63,979 bases of DNA, filler included, from Diploschistes diacapsis (GCA_023645945.1; 16 parts of 16 records of this genome joined end to end with filler, not necessarily neighbours in it); one strand, 5' to 3'; positions 1-63,979 are shown, counted from the whole stretch's first letter. The notes: a model not told the origin generated them from the letters alone. A program made the numbers and translations.

Positions 1-811
1 CTTTAACTTCTTCCCACCCAACCCGCCTCATTCACGATATATACCCAAACACCACCCTCAATCTCCAACAACTTGTTAGTTAGTAGACTGGGAGCGGCCC
101 TAGAGTGCCCTGAGGAGCTAACACGTAAGCTTTACGGGAGCTTTTCGTTCAAAAAACTCGGCGAAGTCCGGACGCGGATGGAGAGTTTCTCAAGAGATTG
201 TTGGCGCCCTGGTTCGCCTGCTACCAAGTCCTGTATGGGGCCTGGATGAGTTTTTGTTTTTGGGGGCTTTGGGGAGAGAAGGGTGTTCGATTCTTAAGGA
301 AATCATGATCCTTTTTGTTTGTTTAAGGTTTTATTTCTTGGATCTGCTGTAGCGAGTGGCCCACCACACTGTATATTACAATGGCTTTATGTAGATGTTG
401 ATTATTCTCTTTGCTCGAACTTTGGTGTATGAACCTGACTTGGAAGTGCAGTATGGGATGAAGAAGAGAATTTGTGCCTGGGCTTTTGAAACCGTTCTAC
501 AGCTTCTGATTATTATCCTATATGCAGTAAACGTATCAAGCACAACAAGGTGGGAAGCAAGCACATTTACAATCCAAATGATATTGCACCCCAATCTCTA
601 GAATCACCCTCTGTGGTACCATTTCCACCGAGCAACGGTCAATATTCTAGAAGTATTGGAGCTCCGAAGCCGCTGCCGAATGTTCTAAGTTTGATGCTTC
701 TGGGCCCAATAGAGTCAAACACCAGAAGAACTGTATAAGACGAAGGTTGCTGTTCACTTTGAGAGATCCAGTAAGAGAGTCCACGACCTTGTAAAATTTG
801 TAGAAGACTGT

Positions 812-1726
812 ACGTGGTTTGGACGATTAATATACGATTAATCAGCGTTTAATCGGACCGATTATTTATTCAATATCTTATGATAATGAGTTGCATTACC
901 AGCTGAAGCTCATTTTAAACGTTCCTCATATAAGCCATATAAGCCAAGCCATACCTAACATTTTCCCGCGTAAGCATTATTTTCACCTACTTTCCCGACT
1001 TTTTGCAACCATAACTTTTTGGTACGACCGTGGCTTTTTGTCCGTAGCTTTCGAGCGAAACATTTTTTGTCCGTTAAGTGTCGTCGATGATCGAAACGGG
1101 ATGATTAGCAGTCTTAGAAGTAATAGGCCAGGTTGCTAAGCCTGGAGTAAAGTAATTTTTCGAAGTTGGTGGTAGCAAGTGGGAATCAAACCGACGACCA
1201 GAAGTCGTCCGATCATGCCGCCTTATTCAGTATTTATGCAATATTTATGCAAAATTAAAAAAAAGTTTCTTAATAAAAAAGTTTTAATTTCTATTTACGG
1301 GATCTGTAGAGCCGGCAGGTGTTGCTGATGTCGCTGCCATCTATGGCGATGGCGCTTTGCATTGCCGTACATAAGTAATCTTTGATAGATAAACTATCCG
1401 GCCCCACTTATCACCGATTAATTGATTAATATTCGATTAATAAACGATTAACCGTTAAGTTAACGTGTTTCACCACACAACGGCCCACCCCACAAAGCGG
1501 GTTACAATCCCTGCACCTTCGTAAAATGTATTTCTTAACATTTTCACCTTTCGTACAAATAATTTTATGTGTGGTTGTGGGGCTCAAAAGCTCGCTTAAA
1601 ACTATCTAGCGCAATTACATTATAATGTAGTGAGCCGCTTTGTGGTATGATCCGTTATGTGATGAAACACGTTAATCATTTTCGTTAATCGATTATTAAT
1701 TGAATATTAATCAATTAAAGTTTAAT
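812..1726. mobile_element. AT-rich degraded transposon region containing a nested MITE
   Basis: TpA-rich sequence with no ORF and many TTAAT/CGATTAA motifs; sharp transition to GC-richer gene DNA near 1730. Confidence 0.55.
1463..1672. mobile_element. MITE family A (pogo/Fot1-type Tc1-mariner derivative), 210 bp
   Basis: Imperfect ~40-bp TIRs ACGTGTTTCACCAC...GTGATGAAACACGT flanked by TA on both sides; near-identical copies at 32067 and 48127. Confidence 0.9.
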
Positions 1727-1903
1727 CTGGCATCCCTCGCCAGATAAGATAGATCACGTGCTAGCGCGAACGAGTCCTTACATTAGCGTATCTGTACGAC
1801 GTCGTTTTCACAAATCGCATCCCTCATTCAAATTCCTTTCCCTCACTTCACTCACAACAACTCTTCGTCTCTACCACATCACCTTGCGCATGACAGCGAC
1901 ATC

Positions 1904-3375
1904 ATGGGCGTCCCAGACGCAACGTCCCAAAACAATTACGATGCCTTAGGGCTCCCGGGTCAATCGCCAACCAAACGTCGCCGCATAGAACCTGTCGTGC
2001 CTGCGCGGCGGCCCAGGCGGGGTGGCAAAAATGTTGTCGACCTCACAGCGGAATATCACGAGAATGATGAGGATGAAGCGGCGACGAAACCTGCAAAGAG
2101 AAAGCCCCGCCGTAAGACTGGAACGGACGAGGAGAAGCGCCTGAGGGTGTGGAGGAAGAAAGCGCCGCAGAGCTATTTGCAGAAGCTGGAGAGGGCGACT
2201 AGCCAGAGGCATGTGATGATATTCTTCCTCTGCATCACCAAAATTTAATTACTGTTTCTTCGATCCCTTTGACGTGCGCTTTGTAAAGGCCACGACGTAG
2301 CTAATTTTTTGCATGTCGACATAGGATGTTCGTTATCTCACGTACCCGCCAACCAGCTACTCCATCACCCCCCTCCTCATCGCTGACCAAACCCCTCCCG
2401 TCTGCACCAAGCGAAACAATCGAACTCGCCGGCTCAACCGGCAACATCTACGCCATAACAATCTCCCACACCCCCTCCTGCACCTGCCCGGACTCGAAGA
2501 AGGGCAACCAATGCAAGCACATAGCCTACGTCATGCACCGCGTCCTGAAAGCGCCCGCGGAGCTAGAATACCAACTGGCTTTCCTCACCTCTGAGCTGCA
2601 GGAGATCTTCTCGCGCGCGCCCCTGCCCTCGGCTGAGAGCGGGCAAGTCAAGGATCGCGGGAGCGCCTCGGACGGTAGCGGCGATGTGGAGGGAGAAAAG
2701 GGGGAAGGAAAAGAAGAGGAGGAGAGGGACAAAGCGACGGGCACGAAGCGCAAGAGCACCGACGGCTGCGACTGTCCCATCTGCTTCATGCCGTTCGAAG
2801 AGGAGGAGATGCGGAGCGGGGACGTGGTGTGGTGCCGGGCGGCATGTGGGAACAATGTGCACAGGGCCTGCTTTGAGCAGTGGGCCGAGGCGCAGGGCGG
2901 GAGGGAGGTTCGGTGTGTTTACTGGTAAGCCAAGATTCTGTCTTTTGTTTGTGTCCATGCGGACTTCTTCGTTCTCTCTCCAAGGGTCTTCTGGTGGGGG
3001 GGCGCATGCAGTTTGGTGAGTGGTCAAGAAGCTGACTTCTGTGGCAGTCGCACGCAGTGGACAGGCGACGAGGACTCGCTGGCGCGCATCAAGGCCGTCA
3101 AGGCGAAGGGCAGAGTCAACGCGGAGGGCTATGTCAACGTGGGGGTTGAGCTGGGGCTGTCGAACGTTCGAGGTGAGAACTGCCTTTTCTCCCTTCTCTT
3201 TCCTTTTCCAACCCCTCTTCGTTTCCCCTACTTCGCATGCTTTGGATAGTCACAGTACATGCAAGGAACGATCTTTGGCTGACCCGCTTGCCGTCCGGAT
3301 ACAGATTCATCTACCTACAACCACGTCTGGGTACGGCGGCAGCAGAGGCGCGGCGAAACCTTCGAGACTTTCTGA
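1904..3375 (+). CDS. SWIM zinc finger plus RING finger protein, 4 exons
   Basis: GSTGNIY...PSCTCPD...CKH (SWIM) and CPICF...WCRAACGNNVHRACFEQW...CVYCR (RING); first intron is GC-AG (2209-2324); stop TGA 3373-3375. Confidence 0.88.
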
Positions 3376-3957
3376 GCTCATGCTCAATCCTGGGCTTGCC
3401 CTGTGTTGCAGGTTAGTGATTTTGCGATCACGTAGCTCGAGCCCGTGGCACTGGCCCTAAGGGAGGCTGCAAGCGTATTTTCAGGCTACTGTATGCGAGA
3501 TCTATCTAGAAAACCAAAGGGTGGATGGCTGGGCTTTGGGGTTTTTTTCCCCATTCCATCCAATTCCAAGATACCCACCGTTCCGCTTTTACTGCCAAAC
3601 CCTGGGTTGCCGTCCGCGTCGAACATCGCCGCAGGATGCGAATGCGAGGCGACATAGTAATGCTGAAAGGATCCAGCACTTCCTCCTCATCCTGCTATAA
3701 TTTGATACCATTGCGATAATGGAGGCACGCGCCACCACCGGGCAAGGAAACGAGAATAAAGTCCTCGCCCGCAACAGACCACACCACAGGATCGCCCACG
3801 TGATGAATAAATAATTACATGGGGGAACTACTATATATCGCTAGTTTTTTTTTGGCGGAGGTCCTGCTTCAATACCAGCTTCTCGCCAGGCATTCCCGTC
3901 CCTCCGAGTCCACTTCCACTTCAACGTTCCAACGGGCCCAGCGGGCCCCCTTTTTTG

Positions 3958-4057
3958 NNNNNNNNNNNNNNNNNNNNNNNNNNNNNNNNNNNNNNNNNNN
4001 NTTAATTAATTAANNNNNNNNNNNNNNNNNNNNNNNNNNNNNNNNNNNNNNNNNNNN
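3958..4057. other. Artificial contig linker (N44-TTAATTAATTAA-N44); the same linker starts at 8013, 12066, 16114, 20155, 24195, 28227, 32253, 36277, 40299, 44317, 48335, 52351, 56363 and 60370
   Basis: Identical 100-nt spacers with stops in all frames; the intervening contigs fall from about 3957 to 3907 bp. Confidence 0.98.
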
Positions 4058-4417
4058 GTCTTTATTAAAAATAATCGATTTTAATCGAAAAGGTATCTAA
4101 ATAAAATAATATATTAAATAATTTTGTTTATAAAGTAATATTAAATAAATAAACGAAAGATATAGTAATAAACTCGATTTATTTGAAAAAGTTTATTAAA
4201 AGAACCCGGGAAGTTTAGTTTAAATAAACTTATCGAGATTCAGTTCAATTTAATTTAGTTAAATTTTATAAAATCCGATAGAATCGTGAATAAACCGGTC
4301 GGGTATAGTGTGGATAATAGGGCTTAACGAGTCCCGTGGGGTATAAAAGTCTGCACAGTAGGATATTTCCTAGGATAAGTCTTCTATACTTCAATATATC
4401 CATTACGTTGCCAAACA
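4058..4417. mobile_element. Degraded LTR retrotransposon end
   Basis: Ends ...ATATATCCATTACGTTGCCAAACA, a terminus also seen at 28809-28831; TATAAAA box near 4343; AT-rich upstream. Confidence 0.55.
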
Positions 4418-4877
4418 CTTTCACCTGATTATTACTAGTAATCAATATTACTTAATAATCTCCGATAATGTTGGATCTCCTAATCCAACATTGTTTGTCT
4501 CACAATCCAGCATCCATGGACCAAAACATTAGATCTAATTATTCAACATTTATTGGATCATTAATTCAATAATCCAATAATCCAATTATCCTTCCTAGTA
4601 GCCCCTGGCTACTAGTAGGACGATCGATCATTGCTAGTAAGACCCTCAATGATGTTGTATAAGGTCTAGATTAATCTAGAACCGCCTAGAACCTTCGGGT
4701 CCACTAAATGATTAGTCAGACAAACTAACCTATGTAGGTTACTAATCTGACATAATCTAACATAATAATGGATTTAATTATTTAATAAATATTGGATATA
4801 TAGTCCAAGTACTATTCGATTATCTATAATCTCCATTAATAATCCATGATTATTAACAAGATGTTTAAATATTATTA

Positions 4878-5076
4878 ACGTGTTTCGCCACGAAACGGGT
4901 CACCCCACGAAACGGGTCACTACAGTACATATAATCAAAAAATGGCCGAAGAACGGGATAATGTAATTAAGAACAGATTTAGCTTCGTACAAATATGGAA
5001 GCGCTCGATCTAACGCAATTACATTATAATGTAGTGACCCGTTTCGTGGGGTGACCCGTTTCGTGGTGAAACACGT
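4878..5076. mobile_element. MITE related to family A, 199 bp
   Basis: Long TIRs ACGTGTTTCGCCACGAAACGGGTCACCCCACGAAACGGGTCACTACA and complement, TA flanks; shares GCAATTACATTATAATGTAGTGA with family A. Confidence 0.9.
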
Positions 5077-6065
5077 TAATAGGATGTTCAACAGTTATTA
5101 ATGACGTGTCCTGAAGGGTTAAAGAACCTACAGGGTCCTACTATAATTAATTAATTAAATAGATTAACCCATTTAGGTTAGTAATCTGATACTTTAGATA
5201 TGATGAATGCTTTTAGGATATAGGATCTTTCCTCTCGATGTTCAGTAATAATAAGTAAGGGTAACCAACGCCGTAAGTAGACAAATCTGATTATATTATT
5301 AAATACGCTTAAATGTTTCATTGAGCACCTAGCGACCCATTCATTTGTGATGACCCCTTGCGCAGAGATTACCTCTAGGCATGGAAGCGTTACTCGATGC
5401 ATGGCGACGAGCATGACCAATGGATGGAAATACAACAAAGCTGGTTGACTATGACCGTCATATGTCTTACTGCTGACGGAATCAAGTATTGATCACATTA
5501 TGGAAGTTCGTGTTTGCAGGTCCGTACTGTTGTGCTCTACTTACAAGTCTCACAATAGAGTCACTGGTGTCTTAATCAATGGTATGGCTTAGGCTTTCGG
5601 ATGTTGTTACTGGTAATGGTGTAAGCATCTAGCTTGTCAGCATTATAATCAATTATCAATCTAGACTTTTCGTTCGATCGTTTTACTTCCCGAAGTTGTT
5701 GGAAACATACCCGGGATGCTTTGTGTTGCATTTTGGATTCGAGTACATAAAAACGTTAGATATGGTAAGCAAACCCATATGTCTGAATTTGTGATTACTC
5801 GTGCTCTGGCAGAAAGAATGATGGATGGCTGGGTTTATATGCCAAGGTTATTGTTACAACGCTCAATTACAAAGTTCGAAGAGTACATTTGAATGCGCTA
5901 TCAAATCCGTTCTATCCAACTGCTTTGACGCGGGCTCGAATCGAACAATACCGGGGATCCCTCGGTATTCAATACTTGGTAGGCTGTATAACTGGTTCAG
6001 TTATTATTATATCTTGTTTTAAGAGCTAACATAAGGGAAATCCTAAGCGTATAAATTAATCACTT

Positions 6066-6188
6066 CTTTTCCCAATTCCTTTTGCTCAAGTAGCAATATC
6101 TCCATCTTCTCCCAATTCCTTTTGCTTTAGTAGCAATTTCTCCATCTTCTCCCAATTCCTTTCGCTCCAGCAGAAATATCTCCATCTT
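6066..6188. repeat. Tandem repeat, 3 x 40 bp, just upstream of the secreted zinc-finger gene
   Basis: CCCAATTCCT recurs at 6071, 6111 and 6151. Confidence 0.92.
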
Positions 6189-6233
6189 TACACAGCAGAA
6201 TCAGGTCGCCTGATCTATAAACTTACCAACGGG

Positions 6234-6717
6234 ATGCAAAAGTCATGTCTATATCTGCTCGCCGTATTTGGTAGGGCCTGTGTCTCTGCCTCCAATAACG
6301 AAGCCTCCGATGATCTATATGTTCGCGACCTATCCAGTGATGACATTGGGTCATGGAATGACGCTCTACTGGCACGCGACGTAGATGAAGCATACAAGGC
6401 ACTTAGCATCAGAGACTCGCTTGGAGCGGTCTTGGCTCCAAGGGTAGACAAAAAGAATAGATCAGACAAGGTATGTTTCTTACTAGCAGATATTTGCATG
6501 CTGATTTCTCTATTAGTACGTGTGTTTGGTGGAAGGGTGCAAAAGCGGCGCCGGTTTTGGTAGGCCTTATGAACTGCAACGACATTATGCTACAGTACAT
6601 GGTACTAGGACAAGGAAGAATTGTGGGGCATGTATTAGAAGAGGAAAGAACCCGCCTAACCAAGTATATTCAGCTGGTATGAGATGTAGCACGTGTACGA
6701 CGCACAATTATCCTTGA
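6234..6717 (+). CDS. Putative small secreted protein (about 145 aa) with acidic propeptide and C-terminal C2H2 zinc finger
   Basis: Intron 6471-6516 (GTATGT...GCTGAT...TAG, phase 0) joins ORF 6234 to YVCLVEGCKSGAGFGRPYELQRHYATVH...CGAC...CSTC; hydrophobic N-terminus. Confidence 0.7.
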
Positions 6718-7374
6718 TAAAAGAATGTTCTAGCATTAACAATGGAGTTTGAGGAATATCTTGTTGATCAGTTGGCTTTATAAACGTGTCTAATCTTTAT
6801 CATCTCTCCTAGAAGAGGTTACTGGTTGCCTCGGGATAATCACTTTTGCATAACGTTGATGTAACGCATGATATAAAAGCACGATTGTCTCGTAACTTGT
6901 CTCCATAAGCCGGAATGTTATCCTACCCCCAGCTGCTTGTATATAATCGGTCCAATTAGTCGATGCTTTTAATCGTCGCCGATATAAAGAATTAATTCAA
7001 ATAGAAACAAGACTAACCCATCATTAAGCTATTACATTCATTACACCAAGCCTCGTCCAAGCATTTCGGCTCAACTCTGGATAGAATGGCTTTGCACACC
7101 AAGTTAATGATATAATCATGTAGCGAAGTCTTTGCTTCACCGGATCAACGGCCAGACCGCGGACGATATCTGAAGCGTTATATCATTACTACTAGCGCTG
7201 TCTGTTATGATGTACCACATCTGTCGCTAATCCTGCTTCGAATAGCACTTAACAAGATTCTCGCCAGTATGAGCTTTCACGCTATCGTGTAAACCCAGTA
7301 AGGCTGTTTTCAGCTGAGTCTGCGGTCTATATAATAATCCAACTCTCATCCCCAAAGTAATCTATCTTGTAGAA

Positions 7375-7450
7375 TCGTGACCCTAGTACCCGAACAGACC
7401 CTAGTTACCGAGCACGTGATATAATAACAAAACTATAATAATAAATATTT
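7375..7450. mobile_element. Fot1/pogo-like TIR remnant (family B, TCGTGACCCTAGTACCCGAAC)
   Basis: Related copies near 29824-29852, 32536-32582, 35480-35520 and 50560-50608. Confidence 0.75.
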
Positions 7451-7776
7451 AAAATAAAATATCTTTAAAAGTAATTAATTTAAAGCCTTATAAATCGAAT
7501 AATAGCTATATTTGACTTTATAGATTCATTTAATTATACTTAATTGTCAACGTCGACGACGTTAGCGCCAAAAAGCTTCTTTAAGATAATCAGCCTTCCT
7601 TTCGGGATTATGTTCTTATTCTTATATATTCTAATAGTCTGAAGCACTGCCAGCCTCATTTTCTTAACCTGTTTCTACCTCTTCTATTTATTAATCTCGT
7701 AAAATGGTTATTCTTGCGCCTAACGCGCATTAATAGCTTTTATAGAAATCAAATTTTTTTTCTTATAATTACGAGA

Positions 7777-8012
7777 ACGTGTTTGACGGGGATTCCGGCC
7801 ACTTTTGCCAAGAAATAGTTTAAATCTTCAATAATTCTTCGAAATTAATCGTTATTTTTTTTTAAATATTACTTTTCAATCAAGTACCTACCAAAATTAA
7901 AAAGTGCTGATCGATTACGTTATTATATAATTTTTTTAAGCGAATTAAAAATAAGGACTCGAAAAAACGGATTCTGGAATCTTTTAAAATCTGCTTTAAC
8001 CAAGCAAAAAAC
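7777..8012. mobile_element. DNA transposon end (ACGTGTTTGACGGGGATTCCGGCCA...), truncated by contig end
   Basis: About 100 bp nearly identical to 40133-40298. Confidence 0.7.
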
Positions 8013-8112
8013 NNNNNNNNNNNNNNNNNNNNNNNNNNNNNNNNNNNNNNNNNNNNTTAATTAATTAANNNNNNNNNNNNNNNNNNNNNNNNNNNNNNNN
8101 NNNNNNNNNNNN

Positions 8113-8770
8113 GAGGGGGGGCGCCTTGTTCCAGCGGATAGCAGGGTACCTCGATAACGGCGTAGGAGGAGCCGCCGCCCTCGGTGACGAAGATGTGCTC
8201 GAGCTCCGAGGGGGTGATTTCGTAGACGACGCCCACGAGGCCCTTGGTCCAGCCGAGGGAGCTGGCTGTTCCCGTCGCGTTGGTGGTGGTGGAGGAGGAG
8301 GCGTTTTCGGACAGGAGGAGTTCGCGCTCGCGGGCGTCGCTGTTGTTGTCGTTCAGGAGCCGGGCGGACTCCTGCGACCGGAGTCGAGTGTTGGCGAAGC
8401 GGGGCTCCGAGTAGGCGATGCCTGGCAGGTCGAAGGTGAGTTCGAGGTCCGGGACTGAGACGTTCAGCGCGGAGATTGGACGGATGCCGCGTTGGCCTTG
8501 GAATGTCGATGCACAGAGGTTCGAGCCGTAGGCCAGATATAGGACGGTCTTTCCGCTCGATAGGGACTCGGATTTGCGAGAGAGGTCGAAGCGTGGGACT
8601 GGCTCGTAGTTTGCAAGCCCTTTCGGCTCGTCTTTTCGGCGCAGGAGCCACGAGACGATTCTCATCGAAAGAGGCCGCTCATGGATTGAAGAAGGCGTGG
8701 ACTCGACCTTCTCGACCGTGGAGATGGCGGCAGCGCCTTGGCCACTGGCGCTTGACGTGAATGCTGCCAT
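8113..8770 (-). CDS. GliK-like gamma-glutamylcyclotransferase-fold protein, 3' truncated
   Basis: VLYLAYGSNL, LTFDLPGIAYSEPRFAN, LVGVVYE and TEGGGSSY motifs. Confidence 0.85.
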
Positions 8771-9009
8771 ATTTGCTGACTGTATTTCCAGGACGATCTT
8801 TTATGATAGTGTAAAGAACTTCACCCAAATAGATTAAACAACGAACAAATAAATACAAGGGCGGTAATGTTATATCTCTGATGGTGGGAAGTGGTCCCAC
8901 GCTTCTCAATAAGCTTCAAGATCTGTTTCAGACCAGACAGTTGAGTGAGACACAAAGAGAAAGAACAGTACCTTCTCAGACAAGACGTTCTATATATATA
9001 TATATATAG

Positions 9010-11250
9010 TTAGTTAGACTTCTAGCTGAGTAAGATATCGCTGCTTTACTTCCGCACTAGTGACCGTTTGGTATTTCATGCTTACTCTCAGCTCTCCTGT
9101 GCTTAGCCTCTGCTGCCTCGCTGCTCCTTTTGTTCTCTCTCTGCTCTCTCTTCGTTTTCTTATGATCCCTCCTGCTCTCCCTAAGTTTTTTTTCTGCTCC
9201 CTCCTGCTTTATTTATGCTCTCTTCTACTCCTTTTTGCTTTCTTTTGCTCCCTCTTGCTCCCTGATGGTCTCTTTATGCTTCCTCCTGCTCTCTTCTGCT
9301 CTCCCTTTGCTTTTTCCTGTCATTTTATTCTTTACCCTAGCAGCGACGATCCGCGTTGAGTGCCGCCTTTAGATCCCTGACCCGCAGGGGTGTGTCACTA
9401 ATAGATGCAGTGCCCGCCAATTCTGGAGTACCTTGTATACGTTTCACTATCCCGTTCATTTTCTTTCGTTATTCTCCCCTGCTCAGTCTCAGAGATCAGG
9501 CAGAATTGAAGGACTTTGCATGCGGCGAGCCCGGTTCATGTCCTGGCAATCCATGACGACGTATGAATTATCGTGCATGCTGGCTCCTGGAGCCTATAAT
9601 AGACCTCCTATAAACAGCTCTTTTCTTCGAGCGTCGTAATTAATATCTAAATGAATTATTTGGCCGGACCTCAGCAGGGAGACTGCGTTCTGGGGGGAAA
9701 CCTGGCTCCGCATAACCAGTGCGGCCTTCAATCGACGCACTCAAGCCCGCAATAGCTCTTCGTCTACTTGCTGGGACAAGAAACTATGTGAAGACGAGAC
9801 TGGGGATGAGGGTTGCACAAATAGCGCTTTGTCGTTCGTCATAGCATTATCAAGCCGAGGGCTCGCGGAATGACTGGCGACAAAGAAGCGAGACTTCACT
9901 ACGGAGAGAGCATACCTTGTTTATCGTTCCAGGAACAGGTGACATAGGGTGCAATCTTGAAGACGTCCTTGAAACCGTTGTTATATCCACACTATCTTGC
10001 CCCATGTTGCTAATATTGACCGCTCTTCTAGCGCCGGCTCTTTTGGATGTCTCCCTTTTGAGATTGTAAGCGGCGGCTTCGTCGAGGCAGTTTGTAGGTG
10101 GATGGCTTTGTCGAGGTACAGCGCCGAGAGCTGGCGATGTTCTTGTAGCCTTTGATGAACCACGTTGAGAAGCGCGAACTGTACGCATTTGTCGCCGACC
10201 GACGATTTTCAGTCGCAATTGTAGATTTCGTTCTGGGCCCCCTTTTCCCATCTACAGTCATCACAGATTGATCTTTGTACACCTTGTTCTGTTGTGACCC
10301 CATCTTCTTGAGCATTGAAGGAAGAACGTACGCCACAAACGCTTTGGGGGCATTGCAATTATTCGCCTTGAGAAGCGATGTGAAATGAAACCTCTCTGCA
10401 GAATTCGATAGGGTAGACCCAACCCTCTAAGAGAATTTCATATTTAGTGCTTTTGCATTTGGTTTGAAGGTCGACTCCTTCGGAAGATCTCTCCAGTAAT
10501 CGCGGACGTTCCTCATGGTCTCTTCAAAGCTTGTCGTACCTGCCAAAGATCTCAGGTTCTCATTTTCAAGCAGTCAGAGTACAGAAGCTCAAGAAGCCAA
10601 CTTCTCTGCGTCAGTAGAGGCGAGAAGATCGGACCTCGAATACTAGTTCGATCAAATTGACGTTTTGCTGCGAAAATACTAACAAACCAATTATTAACTC
10701 AGTCATGAAAGGAATAATTTCAGAGGGCGAAGTATGCTAATAGGAGAAGCAGCCACAGTTTGAGTAGCTAATAATTAGCCGCAGTACTGAATGCAAAGTT
10801 CAGCGGTCATCCAGCTTGCCATGATCTATGAAACCAAAATCGCCTTCTTATTGCTAGACGAATCTACTTGATACGGAACAAGTTTCCCGCAGAACCAAAG
10901 AGAGAAGAAAGGTAGCCTGCTTCTTGGTTGTCTTCTCCTGTGCCAACTATAAACCGAAAGAATGTTGGTCGTCTCTAGAGTCAGCTTCCTTGCGCGTAAG
11001 ATGTTCTTTATGCATTCAGCTGGTGTCCATGTCCCCATCCCTCGAAAATCGCGTCTGGGGCAACTTTGAGGAATCTCTCCAGTGCTTCGCCTCGCATCGT
11101 CTCGTTATAATTTGGTACAACTACGACACCCAGCCGGCCAACCTTATCTTTAATATTTGACAAGAGACTATCCATCACGGAAAGTTTTTCAGGCAATAAT
11201 TTTTTTCCAGCTGAAACGTGGCGAAACCGGCAAAACTAATAAAACTGGCA
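9010..11250 (-). mobile_element. Degenerate transposase, probably Mutator-like (MULE)
   Basis: Broken minus-strand frames give STLSNSAERFH..LLK (TxNxxExxH-like), VCSLRSEVSLLCRQ (degenerate SWIM-like), HPQSRL and an E/K/Q-rich tail (antisense of 9060-9359); many stops. Confidence 0.5.
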
Positions 11251-11559
11251 AAAGCAGCAAGGCCAATTAAATTTATTATATAATCCTAGAACGCCCCTAC
11301 AGGAATAGGTGCTACACTACCGGGGGCTGAGCCTGATTCGGAAGGATTACGTGTAAATGGGCATCTGTAGGCTGAATGGTTCAGATTCGAAAAGGTGCAG
11401 AACGAACTAGGTAGGAAGTAGCAAGGTATAAATACTTCCCCAGGTCAGCCCTACAGCCCTAAGGGGTTTAACCCTTGAACCTAGGGACGTTCAAGATGTT
11501 CCATCTGGTCTATTATTTTACAATATTATGTAGTCCGATCTAAAACCTTGATAACTTTA

Positions 11560-12065
11560 TAACCATAATCGTTCGTTTAATAACGCGGTTATATAATAGC
11601 GTAAAGCTATTTCTATAGTTTAATCCGTTCTTTCAGACGCAGCATCGGTCTGAGAATAATAATTAGGAAATAATAATAAAATTCATACCCAATTCTTTAA
11701 AAGACGTTTTTTAGAAAACGGATATAAAACGGCGATCTCGGTCTATAATCGTTAATTTTATGGTCCCTTAGTTTAGGAGATATGACCTTTATATTAGAAC
11801 TAATCCCTAGCGTTATTCTCTTTAGATAATCTTTCTTGTTATAAACGTTATAATTTTATTAAATTTGTCCGTAACGCTTAAAACCGCGTGTAAATTATTT
11901 ATAATTCGAGAAAGAGTAAGAATAAAATCCAAAATTAACGTATAACAAAGACGAGGTGCGGTAGAAATTGGTTATAAAGCGCCGTATAATTTATATTTCG
12001 GAATTTAATTCGCCTAATATTGTAAGTAATGCTCAATATAGGATCTCAACTTCTTCGTTATATTG
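11560..12065 (-). mobile_element. RIP-like degraded Ty3/gypsy integrase fragment
   Basis: Minus strand CAGACCGATGCTGCGTCTGAAAGAACG reads QTDxxSERT, matching the PQTDGQSERTNQ integrase motif; strongly TpA-enriched. Confidence 0.65.
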
Positions 12066-12477
12066 NNNNNNNNNNNNNNNNNNNNNNNNNNNNNNNNNNN
12101 NNNNNNNNNTTAATTAATTAANNNNNNNNNNNNNNNNNNNNNNNNNNNNNNNNNNNNNNNNNNNNGGATGGGACGAGGAGGGAGAGGACGGGGAGGGAAG
12201 GTGGGGAAGGGTAGGTAAGGGAAGGGGAACAATAGGATACCCGGGTTTGTGAGTTCGGCGCCTGGTATTGGTGAAGTGAGTTTAAAGGAATCAACAGAGC
12301 AAGTCAACGGAGATGCTTTGAGTTGATTGTCGGTTAACCTCCAACGGGGTGTAATATATATGTTCTCCAGGCAGTTCTGGTGCATTGCACAACATCCCTT
12401 TGAAGCATTCTGCAAAGCTATCCCGTCCAGACTAAATCTTACAACATACAACACACCTCCTCAACATTCTTCCCCCA

Positions 12478-13410
12478 TCACCGCCCCGCCAGCACCTTCT
12501 CATCCAAATACTGCCTCCAATTATGCTCCTCCTTGAATCCCAACACCTCCCTAGCCTTGCGATTACTCAACGGCGCCTCCCTCGGCCCCAACTCCCTCGT
12601 GACCCGCGTCCCTTTGGCATACCTCTCCAGTATCTCCGCCGTGTCCTCCCTCGTCGTGATCTCGTCATTCGTCGCGTTGAACACCTCGAACCCCCTCCCG
12701 GCACCCACGGTCAGGCAGCGCTCGCAAATCTGGGCCAGATCGCGCGCATCCACATAGCTCCAGGCATTGCGATACCTCAGGCCGGGATCGTCCAGCCAGG
12801 CGGGGAAGTCGCGGGGGTACTCGTGGGGCTCGACGACGTTCCCGATGCGCAGGGCGTAGACGTCGACGCCGGGGAAGCGGCGGGCGAAGGTGCGGGCGGT
12901 GCGCTCGGCGCACAGCTTGCTGAGCGCGTAGCTGTCCTCCGGGTTGACGTCCATGTCCTCGGTCAGCGGCAGGGCGGCGAAGGCGGCGCGCGCGGGGCCC
13001 TGCGCGAAGCACGACCCGTACACCGTCTCCGACGAGGCCACCACGATCTTCTTGATGCCCAGCTTGCACGCCGCTTCGATCACGTTGTACGTGCTCGTCA
13101 CGTTCTGCGCGAACGTCTCGTTGTCCGGCACTAGCAGCACGCGCGCCAGCGCCGCGAAGTGGATGACCGCGTCCGGAGGCTGGAGCGAGGGGTTGAGGAA
13201 TTCGGCGTGCGTGAAGGACGAGGAGAGCGCGTTGAAGACTTGGCCGGAGTTGGTGAGGTCCGTTTTGATGAAGGGGAAGGTGTGCGGGAGGCCGGCGGAG
13301 GTCGGGTACGGGACCAAGTCGAGGTTTAGCAGCGTGTGGCCCCGCGCGGAGAGGTAGGGGAGTATGTGGCGGCCCGCTTTGCCGGAGCCGCCGGTGAAGA
13401 CGATGCGCAT
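12478..13410 (-). CDS. NAD-dependent epimerase/dehydratase (extended SDR), intronless
   Basis: TGGSGKAG Rossmann motif, HFAA, ASSETVYG, YALSK (YxxxK), YVDARD. Confidence 0.92.
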   Translation of the reverse strand: MRIVFTGGSGKAGRHILPYLSARGHTLLNLDLVPYPTSAGLPHTFPFIKTDLTNSGQVFNALSSSFTHAEFLNPSLQPPDAVIHFAALARVLLVPDNETFAQNVTSTYNVIEAACKLGIKKIVVASSETVYGSCFAQGPARAAFAALPLTEDMDVNPEDSYALSKLCAERTARTFARRFPGVDVYALRIGNVVEPHEYPRDFPAWLDDPGLRYRNAWSYVDARDLAQICERCLTVGAGRGFEVFNATNDEITTREDTAEILERYAKGTRVTRELGPREAPLSNRKAREVLGFKEEHNWRQYLDEKVLAGR

Positions 13411-14558
13411 GTTGGGGGTTTTGGAACGCGGCGGGAGTGGGAATTGAGGATATATTGAAAGCGATTGGAGAGAAGACGGATTGGTCTTGTCCGCAGTGAT
13501 TTTTGAATTATAGATGCGAGGGAAATTTCTTAAATGAAGCGAACAGAGGGGGGAAGTTGATCGTCTGCGAAAGAGGAGAGTCTGCTCCCACCTACCTACC
13601 TGCCTGAGCAGCTCGTTGTGTTCATGACGTCGAGGAGTGCCCCGCGATGAGGTTATCTCTATTTCAGGTCGTTACGAGAAATGCATATATACTGATGCAC
13701 TTGAAGGAGGCTGTTAGACTGCCTTGTCTGAACAGCAACCCAAAGGTGGCGCAGCCTGAGGCAGCTGAGGCAAATTGAAGCTGTGATAATGTCTATATCT
13801 GAGCCCCGTGGGAACGGTCACATGATGAGGGCTTGAAAAGCTGAGTAATTATGTTTGCTATTAATTATGTCTGCTATAAATAACCGCATGCGGCGAATTA
13901 AGCAGCCGCTTCACAGCCCAGATCTGGCAAGTCTAAGCCTATCTGGGTCTGATCTCGCATATGCATTGTTTTTCCCCAATCACAGTCCCAGTCCCAGTAG
14001 TAAAGAGTAAAGAGCAAAGAAAGAGTAATGAGTTGTTGAGTACAGTTTCACTCACAGCCAGAGGTAAAGGTAAATAAGTCGCATGTAGATGTCGAGGCCG
14101 ACCGTTTGCGGAGTGCCAGGTGGGTGAGTGAGCCACCCGCACAACCTGCGCGCTTTGCACCATCAACCCTCGACCCTCGACCACTTTCCTCGCCCGCACT
14201 TCCTTCATTCCCCCCCCAAAATACCTTAAACTCGGGACCCTCACCCACTTTCTCTATTTTTGGCACATCGAACTTTAAATTCACAAGAACACTATACTTT
14301 TCCTCGAGCATTTGCTTGATTTGCAAAGAGGCTCGATCATTGGTTGTTACAATCATTACTTACTCGTCAAGCGTCGCAGGAGTCTTTGTTTTCCTTTGAC
14401 AGGCCCCGCGACTGAGCCGCTTTCATCTTCCTTCCTCGAGCGGTGCATCAGCTTGACTTGCATCACCCGTCGTGTCAACGTTGCTTCTTCTAGAGGATTT
14501 ATACCGATACCCGTTTCTGAGTATTCCCTCGAGTTGCATCCCATTTGCTTCGCCGGAC

Positions 14559-16113
14559 ATGGGGCGTCGTAAGATCGAGATCAAGGCGATCAAAGAAGAC
14601 AGAAACAGATCAGTGTACGTCAAAGGCATCGTTATCCTGGCAAACTGATCGGGTTTCCAAACATGATTGCATGGGATTTTACAGCAAAGATAGGAGCTCT
14701 TCAGGGTTGTTCAGTGCTAACGCAAGCTTATCCATAGGACGTTTCTCAAGCGCAAAGGCGGTCTCTTCAAAAAGGCCCATGAATTATCAGTTCTCTGCTC
14801 CGTCGACGTTGCAGTGATTATATTTGGTCATAACAAAAAACTATACGAGTTTTCCTCGGGCGACATCAATGAAACCATTGGTCGATATCAATACGTGCGT
14901 TTCTGACCTCTTGAACCTTCCTTCGTGTGCTGACTTCGCGCAACAGTATGGAGGGCCTCATGAACACAAAGGTCCCGCTGACTTCGCTGGTAAAAGAGAT
15001 GCGGATGGCAGCGATGACGAGGAGATAGATGAGGGCGCAATCGAGAGCGAAATGGCGGAGGCAATGGTGCCGCATATTCAGGCTCCTCAGAATTTTGCGC
15101 GCATGCCGCATGCACCCTCTGCATCGCCGCCGATCGGAAACGGGGCATTGGCTTACCACCGACAACGCACGCCACAGGCCGGCATGGGCTCGAGGCCCTC
15201 CTCGAGGAATCACAATCCCATACCTAGGCCCGGTTCGACGCTCAATCAAGTCACACATGCGCCTAGCATTCCAAATGGGTACGCCTACATGGCAAACCAT
15301 GGGATGTATAACCCTCATGCCCAACCTGGAATGCCGGGCGGTCCTCATCCAGCCCCGCAGCACCCTCCTCAGCCACAACCTCAATACCAGCAGTTCAACG
15401 GCATGCATCCGGTAGCACCACCAGCATACATGCAAGACCAAAGACATGGCTCAATACCTCCTTACACAAAAAGTGATCGACTCCAACCTCAACCAACAAT
15501 AAAAGCGGAACGCCCCTCCGCCTCTCCGCCTCAACAACAAGCCGAAATTGAACAACGCCCTGACACGCTCCAACCCCAGCAGCTCAAGCAGCCCGGCGCC
15601 AAATCTCGTAGCATTTTCACTCCCATCGACGATCGCGGCTCTCTTCTGGCACAACAGTGGGGCTTTGGTAGCTCCAACCTTGCGGAGCCACGCCCCCAAG
15701 ACCAAACTCAACCCCACCTCTCCAAATTCGACGACAAGGACCGCTCCCAGTCCGTTGACGTTGCCTCCATCCATCGCATCGGCCTTACCGAGCTCTCACC
15801 CCGCACCCCTCCGAAACCGCCTCAGCGTGTTTTCTCGCAGCCCCAGCGCACGCAGTCCATAACCTCTGTCGGCGGCGATGGCAAGCGGCCCAAACTAAAA
15901 GTACAAATCCCCTCGGAGCAGTCCGACGATGGAGACTCCCCAGCCGCGGGCTCATCGTCCCAGAACGGCGGGAACAACGGCAACGCCACGACGAACCCCA
16001 GCCACCGCCGAACCGGCTCGGGCTCGAACATGCGAAAAGCAAGCACAGGCACGAACGACGCCCCGCACTCGAGCAGCAACAACTCCACCTCCGCCTCGGG
16101 CGTCGTCCTCCCC
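14559..16113 (+). CDS. rlmA: MEF2-type MADS-box transcription factor RlmA/Rlm1, 3' truncated
   Basis: Spliced [59 protein letters not shown]; downstream SIFTPIDD and [11 protein letters not shown] motifs. Confidence 0.92.
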
Positions 16114-16213
16114 NNNNNNNNNNNNNNNNNNNNNNNNNNNNNNNNNNNNNNNNNNNNTTAATTAATTAANNNNNNNNNNNNNNNNNNNNNNNNNNNNNNN
16201 NNNNNNNNNNNNN

Positions 16214-19200
16214 TAATTATACTTATAGAGTAAAAAAGCTTACCGAGAAAAAAATTTAAAATTTATTATAAAACGAAGATTATTGCGTATCGACGTAATA
16301 TATTAAAGTTTAATCAGGGCTTTAAGATTAAAGAGAAAATATTATTATCTTTAAATATTAAATAGATCGGTTTAAGGACCCAACTGATACCTTATATTAA
16401 TTATATAATCAAATTGCGTCATAAATAATAATTTAATGAAAACTTAATCCTTTTACGTTGCCAGCTTTTTAAAGAGGAACTACTTACCGCGTTAATCCAA
16501 AAAATAATCGATATAAGAGCTTTTAATTATAATTAAACGCTAATCGTTTACGACATAAGCCATAAACCCTTATCACGGCTTTCAGAACTGTTTAAATTTC
16601 GCGTGGAAAGGACATTATAGACCTTTTTGAGAAAATTTATCTCCCCGTAACTATTTAAATGCGCCTTAACTGCATAAAAAAGATTTACAAAGGACTATAA
16701 TTCGAAAATTGCGGTAATACCTTAGAAGCTTCTGTGAACCTAACGCAGGCTGGTACAGCTAAATGAGCCGATGGTAGTCACAGACTGATCTCAAAACAGT
16801 AGAATGGCCGCAATCTTCAAGCAATCCTGTCAACATAAGTAACTGTCCTCTTCCCCGAAAACATGCCTATCTCGGTATTACATATTATAAAGTACCATAA
16901 CAACATCTTATGTTTCGTTGAAGCTCTAACTTTTTTATATTCTTCAAAACGCCTAAATAGGTCGACAATTATACGACACAACTGGCGTGCAGAAACCACC
17001 AAAATCGCAACCGAAATCACGTTAATATCGGGAGCACTTTACCTTATTTTAAGAACATTACGCTCATACATTCTAGTCATTAATATCTTGTATTCTATAT
17101 AATAGCTCTAGCTTTTTCGTTATCTTATTATTACTTTTTTTAACAAAATTGGAATGGATATTTTTAACTCGGATGTACGTGAATAAGATAAGTTATCTAT
17201 ATAACCCTTGAAACTATTGTTGGTTAAGCTCTGTTAAAAGGTCGGTAAAGGTTCTATAATTTTTTTATATCGAAAAGACGATTATCATTCGATAAACGTA
17301 TGCGTTAATATTTTCGAAAAAACAAAACAATGATTACGGTAGATTAATAAACTGAAAGTTCTTTATAGTACAAGCTTAGATCAATCGTTAATAATGAATT
17401 AAAACTTACTTTTTTATTTAATATAAAAACCAACTTCAATAGATTATACCTCGTTTTTAAACCTATAAGGATCCTTATCGTGCTCAGGATTAACCGCCTA
17501 TTATTATTTAAATTATTTTTTAAAATAATTTCTATTATCGACCCTCGATCGATCTTCTATAAACTATTCTGTAATACGTTAAGATAGTATATAGAACTAA
17601 AAGCTTAAATAATTATATTTTCATAACTTATGTCTAATCTTTCGGATGCAGTGAATAATGTTACTAAATTATAGATCAAAAACGGGAGAAAGATAGCGAA
17701 CGAAGACGCTATTCCTAATTAACTTACCATCCCTGTACAAAGTCTTTCGCATAAGAAAGACTTTATACAGGATATAATCTCACCTTTAACCAAATCTGCC
17801 AGCTTTCTGCACCAATACATTCTTTCTATCTATAACCACATAATTAACACTTTAATTCAAATAAATACTTCAGCCAGGCCAATCGAGAATTAGACGATAA
17901 AATTTCACCGTATAAAATACTATTATAGGATTAGTTAGACGGTCGACGTCGACTTTAAATAAAAACGGGTCCTAATATGGAAAAGGCCGGGTAATAGAAT
18001 CCATACTTCCGATCGTCGAGAATTCAAGAATACAAGGCTTTAACTGCCCTTTCTACTTTTTACTTAGATATTGCGTAATAACGAATCTTACTAGAACCAT
18101 AATTAATCTTTAATCATTTCGTAACTATGAACGCCGTGTAATTAATACATTTTAGATCTATTTTCTCGTATGGTTGATCTATTCGCAGACACAACTATAA
18201 TAAAAAATGGTACGAAAGGGAACGGTATATAATTCTTTTCTTTAACAACGATACCCTATAAGCCTCGCTTCTTCTAATCATAACCCGGAACTCCTTATAA
18301 ACTTTAATATAAATTATTCTTTTATTGGAATTTCTTGTAGTTGCGCTTATTAGGAATCATTGAGGCCGAAATAGATAATTTCCGTTATAAATCGCAGCCG
18401 CCCTCGCGTTATTCGCGTATTATTACCTGGCCGTACGCATTGGTCGGAATTTAATATTTCGCCGATTTATTATTATACAGAGTTTCACGTCTGTTAGAAC
18501 TGATAAGATCTTACGACCCGTTAATCCTTTTTTTATAAGTTTCGTGTTTTTATATTTACCGTAATAGCAAACCTTGGATGTTATATGTATCCTTATTTAA
18601 CTTAACTGGTCGTTTAAACTGATATTAATAAATAAATAATAAATCATCGAAACCGTACCTTACGATATTTATCGTCGTTATTTACTTTAATACGCAATAG
18701 GGCCCGAGTAATACAGGGTATAATTACGGTAGCCTTCCAAATCAACTCGACTATAGTTTCTCGCTCCCTTTACAGACCTTACATCTAGTGTCTAATAACC
18801 TTCCATTATTATCGTTTTCCGAGCGAGTTTTGGCGAAGGAGGTTAACACCGCGTCCTTAGATTATTAAACCGATAAAGCTAATATTAATATTTAACGGCG
18901 AAAGGAACAGAATCGGGTTTCTTAAAGAACGTATAGAAAAAAGAAAGATAAATTATTTATTTATCGGATTTTGTTCGGTTAATAATAATATATTCGTTAA
19001 TAAAATAATTAGATTCTATCGTCAAAGATTTGTATAACAGTATTAAAGACCTATAAAAAGGGGTAGAAAATCTTAAAGCAGAGAATAGTAATTTAAAAGG
19101 CCGAAATAATGAACTTTAGATCGAGCTTAAAAAACTTTTCGTAAAAAACCGACAATTAAAACGTAGGCGTTTAACGTTTTAACACTTTATATTTAAGAGT

Positions 19201-20154
19201 TTCACGTTCCGTTAATCGGGTTATATATAATACCTCGATTAAAAAGACTCGTTAACACTTTAACATTATACGAAACATAACACGTTTAACGAGGATATAT
19301 AAATAAATCCGTAAAAAACATTTCTCGACTTTTTCGATAATTTTCAAAGCTTCGTGCTTAATCGATCACCGAACTCGATAATGAACGAATATCTCGTGAC
19401 AATAATCGTATAGTTATTTTCTAAAATTCTACAGTTACGCTTTTCGTTTAATGAAAAGATATCGAGTCCGCAATTTAAATCTTATTTAAGATAAAATAGA
19501 TCAGATCGTCCGATTCTTATTTAAGCTGGATTCGACGTTGCTGGCATAGTCGACATAGATTCAAACCTTAGACGCAACGGCGAGCTTTTAAACGCTACTA
19601 AAAAAAAAAAAAACAGTTCAACGGATAACCCGAGACGCCATAGTGGGACAGATTTACGATACTTAAAACATTCCTTGGATGAATTTATTTAAATGATTTT
19701 ATTCCTTTAAGAGCATTTTTCGATTGATAAGAGCGCAACTAAGCTATTTTAACTGAAAAATGCGAATATTAAGCGGAAGATTGAGGTTAAAGAATACGAA
19801 AGACGATAATTGATTAAAAAATTCGCCGTTTAAGAGAATTCTTATAATATAATATATAATTATTATTTAAATCGATTATCGAGATACCGTGAATTAAAAG
19901 TAAATCCTTTATTCTTGATCTAAATCGTCTCGTGTCCCGGTTCGCTATTTGTCTATATTTTTTTCTTGCGTTTACTTAAGACGGGCTAACGGTACCTATC
20001 AGAGTCTCCGATTAGATTTCTAATAGGTACCGTTGAAGGCTAGGATTTATTTAATAGTATCAAGATTTCCGTTATAGCTTCGGCCTTTATTATTATTATC
20101 CCCTATTTCTTTATAGGGGAGCAAAGGGCAAAAAGGTTTCCTACAGCCTTGCAC
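16214..20154. pseudogene. Whole contig of RIP-like mutated, formerly coding or repetitive DNA; family not identified
   Basis: Very AT-rich, rich in TpA and CpG but poor in CpA/TpG; no ORF above 80 aa; residual codon-like stretches. Confidence 0.6.
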
Positions 20155-20254
20155 NNNNNNNNNNNNNNNNNNNNNNNNNNNNNNNNNNNNNNNNNNNNTT
20201 AATTAATTAANNNNNNNNNNNNNNNNNNNNNNNNNNNNNNNNNNNNNNNNNNNN

Positions 20255-22205
20255 GCAAGCACTTGCTCCAGTATGTCTTCCTCTGTCCTACAGACTTGCT
20301 CGCCACAGTAGTGCTCTTGCAACCATGCCATTCGCTTGACGTGTCGCCCAGCAGCCTCTAAGGTGGTGCACAAGAGGCGGCGCTCTTTGGGACTGGACAG
20401 GGTGTCGAGGCAGTAATATAACTCTGGGCTGCCAAACTGTCTGACGCGTTTCAAAGCTTGAAACGCATCCCTCACACAGCAGCTGTGTGCGCTGCTGAAG
20501 ACAAACATGTGACTAAAGTGTGGTTTTGTACCCCTCTCTTGAATGAAGTTGACCTGTATTCCAGCGTTCAGTTAGCAAGTGCTGATGAGTGCAAAGCGCT
20601 GGACCTTGTATGCTGAGTGCTCTGGCCATGCATTTGTGCAACACTACCACGTAATGCAGAGCAGTGTTAACCTCAACAGAGTTCATGTATGTCTGCACTC
20701 ACCCCAACAGTGAGCGTAGACGTGTACAGAAGCAGGCTGCACTGAAGCCAGCGGTGCTTCACATCAGCCAGGTCTGCCTCCTTCACACTGCCTGGAGTGT
20801 CCCGCGAGTAGTACAGGATGGCCAAGTCTGGCAACTGCTGCTTGACCTGATTGTGCAGCTTGTCAGCAAATGCTTTTGTGCCACAGAAGGCTACACAGTT
20901 CTTGCCAGACTTCAGGCGCTTGATGAGCTCATGTATAAACTCCTTCTTGTCATCAAGCCTATAGGCCTTGCGTGGCTCTTGGCACCATGAGTTGTAGATG
21001 ACCTTCACTTTCTCTGTGCGTGCGTTGAAAATTTGGTGCACCAGATTGAGCGTCCTGTTTGTCATGTAGGCATCTGCAAAGACAACCTTCTCGCCTCTCA
21101 ACAAGACATCATGCAGCACTGCGGTCACTCGCCCAGCACGGTCGCCCATTGTCTTCTCACTGCTGAGCTGCGCCAAGATGCTTTCGCTCTCGTCCATTAG
21201 CACAAGGTTGTATTTCTCAGCGCTTCTTAGACGCTCAAGCGACTCAGCCTGACAGACAATGCGTGGGACCTCAGCCAGGTCGGTACCCTCCATGGTCTTG
21301 TTGTATTGCACAAAGAGTAAGCTGTCTGGGCATTCAAGTGCAGTGCCATGCCTTTCTGTCCATGCAGCTTTGACAAGCCTATTGAAATTGCTGATGTGGT
21401 CATGGGCAAGGGTTACTCGATTGCTGACAATCAAGACGCGCCCTTCCCTAAGGACAATATCTGCAATAAGCTTCTCTGCTCCACGTGTCTTTCCTGCAGA
21501 GACACAGCATTACACTCTTAGCTTTGCACTCTTGCATACATTGCGTTGAACCTTACATCAGCGCTCAGCTTCAGATGTGGGAAACACAGCCCCAACTTGC
21601 CTGTACCAGGCTTGGACCAAATGACCAGACCAGCAGCAGTCTCCTTGCTGTAGTCTTGTAAGTATGGCTCGTTACATGCATGCAGCTCCCAATTGTATTG
21701 CTCACAGATGTTGTTGATGTCTGGCATGTAGAATTTTCTGAGCTTTGTCTCGCTTTCGCTCATGCGCTGTTCCTTGAAGAAGCGCTGCAGGCAGAATCAT
21801 TCCTCAGTTGGATAGCAAGTTTGGACTGTCTTTGCGTAGCATGTGCTTCAGTACAGCCTGAGCAAACTTGGCATCTGTCCTTTATCAGCACACAGCATGC
21901 AGGATCCTCAAACCACCATTGTGGTGGCCATTGGGTACTGCAATGTTGGCAATGTTTGTGCATACATTATACCACTTGAGTTCGCTGTGTGCTCTTTCAG
22001 GCAGGAGGCCCAGGACAACCTTGCGCAACAGTTCTTCTGGGATAGGGGGCCCTGCACTCAAGCCAGCTTGTGCAGCTGTCCGATTGAGAGGATTTGGAGC
22101 AGGTGGGCTTCCGTGTTGACCTTGAGGGTCCCTCAGCTTCACCGAAGCACGGGCAAGGTCATCCCGCTTGTAGTCCTTGCGTTCAAGAGGCAGTGAAGGA
22201 AGCAT
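20255..22205 (-). CDS. UL9/origin-binding-protein-like SF2 helicase with PriCT-2-like N-terminus; 4 exons (22205-21894, 21784-21601, 21493-20703, 20553 to contig end), 3' truncated
   Basis: After splicing: Walker A SKPGTGKT, VLIVSNRVTLA (Ia), CQAESLERL, Walker B LVLMDESES, VVFADA (III), VAFCGTK (IV), YTSTLTVGVNF...HFSHMF (V), DAFQALKRVR (VI); introns 21893-21785, 21600-21494 (GC-AG) and 20702-20554 all keep the frame; first intron and start are less certain. Confidence 0.85.
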
Positions 22206-22213
22206 GTTGCTGT

Positions 22214-23050
22214 TGTGATTCTTTAGTTGGCTGGCTGCCTTATGAGGGTGTGTTCACCTGATCACATGACAGGTTCCCGTAGCAATCCGCTATCGGTATG
22301 TCCGTACTGGTATGCCCTCATCCGTACCGGGTCACGTTGACACTGCCGGTAGCAAGAGCATCACAGGACAGTTGCAAAGGGTAATATCTGTCAACTGGGA
22401 TGTCCGGGCTGACACAAACAAGCCCAATCCTGTCAATACACTTCCTTAGAGAGCTCTGTACCGTAGAACATAATTTTTGTGACAGTCCGTACTTCTCTGT
22501 TGAGTGCCATTGCCTATCTTGCTTACTCACAGAGGTTTGCGGCTTTGCTCTCGCATTTGCCGCCGGCAAAGGCTTGTATCCGTCAAACAGAATGTCCGGG
22601 TTGACACAAAAAATGTGATTTGGTTCTTTAGTTGGCTGGCTGCCTTATGAGGGTGTGTTCACCTGATCACATGACTGGTACCCGTAGCAATCCGCTATCA
22701 GTATGTCCGTACTGGTATGCCCTCATCCGTACCGGGCTCACTTTGACACTGCCGGTGGCAAGAGCATCACAAGACAGTTGCAAAGGGTAACATCTGTCAA
22801 CAAGGATGTCCGGGCTGACACAAAAAAGGCAAATCCTGTCAATACACTCCCTTAGAGAGCTCTGTACCGTAGAACATACCTTTTGTGACAGTCCGTAGTT
22901 CTCCGTTGAACGCCATTGCCTATCTTGCTTACTCACGGAGGTTTGCGGCTTTGCTCTCGCATTTGCCGCCGGCAAAGGCTTGTATCTGTCAAACACCAAA
23001 AATGTGATTTGTGTTCCTTAAGGAACTCTGTATCATACAACAAAGTTTTT
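22214..23050. repeat. Tandem duplication with 405-bp period (two copies plus a diverged partial third) between the helicase and recombinase genes
   Basis: CTTTAGTTGGCTGGCTGCCTTATGAGGG at 22221 and 22626 with high identity throughout; diverged CTCTGTA...TTTTTGTGACAGTC again near 23015-23060. Confidence 0.95.
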
Positions 23051-23234
23051 GTGACAGTCTGTTGATGGGGTTGTCCGATTGAGCGTGCTTGCCTAAACCC
23101 TTACTCAAGGAGGTAGTCGCACTGTGAAGTAACCAGTCACGCTGATTGGTCAGGCCAGTCATGCGAACCGGTTGGGCCAACCTGTCAGACCAAGGACCCC
23201 TCATAGCCACAGGGCAAGCTCATAAGGACACATC

Positions 23235-24194
23235 ATGCCTCCTCAAATCAAACAACAAATAACACTCATGGTGCGAGGAGGGCGAAGCAAGGACGACAAT
23301 GCTCAAATAGACAACCTTTTTCGCCTCACTTCACCAGATTGGGTTTCTAGCAAAGAATCTGAGGAGTTGAGAGAAACCATTATCAACAACGAATGGTCAA
23401 AATCTGGTTTACAATCTACCACAGTAGAGCAATACAGAGTGGCTCTACGCAAGTGGCAAAAGTATATATTTCAACGGTTGATACACTTTCATTGTTCATC
23501 TGGGCAACTTGCAAGTTGAGACCTAACATGGTTTTTTGTGCTTTAGGTACGAGGCACTAATGAAGGAGAAAGATGCATCCTTCACGAGCTTGCAAGACAA
23601 AGAGCAGAAAGTGTGCGGCTTTTTGCATTGGTTGCTTGACGCAATTGACTTGAACAATACTGACTTGCAACATAAGGCAACCAAAGCTCCACAAACACAG
23701 CTGGATCATGCAATCCAAGCACTTAGCTGTGTCAAAAAATGCCAAATGGGCGTGTCTGGCCAAGCTGATGGTTGGAACCCCAAGAACTCTGTCATCAAGG
23801 GACCATTCATACGGGCCAAACAAATGCAAGCGGAAGTGGGATCATCAATGGGAGTTTTAGACAGCAAGCATCTGACCAACAGACAATACAATGCTTATCT
23901 TGATGAAAGCTGGACATTTGGGACAAGCCCGGAGCATGCATTGACAGGTATGTTCATGGTAGTTGAAGCCACCACAGCCACCAATTGCGGCCTTAGAGCT
24001 GAGGACTCCAGAGAATTGAGGTGGCCGATGTTAGCAATTGCTGAAGTCATTGGCAACATCAGGCCAGCACCTTGCATCCCTATGCAGCTGGGACTTCGGA
24101 GGGCTGGCAACAAGACATCACACATAGGCAAGGCCGAGTGGTTTGCCATGGTTGAAAACGCTTTGCCACAATGCTGCCCTGTGTTAGCAGTTGC
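23235..24194 (+). CDS. Crypton/NDC10-like tyrosine recombinase, 3' truncated; intron 23462-23546
   Basis: N-terminal TTVEQYRVALRKWQKY...KVCGFLHWL...TQLDHAIQAL...Q...NP; catalytic region CGLRAEDSR (Arg), GNKT...G (Lys), CCPVLAV; intron GTATAT...CCTAAC...TTTAG keeps the frame. Confidence 0.8.
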
Positions 24195-24294
24195 NNNNNN
24201 NNNNNNNNNNNNNNNNNNNNNNNNNNNNNNNNNNNNNNTTAATTAATTAANNNNNNNNNNNNNNNNNNNNNNNNNNNNNNNNNNNNNNNNNNNN

Positions 24295-24578
24295 GAATAT
24301 TCTAGAATATTCGGCTTACTAATGCATGGAATGATTTGGAAGGATAAAGAACATTCTAGATTAGATTGTTACTAATCACACTAGCGTGAAATGTGCCTAT
24401 AAAAGGCCTCTCACCCTCCATCGTTCATAAATATAACCTTCAACCTCTTCAATATATTATTACTGAACAATAGTCAGCCACCAGGCTAGGCAGGCTAGGA
24501 ATATTTCCTAGTTAGGACTAGCTACTGAATACATTCTTAGTCATCTGTTATCTATTAGGAACTTCCACCACTTTCAAC
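24295..24578. mobile_element. LTR fragment
   Basis: TATAAAAGG box, ends ...CTTTCAACA; shares ATATTTCCTAG with the LTR end at 4058-4417. Confidence 0.5.
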
Positions 24579-25040
24579 ATCGACGAAACTATAAAAATAT
24601 TTATTTTTAATACATCTTAAAATAAATAACTATTAAAGTCAATTAGATTTCTAAATATTCAGCTAAATACCATGAGCAGGGGTGTGGGGATGCAATCCCC
24701 ACAAATAAAAAAAGCAGGGTTTTGGGGGTGCAACCCCCAATAAACCTACCCAGTTTTTTAAACCCAGATTTTTTACTTAATACTTACTGCTTCGCTTAGG
24801 AACTTGGAGGGTGACATCATGTGTCGCCAGACACATGATATTAGTTTGCGGATTAGTAAACAACAGGAAGGCGTGGGGTGCGAGTTGACGTAATTTAAGC
24901 TTTCGCGCTAGTCTAGGCTATATCAAAACCTTCAGATCTTGTCTCTTCATCAAAAGAAGTCTGCTTCCGTAATTGTGAAAGACCCAAGGCGCTCCGTTCT
25001 TAAACAGTGCAGCTAGTGCAGATCACTGAAGCAAAAATTA

Positions 25041-26979
25041 ATGCCTAGTGAAAGAGAATGATAAACGAGAGCCGACCAGGCGGAGCAGAAACCGTTAATG
25101 GAAAGGGACAGGGAGGCGTCTGCAAGGCCCTTTCAGTGGCTCTATGCACCGACGATACCGCCTAATATAATACTTCTCCTTTGCTCCCGCCACTACTCCT
25201 TTCTTACTCTCCCGGCGTTCTTCAGCGAATAGACACTGAAGTCATCCTTTGGCATCTATTCCTTCTGTCCCTTCCCGGCTACTCAGGTCTTCCTGCATAG
25301 CTTACAACACACAACTGGAAGCTCTGTCGCTTTGAAGCACAAGCCAGTTGTGATCGTAAGAAGCATCATTGACTAGCTCAAGAGCGGAGCCTGTCGCTCT
25401 TACATCTATTTTTTCTTATGCTTATCCCATGATAAGGGATTCCTTGGCGACGATAAACGGAAATGCTCCCTTTTACACCGAGATCTTGGCCTCATCCTTC
25501 AGCCTCGCCGAGGCTTTGTCGGAGATGTACTGGGGAGATCTCTCGGACAAGGTCTGGCGAAAGCCTGTCCTACTTCTTGCCTGCATCGGCACCATGATCT
25601 CGATGCTGATGACTGGCTTCACCAAAACTTTCTGGTTCGCTCTGCTCCCAAGGCTGCTCGGGGGTCTTCTGTAAGCCCCTGCTCTTTCCCAGAGTGATTC
25701 TCAGCTCATCCCAATAGTAATGGAAACATTGGCGTCGTTCAGACCATAGTCGGCGAGTTGACTCGCAATCCGGAGCACGAGCGTGAGACGTCCCCCGATC
25801 CGGTATAAAGATTAGGCCAACTGACCTGTTACAGCTCGCGCTTTCGCGGTCATGCCTTTTGTCCGGTCAATTGGTAGCATATGTGGCCCGGCCGTCTCAG
25901 CTCTGACTACAAATCCTCCTTGTTTCCTTCACTGCCATACTTGCTCGTTAATCTGATCTGCTCTGGTATCCTCTTTGGCGTTGTGATCGGGTATTTCTTC
26001 CTCGAAGAGACCCTCCGTACAAAAGATACGGTATGGTATGAAGACAAGGACGAGCTCCGACCTTCCGTCATTTTGACGCTTGTGGTAGCTTCTGAGGTAA
26101 CGATAATCCCAATGCGGACCTCCGCTCAGAATCGTACTGCACTTTCAATCAAGTGCAATTCAATCAAGGCCAAGAATGGAACGTCAATTCAGATGGGTCC
26201 TTTTGGGAAGATTCAATTTCCAAGGAAGTTAAGAAACTTCGTGTTATGGTGCCTGTCGCTGATTCGAGCATCTATCTCTATCATAACAGGCCTATGACCA
26301 CCTGCTCCCAATATTCCTGCAAGATGACACGTTCCGTGACGCCAGTGCTCAAAACATTACCCCTCTCACCGTTCCAGGAGGGTCAGATCTGACGACGCAA
26401 CGGGTCGGTATTATTATGAGCGGCAACGGCATCATCGCCTTCTTAATTCAGGGCGTTGCTCTCCCGCTGCTGACAGAATATTTTGGCATCTGGCGCACCT
26501 TTCAATTCATTACCATTCTTCATCCTTGATCTACTTCGTCGCCCCTTACATTGCCATTCTGCCTGAAGCCTATGCCTTTCCAAGCATCTACGCATGCTTG
26601 GTCATCCGCAACATCTTTCTCATCCCCGCATACCCGCTTTTCCTCATCCTGATCAAAGAAGCCGCAAACTCAAAGTACTTAGGGAAAATCAACGGCTCGC
26701 CGCTTCTATCGGGCCGTAGCCCGCTGCATCAGCCCCTCGGTCGCCGGCACTCTTTATAGCCAGGGCACATGTATCGGCTCCACGGGTCTCGGATGGTGGG
26801 CCCCGGGCGTCGCGGCGATCCTGGGTACCGTTCAGCTCGTATGGATCAAGACACAGAAGAATGCGAACTCAATCGTTCGCTTGCCCTGTGCTCGATCGGC
26901 TGAGAACGAGCAGAAGAAGTTAGTGCACATTTTGGTTGCTGAAGTTGAGCTAGAGGCTTCATCCGACCCGGAGGTGTGA
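25041..26979 (+). pseudogene. MFS transporter (drug:H+ antiporter-like), frameshifted probable pseudogene
   Basis: EPVALTSIFSY, WGDLSDKVWRKPVLL (degenerate motif A), NGNIGVVQT, PYLLVNL, LGKING; frames shift near 25890, 26270 and 26700. Confidence 0.7.
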
Positions 26980-28559
26980 GATTATCGACTTCGTCCGCTT
27001 ATCAGCAAAAGAAAGACAGGTAGGAGCGGGGTTCCTACTTGTGATTCATGTTTATTTTCGTTTCCGAGCGATGTTAGCGTAGGATCTCAAGGTCTTATGC
27101 TTTCCAAAAACCCTTTATCCCCTTTCCCCTCCATGGGGGCAGGCAACATTAAAAACAATTTGCACCCCAAATATTTTTTCTAAATTTTATGCCCACACAA
27201 GCGCTCAAGAGATGCTTCAGATCAATTACAAAAGAACTTTTGAAAGTTGCGGGAGACCTTCGACTATCTCATGCCTATCACCTTGGAGCTTTTGTGTGGA
27301 TATAAAGTGGTAAAGTGGTGGCCGGTGGTGCAGATCATCATTTTTATTGCCTGATGGGTTCAATGATATTTCGGATTCCTTACATAACCCGGCGTTTAAG
27401 CCATGGGATCTGCACTTCGGTATTTGGCAGCATCACAGTATCCATTCAGTGCCCGAGCGTTGCCAACAAGCCACCACGAGCGACGACGATCATCTACGAG
27501 CAAGGACTTGAGCAGCAGGACTTTTGGACCACGGGGTGTTTGGGTTCGTTGACGCCTGGGGAATTCAAGGGTGCCCATCATTCGAGCATAGCCTCTATCG
27601 TTAACGTAGTTCCGTGTATTCTTACGAGAACTATGCTTTGTTTTTCGCCAACGTTACCCTGTTGAAAGGCACGTTATCACTATCTCACCATTTCGTTTAC
27701 ACCGTTGGAGGCCAGGATGATCGTATATTACTATGAGCCGCATCTTAACTACCTCCTGCGCGCCTTTCTTTACCCCATTTTTGTTCCTTCCACTCCAGAG
27801 TGACGCCGAACCGAACCCGCACGCAGCAGTGGTAAATGTTAATCCAACCATAAACATCAGCGTACCCTATCGTATTCCTTCGTTTCCTCTTTATTCCCGT
27901 CCTTCTTTCCTTCCTATCACCACCTGCCAACAAACAAGCAAGCGATCCAACCCTTTTTTAGTCTTAGCTTCCCCCTTGTTCCACGCCCCCGACGATGCCG
28001 CCTCGGACAAACCTATCCGACCCCGCTAACCCGAACAAAAAAGGTGCTGAAGATTCCTTCCACGTATCCAGCCCGTCTCGCCTCACCAGTTCGCACCAAG
28101 AGATGCCACATAAAGACATACCGCACTGCATCGTGCCAAACAAACCGACCGGGCCAATCCACATCACCCTTCCAAGCACATCACATACCCACCTGGCCCC
28201 CTTCTTTACCATCCCGTCCCCTCCCCNNNNNNNNNNNNNNNNNNNNNNNNNNNNNNNNNNNNNNNNNNNNTTAATTAATTAANNNNNNNNNNNNNNNNNN
28301 NNNNNNNNNNNNNNNNNNNNNNNNNNTCATTACGGTAGGTAATGTTATGATCTCTATCTATACAAGGTATACACGAGTAGGATCAAGATAGGTTTGGTTT
28401 CTGTTAGAAGAGGAATATAATAGGAGAAGAAGATAGAACAGTTATAAATCTTAAACTGTTTTTAAAAAAAAAATTTTCTAAATAATAAAAATAACGAATA
28501 TAAATTGATCTCGAATAATCGCTAAAAATATTTATAAAAATAAACACGTCCCGATTTAA

Positions 28560-28831
28560 AAGAATTACAACGATATTCTTATATAGTTTAGAACGATAGC
28601 TGATTGCCGATAATCGAGCTGTCGCGATAGAACTGTTATTAATAGATAGCTGTTTAGGCAGATCTGTCCCTGATAGATGTCTGTCACTGAATATCTGTCA
28701 GTCACGTGACCTAGTGTCCATGGTTGGCTATATACAAGGAATGACTAGGAAGTGCCCGACTAGCTGTGACGTACCAGGTGACCACCTGGTGACCTAGATT
28801 GTAACAAATATATCCATTACGTTGCCAAACA
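28560..28831. mobile_element. Nested LTR termini
   Basis: One LTR-like end (...GATTGTAACA, 28807) directly abuts the last ~24 bp of another LTR (ATATATCCATTACGTTGCCAAACA) that is also seen at 4395-4417. Confidence 0.5.
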
Positions 28832-28847
28832 TATCGGTTATTTAGGT

Positions 28848-29408
28848 TAGGCTGGCCGTCACTGACACTGACAGTGTCAGTGTCCGTGTTTTAGATTTTT
28901 TTGCTGCGGTGTCCGTGTCCGTGGATTCACGGAAATGCAGTGTCCGTGTCAGTGTCCGTGTTTTAAATTTTTTAATTGCGGTGTCCGTGTCCATGGATTC
29001 ACGGAAATGTAGTGTCCGTGTCTGTGTCCGTGTCCGTGTCCTTGTCCGTGTTTAAAAAATAATTTTTAAAAAATAAAAGCGAGAGAAATAAACGTGATAA
29101 TTTTAAAAATATTAAAAAAAAAAGTATTTCCGTGGTTTCCTTACAATGCAGTGTCCGGGTTAGTGAAATCACGGAAATATAATATCCGTGTCAGTATCCG
29201 TGTCAGTATCCGTGTCAGTATCCGTGTCAGTATCCGTGTTTTAAATTTTTTAATTGCAGTGTCCGTGCCCGTGAATTCACGGATATGTAGTGTCCGTGTC
29301 AGTATCCGTGTTTTAAAATTTTAGTTATAGTGTCCGTATCAGTGTCCGTGTTTTAAAATTTTGTTGCAGTGTCCGTGTCAGTGACCGTGGCACGAAACGG
29401 CCAGCCTA
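28848..29408. mobile_element. Non-autonomous TIR element (hAT-like ends) filled with GTGTCC/CAGTGTCCGTGT repeats
   Basis: 12-bp TIR TAGGCTGGCCGT...ACGGCCAGCCTA; dozens of short internal repeats; identical right end at about 37025-37056; no TSD detected. Confidence 0.75.
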
Positions 29409-29936
29409 TTCGAAAGCAATAGATGCGAAGGCAGTAGGTTTAAAAGCAGTAGATGCAAAAAAAGACGCCACGTGATAGTTCAATTCAGTTCAGCCAATCA
29501 AACCCTTGACTGATACTTTCGGAGTTAATTTCTTATCTACGGTTTTTTCCCCGCCCATAAACACACTAATATGCCAATATAGTCCTGCGCTTCGTGTTGA
29601 ACTAAACTGCTAGACCAAAAGATGCGCACCACTTAGCAAGCAGCAGTTCATGTTTATATTCCAACACTTCGCTTAGGAATTAAGTAAATAATGACATTTA
29701 ATATTTTATCTAATCAAGACTAGCTCCCACCAAGCTACTAAAACATACGCTAAGCCTATCTAGGAAGCCCGCAGCGCCACAACGCAACCGCAGCGACAAT
29801 GGTGCCAAACCTCTCTATTATATCACTTGTTCGGGTACTAGGGTCACGACTCTACTAAATTGGCGCTTTGTAACATCACAGCAGTCGCCAAACCACTCTG
29901 AACAACTCTGCGATTTAACCGCCCTTCCTCTACCCC

Positions 29937-31635
29937 ATGAATCTGTCATTAGTAGATCCTTTTGTCCTGGCGCAAGACTACCCCGACACATTGACTGGGA
30001 AACTCAGTAAGTAAAGCAATCCGATGCAGTGACTGCGATTTAATAAGGTTTACTTCCTAGAGTCAGGGCGGGCTACCATCATTCGGTTCAATCGTAAAGG
30101 TGATTTCCTTGCCTCTGGTAGGGTACGCAAGATCAGTGTTCCTTCAGATTAATCTTACATATGCCACGATTAACCTGCTTTAGATTGACGGAACAATCGT
30201 GGTATTTGATGTTGAAACAAACGGTATAGCCCATAAGCTACGCCGACATACTAGGCAGATACAATCTTTAAGGTACCAATTATCTTAAGATTATCATTAA
30301 TGCTTACACCAAGCGTGTAGTTGGTCGCACGATGGGCGGTTTTTATTAAGCTCTTCGCAAGACTGGAAGTGCATCTTGTGGGACTTAAAGGATGGATCTG
30401 AATTGCGCACCGTCAAGTTCGAAGCTCCTGTCTATATTGCAGAGCTCCACCCTCTGAACCAGCAAGTACCACCATCAAGTAATGTTGTCTAGCATTTGAC
30501 AATGTAGTCTGCTGTTTGTTGCTTCTCTATTCGAGGACCAACCTGTACTAGTGGACATCAGCAGTCTTAGGCCACTGGTTCAAGCCCTTCCTTCAGCCCC
30601 AAGAAGGCAGCCCATCAACAATGCTGATTATGACCAAAAGCATGCCTTTCAAGATGCGAAGCAGTCTACCTGTATCACCATATTCTCTGGCAATGGAGGC
30701 CATATCTTCGCAGGAACGAATAAAGGCTGGCTGAATATAATAGAAACTATAACATGCAAGGTTATATACTCCACGAGACTAAGCAATGGGTTTCTAGTCT
30801 ATCTACGCCTAACGTCATCAGGGCGCGATATGGTCTCCAATGCCACTGACCGGGTGATACGTACTATTCAGATGCCAGATCTTTCCGATCCTAATCTCAA
30901 AATCGACAACATCAAGATAGAGGTCGAGCACAAGTTCCAGGATGTTGTGAACAAGCTTGCCTGGAATCATGTAGCATTTAGCTCTACAGGCGAATATGTC
31001 ACAGCTTCTACCTATATGAACCACGATGTCTATGTCTGGGAAAGAAATCATGGAAGTTTAGTCAAAATATTGGAAGGCCCTAGGGAGGAGCTCAGTGTTG
31101 TTGAGGTAAGTTGAAACGCTTTTCTGATTTGTTCACTCGCCTGGCTGAATCTGGCAAGTGGCATCCCCATCGACCCGTCGTGGCTGCCTGTGGAATAGAG
31201 ACAGGCCGCATCTATCTCTGGTCTATAATAACCCCGCAACGATGGTCAGCTCTGGCACCCGATTTCGTGGAAGTCGAGGAGAACGTAGAGTATGTCGAGC
31301 GAGAGGATGAGTTCGATATCCACCCAAAGGAAGAAATCCATAAACGCCGTTTGGATCTGGAGGATGAACAAGTTGATGCCCTCACAATAGAGCCTATCAA
31401 AGGTGAATTCGGTGACGATGCTTTCAGGATGCCGGTCCTTTTGGATATTGACGATAGCGAGAGCGATGAAGAGGTCGTTGCAATTGGTCCAGGGACGATG
31501 AGAAGAAAGAGTCCCGGGGAGGGAAAGGAATGGCTGGGTGGTCCGGAAGTGACCACTGCTAACGGCGAAGATAGACACCTGAAGAGACAAGGAGGCGTCA
31601 ACATTAAAAATGTAAGCAGGTCTCGTAGAAAGTAA
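29937..31635 (+). CDS. swd1: COMPASS/Set1C WD40 subunit Swd1 (RBBP5), multi-exon
   Basis: MNLSLVDPFVLAQDYPD, KFQDVVNK, GSLVKILEGPREEL, WSALAPDFVEVEENVEYVEREDEFD. Confidence 0.95.
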
Positions 31636-32066
31636 GAGGACAGCCGAATGCCGGCGGTGTTGCTAAAAACAAGCTTTGGTCCATTGGATTTCGGAAATTT
31701 TACACTTAAGTATGGTTTGCGCGAGGGCCTTGTTTTGGTTGACATCCGTTAATGTTGAGCTAGGAGAATTTGTAGTGATACAGGTATTAGTTATTCTAGG
31801 GTAGGAACGACTATTTTTCAGTTGTCATGATAGTAGAAAGCTAAATAACATAAAAAGGACCACAGGATTATGAAAAGGATGTTGAATTGATAATGTTGCT
31901 GTCAAGATAATAATATAAACAAGTTAATTTAATTGATTAATAAAATTCTAGTCTCTTTCAAAGGATGATGAAAGATTCTGAAGCATTTTATATTATAATA
32001 AAACATTAGAATGTTAACCCATTTAATGGACTGCGAATCAACTAGCAAGTGTCTTTATAATACTTA

Positions 32067-32252
32067 ACGTGTTTCACCACTTAACGGATCACCCCACAAA
32101 GCAGCTCACTACATTATAATGTAGATGCGCTAGATAGTTTTAAGCGAGCTTTTGAGCCCCACAACCACACATAAAATTATTTGTACGAAAGGTGAAAATG
32201 TTAAGAAATATATTACGAAGGTGCAGGGATTGTAACCCGCTTTGTGGTGTAA
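32067..32252. mobile_element. MITE family A copy in reverse orientation, truncated by contig end
   Basis: Reverse complement of the interior of 1463-1672; TA before ACGTGTTTCACCAC. Confidence 0.9.
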
Positions 32253-33433
32253 NNNNNNNNNNNNNNNNNNNNNNNNNNNNNNNNNNNNNNNNNNNNTTAA
32301 TTAATTAANNNNNNNNNNNNNNNNNNNNNNNNNNNNNNNNNNNNNNNNNNNNTTACGACGAATAAATTATATCTAAAAACCGTAGAATGTTGGCGGTAGT
32401 AATTTGAGGTAGCTTACTTCTGGGGGTGGCCTACTTCCTCGTTAAACACGTTATTATTCGATCTATAGGGCTTCAAATTAATTATTTTGGAGATATTTTA
32501 TTTTAACTATTTATTATTGTAGTTTCATTGTTGTATCACGTGTTCGGTTACTAGGCTCTATTCGGGTACTAGGGTCACGATTATAGGTGAATGTTTAATC
32601 CATCACCACCATTTAACATAACGACAATCATCTTCTCAAAAAAATTAATAAGAAAGTCGAATTAGTGGTATTAGCCTCTACCACCCGGCAGTGATACCAC
32701 ATAATAGAAGTTCCAGGCTTTCACGATATGAAGGAAACATTCAGAGGGACAAAAGACAACGATTATGAGGAGAAGGACATTGCAAGCTTTTATCGTGCCT
32801 TCAGAGGAAAACAGAACAGGAAGTAATGCTAGAATAAGAGCTGTATCTAGTCAAACATTTCAGTTGCACTACATAAACTGCGTTCATATGAACTCAACAA
32901 TTTTTGGGTTTCATGGATCAAAGGTTGGTACACACATGCGTATACGAGATAACCGGCAGAACCATGAAAGGCCGTGACCTGGCGGCGAGGCAGATGGCCA
33001 CTTGCAAACAGTGACTGCTTAGGTTCCGCCATACAACATAAACAAGGGAATAGCGCTATCTATTGCAGATTTGCTGGACCCAGCAACGGCTCACAGTGAG
33101 CTATGAGAACACCTATTGATCGTAAAGCCAAGCCCCCCAACGGATACCTTCAATACAGTAGCCCGCAACCGCGTCCACAGAACCAAGTGAAGCGTCGACG
33201 TCTTCGTCTCTATGCGCTCGGTAGAACTCTTCATTCCTTCATGTTTCCATCTACTCACGCTACTTACCGAAGGGAAACCTCTGACACGCCATAGAACTCT
33301 CGCGCCTTAGATGCAGACAAGTGGTGAAAATAATCGCCAGTTTCGATCATGACCTCCAAGGCGCGCCCAAACGCCGAGACTGCATGCACAGGAGTATGCA
33401 CCCGGTATCTCTGGGTGAGCTTTTGAGGACAGT

Positions 33434-34986
33434 CTACCAAGCCCAAATTTTAAGCTAAAAGGGCAATCAGCGAGTGTAATGGGGTGCCAGTCGAGAAAGA
33501 GCTGTAAAACTTACGGTAGAGTCCCAAGAACCGGTACATAAGCTTATTCCGTCATTGCTAACACCAAGGCAGGAAACACGATTCTCATGTCCACTGAGAG
33601 TACCGACCCGTTCGCCTCTCAGAACATCCCAGACCTAAGGACAAAATCAATACTGGATGCTCTTGGCATATGGTATGCCAATAAGACAAAGCAAGCGGGG
33701 GCAACATACCTTGCATTCAAAATCATCGTAGCCCGCGAAGAGCAAGCGACCGGAAACAGAAAATCCGACCGAGGTTATACCGCACAAGATGGATTCGCTC
33801 TATAAAATAGATTGTTAATGTCTTGGTAGCCGGAGGGGGAGGCGAAAGTAGCAATAAAGAGCATCATGAGTTTAGGCAGTCGGACAGATTTGTCCCCCTG
33901 TGCTTTAACATTGAGAGACCAAAAAAGTCCAGAGAGCAAGACAAGCCCACATTGATTATGAAAAACAAAATGCAAGTGAATGCCTTGTGTCCAAGCGGAA
34001 ACCCGGTGTCCAATTAGCCTACAAAAAAAAGCCGTCTTAACTTACTGAGTAGGACATGACTTCACGGTCAGCACGGATATCGAAGAGCCTGCAGGATGCA
34101 TCATCGGAGCCGGTACCGAAGGCATTGCCATCCGGGAAGAATTGGATGGCGTTGATGTCAGATTCGTGACCGGCGAAGGTCTGCACAGCTCTGCCGGTAC
34201 GAATATCCCATAGTTTGGCAAAAGCATCGCAGGCTCCCGAAACAAAAACGTTCTGGTTGGTAGGATTGATGCTGATACTCATGACATCACCCAAGTGGTC
34301 GGCAAACTCTGTAACCTTTGAGCCTGTGTCTACATCCCACAGCATACAAGTCATGTCTCCAGATGAAGTAAGAATGCGGCGGTCATTGATAAACCTGCAG
34401 CACGATAGATACCCAGAATGTCCGGACAGCTCACGTGCTACACGGGTTGGCCCATCACGGGAAGAAAGGTTGTAGACGGAACATATGTTGTCGAGGCCAC
34501 CGCAGGCAACGTAATTCCCACTGGGGGCATACGCGCACGTCATGACCCAGGAAGAACGGAGGGGAATGGCGTGAACTTTATTAGTTGTATAGGCATCCCA
34601 GATGATGAGCTTGCCGTCTTGCGAAGCAGATACCAGGTGACGTCGATCGGTCGACCAATGCATGGCGTAAATTTTTGCAAGATGACCTTTGAGTAAGCGA
34701 CGAGGCTTCATACCAATGCGACCCAGAGGATCAGTGTTGCTCTGCGCCACGCTTCGGACTGAAGGTTGGGAGAAGACATCGTTAGCCTGTATTCCACGAG
34801 GGGTAAAGATTGTGCTGGTGAAGGGATCAAGCAATGCATGAGAAGCTTGAGATTGCTTGACTCACGTGAAGTGTCGGCAAGCTCGTCCTTTCTGCGTTTA
34901 ATTTTGTCCTTCAGACCTTCGGCATCGCGCCTCGCGGTTGCAATCTTGGTCTGCATTTCCTCACCCGACATGTTGTTGGCTGACAT
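33434..34986 (-). CDS. sfaD: Heterotrimeric G protein beta subunit, multi-exon
   Basis: [66 protein letters not shown]; last exon LKIWAW*. Confidence 0.96.
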
Positions 34987-35479
34987 TGGTAACAGAATGT
35001 GAGGGACCAGACTTTGGGAAAAGCTGTGACAAAAATCTGGAGAATGAAACGTTGCAAGGCGCCAATTTGGCGTGCGAAGTCGTGGAACGAGACTCTCGGA
35101 GACGAGCGAGCGATGCGATCAAGCCACGGAGGTGTCGCGAAAAGGAGTGCGAGGCCTGACACCACTTGTCTGAATCTCAGGCTGACAGCTCGCTCTACAG
35201 AAGGAGACAATCGGATGCTCGATTTATACAAGTGGGAAATGATTGCGGAGTAGGCTTGGCTGACCGGAGGTTCTTGCGTAAGGTTTAGAGATGATCCGGG
35301 GATGGGTAAGGTAGATTCCAAAGATTCTACTGCTGGGACAAGACACAAGACAGATGAGGATGCAGCGCGCGCGAGGCAGGACAAGTAGGGCCGGGCAGGG
35401 CACACCACCAGTGGGTTTAACTAATTTGACCTTGGAAGTTGGGAGTTAGGATTTAAAAAGAGGCTCGAGTTAAGTTAGA

Positions 35480-36276
35480 GTGTTGCCCCTAGTAACCGAA
35501 CGGACCCTAGTAACCGAACATCCATAAGCGCTTTTTACACCCAAAATGCCTTCTCCTTTTTCATCCATTATAAGCTTCATATATTTTTTTATTTTTTACT
35601 AATTTAAATCTAAATACTCTCGATGATGGAAAATGTTTTTATCGAGGCGAAAACTCGATCCCTTTTATTATCGCTTTACGAAGTCGCTCGACGTAACGGC
35701 TTCTTTCTTTCCTCTTTTTACGACAAGCTTGATGGCCGCTTTAAAAGATTTACTAATTATTAATCGTAATAGTTTTTAACTACTAAACAAGAGAATGTCC
35801 TCGCGAAGTATATAAGGCGTTTATAAGCCGAAAGATTTTCTATTTCTATCGTAATACTTAAAATTATAACGGCGAAGATCTAAAATACCTCCGAGCCGAA
35901 TAATCAACGCTAACCAGGCCGTGGCTGACCGCAACGTTTTTTTAAAAAGATATCTAAAGCTAGGTACAGTTTGGAATAACTTTCTTTTAAATAAGAAAGC
36001 CGACGCCGCGGCGTCGGAAATTTTACGACCGTTTTTAAAACGTTTTTAAAATCTTCGCGTCCAGTACGACGTTATTTCTAGAAATATTTAAAATATAGAC
36101 GAGAAAGGGATCTAACTCGATGGTAAAAAGCGTACGAAGGTCGTCGTATATATCCCTTATCGTCAGGCCGATCGCCAACGTTTAATCGCGAATAATCGGG
36201 ATCTAGCGACGATAGTCGAGACGGTCTCGATTAGAAAAAAATGACATTTTTTTAATTATTTTTAAAAATAAAGAAC
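35480..36276 (+). mobile_element. RIP-like degraded Fot1/pogo transposon: left TIR plus transposase 5' part
   Basis: TIR with tandem CCCTAGTAACCGAAC; AATATAGACGAGAAAGGG near 36092 reads N-x-D-E-K-G (pogo NMDEKG motif); many TAA stops. Confidence 0.8.
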
Positions 36277-36376
36277 NNNNNNNNNNNNNNNNNNNNNNNN
36301 NNNNNNNNNNNNNNNNNNNNTTAATTAATTAANNNNNNNNNNNNNNNNNNNNNNNNNNNNNNNNNNNNNNNNNNNN

Positions 36377-37056
36377 ATTTTATTAGGCATAGAGCTGAAC
36401 GTTCTAAAGATCTTATTTATTAAAATAATAAGTTATTACCGCTGATACCTTCGCGTCATAATTTATCTTAATTAAGACCGCCTCGTCTTTTATATCCTCG
36501 AATTAATTTCGTAATTCTATTTTATTTTGTTAAAGTTTATTAATCCTTATTATAATATTTTTTAATTATGAAACTTACGAAGTCATCGCCGGGTCCGTTA
36601 AGATTAATTGTAGAAAAGGACGCCATCTTAAATCTATTATATGCTGTTAGATTTAAATACCATAACTCTTAAAAAAGAACTAAGGAGTTAAAAACTTACT
36701 AATCTTATTATTTATAATATTAAAACGTTTTAATTAAAGCTAATAAACTATAAGAATTGAAAAAGAATGAACTAACTGATTTTATCAGGGATAGATAGAT
36801 TAAAACGGTGTATTTATAAAAAGGAAACTGATTAAAAGGAGTGTTTTATGAACATAAAAAGCAACTAATGAGCGAATCGCTCATATTCTAGTAAAAAAGG
36901 ATGTGGTTTCATTACGGAGTTAAGCCCTAAATCCGAAAAGACTTGGCAGAATACCTTTTATTTATAAATCTGTAGCTAGACAATTTAAAACACACCATGC
37001 AATCGAATCACACTTTTACTGCAATGCAGTGTCCGTGGCACGAAACGGCCAGCCTA
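36377..37056. mobile_element. AT-rich degraded transposon DNA ending in the right end of the hAT-like element
   Basis: TpA-rich; TGCAGTGTCCGTGGCACGAAACGGCCAGCCTA matches the end of 28848-29408. Confidence 0.6.
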
Positions 37057-37260
37057 TTATATGCCATGAATGCCAACTTAATTCTTTTAACTTTTGGAAC
37101 ATACTATATGCGATAAGCTTTTCTTCCTCCCAATGCCAGTAAATTAGATCTCCTGGTGCAACAAAACCATTTGCATGCCGATAGTATTTCGGGAGAATAA
37201 ACAAATTCGAAAGGAAGACAGTCTATTTCTTGATTGCTAGGAGCGTCGCTTTGTGGTATA

Positions 37261-38342
37261 ATGGATTGGCCGGGGTGGGATGAACCAGTACCGGTTGTGA
37301 TCAATGGAAGACCAAGCCGTAACCGTCGTCGACTATATACCGACCATGCCATGCCACGACAGCAGCTTTATCAAAGCCTCGGTGGACAGCTCCTTATGCC
37401 AGTTGGCGGTGGTCATCATCGCGCTTCTTCGATGTCAGGACCCAGGCCTGCTCAGGTGATCATCAATAATGACAACGGAGTCCAGTTGGAGGATTCACGC
37501 AGCGATGGTCGTCGGCCTAGTAGCTCTCATGGTGGGAGATACTGCTACGAGGACCGATACTATGATGATAGGGAGCGGCCGCGTATCAGAGCGAGGACTC
37601 CCTCGCCTTTCCTTGATTTCGAGACGCAGCAGAAATTGAAAGAGTTTGAGGACATGAAGAGAAGGGAGGAAGACGAGAAGCGCACGAAAGAGCTCGAGGA
37701 GAAAATCATTTTCCAGCAAACAATGGAAGAAGCCGAGCGCGCCGAAAGACTCAAAGAAGAACGGGAGCTGAAAAGGAAAGCAATCGAAGAGTACAAGGTC
37801 CAAGAAGCGGAAGACAAAATCAAGAAACAGAAAGAGCAAGAGAAGGAAGATAAGGAATTTAAGGACCGCATGCGCAAGACCCTCTGGGCCAATGGGTATT
37901 CGGATGAACAGATTGAACGCATGATTATGAAGGCAGAGAAGAATGAACCCGGACATGGGAGTAGCCGCAAGAGCCGTAACGAGATCGCAATGCCAAGGCC
38001 GACGTATGTCAAGGTTCACCGTAGACATATTGATCCCGAAACCCTAGATCTTTATGAGCTTCCTTGGGAATGGAATGATGTAAGGTTCCCTATATTGCAT
38101 TACACGGCCTAAGTTATGCTAACTCCGCACAGGCGGATATGAATTATATCATAATCAAGAAATGGATCCCCGAACATGATCAGGATATTTTATTCGAGCA
38201 TACCCGCAGTCTTCGGGAGAAGAAGCAAATAACGCACACCACTACCGAGCTCAGGAAGGAACACGACCAAAAGTTGTTAGTGAGGAAACGAGAGCCCTCA
38301 CATAAAAAGTCACCAGTCAAGACATCATGGTATCTTAAGTGA
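37261..38342 (+). CDS. Conserved fungal hypothetical protein with E/K-rich coiled coil, 2 exons
   Basis: Long ORF; RPTYVKVHRRHIDPETLDLYELPWEW, then an intron near 38080-38131, then YIIIKKWIPEHDQDILFEHTR. Confidence 0.8.
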
Positions 38343-38675
38343 TGGTTTTCATGTTCATCAATTCATCAACTCAAGCATACCGTGGGTAAAGGCGATAACT
38401 CTGCTAACAAGCGACAACCTAGCGCGTTGGTTAAATCTGTCATCTCCTTCTCTGGACATGATCGGAAAGAGTGCGCCGCCTACCAAGGAAGCAGACACTA
38501 GCATGAATTTACAAAGCATCAACCACTCAACCAGCTTGAGAGGCCCGGTTGGTATGTGGTTAGGCGCACCGACGTCGACCAGGCAAGTCGGATTCATCTC
38601 ACAGGGGTTTCCTTTTCGTGACACCGCGCTCTTCATTGGGACACACTCTTCCCGACCCTTACAATTACCCATCGC

Positions 38676-39575
38676 TTAGCTTTCCTTTTGTGCCTTTAGT
38701 TCTCGATCTCTTTTGGCGTATATTTCTGCGGTGAATGGACTGGACGACTTAGCCCTGTTCACTAATCTCCTACATAAGGCCCGTTAAGGCACAATGGGTT
38801 TTACTTACTCTTCAAACTTGAGTGCTATGAGATAAACGGCAAGGACTTCTACCGTTAGAAGAATGCCTGCTGGCTTCCCCAATAGTATGGCTGTCCCAAG
38901 AAAACTCATGGTTGAACCGTAATACATGGGGGCATTAGTAATGTTGAAAGGGAATGAAGTGACAATATGATCCATGAGGATACCAAAATAATCGCCTAGG
39001 TAGGTTCCAGTAATTCCCAAAGCCCAAATGCTAGAAAGCACAAGTACGTTCCCTGAGGCAATCAAGCCGTACGCAAACATTGTAGCGACGGGCGACAGTA
39101 ACGCCGGCATGGTGGGCTGCTGGCGAAGCGCTCGTTCGTACCTTGGTTGAAACATTGGCCAGAAGGATAAGGCAATTGAAGTAGCAATACTTACAGCATA
39201 TCCCTAAAGATGCCAAGGGAAAAGATAGTAGCTGCAAGAGTGTAACAAGCTTGCTTCGAGTTTCCACTGAAAATTCTGGTGAGCAATTTGTTATGATATT
39301 CTATATTCCTCTAATATTAGCAAGCAGAAGACTGCTCGAAATGAGAATAACGACCTTGTCGTGCCATAGTACTAATATTGTAAGTGACGTGACTGTTGAG
39401 TTTTAGAACCCACCCACTTCCAGAAAATTGGATTGAATGCAATAGATAGAGCAGCAACTAAGGTATGCAATTAGGCGCATAGTCCTGACATAGCGACACA
39501 GAATGCCTGCTTACTGAAAAAAGACATCTGATCCAAACGTATAAGGCTTTCACCTTGCAATAAGAGAGAGGGCAT
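38676..39575 (-). CDS. OPI3: Phospholipid N-methyltransferase Opi3 (PEMT), multi-exon
   Basis: SIAFNPIFW, LGITGTYLGDYFGILMD, FPFNITNAPMYYGSTMSFLG, final exon PFTAEIYAKR. Confidence 0.92.
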
Positions 39576-40132
39576 GGCGATGGTCGTGTAGGTAGATATG
39601 AAGTAGAAAGGTGTATCGGGAAGTGTCATAGAATACAGAAACCTGACGTATTAAGGGGCTGCAGCAGGTCGACGTTTGATTGTTGATGACTTGTGGGACT
39701 ATGCGCCTATATGGACTATATGGCTATGCTAGTGGGGCTTATTAGTATCTAATTTTTTTAATTTTATATTACGGTTTCTAAATTTACTTGATACATTCCC
39801 TTAACATTCTTTTTATTTTGTGATCTCCACGTTTATACCTCGTTATCATGGTTTAATACACCTTTTATTCCCACCTGTAACAGTGGGGCAATAGCACCTA
39901 ATTCCTAAGCGAAGCGCAGGACTGTGTTTATATAAGGACCAATATTATAATATGATATTAAGGCAAATTGTACAGATGCCTGTGACAGTCCGCTGGAAGC
40001 GGAGGATCTCAGCCCTAGTGCCGCGCCAAGGCCGCGGCCCACATAAGAAGAGTTTTTAAAAGAAATCTCCTAGTTTCTTTTCTAAAGATTAGTTCATAAA
40101 TACAATCATTATAATTATTATATTATTATATC

Positions 40133-40298
40133 ACGTGTTTGACGGGGATTCCGGCCACCCCCAGATTCTGGCCACTTTTGCCAAGAAATAGTTTAAATCT
40201 TCAATAATTCTTCGAAATTAATCGTTATTATTATTTTTTTTCCAGAATATTACTTCTTAATCAATTATCTATCATATATGAAAAGTGCACATTGATTA
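40133..40298. mobile_element. DNA transposon end shared with 7777-8012
   Basis: ACGTGTTTGACGGGGATTCCGGCCA...GCCAAGAAATAGTTTAAATCTTCAATAATTC identical in both. Confidence 0.7.
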
Positions 40299-40803
40299 NN
40301 NNNNNNNNNNNNNNNNNNNNNNNNNNNNNNNNNNNNNNNNNNTTAATTAATTAANNNNNNNNNNNNNNNNNNNNNNNNNNNNNNNNNNNNNNNNNNNNTT
40401 CATATATTTATTAATCAAATAAAGTTATAAATAATTTTATTTTTTAAATAATTAAAATTATATAATAAAAAAATTAAAAATATTTATAATTTTATATAAT
40501 TTATATATATTTTAAAGTACCGCGGGTACGCGGGAACTACCTACCCTATTAAGCTTAAAAGAATAAAAAAAATTAATTTCCGTTAAAATAACTACGCCCG
40601 TTAACGCTCGGATTCAAATGCCGGTAGTAACTCTGAGCTCTTCCAGATTTATAAAAAACAGACCAACTATAGCAGTACTGAAGTACTGCTCTCCAAGCGC
40701 ATTTAAATATGCTCAAAGTATGAAATTTCTCTCGACTATGTGATGGTCTATAACTCATGTCTCTCGTGCTGGTGACCCAGCCCCTCTTGCTCGCTATTCC
40801 ACC

Positions 40804-43104
40804 ATGAGCTATAGTTACGTATACAAGAGCAAGAATGAGCAATGGCGACATCACCGCAACGCTTCAAAGTCATTCGATGCGACGGTCATTGCGAGTACCA
40901 GCACCGCTCTAGTATATCTCATTTTGTTAGCTGGAGGCGCATACTATTTACTTCGTCGTTCAAACGTTCTACCTCCGAACGCGCTTCAACGGTTCCTCTG
41001 GCGCTGCTTCGTCTATTCGGTACCTCCATCGCTAGTTCTTGCCTTGGAAAGGAGGGCACTGACTAGGATGGAAGGGGCAGACAATCAGGAAAACTATGCA
41101 AATTCGCGGACTTTTGGAGCCAAGAGTGAGGCTGTTAGAAAGATTCTAGGATTTGAATCAAGTGTTTACTTGGACGGCTTCCGATCTCCCGGTTCGTTTA
41201 TGAGGATGAATGGGGGAAATTTTGGCGCGGAGAACGCAGCGTTACCTGGTCTATTCAATCGAGATAACGAGTGCTATCAGAACAGTGTCATTCAAGGCTT
41301 GGCTGCCCTGCCCTCATTTTCCGACTTCGTGAACGGATTGCCCTCTTCTCACACAGAAGGAGAGCATACTGCGCTAAGGGAAGTTCTTCAAAACGTTCTT
41401 GGCCAGCTAAATGACCCTGATCACTACGGTAAAGCGTTCTGGACACCATACGCTTTGAAGAGCATGAGCAGTTGGCAGCAGCAGGATGCTCAGGAGTACT
41501 ACTCGAAAGTAATCGACGAGCTGGAGAAAGACGCTGCAAAGTCGTTGCAGAAGGGGTTTGAAGACAATGATTCGCTAGGATTAGGCTCATTAAGGTCGGT
41601 GGTGAAGCGAAAAGAAGCAATTGGTGGAGCAAACACTCCCTATGGGCGAGATGCACCAAGCGATTCGAGTAAAACCATCAGTGAAGGCAAATTTCACGTT
41701 CCTATAGGCCTTTTGTCAAGCGTGCAGAATCCGCTAGAGGGCTTGCTAGCTCAACGTGTCGGATGCTTACGATGTGGCTTTGTCGAGGGGCTGTCTCTTA
41801 TCCCGTTCAACTGCCTCACAGTCTCGCTAGGCAGGGTTCGCTATACTGACATCAAGACTTGTCTTGACACCTACACCGATCTTGAGACTATCTCGGGCGT
41901 CGAGTGCGCTCGTTGCACTCTTCAACGGCAAGAGAAGATGTTCGTAAGGATGTTGGAAGCTTCGTCCGGGAGGGAAGAGGATCCGACCAGAAAAGCCTAC
42001 TACGAGCTTGCTGAGACTCGCCTGCAAGCCGTGAAAGCTGCACTTGAAAATCACGACTTTTCGGAGTCGACTCTGGCAAAGAAATGCAAGATACCGTCGA
42101 AATCTCGCGTCTCCACTAACAAGACCCGGCAGGCGGTGATCGCACGGGCGCCCAAAGCTCTGGCTATACACGTCAACCGCAGCGTCTTCGACGAGACCAC
42201 AGGCGCGCAATTCAAGAACTTTGCCGGCGTTCAGTTTCCTAAGCACCTAAATCTTGATCCATGGTGTCTTGGTGGTACCGGGGCCGCCGGCACTGGTACG
42301 GAAGAGGCAGAAGAATGGGAACTCGATCCATCCAAGTCCATGCTCGCCCGTGCTGAAACCGATGACACTAGCAACGACGTCTCGCAGTTCTCGGGTCCGG
42401 GCTCATCAGCACAGGGCCCGAGCAGCATCTACACCCTCCGCGCCGTCATCACACACTACGGCACCCACGGCGACGGCCACTACATCGCCTACCGACAAAG
42501 CTTGCAGTCAATCGCCGAGAAGGACCCGACAACCTGGTGGCGTCTCAGCGATGAAGAAGTGGTGCAAGTAGATGAGGATACTGTTCTGAATCAGGGTGGT
42601 GTATTTATGCTCTTCTATGAACGGGTCGACGAGAATAGTGCTGCTCCCACCAACGCCGCTGAACCGAGTGCGGCTTTAGAACGCGTACCTGCCTCGCCGA
42701 CCGCATGCGAGAGCGATCAATCTCACAAGCTCGCCGTGGAAAGCGAAAACAAATCTTACGCGGAGACCGCAGAGCCCATCAGCGCATCGCCGCAACAGAG
42801 TCCGGACAAACCTAGCCAGCACCCTCCCACAGCCGTCACGAAGCAGGGATCTCACCAGGAACCCATACAACAAGACGAAGATTCCAACAAACCCCAAAAC
42901 GAACCCCAAGTCCAAGTCCCAGCCCCAGAACCCACGGACCAACCCTACAATAACATGCCACTCCTCGCCACACCCCCAGGACAGGACAACGGCAATCCCC
43001 AGCGGCTCCCTCATACACACCAAATGCGCACGGCAAGCGAAGTCAACAAGCTCGACGCCGGCGTCGACCACAGTGGGCTGAGGGGCATGGTGCCGGCTGT
43101 GTAA
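40804..43104 (+). CDS. Ubiquitin carboxyl-terminal hydrolase (USP, Ubp1-like) with N-terminal transmembrane segment
   Basis: Cys box GLFNRDNECYQNSVIQ, QQDAQE, His box AVITHYGTHGDGHYIAYR, WWRLSDE; 766-aa ORF. Confidence 0.93.
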   Translation: MSYSYVYKSKNEQWRHHRNASKSFDATVIASTSTALVYLILLAGGAYYLLRRSNVLPPNALQRFLWRCFVYSVPPSLVLALERRALTRMEGADNQENYANSRTFGAKSEAVRKILGFESSVYLDGFRSPGSFMRMNGGNFGAENAALPGLFNRDNECYQNSVIQGLAALPSFSDFVNGLPSSHTEGEHTALREVLQNVLGQLNDPDHYGKAFWTPYALKSMSSWQQQDAQEYYSKVIDELEKDAAKSLQKGFEDNDSLGLGSLRSVVKRKEAIGGANTPYGRDAPSDSSKTISEGKFHVPIGLLSSVQNPLEGLLAQRVGCLRCGFVEGLSLIPFNCLTVSLGRVRYTDIKTCLDTYTDLETISGVECARCTLQRQEKMFVRMLEASSGREEDPTRKAYYELAETRLQAVKAALENHDFSESTLAKKCKIPSKSRVSTNKTRQAVIARAPKALAIHVNRSVFDETTGAQFKNFAGVQFPKHLNLDPWCLGGTGAAGTGTEEAEEWELDPSKSMLARAETDDTSNDVSQFSGPGSSAQGPSSIYTLRAVITHYGTHGDGHYIAYRQSLQSIAEKDPTTWWRLSDEEVVQVDEDTVLNQGGVFMLFYERVDENSAAPTNAAEPSAALERVPASPTACESDQSHKLAVESENKSYAETAEPISASPQQSPDKPSQHPPTAVTKQGSHQEPIQQDEDSNKPQNEPQVQVPAPEPTDQPYNNMPLLATPPGQDNGNPQRLPHTHQMRTASEVNKLDAGVDHSGLRGMVPAV

Positions 43105-43741
43105 TCTGCGTTTCTTTCTCCTCGAGTTTGCAAGTGCGTGCTTTCCAAGCGAGAAGTGGGTGGTAACAAGTGTGTATGCATTGGAAAGGGGTGTTGGTGG
43201 CGGAATTGGCGCAGGCGTAGGCGTAGGCGCAGCGGCATATGGGTTCTTTTTCTTTTCTCCTTTTCTTTACTTTTCTCTTGGGAGCACAGAGGCAGGCAGT
43301 GATACCCCATGATAGCTTTTGGATGCATTGTAAAACTTCTGCGTGCGTTTCCGTTGTACTAGTCCATTCTGGACTAGACTACAGCGGCGAATGCGAGGGA
43401 GAGTAAAGATAGCGCAGTGAGTTCCACAGAAAATAGATTAAATTGATCATTAACTCGTAACGTGTGTCCCCGTACCGTGTGTCCCCGTACCGTGTGTCTC
43501 CGTGATAGTCGAGCCTGTGCCAGGGCAAGCAGATGGATGGTACACAGAAGGTCGTCGTGAGCTCGTAAACCGGTAATCGTAGCACTCCAAAAATGGGCGT
43601 CTTTGCTTCACCCCCATTGCAAAATCACCGACGCCAACGCTCCAGTATGCACTGTTACCAATCCCATTGACGCAACCCCCTCCCTCGCTGCTACCTCGTC
43701 GCCTTTTCGCATCAACTTCCCAACCCCGAATTTCAAAGCCC

Positions 43742-44092
43742 CTAACCATCCCTTCCATCTAAAACCCCCCCTACAACCCCTACAACCTCCTTTTCTCCCC
43801 GCCTCGTTATCCCTATTTCGTCGCTCTCGAGCGAACTCCTCTCCCCACCATCCCCCCCGCTCCTTCCTCCTTTTTCCCTCCTTCCCCTTCTCTCCTCTGC
43901 CGTTCCCTCGCTCTTTTCCCCGTCCCATCCCTTCCCCTCCTCGGTGTCTCGCCGCGCCAACCTCTCCCCCGTCTCGTGCTCCAGCTCGCGATAGCTTTTC
44001 TCGCGCCACTCCTTTTTCGCGCGCTTCTTTTCGCGCGAGGACTTGATTTTCTGGTGTGCGAGAACGAAGGTGCCCAGGAGGATGGAGGCCAT
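43742..44092 (-). CDS. Small hypothetical basic/charged protein
   Basis: ATG-initiated 116-aa ORF MASILLGTFVLAHQKIK... with purine-rich coding bias. Confidence 0.5.
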   Translation of the reverse strand: MASILLGTFVLAHQKIKSSREKKRAKKEWREKSYRELEHETGERLARRDTEEGKGWDGEKSEGTAEERRGRREKGGRSGGDGGERSSLESDEIGITRRGEKEVVGVVGGVLDGRDG

Positions 44093-44787
44093 GGGTGCGG
44101 AACTGGGATGTGCTAGATTTCGTCGGGCTGGGACGTGTTGAGATGTATTGTGGTATGCTGTGGTGGATATGTGGGCTGAGATAGTGTAGGGGAAGAAAGA
44201 AAGTGAGAAGGAGGAATAGGGGAGGTGTGCAGACGGGAGGAAGGGGAAGAGGGAAATTCGAGGGTGCGGTGGTGACTAGCTGGAGCGATGGTTTTTGATG
44301 AGGAGATGGAGAGGAGNNNNNNNNNNNNNNNNNNNNNNNNNNNNNNNNNNNNNNNNNNNNTTAATTAATTAANNNNNNNNNNNNNNNNNNNNNNNNNNNN
44401 NNNNNNNNNNNNNNNNGGGGTGTACCGTGTAGGTGGCTTGGTGGAATGGAGATGCCGGAAAAGCGGGTGTGTGTGGGTAAAAGTGAAGTTGGCGTGGGGA
44501 AGAAGAGAAAGATCTACGTCGCTATTCACCCCGGGTCCCGTGCGGATTTGGAGGCGAGGAACGTCTGGTTGCCATGGGCAGATCTTCTTTTTTGCTTCCT
44601 CGTCAAACATTCCGATTATTTTATGCCAGGCCAGGCTTCGATAGACCATGTGCACGAAGCGGCCGCTTATCGGTATGTACAAAAGGCGCGTCAAGGTCGC
44701 CGTGAGGCTCCACTCCTTTGTCTGTCCTTCCCGTTTTTACGCGCCAGGCAGAGGTTGGATTCCTCGTGACCTGCATCGCCATCCCGC

Positions 44788-46252
44788 TCACACAATGGCC
44801 GTTCCGAAATCGAAGCCCTCTCCGCCCTTCGCCACCTCCCTCTCACGTCCCTCCCTTGCCTCGTAGGTGACGGAAACCTCGTTCGTTTTCTTGATGATCC
44901 CCTTGGATGTGGTGGTGCCCACGCCGGAATACGCAGTCTTGCCTTCTCTTTCGGCAGCCCCGAGGATGCTTCTGTCGCTCTCATCATCTGCGTGGCCCAT
45001 GACGGTACGCTCGAGATCCTTCTCCTTGTCTGCCCAGTGGTTGTCGCCGCCGCCATAGATACGGCTGCGGTGGGACGTGTGCTTGGGCTTTGCGTCGAGC
45101 TGGTAGCTATTGGAGTGGTCCTTGTGGCCGGAGCTAGCGCCGCCATAGTATGCTGTCGAGCGCCAGCCACGGATGAGAGTGCGGAGGTAAGGGATAGAGA
45201 CTGCGATGATGGTGACGCCTGTCTCGGTGGCGGCCCAGATGAGGATAGAGGAGCAGTAAACTAACGCGAGATGTCAGTAGTGGTGAGGCGTAGGATGTGG
45301 GATTTGACGGTGGGCATGATGGAGGCTTACAGGTGAAGTCTTCCTGAAGGCCAATGTTTCGTAAGTAAGACGTCTTGATGATCGCTGTGACACCAGCACT
45401 ATTGTATAATCAGCGGAGGGGCTTCGGTAAATACTGCGGCTAACATACAATACACCGAGGCTCATGGCTACGCCGACGCCAACCTTCTCTCGATGCTTCA
45501 TTTGGAGCTTCCAGACAATGGTCCACGGCAGCATTGCAAGTATGAAATCCATCAGGCCGGAATAACCTGTGCCAATCAGGGGAAGTTCGTGGGGAAAGCA
45601 GGCCAGATAGAAACTTACTTCCTGCAGCAATCGTGTAGTAGGTCATGACGGCGGGATCCCAGCATTTGGCGGGTATAGAAAAATCCCATAGATGTGCTGT
45701 TGGCTGGCATTGAGCAAGGTAGAGAATAGCACACAGCCCCATGACAATGTTCATCGAGACGATGATCCACCATAGCAGCATCTTCTGCCACTTTTGTGTA
45801 ACGGTCCTGAGTAGAGTCACGGCGAAGCATGTCTTGCTTAACGAACAGCCGATGATGACCATGAATTCGCCAATGTAGACAAGCTTAAGGGCAGGCGAGA
45901 TGTTTGCAGGGTCGATGTCCACCGCATGCTTTCCCACGCCGAGCGTTACAGATACGGTGATGCATATTGTATAGACGGTCAGGAGTAACTGGGAGCTTTA
46001 TTAGAATTGCTTTCGGAAGTGCCTTCTCGTGGGAGACTACGAACCCATGAGACAATCAGGATCCAGTCGTCCCACCCGAAGGTCTTGCTCAATCTGTACT
46101 TGCAATACAGTCTCAACAGAAGAATGACAAGAGGTGTTGCGGTCATCGTCCACTGCATAACATCACTTTAGCACATTGAAGATGCCCTCGAGTAGAAGGA
46201 ACCACACCATAGCGCCCACAATGGTCGCTCCATTGTCTGATACGGATTCCAT
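44788..46252 (-). CDS. Pth11-like seven-transmembrane integral membrane protein (no CFEM domain), multi-exon
   Basis: Spliced LRLYCK...FGWDDW, GVGKH, SLSKTCFAVTLLR, QCQP..HLWD, MDFILAMLPW, EKVGVGVAMSLG. Confidence 0.88.
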
Positions 46253-48126
46253 CTCGACAAGCTGTAAGTCGGAGGCTCTACAATGAGGGACATGGAAAAT
46301 GGAAGAAGTAGGTGCTCAATCGAGTGAGACTTTGATGAGGATAAGCGGCTTATGTACATTTGAGTGAGAGGGCCTCAAAACTTTGCTCAAGATGCGTTGC
46401 CTGTTAGGTCCATTCCTTATAAGCGAGGCATTGTGACGGGAAACAAATTCTGCTAACGATCAACACTCAACCGGCTTCCACTCCCCTAGTCTGACAGCGG
46501 CCCGGTAAAGCATTAAGAAAGAGCCGAGCACTAGGAGGCCGACGGACTGTGTCAACGGCTGGCTATGGGTGTTCAGGGTACATCCAGCCAGTGAATTGGG
46601 CAGCATATCAGGAGCCACCATAGGCTGAATCAAAGTAGAAAAAAAAAACAAGAAAACCAATGAAATGCTGGCAGACAACTGGAAGAGAAGGTAAACGACA
46701 CCGGAATGAGCACTATGAAGAAACAAGTAGACTAAGAGACCCGCAGTTTCCGCATGGTTGGAGCGCAGTTGGCAGACAGCCTCCTCTCAAAACATGGTGT
46801 CGTTTGCAGAGGAAGCAAAGCTTTCTCAGAATGGGCTAGGGGGGGGAAAGGCCTTCCAAACGCATACAGTGGAGAGCGTCCCGGAAAGCCAATCTTACCG
46901 AAGGTTCTTTATCCAAGGAGGTGAGTGATAAGACTAGACGGCGAATATGGTGAGAACAGAAAATTCGGTGGAGCTCTTGTGGGGTTCAGCAGTAGAAGAG
47001 TCCTTCCTTTAGAACATAAAGCTTCTTTGTATTATGTGTCCTTAAGAGGCTACGGCCAGGCAAGACCTTGAGACTCAAAAGCTTTCCTTTTGGATAGTAG
47101 GAAGCAGCGATGAAGCAAGGCCATGATCGAGTATCCCTAACGTCAGAAGAGCTTTCTGCTAACTTACAGCGCTAACCTTTATTCTTGGGGGTCCTTCGTA
47201 GCTGATGGCCTGCAGGCGTGAAATCCGGAAACCCAAGGCCCCTAGCAACAGGCATTCTGCTGAAAACTTGCAAGCAGCTTTTTTCCTGGCTCCGAGCCGT
47301 GCTCAGTGGAGCTAAGTGGAGCGGAGGTTCAACGACGTCCCTGGTCGGCCCCACTTCCCATTGACTGGAGCAGAACCCTCAGCAACTTACTGTGGAGACT
47401 AACAGAGAGAGATGCGGACTGCTCCGTCACTGGCCTCTTCATGTCAGGTTTGTAACAAGGGCCCGGCTGGTAAATGTTGGAGGGAGAGGGTAAGATTTGG
47501 TTCAGCAGTTGTGTGTTTACTTAGGGTAAGGTTTTCATCTTGCCCGCTTGCCTATTTCATGGTGAAAAGGCTATGTCTGGTTTTCATGATCAACCCTTCC
47601 TTTTCGCTGACGACGCTGAAGAGGTCCATTCCAATGTACAGACAGGCAGAAAAACAGGAGTCCGCTTCTAAAATTCTGACGGGTCCGGCGGGGAACCGGG
47701 AAGAACTCGACCGACATTGTAAGTGCGGAAGCGCAAGTCAAAAGCCCAGCCACAAGATTTGGCCTTGCCTTCCGGGGCTGGGCACGGGGGGGCCTTTCCG
47801 TCTGTCGCGGTTGCACAGTGCTGCCGTCGCCTCTTAACTTCCATTCGATTCCGCAAAGTTGAAATGGAGACAGACAGTATTTGCCTTTCGGAGTACCAAG
47901 ACAACCAGATTGTTGCCTCTCTTCCACGACTCGTACAAAAGTTTGGAATGCTGCTGGCGGTGATGAGGCCCTCCACTCGACTATTAGTAGTGGGGACTAG
48001 ACTGGGGGCGGTAAGGAGGAGTAAGCACTAACTAATATTCAGTGCCGTTTCGTTTCTGTTCAACCGAAGAGGATTCGTCCCTGAGGGCCTGAGGGTTACG
48101 GGTTACTTCGATGATTCCGAACAATA

Positions 48127-48334
48127 ACGTGTTTCACCACTTAACGGATCACACCACAAAGCGGCTCACAATCCCTGCACCTTCGTAAAATGGATTTCTT
48201 AACATTTTCACCTTTCGTACAAATAATTTTATGTGTGGTTGTGGGGCTCAAAAGCTCGCTTAAAACTATCTAGCGCATCTACATTATAATGTAGTGAGCC
48301 GCTTTGTGGTGTGATCCGTTAAGTGGTGAAACAC
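48127..48334. mobile_element. MITE family A copy, nearly complete
   Basis: Near-perfect TIRs ACGTGTTTCACCACTTAACGGATCACACCACAAAGCGGCTCAC and complement; interior matches 1463-1672. Confidence 0.92.
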
Positions 48335-48434
48335 NNNNNNNNNNNNNNNNNNNNNNNNNNNNNNNNNNNNNNNNNNNNTTAATTAATTAANNNNNNNNNN
48401 NNNNNNNNNNNNNNNNNNNNNNNNNNNNNNNNNN

Positions 48435-49290
48435 TTAACTTTATTATTTTTAATATATTATTCTCTGTTTAAACAAGCTTAATAATAATAAAAAAAGATT
48501 TATATTTAAATATTTTTATTTAGAAGAGATTACAATTTAGTAATCAAAAATTATATTAATAAATTAAATTTAAAAAGAATTGGTTTTTAATTTAAATATT
48601 ATATGATTTATTAATTAAGGATTAATATCTTCTAAAACTTAATTATTAAAAAACTTTATAAAGATACCTTTTTTATATAATATTTAATATTTCTTTATTA
48701 AGGCTTTAAAATATTAAAATAAATATAGCGAGTTCAATTTTTATTCTTTTTTATTTTAATTAAAAAATATATTATTTATGTTTTTTTCTTTCATATTATT
48801 AACTTTTAAAATTATTAATTTAAAAAAAAATTTGTTTTTCGTCAAAATTTTGTATAAGGAAAGGATTTCTTTTTTAAATATCTCTATCATTTTTCGACTT
48901 TTTTTTTTTTTGAAAACGTGTTATTACGTATAGAGTCGTTATATAATACTAAAAAAATAATTGGCCCAATGCACACTAATCTCAAAGAATTAAAAAAACT
49001 GTAAAATTAAGGTTTTAGATATGAGGCTTGGCATTTCCCTCACCAATTTTGAATCTTATTAGGGTTACTTCATAAATCGCTTAAATCTTTAGTTATTTTA
49101 ATTATCTTGCCGTCATTTTAAAGAGAATAAATCGAAAAAAAATAATAAATTAAAAAAAATTAAAAAATCGAAAAAGTCGACCAGGATGGAGTAAAAAGTA
49201 ATTTACATCTCCATCCTGCAAGGATGTTTCGCGGATAAACCATCTCCGCTCCACCAAAGCATCTCCATCCTGCCCCAGGATGGAGCAAGT
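48435..49290. mobile_element. Extremely AT-rich degraded transposon with a GC-rich repeated terminus
   Basis: Terminus 49181-49290 has repeated/inverted CTCCATCCTG and CAGGATGGAG; abuts the truncated protease gene. Confidence 0.6.
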
Positions 49291-50165
49291 GATGATGTTA
49301 GAAGAATTGTCGACGTCCGTATAAGCTATGTTATTTTGGTAAGTAGACTCATTAAGTTCGCCGAAGTCGTAGCTTCCGGGGCCGCTCTCGAACAGATCAC
49401 TGGTAAAGATTGCGGGAAGGCCTTGCGAGACGGCGTTATCGAACCAGGTGTTTACGGAATTTGGGCGGACGGTATTGTCGCTGGAAAAAGCCAGCCCAAG
49501 AAGGTTATCGCTGCCAGCAGCGAAGAAAGCGGCGCTTGCAATCTCGGCGCGCTCGACAGCTTGTTTGTTCACGATGGCGCGGCCAACGGTCACTGTGTTA
49601 AGATAAACGTTACCGGCAGCGGTAGTACCATCCCCGTATGTGATATTCCAGGACAATCCTGGGGCGGCGGATACGGTGGGTTTATAGGGATTTGAAACAA
49701 TGGCGATGTTTGGGCCAGCGATCTATAGTTTGGTTAACTTCGTTCTTCGGACAAAGCTATGGATATAATGGTAAGGCTTACTCAGAGATCTGATGATCCG
49801 GTGTCGAAATCAAGCGTATAAACTTTGCCACCAATGGTGACAGGAGACAGGTATTCCAGTATCGCCCCGTCGATGTATGAGCCAGTGACAGTATCAGAGG
49901 TCGAGCCGTTACCAGTATTAGAGGCTGTATGGCCACCAGTAACATTCACGTTGCTACTGGAGATAATCACGTTGGTTTTCGGGATAACGTTGTACTTAGC
50001 CATAGCCTTTGCATGCTGGGCGGGGCCATTGCGACCTAAGAAATCAGCGTTAGCAACCTGGCTAATCTTGAAGCCTTGTTTGGCCGCGGATTTTCTCTTC
50101 GTGGAGTGGGCAGCAGAGTTCAGTGGAAGAGCAACAGCCAGGGCCGCAAGATCAAAGGCGCGCAT
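49291..50165 (-). pseudogene. Secreted aspartic protease (A1, penicillopepsin-like), truncated before the second catalytic Asp
   Basis: Signal/propeptide, EYLSPVTIGG, LDFDTGSSDL, WNITYGDG, LLGLAF, GSYDFG; homology stops after DVDNSS at the transposon boundary. Confidence 0.8.
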
Positions 50166-51080
50166 GTTCGAGGATGGGATACGACGACCAAAAAATATAC
50201 TGGGAGTCGAAGCCTGGAAGCAGGAAGTCCGAAACAAAAACAGACACAATGGTAGACAGAAAAGGTGACATGTAATGAGCTGCTTACCTGCTTGCCATTG
50301 GCGGTACGCGGATCTTTGCACTAGGAGCTGCGGAGGAATGTCGAAGATATCAAGTTGTGTGTTTGGTTTGTGTAACTACTTTAAAAAGGTGAAAGTTGGA
50401 TTGGCGACACATGATATTGTTAAAATTGTTAAAAAGGATAGAAGTAATGCTCCCTAATTAGGTAATATTTTAGATGAAATAAATGCTAGCCCTTGCAGTA
50501 GTACAATAATAATAATATATTATCATTATTGTAGGAGATAAATATAATTTTGTTATTATATCACGTTTTCGGTTACTACGTCTGTTCGAGTACTAGGGTC
50601 ACGACTATAGTAGACTCGAGGCCTCAACGTAATTCCCTTCAACCTCATTATGGACGAATATACTATTGTAGATCAGCTGGAGCTGTACTCAACCGCAAGT
50701 GCAGTTACTTTCCTTCCAAGACTGAGGTGTAAATGCCTTCATTTACCGCATCTGCAACCATCATGAGTACAGCTTCGGGACTCGGCACAGGCGATGTATA
50801 TTGTCATCATCATAAGTACATTTAAGGTGGTTATCCAAAACCCAAGGGTGAGACCAAGGTGGTATGAAACGGCACAGGCATATTACAAAACTTTGGGGAT
50901 ATTCAAGGTTGTCGAGACACGACGGCCACGGAGACGTTCACGTGCAGTAACCCTATTTGGATACAGTTACTAGCGAAACAGTTACTGAAAGGGAGCCCTT
51001 GTGAAGTCTGACATGCCGTAAATCATTCAAGAACACCAAGCCATCCTCGTATTGGGTATCATCATAATGCACACTAGAAT

Positions 51081-52009
51081 TTAAACCACTTCTTGTTCAC
51101 TCCGTCCAAGAGACCTTCTCCAATTTGCCCGATCAGCATTGACTGGTATGCTCGTCAAATCCATCTTGATGGTAGTATCATCGAGCATATCGTTATCACC
51201 CTTGATTTCTCCGGCCATTGCCTCCATAGTATCTTGCCAAAGCTTCCTCTGTTTCTGTCTGTGTGTAAGGGTTCTCTCTAGCTCCTTCCCTTTCTGCTGG
51301 CCAGTTTTTTGTACCAATCGCCGAAGAGCTTCTTCACCCATGCGTGCTTCTTCTGTGGCGAGTTCTCGAATCTTCTTGGGATCTCGCTCTCTAGGTAGAA
51401 AAGATAAGGTGGCCCTGTACGTGTGACGGCTTGGAAGTATGGGCAACATTCGCGGCGCATAAGCCAGTTTTGGCTCGGCATGATCGTTGAGCGTGGCGTG
51501 AAAGCCTCCCATGAGCTGCACGTTCTCGTCCGCAGTTACAGTCTCAGCCACTAATTGAAGATAAGAGTCTTCGGTAGACACCGGAGGGTTGAGGTGGGGC
51601 AGGAGACTTTGAAAGGTATAACGATGCGAGATCAACGCATACTCAAAGTCATGTGGGAGAGGCCTGGTCCTACGAGAAGAAGACATCGACGCCCTAGTAT
51701 AGCCCAGAAAATGGTTCATGACTGAAATGAGCATACTTCATTGGTTACATGAAACAAGTACTTACATGATTCAACGTGAAATACAAAACTTGCTAGAGCA
51801 TCTGGAGTTGCTGCTTCAAATCCCACGGCTGCCAAGATCAGTGAGATGGCTCGAGTAAGCTGCTGATGAAGCCCTTCCGCGTCATGGTCTATGCTGGCAA
51901 AATGACTCTGCTGCTTCCAATTCACATTGTGGTGACGATGATATGGGCGCTTTGGCACGAAGTCATCACTCTGTGGTTGCAGATCGATAGCCTTGGGATT
52001 TGGAGCCAT
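51081..52009 (-). CDS. TAF8: TFIID subunit Taf8-like (histone fold/bromodomain-associated plus TAF8 C-terminal), 2 exons
   Basis: LAAVGFEAATPDAL, SSRRTRPLPHDF, LPILPSRHTYRAT, DPKKIRELATEEARMGEEALRRL. Confidence 0.8.
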
Positions 52010-52450
52010 TAATGTATGAAAGCGACACTTTCAACAAAAGAAAATAAAGTCCGGCAAAGACATTTCACCAACGTCTTCGAAAACAAGTGAAGAAGTGCAG
52101 AAAGGACACTTATTTATCCATGTTCGCATCTATCACGGCAGAGAGAAACGGAGCTAACGTTGTTATAGTCTTTACGCCGACGTCAGAAGGCAAATTATAT
52201 AATAATATGGGGGGCAGTTATTCTGACCGAAATAAACGCTATTACATAAGTAATTATCGGAGTTGACACTTCCGATCTTTCTGAATTTTCTATGTCTTCC
52301 CACTACATCTCAATATACGTGCACGGTTTATTTCAAGCAAAGAATATCGANNNNNNNNNNNNNNNNNNNNNNNNNNNNNNNNNNNNNNNNNNNNTTAATT
52401 AATTAANNNNNNNNNNNNNNNNNNNNNNNNNNNNNNNNNNNNNNNNNNNN

Positions 52451-52684
52451 CTCCCTCACCATGCGATAGCAATCCGTCCTCGACCCCGCGTCCCCATGTA
52501 CCAATATGCCCTTGCGCCCGGCCTGCTCCACCGACCGCAAGACCTCCTGCGCCCGATCCTTGCTGGATAGATAGTTGATGGCGACGTCGCACCCCTCCTT
52601 GGCGAAGGTGGTAGCCAGCAGGGCGCCCAGGCCGCGCGAGGCGCCGGTTATTAGGACGCGGCGGTTGGAGAGGACGTAGGGCAT
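52451..52684 (-). CDS. Short-chain dehydrogenase/reductase, N-terminal fragment
   Basis: VLITGASRGLG Rossmann motif, DVAINY; truncated by contig end. Confidence 0.85.
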
Positions 52685-54416
52685 TTTTGGGGGAGGTTGA
52701 TTTTGTTGCGGGAAGGACTGGGTGGAGAAATGATACAGACGGGATCCCGGTCCGAGGCAGGGGGCTTAAGGGGGGAAGGTGAGCGGGAGAGAGGAAGATT
52801 GCCTATTTTAGAGTAGGAAGGCTGCGCAGCTGATTTCTAGTTGTTTACAGGGCACCGACCGGTCTCAGAGTACGGTTCCTTGTATGCCTATTTTAAAATT
52901 CGGAGGTTTTAATCCGAATTGATGGATTCCCAACGGGGGATGTTTGAGATGCTCGCACCTTTATCTATCAGCAGAGTACTAAAGTTATCTCCCTTTCTTC
53001 CTCGATTTTCCGTACGTCAAGAATCCCCTCACCCATAATCATAACCCCTCGTTTCCCTCTATCGGGCTGTTCCGGCTACGCTTACCAAGTGGTGCGCATG
53101 TGGGGAGTCAAGCACAGATAATCGTGAGATCGGCCTTCCGTACCTACTCGTGCTAGTCTGTCCAAACCTAGAGGGGAAATGTGCAAAGTTTCCTAATAGC
53201 CGAGCTAGCTGTTTTAGGATCAGGCCAAGTTGCCAAGCCTGGAGTGTTCCTGGGGTTACTATCGGGGGTAACTCGTCCGCTGACTGGAAGTTCTTAAGTG
53301 GCTAAGATGTACCGCCGTGGTGGTGGTCGTTGAGCCCAAACACCCAATTTATAAGACAGGCATACTGAAGGGTGTTCATAAGGGACAGCGTGCTTCCTAG
53401 AATCGAGAAAAGCCGCTTGCAAACTTCGCTGCAACTTTACAAGGTTTTTGATAGGGTCGGAAAGTTACCGGAATAAAATCGGACCGTCATTTATATTTAT
53501 CTTCTCATACATTCCCCCCCCCCCCTTTTTGTGGCCTCTTTATTGTCATATCACTTTTTCAATATCCACTTTTTTTAAGGCAAGGAAACCAATGAACTCA
53601 AGCGTCATTATCCAATATCATCTTGTAATAGCTTCCCATTTCTGCTACACGCAAATGCGCATTCGAATTTGAATGAAGGGACATGGAAGGTTTGAAAACC
53701 ATTTTGGTGTACGGTGTTACTTTTCCCCGTAATATTACGACCCAGCGCCAAGTTCACGGTCAGAATAACCGGCACCACACGCTGAGGCTGCTTCTCCTCC
53801 ATAGCCGCATTCTTTTTCTCAACGGAGCAAGATTCCATGGAACGTTAACGCTTATGGCTGTTCTCGGATCCATAGAGTAAAAGCAAAGAGTAATATTCTG
53901 CCTGAGTGAGGCCTTTAATGCAGTGAACAGGTGTGCTCAGTGATATACAGAAAAGCTGATTGGTAAATTTCTATTCATTCAATTAGGTGAATCTATCGAG
54001 ATTTTTGCTTTTGCCTTCTAGAATGTTATCGTACCTATAGCTGCTGTGCCAAGCCTAAGTTTCAAATCGCGGAGTAAAGGGATTGCACGTCTGTGCACGC
54101 ATTCACCTAGTACGGCTGTCTCTGCTGGGATTGCATCTTAAATTGGGCTCGAGAGATTCGTATCTATCGTCATCGAGTGGTGGAGACACAAGAAGTATCG
54201 ATGCAGGTTCAGGGACTTGAAATATATGATAGTAAGCAAGATTAGCAGATTATGCATGTAAGTTCCTAATCTATCATATATAGCTCTGGCATATAAGTAT
54301 TATCAAATAGATTTCGGGTCATCGTCGCTCAAAGGACTTTAAGGTATCATAGGTGTGCTCACGGACTTTTGCAGGTACACAGGGAAAGGTTACAAAGAAA
54401 AGGAGACCATTCCTAA

Positions 54417-54845
54417 TCAGGCCTGGAGAATCCTCGACCGCCTCGAAGATGTTGACGAGTCACAATTCGTCGCTGCCGGGATAATCGGGCAAATTGTCTG
54501 GTTGCTCGAGGCAATATAGAAGTCTGTGGGCGTGCCGCTGTCGTACGAGACATATCCACCGGAGCTGCAGATGGAGCCATAGTAGGCCGAGGCGTCTGGA
54601 GTAGATCAGTTAGCAAAGTTTCGGAGCAAAGCATTGTTTGAAAGGCACGTACATGACTCATCCTGGTATCCGCAAGTCTTCTGAATGCACTCCGTGAAGA
54701 CGTTAGCCGGCATGCACAGGTTGCAAGCTCCGTATTGGTGGATGCAATTGTTGAGGCATGTAGGAGGCGGAACTTCGAAAGATAGGTCTTGCGCCAGGAT
54801 GGGCGTGAGGAGAGCAGCTGCGACAAGAGAGAGTATGGCCTTCAT
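54417..54845 (-). CDS. Small secreted cysteine-rich (CFEM-like) protein, 2 exons
   Basis: Signal peptide MKAILSLVAAALLTPILAQ; PTCLNNC...C..C...C...C, then a GTACGT...GCTAAC...CAG intron, then YASAYYGSIC...; 9 Cys in total. Confidence 0.75.
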
Positions 54846-57516
54846 TGTGACAATGATATGATGCGAGGCCGAGGCAGGTTTGAGAGCGACTTGGGTCTTT
54901 GAAAATAAGAGATTTATGGAAGTAGTAGACTGAATATGGACGAAAGAGAATGCGGAGTATGAGATTGAACGTGGATGAAAGTAGAACTTTGTAGATAACA
55001 GCAGTTGCAAGCAATATATAGGGATTTCTCCTTTCAGGATCCGGACAAGCATCCGCTGCAGGCAATATATTTGCTTTCCCTGCCATAGCTGGGCTCGCAC
55101 TGTGGCTGGAATACGAAGGTGACGTCGCAGTGTGAACTTCAGGATTGGCTCGCCCACCGCCACACGGTGGTGCACTGATGCAGCATTATTGACGATTGCT
55201 TTCCACGATTGGATAGAACACATCGACCGAGCAGCTGTTGCAGCGCAAGAACGGCAAAAGCTAGGGAATACCAGAACAAGCAAGCTAGGTATTTGATGTG
55301 CCTTGTTCCTAGTCTCATGCGGCTGATCCAGGCCGGCGGTGCCACAACAGGTAATGTAGCAAATCAAGATGCTGTATAGAGTAGCGAGGCTCGCAAGTAC
55401 AAGATGGCTAATGCAGACGGTGAATGGATAACGTTATTATATATGTAACAATTGGAGCGAACTCGGGGGGGAGTAATCTTGAGGCAGAATCCAGATTTGG
55501 CTTGGCACCACGGAAGAACTGCACGTTCCGGCCCTTCCGGCCCTTCCGATCTTCTGGGCTTCAATCTCCGAATCTTGAAAGGTGAGGGTGCTGACGGCGT
55601 CATGAGAAGTTGCCCCAGGATTAGAATCACCAAAAAGCTGAATGTAAAGCCTATGAAAAGATCCCTACACACGTGCAAGTACACCCGTAAAGCCAGTCCT
55701 TGCTGGCGGGCAAGGGACTGGGCGCGGACATCCCATAAATCGACCCCAAGCCACGAGTGTTACCAGTAGATGTTCATGATAAAGGGAGACTAGGCACTCG
55801 ATAATTGTGAAGTAAGTGTCTTACGCTGCTCAACTTTCAGCTCGCTCCACTCTCTACAGTGCGTACCCGGCAAGGGGAAGTGAGTTGAGCTAACATCTCA
55901 ATCGGGCCCATTCTGGCATCGCCGTGATTGGTTGGCTTCTGGCCCTATCTAGATTTGACACATATCTGCCGATTTTTCCCCCTCTGACTTGACAACATGG
56001 CAAGAAATGTGAATCAAGGTGGTGCAACCTAATTGTCATGCAGAGATGCTGTCACGCCAACTGTGGGACCTTTACGAGACTCTGTAGATAATTTGAGAGC
56101 ATTGCATTTTACTTAGCCTTGGCCTGGCCTGCCGTAGGAAACCAAACTTGTCGTGGTGCACTGGTGCACTGGTGAACCGTTGAGCGTTGATGTTTGGTAA
56201 GTGGCGGGTATTGACTCTGGACCGGGACCTTGGAAAATGAACAACCGACACCTGACAAACCTGACCCGCCCCCCCCCCCCCGGGGGCCGCTGGGGAGAAG
56301 CCTTAACTACTGGCTACTAGTTCTAACTAACTCGAAAGGGAAACACGCCGACTCCCAAAGCCNNNNNNNNNNNNNNNNNNNNNNNNNNNNNNNNNNNNNN
56401 NNNNNNTTAATTAATTAANNNNNNNNNNNNNNNNNNNNNNNNNNNNNNNNNNNNNNNNNNNNTGCGAAGAAAGGAAAAATGAAAAGCTGCCCAAGTGTGG
56501 ATCCTAGCAGGATGCATGAAGACGCAGAGAGCGTTGTACTTGCACTTGTACAGTAGCGTATAGATATACATACATACGAAGATAAGATGTATGCGAAGAA
56601 TGCAGTAAGCGAAGAAGGTTCTGCAGTAGGAATACCTCCCTTCGTATGTTATGTTCGCTTGTTGATTTTTGGATAGTTTTACTACACACATACGTTGTGC
56701 AGTAAGGAGCTTAAAGTGAGACGGGGTACAGCTAAGGGGTTTGGACAAAACAGGAGCACAAGGTAAATGGTGGCTGTGAGGGGATCTTTGAGATAAGTAT
56801 TGGAGATCTTGGTTTAGCAGACATCATGTCTAATAGATATGAAATATGATATATGATATATGATATATCATACATACGGTATAGGTATAGGTATGTGAAA
56901 AAAGTGTATCTAAATGCCACACTGTGGCTGATGTGATGTGCCCAATCATGTTCATGATGGGCGTGAGGCAAAACCACTCGACTAAGAATATCCCCGTTAT
57001 TCTGCCTTCTGCCGTCACTGGCCCTTTCCTGCCAACATCCTTCGTTTGAGGGGTCGCATCTCTCCCAAAGTCCCTACTGCGTTACTGCTGCCGCCGCCGC
57101 GTATGCGCCTTTAGCTTTGTACAACAATATTAATCGCCCAGTATCGTTCCTTGCTTGGATCCAAGCGTCATTTGTACTGCTGTGGTAGAACAACTCCGGT
57201 CCCTCTCCGTTTTGCTGGACTTTCTTGCTTCAACGCAACACAAGGCTGACATTCATCCCAACCTTGGCACCCGTATCAAATTCCAGCGATCGATCATAAG
57301 GTTCCCGGAAGGTCCGGGCGCTATAGGTGTCAGAGGAATTGAAATTAGGTTCGAGAGAAACTTAAACATCGCGAAATTGATCTCGAAATTGATCTTCTTA
57401 CCTATTGATTATTGTCTCATCGTGTGCACCTTGACTGCGACCGCTTTATACGTTCACGTTCACGTTCCCTTTCGTCGTGGACATTGACGTTGCAACTTGG
57501 ACACATTTGCGACATC

Positions 57517-59772
57517 ATGGCCCACGACGCTTACTCAAAAACAAACGACCCGCCTCCGGGCTATGACCCTTCAGACACGCATCCGCAGCATCCGCAATCA
57601 TACTACACCAGCGATGGGTTTCGAGCAAGATCTGGGGGATCGTCAAAAAACGGGACTGAGCTCCGCCTACCTCAAGAACAACAACCGGGCGCTCGGCAGC
57701 CTCTCAAACCTATTGCTGAAGCCGTCAACACCGCGTTCGACAATGCACATGTTCCCGGTATCTCGCATGAGGTCATGACACAAATTACTCAGAACGTTAT
57801 CGAACAATTGAAAAAGACTGGGTCTTTGGGGGGTGCCCAGACACCAACGTCCCAGAACCATCAACAGCCTCTTCACCCTCCTGCGACTCCTCGCTATCCT
57901 CCACCACCCTCTCAACAGCACAATCCGCCCCCTACATCTCCTACGGCTTATACCGCCGGATCGCCTCCCTCTCCGGCGAGGAATGTCCATACTCCACCTT
58001 CGCCGCAACGGCATACCGAGCAACATTCCGACTCTCCGGAATCCAGAGCGTCTGGCGTGTGTGAGACTGCAAACATGCATCGGGCTCCGGAAGAGAAGAG
58101 GCCTGCATCGAACTTGAGCAACCATAGCGATACCCAAGAGAGTCGCCCCAAACCTGCAAAAAGAGCGCTAAGTTCAAAAGAGGAGACAACCTTGGAGAAA
58201 ATATGGGGACCTCTATTCGACGGAGACGGGAAGCCTACCAACAGGCTTAGCCAGTTTCTTCGAGGTCTTGCGGTGCACATGGTAAGTCGACGGTCCTCTA
58301 AAGATGGATGTCTTGGAGATGCTGACCGGCTCCCAGATCGAAGATTATGAGCCCAAGCACAGCCTTGTTGTCACTCCGAACAAGATGGTAAAGTTTTACG
58401 AGGACGTCCGCATCTCGCAGGAACTGTACCCATGGCACAGTACGTGTTCGATCTGTGGATGGCAGACAAAACCCAGACTGACTAGTTTCCAGTTGTTTTT
58501 GACGACGACCAGTCTTCAATCTCCCGGATGTACCGTCAACTCCGTATCCAGCATCACCTGACCCAAGAAAAAGACCACCTGCATGAGCGGCCAGATATTC
58601 CTGGTCTCACGCCCGACGGCTTTGAGCGCTGGGCTACCTTGATGATTCTGGCCCACCCGGAAGAGGAATTCGAGCGTATCAAATTAGCTGCCTTGAACAT
58701 GCCAATCAACAACCCAGACGACAAAAAGGAGCGTTTCCCAAAGGATCTCTCCAGAAGGCTCTTCCCGAAGCACGAGAACTTCGATATTCGCGAGCTGCTC
58801 ATTTCCGCCATGGAGGCTCATGCCAAAATCACAGTGGAGCGGCCCTTGCAGGAGACAACCACGCCAAGAGCTGACCAGACCCAGCACCATCAGCGCAGAG
58901 GCTCTGAAACGCACTCCCACCACTCGTTTACCGACGCTTCCGTCAACCCTGAATCGGCTCCCCCTCCGCCGCCGCCGCCGCCTCCACCGGGCAACATCGA
59001 GCGAGAGCGCAAGCCCTACAGTAGGGCAGCCAACGAAACCGTCATCGACGACACAAACCCTCGTCCGGCAGTCCCTCAACCGATCGAGCGTGAGCGCAAA
59101 CCTTATAGCGTGGCCCCCGGTAACGTTGGACGCGTATATGAGGAGCCAGAGAGCGGTCGTGCAACGGTGCCGGCTACTGCTCCCTCGCACCCTCCGCCAC
59201 CACCGGGCGGCCCGCCGCCAAGCCTCCACCGCTCCTCGTCTGCCGCTTCGAGACCCATCAACATTCCTCCCCTGCCTCCTGGTGGCCCCGCTGCACACAA
59301 AATGTCGACTTCTGAGCTGACGCCTCCGCCGCAAACTAATCAGCCGCATCTTGGTCGCCGTGCCTCCGTTCGCCGTCCCATTCGCAACCACAGCCCCTCT
59401 GCCAGCGTCGGCGCAGCCGACCCTCGACGCTCAGAAGGCGATATTCGAGGCTTCCAGCCCAGCAGCTACGACCCACCGAGTCACATGGCGAACCACATGG
59501 CGATGCGTGAGCGTGAGCGTGAGCGTGAGCGTGAACGTGAACGTGAACGTGAACGTGAGGGGCTGCCTGCAGGACATCATTCGGTCGATGCTGCCTACGA
59601 CGAGGATGTAAGACGGTATGGCGGCCGCGAGGCTGAAATGCGGAGGGGAGAATACATGCGAGGCGGGAGCCCGAGCAGGAGGTACGAGGTGCCGCCGGAG
59701 CGACGATCGACCTACAACGAAGAGGACTTTTACCGTGTGCCGTCCAGACGGGATGCTGGGGTTTATCGTTGA
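57517..59772 (+). CDS. Conserved fungal proline-rich hypothetical protein, 3 exons
   Basis: EETTLEKIWGPLFD...RLSQFLRGLA, IEDYEP, PGLTPDGFERW, ERFPKDLSRRLFP, repeated IERERKPY; RE dipeptide run. Confidence 0.85.
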
Positions 59773-60719
59773 TGTTTGGGACTCCTTGAAGATTGCAATG
59801 TCGCGTCCAAGAAACGCGATTCCGGGTTTGTTGAAGGTTCGACGCAGCGAAGCATTGCACCGTATGATCATGGCAATGGCTACATACGGTTAAAGGGTGC
59901 CTTTTTTCTCTTCTTTGTGGATTCATTTTCCTGCTTGAGGGATACCAATACCAACACCAACTTGATACCACTGGCGCTTTCCTTGCTTTTCTCTGTTGGC
60001 GAAATGAAAGATTACGGCCGCCGTTTGCTAGGGTTTTTTTTTGAGGGCGCATGAGGGGCGCGCGCGCCATCCGACAGAGATAAGACAGGCTACGCGGGCA
60101 TTAGCCCTTGCTCCCTTTTAACCCTTACGAGATACCACGTTGTACAGCATCGATCTGGCTTCATATGATGCTATTCAGATTCTGGATTTTCGTTCTAGTT
60201 GCCTTCGATCCAAGCGACTCCACCTATCCTAATGACCCTCGCCGCCCCCTTTACGTCGCATATGAAGCGCAAATAGCTAGCTACGGAATCACCATACCTA
60301 GGCAGTACCTGTTTTGCTATTTGGCCAAACCTTTATTCGGGGGGGACGTTATGAATGCATAGAGGGGGGNNNNNNNNNNNNNNNNNNNNNNNNNNNNNNN
60401 NNNNNNNNNNNNNTTAATTAATTAANNNNNNNNNNNNNNNNNNNNNNNNNNNNNNNNNNNNNNNNNNNNGATTCGAATGGTGATATTTGTTTTAAAGGAG
60501 CGTGGGTGTAAAAAAACTTATAATAAACATCACTTGAAAGACCCGCAAAAAGGGCGTAAAGGCTAATGGTAAAATATATATTTATTTCGGTCACAATAAC
60601 TGCTCTGCTGAATAGCCGAAACTTGGTAAACATTGAAGATTATCACCAAGTAGTCCGAGCTCTACGTCTCGCCTGGTCAACTGTTATGAAGCATATTGAG
60701 TGCTCGCTGAGCGAGAGGA

Positions 60720-63257
60720 ATGGCAATCTTCTTGCGACGACGACTGAGATGCTTCTATTGTAATCATCAGTCAGACCAGAGGTATACGGCAGGGCTGTTA
60801 AAGTGGAAATGTGAATACTGTGACGCTTTCAATTACCTTGACTCTGTAAGTACTCCCAAACAATTTCAGAGCTTACATTCATATACTGACTAAGACTACT
60901 AGAAAGGTGATATCACCGACCCACCGGTGCATGAGGTAGCTGCGCCGGTGAAGGACCGATATGCCAGGAATATCCGCCGCTCGATCTCACCTACGATTCC
61001 TCCATCCAAACAATCGATCTTCTGCCAGAGGTGTCTAAACAACCAGCATCTCTTAGTCCAGAGTCTCGCCAATTACCTGCCTCCAAGGGCTGATCCGAGA
61101 TACAATGATTTTGAGGCGAACTTGCCCGCTTACCGCAAGAGCCTGGAGGAAAGGTACCCGCAAGTATGCGAAGTATGCGAACCGAATGTGAGGGACAGGA
61201 TAAAGCAATCTGGGTATATGGCGAAAACGGATCATCTACGGCGTATGAGGGAAAAGACGCAGAGTGCAATGCACCAGATGAAGCAGAGCTGGCAACGGAT
61301 GTCAGTACTTACTTTGGTTGGATGCCTCATCTGGTATCTCTCCATAGTAAGCCAGTTACTATGGCACGGATTAGAATTGGCCTCGTTTGTCTCACAAGAT
61401 AGCTCTGAGCTCGTGGATGATACAGCATCTCTCTCTGAATGCATTTTTAGAGCAGCTACTTCGTATCAAGTCAATACGAGGTGTGCCCAGAGTATATACT
61501 CCCCAGCGGGTTGGATTTTGGTCCTTAGTTTGCTTACAGTATGGTGGAACCCCATCATGCGGCGGCGATGGATTGACCGGGCCATCGGTCTGAAGGAGTT
61601 CTACAAGCTGCAACTGATAGTCCTGCTTACTAGATTTGCCGCCTGGTATACGCTCGGAAATGCCAGGAAACTGGATCTGGAGCCGACGTTTGTCCAGGCG
61701 GTTCACGCTGCTATGCTTGCTCTGAACATCATAGTAAGTGCTCATAAGGAATATTTATGACACCTAATGATACCTGTCATCTAGGTTCCAATCATCTCCT
61801 ATAGAACGGCGTATATCGCGCGGAGTCCCAGGGTGACCTTCCAAGATACACTCGAGCCTCTTGTTCCCGAGAAGCAGCGTGAAGCTACCGCCAGGAGCAC
61901 TGCTCAAAGACACACTCCACCGACTTCGCAAACGTCAAGCACCCCATCGCCACCGCCTCACTTTCCAGACGCACGTCAAGTGCAACCTTCGAGGCAGTCC
62001 GAAGCTCCTGCTTATCATCCACTAACCCCACCTCCAGAGGATGGGGATGAAATGGATATTGACATACCTGAGAAGACTTACAACTTGCGACCATCGATAC
62101 ACAGACGCATCGATCATCCTCAAGCGACCGGCCCATCGCCATTCTACGGCAAGATACCCGCTGCGCCGGTAAGCATGGAAAGGCAACTGCGAAACCCTCC
62201 GAACAAACCCTCATTTCAGAAAACCTCTCCGGAGCGCCAAGAATCTTTCTTTCAGAGCATGACCAAGCGTGGAAGCCCAACTTCAACCGGTCCTAGCCCT
62301 AATTCGGGTAATCTCCCCAGCGAGATACATATGAGACCGGCAAGCTTCTACACAAAGCAAGACCGCGATGCTCAAGAGACTGGTCTGGAATCCTGGTTTA
62401 CAGATTTCTTCTCCCTTGGCGAGCCACCCGGAGCGCACCAGACACCCAACGAAAACAAAGATGGCCAACCAGAAGTTTCCTCTGCCACTATCCTTTGGTA
62501 CCAACTCTTCTCCGTCCTTTCGCTCTGCTTAGGTGCCTACGGCTGGACCTTCGCCTCCGCATACTCCTCCTTCTCTCTACCCCTTTACTTCCTCTCCATT
62601 GGCATATCAGCCATCATATCCGGTACGCGACTTCGCTCTATCTTGTCCAATCCTGTCGTAAACCATAGCGACCTCCTCCTTTGCCTTCTCGAGCTCTTTG
62701 GCTCCGCAGCCATCGGCTACCAGATTCGACAAGCGCGTCTGGCTGGTTACCGTATAGACGAGGAATTGGGCTCTTTTCCCTTGTGGTATTTTGGTTTTAT
62801 GATCTTCCAAGAGTCTTCGAGCTTTGTATCTATATATAGGCGGCAGGCCGCACTATTGAAGCCGGAACCCGATCCTGAATACCGGCTGCCACAGCACCAA
62901 CCTCCACAGAGTAAAGGAACTGCACCGCCGCGAGATCAGAGACCACTTCCTTCAGAAACGAGCCTAGCTCAATGCTCTAGCAACCAGCCCTACCAACCAT
63001 CGCTACCCTCCTCCGCTCCTTCGCTCTCAACCATCAGTGCTCAACCGCCAGCACCTTCACGATCAGTGTTCGAGTACCATCCGAACTCGTCCGAGCAGAG
63101 GGGGACCCGCTTGCAAGATCAAAGTACCGGGCAATCACCGGGCTCGAAGGGAATGTCAAGCTTGACTTTGGGGCTCAGTGATGGGACGCCTGTTCAGAGA
63201 CGGGCGGCCAGACCGAGGGGCATGGCAAGGAATCCGTGGGAGATTGGCGGGCTTTGA
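60720..63257 (+). CDS. ima1: Ima1/Samp1-like inner nuclear membrane protein, 3 exons
   Basis: LRCFYC, WKCEYCDAFNYLD, GDITDPP, FCQRCLNNQ, YPQVCEVCE (four CxxC) followed by transmembrane segments. Confidence 0.88.
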
Positions 63258-63979
63258 GAACTCGAGATATGGTGTTTCGCTTCGCTCTTGGCTTCAGCGC
63301 CGCAGGCGTTAGGTTTCTATGGAAGCATTTGGGTTCTCTAGGAAGAGTGTGTCTGGGTAATTTTGTCCTCTGGCGACGACGAGACTAACGACTTGTTGTT
63401 TTGTTTTCATGTTTAAGACTGCATAGCGATATTTGGGAACTTTACTGGGCGCATTGATTCCTCCTAGGTTTTTAAACACCGGCATAGTCTTAGAAGAGGC
63501 AGTGGGACCTCCAAGTCGGGGGAGTATTGGATATATTTACATTCATGGGCGGCATGGAGAAGCTTGCATATAGTGGTAGTAACTGTTTCCTTAAGCGCAT
63601 CTATGGATAATAAAACAACAACAATTCAACGTACCACTTGAATCCGAATCTCTTTCCCTTCCTTTGCAGATTGATCAAAGTGCGTTGCAAAATAGCACAA
63701 ACCCATCAAAAACCACCCGTGCCGCATCCCTTCAGCTTCGCCCTTCAACCCCTCCACCCTCCAACGCTTACTTCTCCAGAAAGGACCATGAATCCACCCC
63801 GAGGGCCCTGAACAACGAAATGCAGATCCACGAAACAGACACCGCAGGCCGGAGGGTCGCCACATACCTCGTCTCCAACCCCGGCACTTCCACGGGCTCG
63901 AGCAAGGCCCGAGAGAACCGCGGCGGAGAGAGGGTCGATGTCGTGGTATGTGTCGCCTCCGTAACAACTGCCACCCCCC

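Follow-up and report, generated by a model that had tools for sequence, protein, structure and literature searches.

To our knowledge, Cryptons are the least understood of the DNA transposons. In Chlamydomonas mutation-accumulation work, Crypton excisions were clean yet copy number was rising, and the authors call the mode of transposition complex (PMC9977147). SF2 helicases resembling UL9 and the origin-binding proteins are known from mimivirus (R8), ASFV (F1055L), OsHV-1, and some Yaraviridae (PMC11253617). Ngaro elements in the endogenous virophages of Cafeteria lie mostly in intergenic DNA (PMC8547959). The literature search, which covered papers without their supplements, found no prior description of a Crypton-type recombinase gene paired with a virus-type replication helicase gene, no paper joining a Crypton to a primase or a UL9-type helicase, and no paper on such elements in Trebouxia. 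No described family with such an arrangement turned up, in line with the preliminary description of this locus, which had proposed a new kind of element.

The locus reported here combines two such genes. The window, meaning the whole stretch of DNA that was analysed (63,979 nucleotides), is made of 16 unrelated contigs joined by linkers of the form N44-TTAATTAATTAA-N44. The finding is exactly one of these contigs, at 20255-24194 (3,940 bp, GC 0.50), and its source is the lichen alga Trebouxia. The contig carries a helicase gene on the minus strand and a recombinase gene on the plus strand, arranged head-to-head across a 1,029-bp spacer, and both genes are truncated by the contig ends. Its features are listed below.

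20255-22205, minus strand: UL9/Herpes_ori_bp-type SF2 helicase gene, partial (PF02399, E 1.4e-17; identity to Trebouxia proteins 72-89%; tblastn against P0039)
20255-20553, minus strand: helicase exon with motif VI (QALKRVR), open at the contig end (motif; tblastn against P0039)
20554-20702, minus strand: intron 2, GT-AG, 149 nt, position kept in L004
20703-21493, minus strand: helicase core exon with motifs I to V and MDESES, open frame, 91% identity to P0039
21494-21600, minus strand: intron 1, GC-AG, 107 nt, removal of which restores GTGKT; same site and GCAAGT donor in L004 and L009
21601-21787, minus strand: helicase exon ending within the first half of Walker A (SKPGTG)
21788-22205, minus strand: N-terminal exon region with a damaged PriCT_2-like domain; residues 58-153 are homologous to PriCT_2 of the L006/L007 primase-helicase
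22211-23113, no strand: tandem repeat of a 406-bp unit, 1.9 copies (to 22995) and a partial third unit, starting 6 bp upstream of the helicase ATG
22400-22824, plus strand: three copies of the 19-mer ATGTCCGGGYTGACACAAA, at 22400, 22592, and 22806
23113-23114, no strand: junction of the helicase/repeat module with a 5'-truncated recombinase unit; the continuations differ in other copies
23235-24194, plus strand: Crypton-like tyrosine recombinase gene, partial; exon 1 at 23235-23476, putative intron at 23477-23546, exon 2 at 23547-24194, to the contig end

In a separate assembly, contigs of run X2 match both the helicase and the recombinase and extend past both contig ends, with the repeat region covered by short pieces only and X2 possibly being the window's own source sample. 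Two joints in X1 DNA (20508 to 20674 and 21509 to 21591) have non-canonical ends and unknown letters in the gap, and they were left uninterpreted. An RNA joint from 22089 to 23545, with 11 foreign letters in it, was considered chimeric.

The minus-strand gene encodes a UL9-type SF2 helicase. It starts at the ATG at 22205 and covers residues 1-584 of P0039, a Trebouxia relative of 910 amino acids, where the contig ends; the C-terminal third lies beyond the contig. Herpes_ori_bp (PF02399) matches with an E value of 1.4e-17 and 63.6 bits (cut-off 20), the N-terminus is PriCT_2-like, and all of the helicase motifs named in the preliminary description are found (SKPGTGK/T, MDESES, YTSTLTVGV/NF, and QALKRVR), confirming its identification of the gene. 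The Walker A sequence GTGKT and the VGV/NF sequence are whole only once the introns are removed, and the three joined exons give an open frame of 425 amino acids. Both introns are found at the same positions in copies that are only 71% identical. The gene structure is nuclear, and the gene is transcribed with one observed splice: the joint for intron 1, from 21492 to 21600, occurs in RNA runs X15 and X16 only, and intron 2 is retained in the RNA contigs examined. The preliminary description needs correcting on the N-terminal, PriCT_2-like part, which has in-frame stops at 21885-21887 and 21882-21884, and compared with intact relatives it has deletions of 8 and 11 amino acids and a frame change ahead of the next exon. 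Helicases of the window type start about 55 amino acids ahead of the PriCT_2-like region, and the N-terminal AEP primase domain is absent. A Prim-Pol exon is found only in the L004 copy, at E 0.0049 and 17.8 bits, below the 22.8-bit cut-off. The helicase copies form one cluster of 19 members over three genomes and three further clusters.

The plus-strand gene is a Crypton/NDC10-like tyrosine recombinase, as had been proposed. From its start at 23235 it contains the motifs LRAEDSR, GNKT, and CCPV, and of the catalytic residues the contig reaches just the box I Arg (GLRAEDS) and the Lys (GNKT); taken by itself, this recombinase fragment has no Pfam match. Relatives of full length, about 689 amino acids, keep R, K, HxxR, W, and Y. 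In an alignment of 16 sequences the Y is invariant, the H and a W-G-R stretch are near-invariant, and the Arg of HxxR is Lys in P0083. Six of the 16 members match NDC10_II (PF16787), with a best E value of 4.7e-4, under the 26.3-bit cut-off; the L004 recombinase likewise gives 22.2 bits and E 8.6e-5 against that cut-off, and the relative P0086 has a precomputed PF16787 match. GCR1_C (PF12550) also matches six of the 16, with a best E value of 0.043, below its 23-bit cut-off. The closest Atlas clusters bear NDC10_II and GCR1_C (score 0.96). AlphaFold2 with 16 relatives gave a mean pLDDT of 51.8, with the catalytic region 94-331 below 50, and a profile search of solved structures returned just two unrelated chains (E 0.78 and 1.8). 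Neither reverse transcriptase nor RNase H families were found in the recombinase proteins or the neighbouring ORFs. Removal of a putative GT-AG intron of 70 nt (23477-23546) gives an open frame of 296 amino acids; spliced products are absent from the RNA contigs, and those that cross the intron are unspliced. The gene forms 61 clusters and its full-length relatives keep HxxR and Tyr, contradicting the case considered in the preliminary description of a single-copy domesticated gene lacking these residues. Both genes are under purifying selection (dN/dS 0.06-0.26): helicase comparisons gave 0.19 and 0.06, recombinase comparisons 0.14-0.26.

The two divergent genes surround a repeat-rich spacer of about 1 kb, as first described. 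The spacer (22206-23234) is 1,029 bp long with a GC content of 0.49. The 1.9 copies of its 406-bp unit are 94% identical (22219-22995), and a partial third unit extends to 23113. The repeats are better conserved than the coding sequence: the repeat is 91-94% identical in L009 and L011, while the coding parts are 71-88% identical, and between the window and L011 the repeat is 91.5% and the recombinase 72.4% identical. Three matches to the 19-mer were observed compared to 0.01 expected, and elsewhere it is found only in L005, L009, and L011 (three of 34 loci). The repeated 19-mer is only a candidate binding site for the helicase. The spacer has no AT-rich stretch, which does not agree with its earlier portrayal as origin-like, and a role as a replication origin can only be conjectured.

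The junction of the two modules in the window is a secondary deletion. Past 23113, L005, L011, and an X1 contig continue differently, and ahead of 23114, L003, L006, and L028 carry other sequence. A blastn breakpoint at 23201 proved to be a drop in similarity between recombinase subfamilies and no junction. A CACCG-type Crypton terminus is at most a lead: in L001 and L006 the sequence CACCG comes just ahead of the position that matches the window's junction, by a few bases, whereas L003 and L028 have GCCG there, and the partner side has no shared core. The loci and flanks examined revealed neither termini nor circular junctions nor empty sites.

The linkage of the two genes recurs in other copies. 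Eight loci reach from the recombinase start to a point 1.9 kb or more upstream, and a helicase or primase-helicase is upstream and divergent in six of them. It is the helicase in L004, L005, and L009 and the primase-helicase in L006, L007, and L012, where L012 duplicates part of L006. In L011 the same repeat is directly upstream of the recombinase, and this locus probably has the divergent helicase as well. Helicase and recombinase locus tags adjoin in Trebouxia sp. C0005 (006232/006233) and C0006 (014064/014062), and primase and recombinase tags adjoin twice in C0010 (013284/013285 and 012539/012538). At the remaining helicase loci, among the matches listed, no tag is beside a recombinase tag. 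The divergent linkage that the preliminary description proposed to look for in other copies is found. One orientation is seen in all five helicase-linked copies (the window, L004, L005, L009, and L011), via at least four different junctions, and in L004 the helicase and recombinase are 7 kb apart with two other ORFs in the gap. The loci may be partly orthologous rather than independent copies. We infer that the helicase and recombinase may be functionally coupled.

The window copy is a rearranged, damaged copy of a repeated mobile element, and it is probably defective. The explanation that fits best, held with slightly less than even confidence, is that the contig derives from a multi-copy, virus-derived integrative element of the Trebouxia nuclear genome, in which two modules have repeatedly been joined head-to-head. 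One module would be a CryptonF-like tyrosine-recombinase unit, elsewhere accompanied by a small ORF on its upstream side and a GCR1_C-like gene downstream. The other would consist of PriCT_2 and a UL9-like SF2 helicase of virophage or giant-virus ancestry, with the conserved 406-bp tandem repeat that holds three copies of the 19-mer; the helicase position is taken in sister elements by an AEP-PriCT_2-D5 primase-helicase. By site-specific recombination, the recombinase would excise the DNA as a circle and re-integrate it. Together with a polymerase of the host or of a helper virus, the helicase might act on the repeats and provide extra rounds of replication of the excised DNA, now or formerly. 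A bolder proposal, which we regard as doubtful, is that these elements are "replicating Cryptons", an undescribed class of capsid-less integrative replicons in Trebouxia. They would combine the Crypton-type recombinase unit with interchangeable replication modules of virophage or giant-virus type (a UL9-like helicase or a C962R/D5-like primase-helicase) and an origin built of repeats, and the circle would be amplified before re-integration, possibly aided by an infecting virus. If true, they would be a eukaryotic counterpart of bacterial satellites with an integrase and a primase-helicase.

An alternative, possible although rather unlikely, is that an autonomous Crypton prefers to integrate in or beside endogenous virophage- or polinton-like elements, so that the helicase and repeats belong to the host element and there is no cooperation between Crypton and helicase. 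The recombinase unit is separable, far outnumbers the helicase, and is mostly found without it. The helicase is present in only three of 29 recombinase loci, what usually lies divergently beside the recombinase is a small ORF and no replication gene, and the unit has conserved partners of its own (this small ORF upstream and, downstream, a GCR1_C-like gene). Its left similarity edge is close to where the small ORF stops (about 548 in L001), with breakpoints that vary among copies, and the right edge varies as well. Repeated insertion would fit the varied junctions, the nested recombinase units in L005 and L001, and the incongruent identities of the modules (L009 versus L004, recombinase 96.1% and helicase 69.2%; L011, repeat 90-94% and recombinase 71-74%). 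In addition, the primase-type elements bear their own viral-type recombinase, whose Atlas neighbours are all viral (score 0.98), so the Crypton-like unit there looks like a lodger. There is a precedent in the tyrosine-recombinase Ngaro retrotransposons, which prefer the endogenous virophages of Cafeteria as integration sites (PMC8547959). However, the absence of capsid and packaging genes from the flanks examined leaves the viral nature of the supposed host element unsupported. Spliceosomal introns are conserved in the helicase, which has multiplied into near-identical copies although the sequence in view shows no mobility gene belonging to it, and the orientation is identical in five of five helicase-linked copies. 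The earlier view of integrase, helicase, and repeats as one element is partly supported, being sustained by the recurring linkage and weakened by the separable recombinase unit, the differing junctions, and the conflicting module identities.

It is unlikely that both genes are one arm of a larger provirus (15-40 kb or more), virophage/polinton-like or small and giant-virus-like, with capsid and packaging genes beyond the contig and flanks. This possibility, also raised in the preliminary description, may be kept alive because virophage proteins (L030-L034, 28-34% identity) are the closest viral kin of the helicase, and because sister copies have an ASFV-C962R-like primase-helicase (AEP-PriCT_2-D5) in the helicase's place together with a viral-type recombinase. 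The contigs of the virophage relatives carry Sputnik-type major and minor capsid proteins and an A32-like ATPase. Helicase tags are also near primase-helicase tags, within 2-14 tags for three of the four helicase tags listed in C0010 (002924/002922, 012932/012941, and 002278/002264) and in one more pair in C0009 (001161/001147), and endogenous viruses with a primase-helicase and a tyrosine recombinase are known in protists (PMC10120064). On the other hand, 257 ORF translations from Trebouxia-type loci, a few of them scanned twice, had no Pfam match to capsid, penton, packaging-ATPase, or protease families, and tblastn queries from virophages (capsid, penton, and ATPase proteins) against 217,527 bases of loci and the window's contig gave a best E value of about 0.7. 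These searches covered flanks of up to 10 kb. Because Pfam detects polinton-like capsids poorly, the apparent absence of capsids is no proof. In L011 a host cation-efflux gene is 3.3 kb past the recombinase, and an element with conserved introns and dozens of copies has more the look of a transposon. IMG/VR has no close relatives of the helicase, recombinase, or primase-helicase, prokaryote genomes have none of the helicase, and none of the four virophage records searched has PF00589. The words "virus" and "viral" occur nowhere in the one Trebouxia genome paper that was searched for them. That the genes are unrelated chance neighbours in a repeat-rich island, or were joined in a chimeric contig, is highly improbable: helicase, primase, and recombinase genes do cluster in islands, within a few locus tags of each other and with LINE-like debris among them, which could yield neighbours without shared function, and the contig is from a fragmented lichen assembly, but the head-to-head order is found again in L005, L009, L011, and two annotated genomes, always in the same orientation, and X2 contigs pass both contig ends, subject to the caveats on that run.

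The preferred reading, a multi-copy integrative element of two modules, has consequences for several groups of elements. A Crypton-type unit linked with both a replication helicase and a conserved repeat would have a concrete route to copy gain, in that its excised circle could be replicated, and Cryptons would be connected with the world of virophages and polintons. If instead the Crypton is a lodger, this would be the second case, after Ngaro in Cafeteria, of recombinase elements homing on endogenous virus-like DNA. The locus would also document virophage-type replication genes dispersed across genomes of the principal photobiont of lichens.

Overall the element is a variation on known kinds, Cryptons and virophage-like endogenous elements. 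It resembles CryptonF elements such as CryptonF-1_cRei of Chlamydomonas (PMC9977147) in its recombinase (R, K, HxxR, W/H, and Y, with an NDC10_II-like core and a GCR1_C-like tail, both below Pfam cut-offs), in the lack of reverse transcriptase, and in being multi-copy and intron-bearing; both occur in green algae, and some copies are nested or self-adjacent. In contrast to described Cryptons, which have no replication gene, the Trebouxia unit is repeatedly paired with a helicase or primase-helicase, and it has two extra small genes. With the UL9-like helicases of giant viruses (PMC11253617) and the virophage proteins it shares a PriCT_2 domain ahead of the Herpes_ori_bp core, but the window type lacks the N-terminal AEP primase and is nuclear and multi-copy, with spliceosomal introns. 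Endogenous virophages and polinton-like viruses (PMC10120064, PMC12220804) likewise have viral-type integration and replication genes, are present in many copies in a single protist genome, and can exchange their replication modules. The Trebouxia loci differ in that no capsid or packaging genes were seen in flanks of up to 10 kb, the genes have introns, and the recombinase beside the helicase is Crypton/NDC10-like and not of the virophage type. Ngaro is similar in being a tyrosine-recombinase element repeatedly tied to virus-like endogenous elements (PMC8547959), but it is a retrotransposon with RT/RNase H and split direct repeats, and the Trebouxia unit has neither.

The contig carrying the helicase and recombinase genes is, from its sequence relationships, algal (photobiont) DNA within the lichen assembly. 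The window (63,979 bases) strings together 16 unrelated contigs, each about 3.9 kb long and placed in order of decreasing length, with linkers of the form N44-TTAATTAATTAA-N44, and the locus coincides with a single contig (20255-24194, 3,940 bp, GC 0.50). Both genes have relatives with 72-92% identity in Trebouxia sp. assemblies, where the contigs are as long as 4 Mb, which places their origin in the photobiont. The long ORFs of the remaining contigs match ordinary eukaryotic families, TAF8_C among them, and several are typically fungal, so the assembly is mostly mycobiont:

45443-45997: Fung_rhodopsin, fungal-type
60903-61757: Ima1_N, fungal-type
58486-59769: DUF7514, fungal-type
34040-34861: G-beta, fungal-type
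40744-43101: UCH, fungal-type

Of the 24 public runs listed, 20 contain near-identical sequence; they come from 11 studies and are labeled mostly as lichen metagenome.

The two genes point away from a spacer that contains long repeats:

22205, minus strand: start codon (ATG) of the helicase gene
21787-21601, 21493-20703 and 20553-20255, minus strand: helicase exons, giving a spliced 425-aa open frame
21494-21600, minus strand: intron 1, GC-AG, 107 nt, whose removal is needed for the Walker A motif GTGKT
20554-20702, minus strand: intron 2, GT-AG, 149 nt, falling between VGV and NF
22206-23234: spacer, 1,029 bp, GC 0.49
From 6 bp upstream of the helicase ATG: tandem repeat, 406-bp unit in 1.9 copies, 94% identity
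Reaching 23113: third, partial 406-bp unit
23235, plus strand: start codon (ATG) of the recombinase gene

The helicase is an intron-containing member of the Herpes_ori_bp family with a damaged N-terminal region. Its 278-aa core ORF matches the Pfam family with an E value of 1.4e-17 (63.6 bits, cut-off 20). The helicase of metagenome locus L004, with 71% nucleotide identity to the window copy, has both introns at identical codon positions and preserves a GCAAGT donor, while the intron interiors cannot be aligned. A joint from 21492 to 21600 that fits the GC-AG intron (with a 4-base ambiguity) occurs in the polyA RNA runs X15 and X16, which belong to one study, and is absent from both DNA runs; intron 2 is unspliced in the aligned RNA contigs that cross it. 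Residues 58-153 of a 910-aa full-length Trebouxia relative have 32-34% identity to the PriCT_2 region of the primase-helicase of loci L006 and L007, a region that exceeds the Pfam cut-off. In the corresponding part of the window gene, two in-frame stops directly follow one another, stretches of 8 and 11 residues are deleted, and the frame shifts ahead of residue 160. One X16 RNA contig omits 21785-22019, with minus-strand GT..AG ends, and has 30 letters on its shorter side; it is too weak to carry a conclusion. RNA-only joints with plus-strand GT..AG ends are also found within 20769-22001 (21275 to 21365, 21275 to 21566, 21275 to 21998, and 20769 to 21068), and the acceptor at 22000 is preceded by a pyrimidine tract. 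Together these joints suggest that the strand opposite the helicase gives rise to a spliced transcript heading to the spacer. Immediately upstream of the L004 helicase N-terminus is an exon-like ORF (L004:3259-3744, minus strand) that contains the primase-like motifs LAVLDLD and SKGKHYFF and matches Prim-Pol below the threshold (E 0.0049). The diverged L004 lineage may retain an AEP primase that the window type is without.

The 406-bp repeat is the most highly conserved part of the locus. Between the window and L011 it has 91.5% identity (recombinase, 72.4%), and between L009 and L011 94.4% (recombinase, 71.3%). The 19-mer ATGTCCGGGYTGACACAAA occurs three times in the spacer against 0.01 expected, and within the set of 34 loci it is confined to L005, L009, and L011, the three having the 406-bp repeat. 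The spacer has no AT-rich stretches, and its role as a replication origin, put forward in the preliminary description, is conjecture. A further repeat array, with a self-match offset of about 160 bp, at L001:4556-5600 and similarly in L003, L005, L010, L017, L024, L026, and L022, separates the 3' side of one recombinase subfamily from the 3' end of a decayed primase-helicase.

The recombinase is read as CryptonF-like, though it falls short of formal Pfam membership. This reading draws on aligned motifs, domain matches, protein language model neighbors, and the absence of a reverse transcriptase. The window fragment alone matches no Pfam family. It has 27 relatives among 1.84 billion representatives, the top one a 618-aa protein with 92% identity; in a wider collection there are 61 clusters, most with proteins of about 689 aa, drawn from four Trebouxia sp. 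genomes (C0005, C0006, C0009, and C0010), metagenomes, and Logan assemblies, and C0004 also has members. In a 16-member alignment GLRAEDS, (G/S)(N/S)K, LHIFRS, SWGRW, and (F/H/S)Y align, with the Y invariant and the H and W-G-R near-invariant. Six of the 16 match NDC10_II at residues 139-316 (best E 4.7e-4) and six match GCR1_C at residues 548-608 (best E 0.043); the L004 recombinase reaches E 8.6e-5 for NDC10_II, and all NDC10_II matches are below the 26.3-bit cut-off. In the Atlas the protein adjoins fungal clusters (score 0.96, 194 of 256 features) with NDC10_II in 77% and GCR1_C in 56% of members. The catalytic region of its AlphaFold model is unusable.

The pairing of this recombinase with a replication gene recurs. 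A single search of metagenomes with the recombinase alignment gave 29 loci, eight of which include the start of the recombinase together with 1.9 kb or more of upstream sequence. The helicase is upstream and divergent in three of the eight (L005, L009, and, 7 kb away, L004), and a primase-helicase takes its place in three more (L006, L007, and L012, of which L012 duplicates part of L006). In L028 there is no more than a 42-aa helicase-like scrap in the opposite orientation, and L002 has nothing upstream within 2.1 kb. L001, L010, L017, L024, and L026 are arranged alike and may all represent one locus; there a decayed primase-helicase is in the same place, followed by a second, divergent recombinase. 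The sequence of L011 begins within the 406-bp repeat, roughly 390 bp ahead of the recombinase ATG. In Trebouxia genomes, helicase and recombinase locus tags are adjacent or close in C0005 (006232/006233) and C0006 (014064/014062); primase-helicase and recombinase tags are neighbors in C0010 (013284/013285 and 012539/012538) and five apart in C0004 (006851/006846). Genes for the primase-helicase, the recombinase, and the helicase lie close together in C0010: a single contig has tags 012528, 012533, 012538, 012539, and 012544, helicase 002924 is two tags from primase 002922, and helicase 012932 is nine from primase 012941. These C0010 clusters are islands or larger composite elements.

Both genes are under purifying selection and belong to multi-copy families. 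Comparing diverged copies, the helicase core (217 codons) has a dN/dS of 0.19 and the next exon, where dS is saturated, one of 0.06; values are 0.14-0.26 for the recombinase and 0.34 for the primase-helicase. One helicase cluster at 90% identity has 19 members in C0005, C0009, and C0010, with several loci per genome, and primase-helicase clusters in Trebouxia have 83, 68, and 22 members.

The helicase and recombinase lie on separable modules. In the window the left module (helicase plus repeats) stops at 23113 and the right begins at 23114 with TAGTCGCACTG.... In L005, L011, and one contig of DNA run X1 the left module runs on past this point into (A/G)TTTGGGTACACAAC..., and in L003, L006, and L028 the right module is preceded by different, mutually similar sequence; since other copies continue differently on either side, the window junction is a secondary deletion. 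L005 has the initial 25 or so codons of an L011-type recombinase and then a recombinase unit of another subfamily, and in L009 a complete unit starts about 200 bp past the repeat. Two zinc-finger-like ORFs separate the modules in L004. The roughly 1 kb present in L004 and missing in L009 is due to a 321-aa ORF (L004:12579-13541, plus strand) with a C-terminal Cys/His motif, which we take to be typical of LINE ORF2 tails. In 14 loci, the standard recombinase unit is immediately preceded by a small conserved ORF (about 95-117 aa; 40-88% amino acid identity) that runs in the divergent direction and occurs twice in L001. It matches no Pfam family and is missing in the window and L011. A 240-aa GCR1_C-like gene lies downstream, convergent with the recombinase, in L002, L004, L006, L007, L022, L023, and L025; in L001 it follows the second recombinase. 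Its domain has 31-33% identity to the C-terminal domain of the recombinase, and it may encode an accessory DNA-binding factor. Speaking against separability, each of the five helicase-linked copies has its recombinase directed away from the helicase, across at least four different junctions.

L001:498-848, minus strand: small upstream ORF, basic, motif KAKYNAEYYK..Y.INR.KA.KRGN...KWNIKW, with counterparts at this position in 13 other loci
L006:12376-13098, L002:5220-5939 and L022:6532-7248, minus strand: 240-aa GCR1_C-like gene

Our leading interpretation, held tentatively, is a two-module integrative element. The Crypton-like unit would supply excision and integration, with replication coming from the helicase-plus-repeat module; in every version, excision as a circle and replication are inferred steps. 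It is placed first because the pairing recurs in a single orientation, the replication gene was replaced non-orthologously in the same place, both genes are under selection, and the helicase has no other visible means of spreading. Second, and less likely, is that Cryptons home on endogenous virus-like DNA in which they lodge. Ngaro elements behave in this way in Cafeteria (PMC8547959), and the two modules disagree between L009 and L004 (recombinase 96.1%, helicase 69.2% identity).

A larger provirus with capsid genes beyond view ranks third and is less probable still.

Viral connections exist for both replication genes. The primase-helicase is about 2.3-3.7 kb upstream of the Crypton-like recombinase and divergent in L006, L007, and L012, with AEP_C962R matches at E 2.7e-40 and 4.8e-44, and L007 and L014 have a 324-aa protein of which L006 retains a scrap:

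L006:3627-6266 and L007:4924-7692, minus strand: intact primase-helicase, 879 and 923 aa, with AEP_C962R, PriCT_2, D5_N, and DUF5906
L007:462-1433 and L014:4184-5086, minus strand: virus-type recombinase, 324 aa, phage-integrase-like motifs

The L007 protein matches no Pfam family, and its Atlas neighbors are all viral, mainly Preplasmiviricota or Nucleocytoviricota (score 0.98), one cluster having Phage_integrase in 16% of members; it is a second, virus-type recombinase of the primase-type elements. A scan of IMG/VR with the helicase alignment found five contigs encoding Herpes_ori_bp proteins of 1,055-1,109 aa (28-34% identity to the Trebouxia helicase; PriCT_2 also in three of the five). 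Sputnik-type major capsid domains in L030 and L031, a V18/19 minor capsid in L031, and A32-like ATPases in L031 and L034 identify these contigs as virophages; PF00589 is in none of the four searchable records. Among 257 ORF translations from the Trebouxia-type loci (a few scanned twice) there were no matches to capsid, penton, packaging, or protease families, and tblastn with virophage capsid, penton, and ATPase queries against the loci (217,527 bases) and the window contig gave only E values near 0.7. Some copies lie close to host genes: in L011 a cation-efflux gene follows the recombinase at 3.3 kb, L021 is preceded by an SBF transporter, L013 is followed by a HAD hydrolase, and L014 contains a formamidase.

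It is very improbable that the two genes adjoin by chance or that the contig is chimeric: in run X2, possibly the window's own source sample, one contig matches the helicase 3' part and extends 2,081 bases past the left contig end, a second matches the recombinase and extends 4,408 bases past the right end, and only short pieces span the repeats between them; the relative orientation of the two genes is likewise constant.

The two-module element was compared with described systems. A pairing of a Crypton-type recombinase with a UL9-type helicase or primase-helicase was not found in the largely open-access literature searched, and a word search of the Trebouxia genome preprint found neither 'virus' nor 'viral'. 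The combination of AEP with UL9-like SF2 helicases is described, in PMC11253617, for mimivirus R8, ASFV F1055L, OsHV-1, and some Yaraviridae.
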